DNA from: Dickeya dadantii NCPPB 898
GTDB taxonomy: Bacteria > Pseudomonadota > Gammaproteobacteria > Enterobacterales > Enterobacteriaceae
DNA length: 32,000 bases
Reading direction: 5' to 3'
NCBI RefSeq assembly: GCF_000406145.1
Contig: NZ_CM001976.1
Span: forward strand, 3,967,472-3,999,471
A program made the position numbers and the translations under genes. The notes beneath the pieces were generated by a model that was not told the origin of the DNA, made no database searches, and worked only from the letters and a program-made list of their open reading frames with translations. How positions within the stretch are numbered: the first letter of the stretch is position 1; each line of letters begins with the position of its first letter. Below are positions 1 through 32,000 of the stretch, piece after piece.

Positions 1-6764: not shown

Positions 6765-7331
6765 ATGTTAAATTTCTGCGTATTCTGTGGTTCCGCTCTT
6801 GGCAATAACACTATTTATCAGCAGGAAACCGAAAAACTTATTCGCTATCTGGTCGAGAAAGAGGCGGGTATTGTTTACGGCGGCGGGAAAGTGGGCCTGA
6901 TGGGGCTGGTGGCGGATACCGCGTTGCAGCATGGCGGTTCCGTCACCGGCGTGATGCCCGTACAGCTGGTGGAAAAAGAGATTGCCCACCCGAAACTGAC
7001 GGAGCTGGTCGTCACCGCGGACATGCATGAACGAAAAGCGAAAATGGCCGAGCTGTCGGATGTCTTCATCGCGCTGCCCGGCGGCGCCGGTACGCTCGAA
7101 GAGATCATCGAACAGTGGACCTGGGCGCAGTTGGGTATTCATCACAAGCCCTGCATTCTGTTCAACGTGAACGGCTACTACGACGAATACATCACCTTCG
7201 TGAACAAGGTAGTCAACGAAGGCTTCATGAAAAAAGAGTACCTCGACATGCTGATCGTGTCGGATAGCCCCGAAACGGTGCTGGACAAGGCATTGTCCTA
7301 CCAGCCGCCCAAAGCCAAGTGGGATAAATAA
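6765..7331 (+). CDS. LOG-family protein (nucleoside 5'-monophosphate phosphoribohydrolase; annotated historically as lysine decarboxylase-like)
   Basis: I place the start at ATG 6765 with AAAGGAA at 6754-6760. The upstream 72 codons of ORF 6549-7331 are AT-rich and non-coding-like. Signature motifs: VYGGGKVGLMG and ALPGGAGTLEEI. Confidence 0.85.
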   Translation: MLNFCVFCGSALGNNTIYQQETEKLIRYLVEKEAGIVYGGGKVGLMGLVADTALQHGGSVTGVMPVQLVEKEIAHPKLTELVVTADMHERKAKMAELSDVFIALPGGAGTLEEIIEQWTWAQLGIHHKPCILFNVNGYYDEYITFVNKVVNEGFMKKEYLDMLIVSDSPETVLDKALSYQPPKAKWDK

Positions 7332-7377
7332 CCGGCGTCATACGCTGAGGCGGTTGCCGCCCCAGCGCCATGCTTCA

Positions 7378-7875
7378 TCAACCGAAACGCGCCAGTTCCC
7401 GGTCGAAATCCAGCGGTTGAATGCCCTGACGGTCGCGGTCCGCGTCCGTCAGTTGGTCGGCGGGAATAAACCAGGTTACCTCAAACAGCAGGCCGTCCGG
7501 GTCGTGGCCGTACACGCTCTTGTGTACGCCGTGGTCTTCCTCCAGCCCCAGCCGCCCGTCTTGCGCCAGCCGATCACGAATCCGTTTTAGTTCCTGCAAC
7601 GTATCCACCTCCCACGCCAGATGGTACAGCCCCGCCGGCGGTTCATGTTCGCCGGGCTGTTCGCCACGGGCGCGAAACACGCCGGCCCGCTGCTGACCGA
7701 GATTCTTGGCGAACAGCGCCAGATCGTGATCGTTATCCGATTCCGCCGCCTGGGTAAACACGGCCTGACTGCCGCCCGGTTTGGGGCGAAACCCTAAAGT
7801 ATCACGGTAGAATGTGGTGCTTTTCTCCACGTCGGACACATACAGCACCGCGTGATTCAGTCGGGTAATCCCCAT
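7378..7875 (-). CDS. VOC-superfamily protein (glyoxalase / bleomycin-resistance / extradiol dioxygenase fold)
   Basis: ITRLNHAVLYVSDVEKSTTFYRDTLGF is a typical VOC N-terminal beta-alpha-beta-beta-beta start. A second module follows: LYHLAWEV ... YGHDPDGLLFEV. I chose the start at ATG 7875 (AGGAG at 7882-7886); ATG 7881 is an alternative. The track's longer ORF to 7974 is probably over-extended. Confidence 0.7.
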   Translation of the reverse strand: MGITRLNHAVLYVSDVEKSTTFYRDTLGFRPKPGGSQAVFTQAAESDNDHDLALFAKNLGQQRAGVFRARGEQPGEHEPPAGLYHLAWEVDTLQELKRIRDRLAQDGRLGLEEDHGVHKSVYGHDPDGLLFEVTWFIPADQLTDADRDRQGIQPLDFDRELARFG

Positions 7876-8016
7876 AGTCATCTCCTGGTGGCCTAATGGC
7901 GTAAGCTGCCATCCTGACACACAACGACCGCCGGACATATGCCGATTTCCGGCAACCAAAGTCGCCGCACGCATGAACCGGTGGCCATCGAAACAGGAAA
8001 GAGAACGAAGGGAAAA

Positions 8017-8077
8017 AGCGCGTGAAAGAAAACGTGAAAGAAAAATAGCGTGAAGGAAAAAATAGCGTGAAGGGAAA
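8017..8077. repeat. Four direct copies of a purine-rich (A)GCGTGAARGAAAA motif
   Basis: agcgcgtgaaagaaaa / cgtgaaagaaaaat / agcgtgaaggaaaaaat / agcgtgaagggaaa. They lie between the deoR-family stop and the VOC gene; on the minus strand they read CCTTCACGCTATTTTT-type repeats upstream of the VOC gene. Confidence 0.7.
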
Positions 8078-8093
8078 GCCGCCGATCAGCGGC
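8078..8093 (-). terminator. Short hairpin overlapping the DeoR-family stop codon (possible weak terminator)
   Basis: GCCGC (8078-8082) / GCGGC (8089-8093) with a 6-nt loop containing the TGA stop. On the minus strand it is followed by TTTCCCTTCACGCTATTTTTT. The stem is only 5 bp. Confidence 0.3.
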
Positions 8094-8856
8094 CTGCACT
8101 CACCAGTTGCAGATTGAACGGCTGCGCCCGCAGTTGACGCTCCACCTCCGGCGGCAAACTGCTGTCGGTGATGATATCGGTCAGTTCAGACAACGGCGAC
8201 ACGCAGAACAGCGAGTAAGCGCCGTATTTGCTGCTGTCTGCCAGCAGCACCCGGCGGCTGGCGTTCATGCCCAGATCCTGCTTGATGCCGGCTTTTTCCT
8301 CGGTGGGCGTAGTAATGCCTTTCTCCAGGCTCCAGGAGTTACAGCTGATGAAGGCGATGTCCGGGTAGACGCTGCGCAGCAGACGACGACCGTGTTCGCC
8401 GATGCAGGACTGGCTGCTGTCGTCGATGCGCCCGCCGATGATCGTCACCTCGATCTGCTTGAACTCGGAGAGAAACAGCGCGATCTGCAAGTCGGCGGTG
8501 ATCACCCGCAGCGGCAGGTGGGTCAGGTTGCGCGCCAGTTCCATCATGGTGGTGCCGGCGTCGAGCACCACCGCGTTGCCGGGCTGCACCAGCGACGCCG
8601 CATACCGCGCAATAGCCTGTTTTTCCGACAGATTACGCTGCAGCTTTTCATTGGTCGTCGGCTGGGAAGGGATAAAGCGGTTGAGCGTCACCCCGCCGTG
8701 ACTACGGCTGATGACGCCCTGCTCGTCCAGTTTGATCAAATCGCGGCGAATCGTCGCCGGGGACGCATCAATGACCGTCACAAGTTCATCCACCGTCACC
8801 AGATTATGGCTTTTCAGATAATCCAGAATCTGATCGAGACGGCTTTGTCCTTTCAC
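8086..8856 (-). CDS. DeoR-family transcriptional regulator
   Basis: N-terminal [52 protein letters not shown]. The C-terminal sugar-phosphate-binding DeoR-C domain includes VVLDAGTT. The track start is TTG 8889. I prefer GTG 8856, which has GGAG 6-7 nt upstream and gives a normal-length N-terminus. Confidence 0.85.
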
Positions 8857-8937
8857 TCGTTCTCCATTTACACGCAACGTATCAGTCAATGTGTGTGCCC
8901 CACGACGTATTCAACGGTTCTATACTCGGCGATTCTA

Positions 8938-9918
8938 TCAGGCCAGTTGCATCGCTAATTTGATAGAGATCGCCATGCTCTCAGACTTCGCTTTACCTGT
9001 CCAGGCGATATCAAACGCGGTGCCGTGGTCCGCGGAGGTGCGGATAAACGGCAGCCCGGCGGTGATATTCACGCCGTCATAAAAGCCCAGCAGCTTGAGC
9101 GGGATGTGCCCCTGATCGTGGTACATCGCCACCACCATGTCGTATTGCCCCTCGTACGCCTGCAGGTAGACGGTATCCGGCGGGCACGGGCCGTAGGCGT
9201 CGATGCCTTTGGCTTTCATCGCCTCGATGGACGGGCCGACGATGGTGATCTCTTCGTCGCCGAACAGGCCGTTCTCGCCCGCGTGCGGGTTCACCCCGGC
9301 CACGGCGATGCGCGGCGCCTGATAACCCACGCGTTTCAGGAAGGTATCCGCCATCGCAATCACGGTTTCCACTCGCTCACGGTTAAGCGTATCCAGGAAC
9401 TTGCGCAGCGCAATATGGGTGGTGACGTGGATCACCTTCAGTTTGTCGGTATACAGCACCATCGCATAGTCGCGGCTGTTGGTCAGCTTCGCCAGCAGTT
9501 CGGTGTGCCCCGGGTAGAGATGTCCGGCGGAGTGCAGCGCTTCCTTATTGAGCGGCGCGGTGGCGATTGCATGTACCTCGCCCGCCATCGCCAGTTCGGT
9601 GGCGCGCTTCACGCAGCGATACGCCAGATCGCCGGCCTGCGCCTGCACTACCCCTTTTTTCAGGCCCTGCGGATCGGCCAGCGGTTCGTCGATCACGTTG
9701 ATAACGCCGGGAGCGAAACGCGCGTCGGCAGGACGCGCAATCTCATTGAGTTCTACCTGCGGTACAACGCCTAACGCCAGAATGCGGCGCAGCGTCTGCA
9801 CGCAGCCCACCACCACCGCCGGCGCGCCGGACAGTTCACCTTCGGCCAACGATTTGATGATGATTTCCGGGCCGATACCCGCCGGGTCGCCCATGGTTAC
9901 CGCAATAATTTTACTCAC
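8938..9918 (-). CDS. pdxA2: PdxA-family NAD-dependent 4-phospho-hydroxyacid dehydrogenase (decarboxylating), PdxA2-type by context
   Basis: [48 protein letters not shown] and [18 protein letters not shown] are collinear with E. coli PdxA as I recall it. GTG start at 9918 with GAGGAG at 9926-9931. It overlaps the kinase stop by 8 nt. Pairing with a DUF1537 kinase is the PdxA2 context. Confidence 0.8.
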
Positions 9919-11197
9919 ACACGCTCTCCTCAATAAAACGCAATACATTCAGCAGGGTAGCTTCATCGCCAAACCCGCCCGCTTTCGTCATCACGGGAAT
10001 ATCGCCTACCAGACTGTCCAGCAGACGTCCCCAGGGTACGCAGGAAGCAATCTGCCCATTGATGCGGAACCCACTGGCCTGCAATGCGGTTGCCGCGGCA
10101 ATGGCGATATCCCCGCCGGATAAATAGAGCCCGCCCGGCCGCTGACGCTGCACAATGTGCCGCGTTAGCTCGCCCAGCCGGCGACTGATCGTGTCTCCCA
10201 GTTGCTGACGACTCATGCCGTAGCGCTGGCACAGACGGTCCACCTCAAATCGCTGGTTATCGTCGTGGCAGGTACGAATCACGCAGTGACGGCCCGCCGC
10301 CAGCGTATCCGCCGCCTGCCGACACGTTTGCGCCAGCGTATCGTCGCCGGTCGCCAGCAGCCCGGCGATATCCAGGTCAATCAGCGTGACGTCCGGACGC
10401 TGGCTGACCGCCTTGATCTGCAATTGAGCGATTTCACTCATCGAACCAATCACCGCCAGCAACGCGCGGCAGTGCGTCGGATACGCCAGATGCTGCGCCA
10501 GCGCCTCGCTCAGCCCGGCGGAACCGACCAGCAACGGTTTTTCCGCCAGTTGAGCCGCCGCCGCAATAATCCGGTCGAGGTCCTGCTGATGTTCAGCGTC
10601 CAGCACCACCAGCCGTATCCCGCTGTGCTGCAACTGTTGCAGCCGCGCCGCCAGATCGCCGTCGCGAACCTCGTTCAGGGACAGCACCGCCTGCGCCAGG
10701 CCGGTCTGTTCCGCCAGCCGCTCGCCGATTGACGCCGAAAGCACCGGCGTTTTCGGGTCGCTGGCGAACTCGGTGTCGGTCAGCAATTTACCGTGCACCC
10801 AGACCTGCCCGTCGCGGGTGATGCGGCCTAACGCCGGCGCCGCGGGCGCTATCAGCGCCAGCGACAAGTCGGCGGCGTTTAGCGCGGCTTCGATTTCCGC
10901 GCCCGGATTGCCGCGCAGCGTAGAGTCCACCTTTTTGACAATCCAGCCGTGCGCGCCGCTCTTGCGCCACATTCCCACCGCCTGCGCGGTACGTTCCGCC
11001 GCCAGCGAGGCCGCGACCGCGCGGCTGTCGGTGTTGACCACCAGCGCGTCGTCCGGCTGCCCGGCACGGATCGCCGCGGCGTCAAACATCACATTCACCC
11101 GCGCACCCTGCAGCGCCAGTCCGACGCCCGCATCGTTGGCACCGGTGAAGTCATCCGCCACCACCAATATCCGGGTAAGTTCACGCCCGTCCGGCAT
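9911..11197 (-). CDS. DUF1537-family four-carbon acid-sugar kinase (threonate / erythronate / 3-oxo-tetronate kinase family)
   Basis: N-terminal hallmark [15 protein letters not shown]. 428 aa, two-domain size typical of the family. GGAGAG RBS 5 nt upstream of ATG 11197. Translationally coupled to the pdxA-family gene. Confidence 0.8.
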
Positions 11198-11208
11198 AGC
11201 CGCTCTCC

Positions 11209-11269
11209 GTCAGTTCGATGTCAGTTCGATTACCTGAAATTGATTATATTGAATCACGTTTGATTATAT
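11209..11269. promoter_or_regulatory. Divergent control region with two sets of direct repeats (candidate DeoR-family operators)
   Basis: Tandem 11-mer gtcagttcgat at 11209-11219 and 11220-11230. 10-mer ttgattatat at 11240-11249 and 11260-11269 (20-bp phasing). Located in the 225-bp AT-rich gap between the divergent kinase (-) and Fe-ADH (+) genes. Confidence 0.45.
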
Positions 11270-11422
11270 GTGAGCAACGTCAAATTATTCAAAACCAATT
11301 TAACCTATAAATTATCCACACAATGCGAGCAAAACGATTTTTTTCTGTCACATAAAAGAAATGTGATTGAAAAAAATCAGACTTATCCAGCTGAAGTCAC
11401 AGCGAAAAGACAAGGTACCAGT

Positions 11423-12559
11423 ATGAATATCAACAGCACCCTCATCAGCGGTTATCAGGCACTCCAGGATTTGGGCTACCTCCTGCGCGGCAGGCAGCAC
11501 GTACTGCTGGTGACGGACAAGAATATCGTGGGGCTGGCCGGGGTACAGGCCCTGATCGCGCAACTGAAAGCGGGCGTACCGCAACTTTCCCTGATTGATA
11601 ATGTGCCGGCCGAACCCAGCCAGCATGATGTGGCGGCCGTACTGCAACAGCTGCCGGCCACGCAGCCGGACCTGGTGGTCGGCGTGGGCGGCGGCAGCGT
11701 GCTGGACGTGGCGAAACTGCTGTCGCTGCTGTGCGCCGGTGAAGAGGGCATCACGCTCGACAGCCTGCTGGAAGGCCGCAAGCCGACGCGCCGCACCACC
11801 TCCCTGTTGATCCCGACCACCGCCGGCACCGGCTCTGAAGCCACGCCGAACGCCATTCTGGCGATCCCGGAGAAAGAAACCAAAGTCGGCATCATCACCC
11901 CGGTGATGCTGCCGGATTACGTGGCGCTGGTGCCGGAACTGACCACCAGCATGCCGGCGCATATCGCCGCGTCGACCGGCATTGATGCGCTGTGCCACCT
12001 GATCGAATGCTTCACCGCCACCATCGCCAACCCGGTAGCCGACAACTACGCGCTGATCGGTATGAAGAAACTGTTCGCCAACATCGAAACCGCGGTGAAC
12101 GAGCCGGACAATCTGGAAGCTCGCCTGAATATGCTGTGGGCCTCCTACTATGGCGGCGCTTCCATCGCGCACTCCGGCACCCATCTGGTGCACGCCATGT
12201 CTTACCCGCTAGGCGGCAAGTACCACATCCCGCACGGGGTGGCGAACGCCATTCTGCTGGCGCCCTGCATGCGCTTCGTTCAGCACGCGGCGGCGGAAAA
12301 ATTCGCACAGGCCTACGACCTGCTGCCGGATGCCGACCTGTCGCTGAGCACCGAACAAAAAGCCCAGGCGCTGGTGGATTACTTCACTGTACTGGTGAAA
12401 CGGCTGAATCTGCCGTCTTCGCTGCAACAACTGGGGATCAGCCCGGACCACCTGCCGTATCTGGTGGAATCCGCACTGCAAGTGCAGCGGCTGATGAAAA
12501 ATGTCCCGACCGCCGTTACGGCGGAAGACGTTCACGCCATTTATTCAACGTTGTTTTAA
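11423..12559 (+). CDS. Iron-containing (group III) alcohol dehydrogenase family oxidoreductase
   Basis: GVGGGSVLDVAK dinucleotide motif and the His-rich metal site HLVHAMSYPLGGKYHIPHGVANA. I place the start at ATG 11423; the track's GTG 11270 extension is AT-rich promoter sequence. Confidence 0.8.
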   Translation: MNINSTLISGYQALQDLGYLLRGRQHVLLVTDKNIVGLAGVQALIAQLKAGVPQLSLIDNVPAEPSQHDVAAVLQQLPATQPDLVVGVGGGSVLDVAKLLSLLCAGEEGITLDSLLEGRKPTRRTTSLLIPTTAGTGSEATPNAILAIPEKETKVGIITPVMLPDYVALVPELTTSMPAHIAASTGIDALCHLIECFTATIANPVADNYALIGMKKLFANIETAVNEPDNLEARLNMLWASYYGGASIAHSGTHLVHAMSYPLGGKYHIPHGVANAILLAPCMRFVQHAAAEKFAQAYDLLPDADLSLSTEQKAQALVDYFTVLVKRLNLPSSLQQLGISPDHLPYLVESALQVQRLMKNVPTAVTAEDVHAIYSTLF

Positions 12560-12627
12560 GCGCCCGTTTTAGTCGCGCATTTTAGCAACGTCGCTCTGGA
12601 TGATGAAAATACCGAGGAACAATAACG

Positions 12628-13512
12628 ATGACTAGACCGATTACGGGCGTACTGACGGCGATCGTCACGCCTTTTGACCATCAGGGGGAATTCAGCCCCG
12701 CCGCCATGCGCCAGCAGGTTCAACGCCAGATGCGCTACGGCAACGGCATTTTCTGTAACGGCACCAACGGCGAGTTCTTTGTACTGCACACCGATGAAAA
12801 GGTGGCCGTCACCGAAACCTGCGTTGATGAAGTCGCCGGCAAGGTGCCGGTAGTGGCGCACATCGGGGAAATCTCCACCCGCGAAACCATCAAGCTCGGC
12901 AAACGCATCGCCGCGCTGGGGGTGGATGCGGTGTCGGTGATCACCCCTTACTTCGTGCCGCTCAAACAAAGCGAACTGATCGCCCACTACCGTGAAGTGG
13001 CGGACGCGCTGCCGGTACCGATATTTCTGTACAACATTCCGGCCCGCACCGGCAACACCCTGCAACCGGAAACGGTGCGGGTGCTGGCGGAGCATCCCAA
13101 CATCATCGGTATCAAGGACAGCGCCGGCAGCTACGAAAGCCTGAGCGGCTTCCTGCAGGCAGTGAAAGATATGCCGAACTGCGACGTGCTCAACGGGCCG
13201 GACTCGCTGATTCATCAGGGCTTTGTCGACGGCTGTTCCGCCTGTATTTCCGGCCTCGCCAACGTGGCGCCGGAAGCCATCAGCCAGATCTGGCACCGCT
13301 TCCACGCTGGCGACATCGAAGGTTCCCGCCAGGCGCAGGAGCAGGTGAGCGAACTGCGTAAGACGCTGTACGCCGTGGCGTTCTCGCCGGCCGTAGTAAA
13401 AAAAGCGCTGACGTTGATGGGGCAGGATGTGGGCGTCAGCCGCTACCCGATTCAGTTCTCACCACAAGACGAAGACACGATTCGCGCCATTATCAAACCG
13501 TTCTCGCACTGA
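12628..13512 (+). CDS. DapA/NanA-family class I (Schiff-base) pyruvate aldolase/lyase
   Basis: GTNGEF (GxxGE motif), LYNIP (active-site Tyr) and IIGIKDSAGS (Schiff-base Lys). 294 aa. Confidence 0.85.
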   Translation: MTRPITGVLTAIVTPFDHQGEFSPAAMRQQVQRQMRYGNGIFCNGTNGEFFVLHTDEKVAVTETCVDEVAGKVPVVAHIGEISTRETIKLGKRIAALGVDAVSVITPYFVPLKQSELIAHYREVADALPVPIFLYNIPARTGNTLQPETVRVLAEHPNIIGIKDSAGSYESLSGFLQAVKDMPNCDVLNGPDSLIHQGFVDGCSACISGLANVAPEAISQIWHRFHAGDIEGSRQAQEQVSELRKTLYAVAFSPAVVKKALTLMGQDVGVSRYPIQFSPQDEDTIRAIIKPFSH

Positions 13513-13549
13513 ATGAGAACTTACCCTTACTCCTACAGGATCGAAAACC

Positions 13550-14971
13550 ATGAACCATTTTGATCTGACAGACACACTTATCATCGTCGGGATAATTGTC
13601 GTCTACATCGCCCTTACATCCTTGCTGACCCTGCGGTTGCGCAGTAACTCCAACTCGGAGTTTATGGAAGGCTCACGCGCGCTGCCGGCGTTTATCGTCG
13701 GCGTGCTGCTGATGACCGAATTTATCGGCGCCAAATCCACGGTCGGTACTTCACAGGCAGCCTTTGAAAGCGGCATCGCCGCTTCCTGGTCGGTGATCGG
13801 CGCCGCCATCGGCTTCCTGCTGTTCGGGATGATTCTGGTGAAAAAGATCTACAACACCGGGAAAATCACTATTTCTGGCGCTATCGCCGAACGTTACGGC
13901 AATACCACCAAGAACATCATCTCCATCATCATGATCTACGCGCTGTTGCTGGTAAACGTGGGTAACTACGTCAGCGGCGCCGCCGCCATCTCCACCGTAC
14001 TGAAAGTGAGCCTGCCGGTCGCGGCGCTGATTACCGCCATCGTCAGTACCTTCTACTTCTACTTCGGCGGCATCAAAGGCGTGGCGTACGTGACGCTGAT
14101 CCACAGCGGCATGAAATACATCGGGGTGATGGTCATTCTGTTCGTGGCGTTGAAAATGACTGGCGGCATCACGCCGATGGTCGAGAAGATGCCGGAATTC
14201 TACTGGACCTGGGACGGCAACATCGGCGCCAGCACCATCGGTGCGTGGCTTATCGGCACCATCGGCTCCATTTTCTGCACCCAGTTCGTGATTCAGGCTA
14301 TCGCTTCCACCAAGGATGAGAAATCCGCTAAACGCGCCACCTGGATTGCGTTCCTGTTCTGTATGCCGATCGCGCTGGCGATTGCGATTATCGGCGTTGC
14401 CGCCAAGTTCGTGCACCCGGAAATCAAAAGCCTGTACGCCCTGCCGATCTTCCTGCAGGACATGAACCCCTGGCTGGCTGGCGTGGTGACCACTTCGCTG
14501 GTAGCGTCCATCTTCATCAGCGTGAGTACCGTTGCGCTGGCGATCGCCTCGCTGATCGTAAAAGATTTCTACGTGCCTTACTGCAAACCGACGCCGGAAA
14601 AAGAGTTCAAGATGACCCGCGTGTTCTCGCTGATCATCGGTTTCCTGCCGCTGGTGTTCGTGCTGCTGGTGCCGGAAGTGCTGAAACTGTCGTTCTTCAC
14701 CCGCGCTATTCGCCTGTCGATTTCCGTGGTGGCGATGGTCGCCTTCTACCTGCCGTTCTTCAGTAGTTCCCGTGGCGTCAACACCGGTCTGATCCTGTCC
14801 TGCGTGGTCACGTCCATCTGGTACATAATGGGTAACCCGTTCGGCATCGACAATATGTACATTGCGCTGTTGACCCCGGCAGTGGTGATGGCTATCGACC
14901 GTCTGATCCCCAACAAGGCGGCCAAGACCAAACAGCAAACCGAACCCTCCGCACCTCATTCTGGAGCATAA
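13550..14971 (+). CDS. Sodium:solute symporter (SSS) family transporter
   Basis: 473 aa, highly hydrophobic with many predicted membrane spans. General SSS-family appearance, similar to sialate/pantothenate/proline-type symporters. Embedded in the catabolic operon. Confidence 0.8.
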   Translation: MNHFDLTDTLIIVGIIVVYIALTSLLTLRLRSNSNSEFMEGSRALPAFIVGVLLMTEFIGAKSTVGTSQAAFESGIAASWSVIGAAIGFLLFGMILVKKIYNTGKITISGAIAERYGNTTKNIISIIMIYALLLVNVGNYVSGAAAISTVLKVSLPVAALITAIVSTFYFYFGGIKGVAYVTLIHSGMKYIGVMVILFVALKMTGGITPMVEKMPEFYWTWDGNIGASTIGAWLIGTIGSIFCTQFVIQAIASTKDEKSAKRATWIAFLFCMPIALAIAIIGVAAKFVHPEIKSLYALPIFLQDMNPWLAGVVTTSLVASIFISVSTVALAIASLIVKDFYVPYCKPTPEKEFKMTRVFSLIIGFLPLVFVLLVPEVLKLSFFTRAIRLSISVVAMVAFYLPFFSSSRGVNTGLILSCVVTSIWYIMGNPFGIDNMYIALLTPAVVMAIDRLIPNKAAKTKQQTEPSAPHSGA

Positions 14972-14977
14972 ATAGTC

Positions 14978-16153
14978 ATGACGACCGAAACCATTACCAT
15001 CGAACGCAGCGGCCTGGTTCACCCGGCAGACAACGACAGTCAGCGCATCGACGCTTACATCCCGTCGGAGCGCCCGCAGAATCACGCCGCCAACCTGCTG
15101 CATCTGCCGAACGGCGATGTGCTGTGCGTCTGGTTCGGCGGCACCCAGGAAGGGGTGTCGGACATATCGATTTATCTGTCGCGGCTGGTGAAAGGGAGCG
15201 GGCAATGGACGCCCGCCGTCAAGCTCTCCGACGACCCGACCCGTTCCGAGCAGAACCCGGTGCTGTTCCTGGCGCCGGACGGCGTGCTGTGGTTGCTGTA
15301 CACCGCGCAGAAATCCGGCAATCAGGACACCGCCATCGTGCGTTACCGTCAGTCGCTGGATCAGGGCTATACCTGGGGCGACATCGGCACGCTGCTGGAG
15401 CAGCCCGGCACCTTCATCCGCCAGCCGATTACCGTGCTGCCCAACGGCGACTGGCTGCTGCCGGTGTTCTACTGCCGCACCCAGCCGGGTGAAAAATGGG
15501 TCGGCAACGACGACATCAGCGCGGTGAAAATCTCCAGCGATCAGGGTAAAACCTGGCGTGAATCGGTGGTGCCGAACAGCACCGGCTGCGTACACATGAA
15601 CATTACGCCGCTCAAAGAAGGTTCTCTGCTGGCGCTGTTCCGCAGCCGCTGGGCCGATTGTATCTACCGCAGTCACTCCACCGACGGCGGCGAAACCTGG
15701 TCCGAACCGGTGCCGACCGTGCTGCCCAACAACAACTCGTCTATTCAGGTGACCACGCTGGACAACGGCCATCTGGCGCTGGTGTTCAACGCCATGAGCG
15801 CCGAAGGGGCCACCGAGCGCCGTCTGTCGCTGTATGACGAAATCGAGGACGAAGAAGAAACCGACGCCAAAATGCCGGAAGTCTCGTCCGGACGCAGCGC
15901 CTTCTGGGGCGCGCCGCGTGCGCCGATGACGCTGGCGATTTCCGAAGACGGCGGGAAAACCTGGCCGTGGCAGCGCAATCTGGAAGTGGGCGACGGTTAC
16001 TGCATGACCAACAACTCGACCGAGAAACTTAACCGCGAGTTTTCCTACCCCAGCATCAAGCAGGGGCCGGACGGCAAGCTGCACATCGCCTTTACCTACT
16101 TCCGGCAGGCCATCAAGTACGTCTGCGTCAGCGAAGAGTGGGTCAAGGGTTAA
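14978..16153 (+). CDS. Sialidase-fold (BNR/Asp-box beta-propeller, GH33-like) protein, apparently cytoplasmic
   Basis: Four Asp-box motifs SxDxGxTW read directly: SLDQGYTW, SSDQGKTW, STDGGETW, SEDGGKTW. The N-terminus MTTETITIERSGLVHPADND has no signal peptide. It starts 6 nt after the transporter stop. Confidence 0.75.
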   Translation: MTTETITIERSGLVHPADNDSQRIDAYIPSERPQNHAANLLHLPNGDVLCVWFGGTQEGVSDISIYLSRLVKGSGQWTPAVKLSDDPTRSEQNPVLFLAPDGVLWLLYTAQKSGNQDTAIVRYRQSLDQGYTWGDIGTLLEQPGTFIRQPITVLPNGDWLLPVFYCRTQPGEKWVGNDDISAVKISSDQGKTWRESVVPNSTGCVHMNITPLKEGSLLALFRSRWADCIYRSHSTDGGETWSEPVPTVLPNNNSSIQVTTLDNGHLALVFNAMSAEGATERRLSLYDEIEDEEETDAKMPEVSSGRSAFWGAPRAPMTLAISEDGGKTWPWQRNLEVGDGYCMTNNSTEKLNREFSYPSIKQGPDGKLHIAFTYFRQAIKYVCVSEEWVKG

Positions 16154-16164
16154 GACCTCGCTCG

Positions 16165-16187
16165 CCCTCCCCCGCTCAGGGGGAGGG
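16165..16187 (+). repeat. Perfect 9-bp GC inverted repeat (stem-loop) within the operon
   Basis: CCCTCCCCC (16165-16173) gctca GGGGGAGGG (16179-16187), 12 nt after the BNR gene stop. A second hairpin GGAGGC-N7-GCCTCC (16256-16274) lies just upstream of the next RBS. No T-run follows either. Confidence 0.7.
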
Positions 16188-16293
16188 ACCACACAAATTC
16201 CCCACTTGCCGACGCACGGCGCCGCCCGGTGGGCTGCCACATCCATTGCCTTCAGGGAGGCTATCGTCGCCTCCTTCAGTTAAGGAGTCATCC

Positions 16294-16767
16294 ATGATCG
16301 CAGGCAATCTGAATTATCTGCCGCTGGCGACGTTACCCGAGCCGCTGTGGCGCATTCTGTCCGGTTTCACGCTCGACCAGTTGAACGCCCTGCCGGAAGG
16401 CAAGTACCAGCCGGACAACGTCGACTGGTTCTACTCCATCGGTACCGTCTCCACCGCCCCGAAAGCCGAACGTCATACCGAATTCCACCGCCGTTTTCTT
16501 GATATTCAGCTGATCCTCGTCGGTGAAGAGATCATCGGTTACGACCTGAATGACGCTGGCGATCGCCCTGCTACCGAGCGCAAACCGGACCTGTTCATTC
16601 TGGAACAACCGCAGGTGCCGCACGCCATCCGGCTGGCCGCCGGGGATTTCGTCACCTTCTATCCGGGCGAGCCGCATCAGGCGCTGTGCGCGATCAACGA
16701 CCAGCCGGCCCCGGTGAAAAAAGCGGTGTTCAAAGTGCCGGTCGAACTACTGAACGCACAGAGGTAA
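16294..16767 (+). CDS. YhcH/YjgK/YiaL-family (DUF386) protein, sugar-acid anomerase/isomerase-like
   Basis: ATG 16294 with AAGGAG at 16282-16287. HRRFLDIQLILVGEE, FYPGEPHQALC and KKAVFKV are collinear with E. coli YhcH (nan operon) as I recall it. The track's upstream extension from 16138 is Pro/Gly-rich junk across the hairpins. Confidence 0.75.
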   Translation: MIAGNLNYLPLATLPEPLWRILSGFTLDQLNALPEGKYQPDNVDWFYSIGTVSTAPKAERHTEFHRRFLDIQLILVGEEIIGYDLNDAGDRPATERKPDLFILEQPQVPHAIRLAAGDFVTFYPGEPHQALCAINDQPAPVKKAVFKVPVELLNAQR

Positions 16768-16773
16768 CGCCGA

Positions 16774-17457
16774 ATGTCAGGACAAAAACAGGTGGTAATC
16801 ACCGGCAGCAGCTCCGGCATCGGCGCCGCCATTACCGCCACCCTGCTGGCGGCGGGCTGGAAGGTTATCGGGCTATCGCGTCAGCCGGGCGCGCACCAGC
16901 ACCCGAATTTCACGCATCACCCGCTGGACATCACCGATACGCCGGCGCTTATCGCGCTGCTGGACAGCCTGCCCGCCGTCGATGCGGTGATTCACGCCGC
17001 CGGGGTGATGAAAGCCGCAACGCTGGGTTCGCTGTCGTACGCCGACAGCGAACAGCTGTGGAAACTGCATATTCAGGTGGCCGAAGTGCTGGCCGACCGA
17101 CTGGTGGACAAACTGCCGCAGGGCGGCCGCATCGTGCTGCTGGGCAGCCGGACCTCCAGCGGCGCCGCCGGACGTAGCCAGTACGTCGCCACCAAGTCGG
17201 CGATGATTGGCATGGTGAGAAGCTGGGCGGCGGAGCTGGCGCCACGCGGCATCACCGTCAATATCGTCGCGCCGGGCGCCACCGAAACGCCGATGCTGAA
17301 TCAGCCGGGACGGCAAAGCTCGCCGCCGAAACTGCCGCCGATCGGCCGGTTTATCCAGCCGCAGGAGGTGGCGGATCTGGTGGCGTATCTGCTGTCGCCC
17401 TCAGCGGCGGCCATCACCGGGCAACAACTGGTGATCTGCGGCGGCGCCTCGTTATAA
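16774..17457 (+). CDS. Classical short-chain dehydrogenase/reductase (SDR)
   Basis: TGSSSGIG cofactor motif, YVATKSA (YxxxK) catalytic motif, and NIVAPG. 227 aa. Starts 6 nt after the upstream stop. Confidence 0.85.
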   Translation: MSGQKQVVITGSSSGIGAAITATLLAAGWKVIGLSRQPGAHQHPNFTHHPLDITDTPALIALLDSLPAVDAVIHAAGVMKAATLGSLSYADSEQLWKLHIQVAEVLADRLVDKLPQGGRIVLLGSRTSSGAAGRSQYVATKSAMIGMVRSWAAELAPRGITVNIVAPGATETPMLNQPGRQSSPPKLPPIGRFIQPQEVADLVAYLLSPSAAAITGQQLVICGGASL

Positions 17458-17483
17458 CGCCATCATCCTGCACGGCCGTATGC

Positions 17484-19127
17484 TCAACGGCTGGCGACAC
17501 TCAACGCCAGCCGCGGCGCTTGATTGGTCAACATTGTATTGGTCACCATTGAGTCGGCAGCCATCGAATCAGCAATAGTAAACCGACTGACGGATTGTTT
17601 CAGTTCCAGCGAGTGGGTTTCCAGATAGGTCGTATCCGTCGCGGTTTGTTCTACCATCGCGGCATTCTGTTGAGTTGTACGCTCCATGTCAGCAAGCGAC
17701 CGGGCAATCTCCTGCGTGGCGACGGACTGCTCCGCCGACGTATCCGCGATCTTCCTGATAAACTCGCTGGACAGATCGACTACCTGATTGATTTTCTGCA
17801 TCACTTCGGATGCCTGGCTGATTTCATTGTATCCTTCGCCAATTTTCTCTGATGACGCATCGATTAAGTTTTTTATCTGATGCGCTGACGCGGTAGTTTT
17901 CTGCGACAGGGTACGGATTTCAGCAGCGACAACCGAGAACCCACGCCCCACTTCCCCCGCTCGCGCCGCCTCAACAGCCGCGTTAATCGCCAGAATGTTG
18001 GTCTGGAAGGCGATATCCTCAATAACTTTAGTGATCGACGAAATACTGTCTGAATGCTGTTTGATGTTTTCCATCGTATTCACGATTTTGCTCACCAGTT
18101 GGTAACCCTGATGCGTTTCACTCGCTGCATTTTCCGATAACTGGCTCGCCTGCCTGGCGTTGGCGGCGTTATCTTTCACCGATTCCGACACCTGCCCCAT
18201 CGCCGCCGCAGTTTGCTGCAACGCAGAGACCTGCATATCGGTGCGATGCGACAGCGCCACACTGCTTTTACTGATATTCTCGCTGGCGACCGTCACACCA
18301 TCAGCATGCTTCAACACATTAGCGACAATCGCTATTAATGACTGGCGCATGGTTTCAATGGCTGCCATTACACTGTGTTGCTGCTTATCATTAATGACAG
18401 TTTTCTCCGCCAAATTACCGGATGCTATCGCACGGGTCATGGTCAATAATACCGTTGGCTCCGCTCCCAATGCCTGAAAAATTCGGCGACGAGTCGTAAA
18501 CATCGCCAGCGCACCCAGTAATATAGCGACGATTAAAACAATCGGCATAACCACGGTAAAATACCTCGCCGTTTCTCTTGCCGTGTGCGTCAACTGATTA
18601 TTCTGCGCGGCTTCATAATTAATAAATGCATTCACATCCGCCAGCCATTGTACAAATGCACCACGACCTTCACTCAACAATATATTACGGGATGCCTCAG
18701 TCTTTCCTTCATTTTGCAAAGCAATCAACCGGGAAATAATTGCGCTGGTTTTATTATTCGAGCGCTGTATGTTTTGATATAATTCCTTTTCCTGATCAGA
18801 TGTCTTGAATTGGCGCAACATCGTATCAAGCCGGGCATCCGATTGCTGATAAACCATCGCCAATTCATTGATATTATTTATTATTGCAGACAACTCCTGT
18901 TTATCGGCAATCAATAAATCTCGTACCGCAATTGACCGATCATGAACGCTACCCCGTAAATTCACCGCATAAAATTGCTTAACACTATTTTCATCATTAA
19001 CTTCGGTTAATATATTACTGATATAGCGAATTGTTATCAGACCTAAAACACCTAATAAAACACTTACTAATATAGGAATAATAAAACCGACTACAATTTG
19101 TCTTTTTACTGTCATTGTATTGTTCAT
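17484..19127 (-). CDS. Methyl-accepting chemotaxis protein (periplasmic helical-bundle sensor, HAMP, MA domain)
   Basis: N-terminal TM helix, a roughly 170-aa periplasmic region and a second TM helix. Highly conserved signalling hairpin: AFQTNILAINAAVEAARAGEVGRGFSVVAAEIRTLSQKT. GGGGGA RBS upstream of ATG 19127. Confidence 0.9.
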   Translation of the reverse strand: MNNTMTVKRQIVVGFIIPILVSVLLGVLGLITIRYISNILTEVNDENSVKQFYAVNLRGSVHDRSIAVRDLLIADKQELSAIINNINELAMVYQQSDARLDTMLRQFKTSDQEKELYQNIQRSNNKTSAIISRLIALQNEGKTEASRNILLSEGRGAFVQWLADVNAFINYEAAQNNQLTHTARETARYFTVVMPIVLIVAILLGALAMFTTRRRIFQALGAEPTVLLTMTRAIASGNLAEKTVINDKQQHSVMAAIETMRQSLIAIVANVLKHADGVTVASENISKSSVALSHRTDMQVSALQQTAAAMGQVSESVKDNAANARQASQLSENAASETHQGYQLVSKIVNTMENIKQHSDSISSITKVIEDIAFQTNILAINAAVEAARAGEVGRGFSVVAAEIRTLSQKTTASAHQIKNLIDASSEKIGEGYNEISQASEVMQKINQVVDLSSEFIRKIADTSAEQSVATQEIARSLADMERTTQQNAAMVEQTATDTTYLETHSLELKQSVSRFTIADSMAADSMVTNTMLTNQAPRLALSVASR

Positions 19128-19410
19128 GTATCCCCCGATGCCAACTTAGCTGCTTACTGTGTGTTTTAATAATTACCGTATTTTCAGTTCATACTAAGTC
19201 AAATTGGCATCATAATCGATAGCGCAGAGCATCAACTCACGCTATTAATACAATTGGAGACAATTGCTATATATCGGCCATACTTCAGTTTACAAATTGA
19301 TTCGTTTTATTACCCCAGCCCTTCCATGGGCCTCACCAGTTTACGGCGGCAGCAGCTCACCCGTCGATTGCCCGCAGCACGAGCGCTGTTGGATAGGGTA
19401 TGGAAATGCA

Positions 19411-19773
19411 TCACCCTTTATCCACAAACGCCCGGTATTTCTCCAGCAATTCCAGAAAGTCTTCCAGCCCGCACAACGACAGGCTTTCTTCATCGTAATA
19501 ACTCATGCCTTCCTCCAGCTCGTCGGTTTCAAACGCCAGCTGATTGGCACGCACCATCACTTCTTCGCTGTCCAGCAGCAGCGTGTATTCGTGGCCGGAG
19601 CGTTCCCACTGGCGCTCGCTGCCAGCCAGGTCACGAACCGCTGCTTCCACTTCATCCAGCACCGCCTGCTGACCTTTAACCTCTTCATTCAGCCAGTGCC
19701 CTACCGCTTCATGGCCCATCGACATCCGGACCACCACCTGCCCGGTCACATCACGCAAAAACTCATAGTCCAT
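19411..19773 (-). CDS. yacL: UPF0231 family protein YacL
   Basis: 120-aa acidic protein [11 protein letters not shown]...; conserved position immediately downstream of acnB, as in E. coli. GAGGAG RBS. Confidence 0.85.
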
Positions 19774-19817
19774 GATCGTTCTCCTCTGCCTGATTCACTA
19801 TCGAGCGCCACAACAGT

Positions 19818-19844
19818 AAAAAAAGGGAGGCCTGTCGGCCTCCC
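19818..19844 (-). terminator. Rho-independent terminator of acnB
   Basis: On the minus strand: GGGAGGCC-gaca-GGCCTCCC followed by T7 (plus-strand A-run 19818-19824), 30 nt after the acnB stop. Confidence 0.85.
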
Positions 19845-19874
19845 TTCCTGTCAATCGCTCCGAACTATAGCGGT

Positions 19875-22472
19875 TTACACGGCGGTCTGGAAGATCACCT
19901 TATCCGCTTTGTCAGTGTACTGCTGCAACTGGTCAAAGTTCAGATAGCGGTACGTGTCATCCGCGGTCTTGTCCACCTGCGCCATATACTGCTGGTATTC
20001 GTCCGGCGTCGGCAGACGCCCCAGCAGCGAGGCTACCGCCGCCAGCTCGGCCGATGCCAGATACACATTGGCCCCCGCACCCAGACGGTTCGGGAAGTTA
20101 CGGGTCGACGTCGACACCACGGTCGAGCCATCCGCCACGCGCGCCTGGTTACCCATGCACAGCGAACAGCCGGGGATTTCGACCCGTGCGCCGCTCTTGC
20201 CGAATACGCTGTAGTAGCCTTCCTCGGTTAGCTGCGCGGCGTCCATCCGGGTCGGCGGCGCCACCCACAGGCGGGTCGGCAATTGCCCTTTATGTTGATC
20301 CAGCAGCTTACCGGCGGCGCGGAAGTGACCGATGTTGGTCATACAGGAACCGATGAACACTTCATCGATTTTATCGCCCTGCACCGTGGACAGCAGACGC
20401 GCATCGTCCGGGTCGTTCGGCGCGCACAGGATCGGCTCTTTGATGTCTGCCAGATCGATGTCGATCACCGCGGCATATTCCGCATCGGCGTCGGCTTCCA
20501 GCAGTTGCGGGTCCGCCAGCCATTTTTCCATCCCCTGCACACGACGCTCCAGCGTACGGCGATCGCCATAGCCTTCGGCAATCATCCACTTGAGCAGAAT
20601 GATGTTGGAGTTCAGGTACTCGACGATCGGCTCTTTGTTGAGCTTGATGGTACAGCCCGCCGCGGAGCGCTCCGCCGAGGCGTCGGTCAGTTCGAACGCC
20701 TGCTCCACTTTCAGGTCCGGCAACCCTTCGATTTCCAGGATGCGGCCGGAGAAGATGTTTTTCTTACCTTTCTTCTCCACGGTCAGCAGACCTTGCTGGA
20801 TAGCGTAATACGGAATCGCATGCACCAGATCGCGCAGCGTGATCCCCGGCTGCATCTGACCTTTAAAGCGCACCAGTACCGATTCCGGCATATCCAGCGG
20901 CATCACGCCGGTGGCGGCGGCAAACGCCACCAGACCGGAGCCGGCCGGGAAAGAAATGCCGATCGGGAAACGGGTATGGGAGTCGCCGCCGGTGCCGACG
21001 GTATCCGGCAACAGCATGCGGTTCAGCCAGGAGTGGATCACGCCGTCGCCCGGACGCAGCGACACGCCGCCGCGGTTCATGATGAAGTCCGGCAGGGTGT
21101 GATGGGTATTCACGTCCACCGGCTTCGGATAGGCGGCGGTGTGGCAGAAAGACTGCATCACCAGATCGGCGGAGAAGCCCAGACAGGCCAGGTCTTTCAG
21201 TTCATCACGGGTCATCGGGCCGGTGGTGTCCTGAGAACCGACCGAGGTCATCTTCGGCTCGCAGTAGGCGCCGGGACGAATGCCGGTGACGCCGCAGGCA
21301 CGGCCGACCATCTTCTGCGCCAGCGAGAAACCGCGGCTGCTCGGCGCCACGTCTTTGGCGTGACGGAACACCTCGCTGTGCGGCAGGCCAAGCGACTCGC
21401 GCGCTTTGGAGGTCAGGCCACGGCCGATAATCAGCGGGATACGACCACCGGCACGCACTTCATCCAGCAGCACGTCGGTTTTCAGTTCGAAACTGGCCAG
21501 CAGTTCATTGCTGTCGTGGTGACGTACTTCACCTTTGTACGGGTAGATATCAATCACGTCGCCCATGTTCAGTCTGGCGACATCCACCTCGATCGGCAGC
21601 GCACCGGCATCTTCCATGGTGTTGAAGAAAATCGGCGCGATCTTGCCGCCCAGCACCACGCCGCCGCCGCGCTTGTTCGGCACGTTCGGGATATCGTCGC
21701 CCATGAACCACAGCACCGAGTTGGTGGCGGATTTACGGGACGAGCCGGTGCCGACCACGTCGCCGACGTAGGCCAGCGGGAACCCTTTCTGGTTCAGCGC
21801 TTCAATCTGTTTGATCGGGCCGACGACGCCGGGCTGATCCGGCTCGATGCCTTCGCGGGCATTTTTCAGCATCGCCAGCGCGTGCAGCGGAATATCCGGA
21901 CGCGACCAGGCGTCCTGCGCCGGGGATAGGTCATCGGTATTGGTTTCGCCGGTCACCTTGAACACGGTGACGGTAATCTTTTCCGCCAGTTCCGGACGAG
22001 ACAGGAACCATTCGGCTTCAGACCAGGATTTGACCACCTGCTGCGCGTGGGTATTGCCGGCTTTGGCTTTTTCTTCCACATCGTAGAAATTGTCGAACAT
22101 CAGCAGGGTATGAGATAACGCGTTGGCGGCGACCGGGGCCAGGGCGGGACTATCCAGCGCTTCGATCAGCGGCTGAATGTTGTAGCCGCCTTGCATGGTG
22201 CCCAACAGCTCAACGGCTTTTTCCGGGGTAATGAGGGGAGAAACAGTCTCGCCTTTGGTGATGGCAGCCAGGAAACCGGCTTTGACGTAGGCCGCTTCAT
22301 CAACACCCGGCGGCACACGATTGACTAACAGATCGACTAAAAACTCTTCTTCTCCGGCGGGGGGATTTTTCAACAACTCCACCAGTGCCGCCATTTGCGA
22401 AGCCTCTAGCGGTTTGGGTACGATCCCTTGTGCAGCCCGCTCGGCTACGTGCTTGCGATAATCTTCTAGCAC
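19875..22472 (-). CDS. acnB: Aconitate hydratase B / 2-methylisocitrate dehydratase
   Basis: 865 aa, near-identical along its length to E. coli AcnB as I recall it ([17 protein letters not shown]...[11 protein letters not shown]...). GTG start at 22472 with a GAGGAG RBS. Confidence 0.97.
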
Positions 22473-22831
22473 GACGTTCTCCTCGCTCTCATTGTCTAAT
22501 TATGCCCGGCGCTCATTTCCAGGTTTAGGCTGATTATCAGCGTATGGATAGGTAAGGTCAGAGTGCCCGGTCCAGCCCGTTGAGCATATCAGAGTTTGAA
22601 TTGATTGTTAATTCGTTTACATAAAGGCAACATTTTATAAATACGCTACCCTTTCAGAGGTATGACAGCGTTCAGAAGCATCAATCCGGGCGTCTTGACC
22701 TCAGGCCAGCATAGCAGTTAGCGGCAAAATCAACCACCGGTTACCCCGCAGAAACGACAAGGAGAAGAAAGAAAAACGCGCGTGCGTCGCGGGTGCCGGA
22801 CGCGTTATCGCACATCCGGCTTCTGACGCCA

Positions 22832-23683
22832 TTACGACGGCTGGAAGTGATGGCGCAACGCGTGCAGCAGCGCGGGAAACGACGCCGACATATGAGACTG
22901 TTCGGCGTGGACCTGCAAGGTGACCTCAAGCAACGGCGTTTTAAGGCGCAGTTGCGTCGCCAGTTCCCGAATGCCATCCACCATACGTCGCTGACCACGG
23001 TGCTGGCGCAGCCAGCATTGCCGCGCTTCAGGCAACCGCCGCTCCCACGCTTCCAGCGATTGCTCGTGTTCGCCGACCGACAACGCCAGACGCACCGGCG
23101 TATGCAACGGTCGCACATCCACGCGCGCGATAAACGCCTCGGCCTGCCGGGACAGGTAGCCGCCGTTCCACCACACCGACGGGCTGGAGGCATAAAAATG
23201 CTGAAAGCTGTCCGGCTGTTCAAACAGCGTATCCACGGTGAATAACCCGCCGTAGGAATGGCCGAACAGCGCCTGACGCTGGCTGTCGATGTTGTAACGC
23301 TGCTGGATGAACGGTTTGAGTTCTTCCAGTAAAAAACGGCGAAAGCCGGCGGCATCCCCCTGCTCACCGGGGGAACGGAGCCCGCCCGCCGGGTCGGACT
23401 CTGGAATCAACCGCTCCACCGCCGGACGGTAGTCCCGGTCGCGCCGGGTCGGGCCGTCGTAATCAATCGCCACCATAACGCCCGGCATCATGCCGCAGCG
23501 CGGCTCACGCATCGCCGCCAGCTGCGATACCGCCGAGGCAAAATAGCGCTCGCCGTCCAGCAGGTACATCACCGGCCAGCCCTGCTCGGGCGCCGGGCCA
23601 TCAGGCCAGGCGATCAACAGGCGGTAGTGACCGCACGCCGCCGACGCAAACGTCTCAACCTGGGTGTTGGACAACTGGTACAT
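22832..23683 (-). CDS. Esterase-family alpha/beta hydrolase (enterochelin-esterase / IroE-like siderophore esterase)
   Basis: Nucleophile elbow LFGHSYGGLF. 283 aa with no signal peptide. Lies 69 nt downstream of, and co-oriented with, the catecholate receptor gene. Confidence 0.7.
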   Translation of the reverse strand: MYQLSNTQVETFASAACGHYRLLIAWPDGPAPEQGWPVMYLLDGERYFASAVSQLAAMREPRCGMMPGVMVAIDYDGPTRRDRDYRPAVERLIPESDPAGGLRSPGEQGDAAGFRRFLLEELKPFIQQRYNIDSQRQALFGHSYGGLFTVDTLFEQPDSFQHFYASSPSVWWNGGYLSRQAEAFIARVDVRPLHTPVRLALSVGEHEQSLEAWERRLPEARQCWLRQHRGQRRMVDGIRELATQLRLKTPLLEVTLQVHAEQSHMSASFPALLHALRHHFQPS

Positions 23684-23752
23684 ATCGACATTCTCACTGA
23701 TTGCTTACGGTATCGGCCGGCGTCAACGCACCGGCCGTTTCACCGCTTATTG

Positions 23753-32000: not shown

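Follow-up and report, generated by a model that had tools for sequence, protein, structure and literature searches.

A divergent nine-gene island in Dickeya dadantii that may serve catabolism of a C7 sugar diacid of the Dha family

A divergent island of nine genes in Dickeya dadantii may import and catabolise a C7 sugar diacid of the family of Dha (3-deoxy-D-lyxo-hept-2-ulosaric acid), a reading to which we give an even chance. As entry substrate we favour a monomer, either daucic acid (the 2-ene of Dha) or free Dha, which fits better than a glycoside of pectic RG-II. The island lies in a window of 32,000 nucleotides from strain NCPPB 898 (contig NZ_CM001976.1), the window being the whole stretch of DNA that was analysed. 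An initial annotation of the window had proposed catabolism of an RG-II Dha glycoside through D-threonate; its core logic, from Dha to D-threonate, gained in silico support, whereas the glycoside part did not. No pathway from Dha or daucic acid to pyruvate and D-threonate was found in the searchable literature.

Layout and control region

The island (8086-17457; open reading frames, Pfam and NCBIfam) consists of a minus arm encoding DeoR, PdxA2 and DtnK and a plus arm of six genes, encoding Fe-ADH, a DapA-like aldolase, an SSS transporter, a sialidase-fold protein, YhcH and an SDR. All nine gene calls and coordinates agree with those first made, and the host guessed from them, a plant-associated enterobacterium, matches D. 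dadantii, where the BNR protein has its top match at 99% identity.

8086..8889, minus: predicted DeoR-family repressor of the island (Pfam HTH_DeoR and DeoRC); likely true start a GTG at about 8856
8938..9948, minus: PdxA2, 4-phospho-D-threonate dehydrogenase (decarboxylating), products DHAP and CO2 (NCBIfam NF002891)
9911..11197, minus: DtnK, DUF1537 D-threonate 4-kinase (NF047819; Pfam SBD_N and NBD_C)
11198..11423, no strand: divergent control region between the DtnK and Fe-ADH genes
11241-11256 and 11364-11379: predicted palindromic operators, TGATT-N6-AATCA, with a half-site at 11261-11276
11292-11263, minus: promoter-like site from a promoter scan
11306-11312: conserved TATAAAT in the control region
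11424..12559, plus: Fe-dependent alcohol dehydrogenase (Pfam Fe-ADH), proposed D-threuronate (2,3-dihydroxy-4-oxobutanoate) reductase yielding D-threonate; true start the ATG at 11424 in an open reading frame spanning 11270-12559
12628..13512, plus: DHDPS-family class I pyruvate aldolase (Pfam DHDPS), proposed Dha aldolase
13550..14971, plus: sodium:solute symporter family transporter (Pfam SSF), proposed substrate importer
14978..16153, plus: six-bladed sialidase-fold (BNR_2) enzyme, predicted to be cytoplasmic (Pfam BNR_2, 225 bits)
16165..16187, no strand: perfect hairpin, rich in GC (CCCTCCCCC / GGGGGAGGG), between the BNR and yhcH genes, which lie 140 bp apart
16294..16767, plus: YhcH/DUF386-family protein (Pfam DUF386; TIGR00022 above cutoff); true start the ATG at 16294, with an AAGGAG ribosome-binding site
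16774..17457, plus: classical SDR oxidoreductase (Pfam adh_short)

The flanking genes are unrelated (a glyoxalase-fold gene, a chemoreceptor, acnB and, further out, lpdA), and the island boundaries are therefore those originally drawn. Neither nanK, nanE nor nagA occurs within 8086-17457, which bears out the absence noted at the outset. The control region holds two exact matches to TGATT-N6-AATCA, a motif for which 0.74 occurrences are expected across the whole window even with one mismatch tolerated; it precedes both arms, and among Enterobacterales about 40 of 41 intergenic regions keep it. The motif fits a single regulon spanning the whole island under the DeoR-family repressor, as the Dha-family reading has it.

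Conservation across bacteria

We counted neighbours at 80 loci carrying the sialidase-fold (BNR) gene. At 59 of them, which include loci of Enterobacterales, Burkholderiales, Alphaproteobacteria and Firmicutes, the genes for aldolase, Fe-ADH, DUF1537 kinase and PdxA all lay within 9 kb. The YhcH gene was present at 41 of the 80 and an SDR orthologue or another SDR was nearby at 64; 13 had only the transporter, BNR and SDR genes nearby. The Fe-ADH gene adjoins the DapA-like gene in most module-bearing loci. In Burkholderiales, Paenibacillus and Priestia the genes form operons on one strand, arranged as DapA-FeADH-kinase-PdxA-transporter-BNR, and the module also occurs in Rhizobium, on pSymB of S. 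meliloti, on the At plasmid of Agrobacterium and on the Ralstonia megaplasmid. Ralstonia has kinase and PdxA as a single fusion protein of 766 aa. This cross-phylum synteny, together with the fusion and the shared operator, upholds the view that the two arms are one functional unit. In a BNR-less variant, the island carries a 2-hydroxyacid dehydrogenase (2-Hacid_dh) and an MFS transporter instead, implying one or more additional entry compounds. The island is common to many plant-associated bacteria.

Proposed route and competing readings

Computation supplies the aldolase signature, the shared operator, the fusion, the conserved linkage and the family assignments; we infer all substrates of the route and what the BNR protein, YhcH and Fe-ADH do in it. 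The SSS transporter would take up a monomeric dicarboxylate, most likely daucic acid, and the cytoplasmic sialidase-fold enzyme would hydrate the C2=C3 bond of daucate to give Dha, whose anomerisation or ring opening would be accelerated by YhcH. The DapA-like class I aldolase would cleave Dha to pyruvate and D-threuronate, which Fe-ADH would reduce to D-threonate; phosphorylation on O-4 by DtnK and oxidative decarboxylation of 4-phospho-D-threonate by PdxA2 would then give DHAP and CO2, for a net yield of pyruvate, DHAP and CO2. Fischer projections drawn anew reproduce the stereochemistry first derived for this route, in that Dha has C4 left, C5 left and C6 right, and retro-aldol cleavage followed by reduction leaves C2 left and C3 right, that is, D-threonate. 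The accompanying claim that the route accounts for every gene was too strong, as the SDR has no step in it and the 2-hydroxyacid dehydrogenase of the variant is left unexplained.

By NCBIfam cutoffs, PdxA2 and DtnK are equivalogs of the D-threonate pathway (684 bits for NF002891, 'D-threonate 4-phosphate dehydrogenase', with the cutoff at 583, and 612 for NF047819, 'D-threonate kinase', with the cutoff at 450). Kinases and PdxA proteins outside Enterobacterales score under these cutoffs; the C4 acid in those lineages may therefore be D-erythronate or another compound. The top NCBIfam match of Fe-ADH, 4-hydroxybutyrate dehydrogenase, is weak (219 bits, far under the cutoff). The substrate of 4-hydroxybutyrate dehydrogenase has a carbon skeleton identical to that of the proposed Fe-ADH substrate.

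The aldolase scores 192.9 against TIGR00674, below the cutoff of 206, and carries the signature T44-N45, F107, Y133, R/K138, K161, common to orthologues in nearly all clades examined. It has a basic residue at the position of DHDPS Arg138, where NanA (Leu142) and YagE have leucine. In DHDPS this arginine binds the distal carboxylate of the aldehyde substrate, the 4-oxobutanoate aspartate semialdehyde, and a basic residue 138 would fit cleavage of a heptulosaric acid to pyruvate and a C4 aldehydo-acid reducible to D-threonate.

The BNR_2 proteins of the 80 loci, from about four phyla, are 65-86% identical, and across 86 sequences 107 positions vary in no more than two. The AlphaFold model (pLDDT 84.5) has a TM-score of 0.70 to GH33 sialidases, and the protein is probably cytoplasmic because it has no hydrophobic N-terminus. 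Sequence-motif mapping of the active site suggests that the tyrosine (candidate nucleophile Tyr357) and just two of the three sialidase arginines are kept and that His36 and His206 replace Arg and Glu, so the chemistry could differ from that of sialidases. We propose daucate hydration to Dha as its role, with Dha ketosidase as the alternative, and propose that YhcH helps the ulosaric acid to anomerise or to open its ring. Daucic acid is, we assume, a free plant acid, the 2,3-ene 'glycal' of Dha with D-lyxo configuration; for its structure, literature support covers the formula and the 4'- and 5'-hydroxyls only. The compound (C7H8O7) occurs in carrot, sweet potato, banana, maize, cocoa and other plants (PMC7589261, PMC3499688). 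Hydration of a sialic acid 2-ene (Neu5Ac2en) by GH33 enzymes has been described (PMC4646021), and E. coli takes up dehydrated forms of sialic acid and converts them in the cytoplasm (PMC7315737).

The place of the SSS transporter is occupied in other lineages by DASS, TAXI-TRAP, TTT, MFS-ACS, ABC or Nramp-like transporters, most of which belong to families that typically carry small organic anions or dicarboxylates. A binding protein of S. meliloti, whose gene appears to adjoin the sialidase-fold gene, is classed under 'organic acids/alcohols' in a passage of PMC2848018 that cites Mauchline 2006.

These transporters bear on an alternative that we consider unlikely, in which a Dha ketoside of RG-II side chain D, e.g. 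Dha-(2->3)-GalA, is imported whole and cleaved by the cytoplasmic BNR protein as an exo-Dha-ketosidase, the lower pathway being as in the favoured route. DASS, TAXI-TRAP, TTT and MFS-ACS transporters are not known as typical oligosaccharide carriers, the cluster has no conserved partner glycosidase or aglycone-handling genes, and no KdgR-like box was found in Dickeya; the transporter families, the cytoplasmic BNR protein and the lack of this box all speak against the glycoside first proposed. Pectin is degraded by several of the hosts (Dickeya, Pectobacterium, Paenibacillus, Gilliamella and the Klebsiella oxytoca group) and a GH28 gene adjoins the variant island of Pantoea deserta, but many others (Methylobacterium, Azospirillum, rhizobia and the Bacillus pumilus group) are, to our knowledge, not RG-II degraders, and complete RG-II degradomes have been reported almost only in Bacteroidota. 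A ketosidase would suit the GH33 glycosidase fold with Tyr357 and two arginines kept, and a sialidase-like Dha-hydrolase, GH143 BT1020, is known in Bacteroides (PMC6811678). Side chain D is also easily freed from RG-II (preprint 10.64898/2026.03.13.711244), but Dha is then the reducing end of the released disaccharide, Araf-Dha, which leaves nothing for a ketosidase to cleave.

We think it similarly improbable that some other plant organic acid is converted to D-threonate or a related C4 acid by chemistry bypassing Dha, in which the BNR protein could be a lactonase, cyclase or etherase, for example, and the SDR or 2-hydroxyacid dehydrogenase could make the 2-oxo acid cleaved by the aldolase. 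This would give a place to the two dehydrogenases that the Dha model does not explain, and would accommodate both the BNR active site, which appears unlike the canonical sialidase set, and the three-gene SSS-BNR-SDR set found alone, sometimes beside an enolase-superfamily dehydratase or tartrate dehydrogenase. We found, however, no other known natural compound giving pyruvate and a D-threo C4 carboxy-aldehyde, and the aldolase signature, YhcH gene and sialidase fold indicate a 2-ulosonic or 2-ulosaric acid.

The combination of a transporter, a lyase of the NanA family, YhcH and a protein with sialidase fold resembles nan clusters, and a Kdo aldolase activity without an identified gene has been described in Enterobacter; a system of nan type for a ulosonic acid with one carboxylate (such as Kdo, KDN or a sialic acid), with the D-threonate genes serving another purpose, is nevertheless very improbable. 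Genes for arabinose or mannose handling are absent along with nanK, nanE and nagA, the aldolase is basic at the position of NanA Leu142, the transporter matched none of the solved sialic acid transporters, the hosts are plant-associated, and the genes for aldolase and Fe-ADH are accompanied in Proteobacteria and Firmicutes by those for kinase and PdxA, which Ralstonia has as a fusion. Least credible of all are two unrelated neighbouring operons, or vitamin B6 salvage (4-hydroxy-L-threonine to PLP) by DUF1537 and PdxA2 beside a sugar-acid operon: Thiaville 2016, a study cited in PMC10971088, reportedly found that this pair can feed PLP synthesis, and stand-alone dtn operons exist, but Proteobacteria and Firmicutes have the genes of the two arms linked and in common operons, the control region has a common operator on either side, a permease is absent from the minus arm, and Burkholderiales and Firmicutes have kinase and PdxA placed between the aldolase/ADH genes on one side and the transporter/BNR genes on the other.

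Comparison with a stand-alone D-threonate operon

The minus arm can be compared with the stand-alone D-threonate operon of E. coli LH50-c, whose PdxA2 and DeoR are 80% and 71% identical to those of the island and upstream of which TGATT-N6-AATCA occurs three times. That operon has the order permease-dtnK-pdxA2-deoR, whereas the minus arm of the island has no permease, a difference which suggests that D-threonate is made intracellularly in Dickeya.

Gene content and linkage of the two arms

We called the genes of the island (window 8086-17457) from a list of ORFs and from scans against Pfam and NCBIfam, and every gene named in the initial annotation was recovered in its place. They are arranged in two divergent arms:

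8086-8889, minus: DeoR-family regulator
8938-9948, minus: PdxA2 (NF002891, 'D-threonate 4-phosphate dehydrogenase', 684.2 bits against a cutoff of 583)
9911-11197, minus: DtnK (NF047819, 611.7 bits against a cutoff of 450)
from its true start, ATG 11424, plus: Fe-ADH
12628-13512, plus: DHDPS-family (DapA-like) protein
13550-14971, plus: SSS transporter
14978-16153, plus: BNR_2 sialidase-fold protein (BNR protein), N-terminus not signal-like
from its true start, ATG 16294, plus: YhcH-family protein
16774-17457, plus: SDR

The same scans detected no ROK kinase, epimerase or deacetylase within 8086-17457. The earlier exclusion of Neu5Ac catabolism, argued from missing nanK, nanE and nagA, stands, as no NanK, NanE or NagA was seen and the lyase scored under the nanA cutoffs.

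Genes flanking the island are unrelated to it and comprise a glyoxalase-fold gene, a low-GC chemoreceptor gene, acnB and, farther out, lpdA. The chemoreceptor gene (17484-19127, minus strand), encoding a methyl-accepting chemotaxis protein with a 4HB_MCP sensor, is convergent with the island end and has a GC content of ~45-48%, compared with ~60% across the island. An HpaB-like monooxygenase gene (558-2102) lies upstream of a same-strand run (2456-7331, plus strand) encoding an M24/creatinase-like peptidase, a PLP-dependent (PALP) enzyme, a dihydroorotate-dehydrogenase-like protein, a phosphoribosyltransferase-like protein and a LOG/'lysine decarboxylase'-family protein, an odd combination for a plant pathogen because LOG proteins release cytokinins. 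Within the island, an 831-aa ORF antisense to the SSS and BNR genes (13751-16246, minus strand) is almost certainly a high-GC artefact and not a gene. The BNR and yhcH genes are separated by a GC-rich 140-bp spacer (16154-16293) with a perfect 9-bp hairpin, CCCTCCCCC/GGGGGAGGG, at 16165-16187, which could be a REP-like or RNA-stability element inside the operon; the corresponding gap in Pantoea stewartii is only 5 bp.

Scanning the genome collection with an alignment of the BNR protein confirmed at least 578 encoded relatives, of which 80 loci were listed. The best hit to the BNR protein itself was a Dickeya dadantii protein (99% identical). Across the 80 listed loci the protein was 65-86% identical, and these loci covered about four phyla, from Enterobacterales to Bacillus, including Gilliamella, Tolumonas, Burkholderia, Paraburkholderia, Ralstonia, Propionivibrio, Methylobacterium, Azospirillum, Acetobacteraceae, the Bacillus pumilus group, Paenibacillus, Priestia and Veillonellaceae. 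Linkage was assessed by tblastn of nine window proteins against the 80 listed loci, with a limit of 9 kb from the BNR gene. Genes for the DapA-like protein, Fe-ADH, DUF1537 kinase and PdxA (the lower module) all fell within this limit in 59 of the 80, and three of the four did so in 4 more. In Burkholderiales, Paenibacillus and Priestia the genes all ran on one strand as one operon, arranged DapA-FeADH-kinase-PdxA-transporter-BNR. Kinase and PdxA were fused in Burkholderiales proteins of ~766-830 aa, for example on the Ralstonia megaplasmid (locus L090, 4106-6406; 766 aa, DUF1537 at residues 10-410 and PdxA at 433-754) and in Paraburkholderia (locus L073, 5881-8379).

The divergent control region of 226 bp contained exact TGATT-N6-AATCA palindromes at 11241-11256 and 11364-11379, plus a half-site, while only 0.74 matches were expected in the entire window even with one mismatch allowed. 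When 41 enterobacterial versions of the region were compared, the motif around this operator was kept in about 40. The palindrome also occurred three times upstream of the permease-dtnK-pdxA2-deoR operon of E. coli LH50-c, a stand-alone D-threonate operon with a regulator 71% identical and a PdxA2 80% identical to those of Dickeya. Given this common operator, the plus arm is very probably under the control of the D-threonate pathway regulator. Conserved linkage, gene fusion and shared regulation are three independent grounds, all read from sequence, for regarding the arms as one system, and the treatment of both arms as one unit in the initial annotation is borne out by the 59 of 80 listed loci, the Ralstonia fusion and the operator.

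Among the retrieved clusters, the regulator was exchanged between lineages while the enzymes were constant: Firmicutes clusters (Bacillus safensis, locus L045, 11309-13105; Paenibacillus peoriae, locus L055, 2063-3811) had a PrpR_N/sigma-54-type activator, not a DeoR repressor, and clusters of rhizobia and Agrobacterium had a GntR/FadR regulator. The Ralstonia fusion is annotated merely as a 'hypothetical protein'. A plasmid search returned 324 records, and all six core functions were annotated together on Rhizobium leguminosarum pR132504, S. meliloti pSymB, an Agrobacterium fabrum At plasmid and the Ralstonia solanacearum megaplasmid. Pantoea stewartii DC283 has the island next to IS elements on its large plasmid pDSJ10 (locus L091, 3958-5448); dtnK was absent from the listing between pdxA2 and the Fe-ADH gene, where the ~500-bp gap is too short for it, and the kinase may have been lost or decayed in this strain.

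The proposed lower pathway to and through D-threonate

Judged by its protein family scores, the minus arm belongs to the D-threonate pathway already described, reportedly a catabolic route through DtnK and PdxA2. DtnK scored above the equivalog cutoff of NF047819, yet was only 43% identical to DtnK of E. coli LH50-c, and PdxA2 scored above that of the equivalog for 4-phospho-D-threonate dehydrogenase (NF002891). No dedicated D-threonate permease was found in the Dickeya minus arm, whereas the LH50-c operon has a KdgT-like permease, a difference that fits intracellular production of D-threonate. Outside Enterobacterales the best match of the kinases was still DtnK, but under the cutoff, making the identity of the C4 acid less certain there. 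Megablast of the island against 5,426 E. coli genomes gave only partial matches, to pdxA2 and deoR, in 3 genomes.

The aldolase was compared by aligning 25 island orthologues with DapA, NanA and YagE of E. coli (NC_000913). The island signature was Thr44-Asn45, Phe107, Tyr133, Arg/Lys138 and Lys161, with K161, Y133 and R/K138 present in 24 of the 25 orthologues, which came from Enterobacterales, Burkholderiales, Alphaproteobacteria and Firmicutes; the exception was a Rhizobium leguminosarum protein of a different DapA subtype. The DapA triad Tyr133-Thr44-Tyr107 was altered, in that Tyr107 was replaced by Phe and the neighbouring Thr45 by Asn in nearly all proteins examined. Position 138 is Leu in both NanA and YagE, which release aldehydes without a carboxylate, while Arg138 of DHDPS binds the carboxylate of aspartate semialdehyde, a 4-oxobutanoate. 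By score the DapA-like protein was nearer to true DapA (TIGR00674, 192.9 against a cutoff of 206.15, i.e. below the dapA equivalog) than to NanA (132.7 against 382 and 167 against 281, NCBIfam). We propose that it is a class I pyruvate aldolase acting on a carboxy-aldehyde, and a putative aldolase for 3-deoxy-D-lyxo-hept-2-ulosaric acid (Dha).

The stereochemistry was re-derived. With C4 left, C5 left, C6 right and a C7 carboxyl in Dha, cleavage of C3-C4 followed by aldehyde reduction yields a tetronate in which C2 is left and C3 is right. This is D-threonate, and the Fischer projections in the initial annotation were correct on this point. The proposed aldolase product, 2,3-dihydroxy-4-oxobutanoate, has the carbon skeleton of aspartate semialdehyde. 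The best family match of the Fe-ADH in Dickeya and Brenneria was 4-hydroxybutyrate dehydrogenase, whose substrate has the same skeleton, with a score so far under the cutoff that the match serves as a hint; for both Fe-ADH and SDR, no specificity could be assigned from PDB or NCBIfam matches. The aldolase would be followed by the carboxy-aldehyde reductase and then the kinase, with PdxA2 adding a final decarboxylation to DHAP. This core, in which a 3-deoxy-heptulosaric acid would be cleaved to pyruvate and a C4 acid for the DtnK/PdxA2 route, had been put forward from the window alone and is well supported in silico.

The accompanying claim that every gene is accounted for does not hold for the SDR, which is surplus to a model needing one reductase only. 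We speculate that it has a transient NAD-dependent 4-keto role, as in YjhC, or acts on a related compound. An SDR gene was near the BNR gene in 64 of the 80 listed loci (of at least 578), with a different SDR in that place in Firmicutes. The transporter-BNR-SDR trio stood alone in several Pantoea, Bacillus swezeyi and Acetobacteraceae; Pantoea deserta had the lower module elsewhere in its genome. In Brenneria (locus L084, 7825-12289) and P. deserta (loci L082 and L083, 7842-12263), a BNR-less variant occupied the same yacL-acnB-adjoining site, where genes for a D-2-hydroxyacid dehydrogenase and an ACS-type MFS transporter came after FeADH-DapA in place of SSS-BNR-YhcH-SDR, which indicates that the lower pathway has at least two feeder cassettes. 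Just upstream of the variant in P. deserta is a GH28 polygalacturonase gene. A three-gene SSS-BNR-SDR locus of Pantoea rwandensis, without the lower pathway, adjoins genes for a tartrate dehydrogenase (TIGR02089 score 572, cutoff 470) and a LysR regulator (locus L008, 6262-8329), a neighbourhood that may be due to chance or to a link with tartrate semialdehyde chemistry.

The sialidase-fold protein and the entry substrate

The name 'exo-alpha-sialidase' attached to the BNR protein is only a generic one from PGAP; no NCBIfam model matched the protein, and a PDB sequence search with its profile gave matches at the Asp-box level only. Its AlphaFold model (pLDDT 84.5) aligned with the GH33 Micromonospora sialidase 1EUS (Foldseek TM-score 0.70, E 3e-17) and has the GH33 fold, a six-bladed beta-propeller with Asp-box repeats, including four S-x-D-x-G-x-x-W boxes at residues 126, 186, 234 and 322. 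Across 86 sequences, 107 residues were conserved with at most two exceptions, ten of them Arg, and Tyr357 and Asp62, candidates for the sialidase nucleophile and acid/base, were conserved to the same degree. From a motif-level mapping to human NEU2, anchored on the four Asp-boxes and using a NEU2 sequence with self-consistent numbering, we infer that R222 corresponds to R237, R314 to R304 and Tyr357 to Tyr334. In this mapping the conserved His36 stands at the first arginine (RIP motif) of the triad that binds the C1 carboxylate in GH33 sialidases, and the position of the Glu that partners the nucleophile falls at ~His206, such that both residues appear to be replaced by histidines.

What enters the pathway was evaluated from the transporters, the control region and the literature. 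The SSS transporter, for which no informative solved relative was found, was exchanged for a DASS/CitMHS-type carrier in Klebsiella grimontii, TAXI-TRAP and TTT systems in Testudinibacter, an MFS of the acid-sugar ACS group in Brenneria and Pantoea deserta, an Nramp-like carrier in Priestia and Dpp-type ABC systems in rhizobia and Veillonellaceae. Most of these families typically carry small organic anions, often dicarboxylates, which speaks against import of an RG-II glycoside as an oligosaccharide, the entry favored in the initial annotation and the weakest part of its interpretation. Nor did a crude scan with the KdgR operator core consensus, TGAAAY-N3-RTTTCA, find a KdgR-like box with up to two mismatches in 11198-11423, and matches elsewhere in the window were at chance level. 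The S. meliloti binding protein, presumably SMb20144, is classed with transporters for 'other organic acids/alcohols' (PMC2848018), and complete RG-II degradomes have been reported almost only in Bacteroidota (preprint 10.64898/2026.03.13.711244), both of which also argue against the glycoside. The evidence agrees better with import of a monomer, either daucic acid or free Dha. The ulosaric core leading into DtnK/PdxA2 is retained in silico; entry as an RG-II glycoside is not. We infer all substrate assignments for the island.

We take daucic acid to be 2,6-anhydro-3-deoxy-D-lyxo-hept-2-enaric acid, which would make it the 2,3-ene of Dha and relate it to Dha as Neu5Ac2en is related to Neu5Ac. 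The literature describes it as C7H8O7 (m/z 203.02) with hydroxyls at 4' and 5', occurring free or esterified in carrot, sweet potato, banana, Centella, maize, cocoa and other plants. With daucic acid as the substrate, a cytoplasmic sialidase-fold 'daucate hydratase' would act first, followed by a YhcH anomerase and then the Dha aldolase. This scheme would parallel precedents for sialic acids, in which Neu5Ac2en is hydrated to Neu5Ac by two GH33 sialidases, NanC and NanI (PMC4646021), and dehydrated sialic acids taken up by E. coli undergo conversion in the cytoplasm ahead of aldol cleavage (PMC7315737). Other candidates were rejected: Kdo, since its aldol product, D-arabinose, has no connection to a C4 acid; chelidonic acid, since ring-opened chelidonate is without the vicinal diol needed for threonate; and meconic acid, which is found in few plants and was set aside on chemistry with chelidonic acid.

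Significance and comparison with known systems

We read the island as ulosonic-acid catabolism joined to the D-threonate route. In the searchable literature, no paper was found that brings a sialidase together with PdxA, DapA and a four-carbon acid sugar kinase, and none that reports genes for the catabolism of Dha, daucate, chelidonate or related acids; the rhizoSMASH paper mentions threonate clusters only in general. It is possible, though we consider it rather unlikely as a whole, that plant C7 pyran-dicarboxylic acids of the Dha/daucic acid family have in this island their first catabolic pathway. If true, the cytoplasmic 'exo-alpha-sialidase' would represent a novel enzyme type, in which a sialidase fold serves a glycal (2-ene) hydratase of an ulosaric acid, and the DtnK/PdxA2 route would gain its missing natural D-threonate source.

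The proposal starts from a generically named cytoplasmic 'sialidase' in plant-associated hosts with no obvious need for one and ties it to an aldolase, a reductase and D-threonate enzymes in a complete, cheaply testable hypothesis. It addresses three points for which we found no answer in the searchable literature, namely the consumption of Dha and daucate, the natural purpose of DtnK/PdxA2 and the role of the BNR_2 subfamily. The module is very widespread in plant-associated bacteria, and directly testable functions can now be given to several unnamed families. As a horizontally spread, plasmid-borne trait of soft-rot Pectobacteriaceae, Ralstonia, Agrobacterium, rhizobia, Pantoea, Burkholderia, Azospirillum, Methylobacterium, Bacillus and Paenibacillus, it could determine quite generally how fit bacteria are on plants. 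Its location on replicons for symbiosis and virulence (pSymB, the At plasmid, the Ralstonia megaplasmid and large Pantoea plasmids) suggests that it may matter for plant colonisation and for cross-feeding on cell-wall or vacuolar acids.

Several known systems resemble parts of the island. BT1020, the GH143 Dha-hydrolase of the Bacteroides thetaiotaomicron RG-II degradome, is likewise a sialidase-like beta-propeller. It acts at C2 of Dha with a Tyr-based catalytic centre (PMC6811678) and is five-bladed, bimodular and polysaccharide-acting, whereas the BNR protein is six-bladed, single-domain and probably cytoplasmic; no sequence similarity between the two was detected, and BT1020 was absent from the top 50 fold matches. 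With DapA, the island aldolase has in common the fold, the Schiff-base Lys161, Tyr133 and a basic residue at 138; its proposed reaction is the reverse of a pyruvate aldol with a 4-oxobutanoate-type acid, and pyranose Dha is the oxygen analogue of the DapA product. It differs in Asn for Thr45, Phe for Tyr107, the sub-cutoff score and the catabolic genomic context.

The plus arm appears to work like both the nan/YjhBC and glucarate pathways, yet by its gene content belongs to neither. As in nan/YjhBC and with NanC/NanI, a ulosonic acid or its dehydrated form would be imported and converted in the cytoplasm (PMC7315737, PMC4646021), with a YhcH-family helper and cleavage by a class I pyruvate lyase. 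The proposed substrate is instead a C7 dicarboxylic ulosaric acid, and the converter would be a cytoplasmic sialidase-fold protein, not a Gfo/Idh/MocA oxidoreductase. Also unlike nan, the island is without the NanK/NanE/NagA/NagB set, has a lyase that is under the nanA cutoffs and more DHDPS-like than NanA-like, and would yield an aldehyde that is an acid, sent via D-threonate. The D-glucarate/galactarate pathway uses the GarL aldolase, the GarR tartronate semialdehyde reductase and the GarK glycerate kinase, and its logic is the same: pyruvate and a carboxy-aldehyde arise from a 2-keto-3-deoxy-aldarate, and the aldehyde is turned into a hydroxy acid by reduction before phosphorylation. The island differs from it in a C7 rather than C6 substrate, a class I DapA-like enzyme for class II HpcH, Fe-ADH for the beta-hydroxyacid dehydrogenase, DUF1537 for the glycerate kinase, an extra PdxA2 decarboxylation and the lack of a dehydratase. 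With the D-threonate pathway it has in common the minus-arm enzymes, the DeoR-type regulator and the operator motif of the LH50-c operon, but these are joined to an aldolase, reductase, transporter and sialidase-fold module that would make D-threonate in the cell and so provide a natural source for it.
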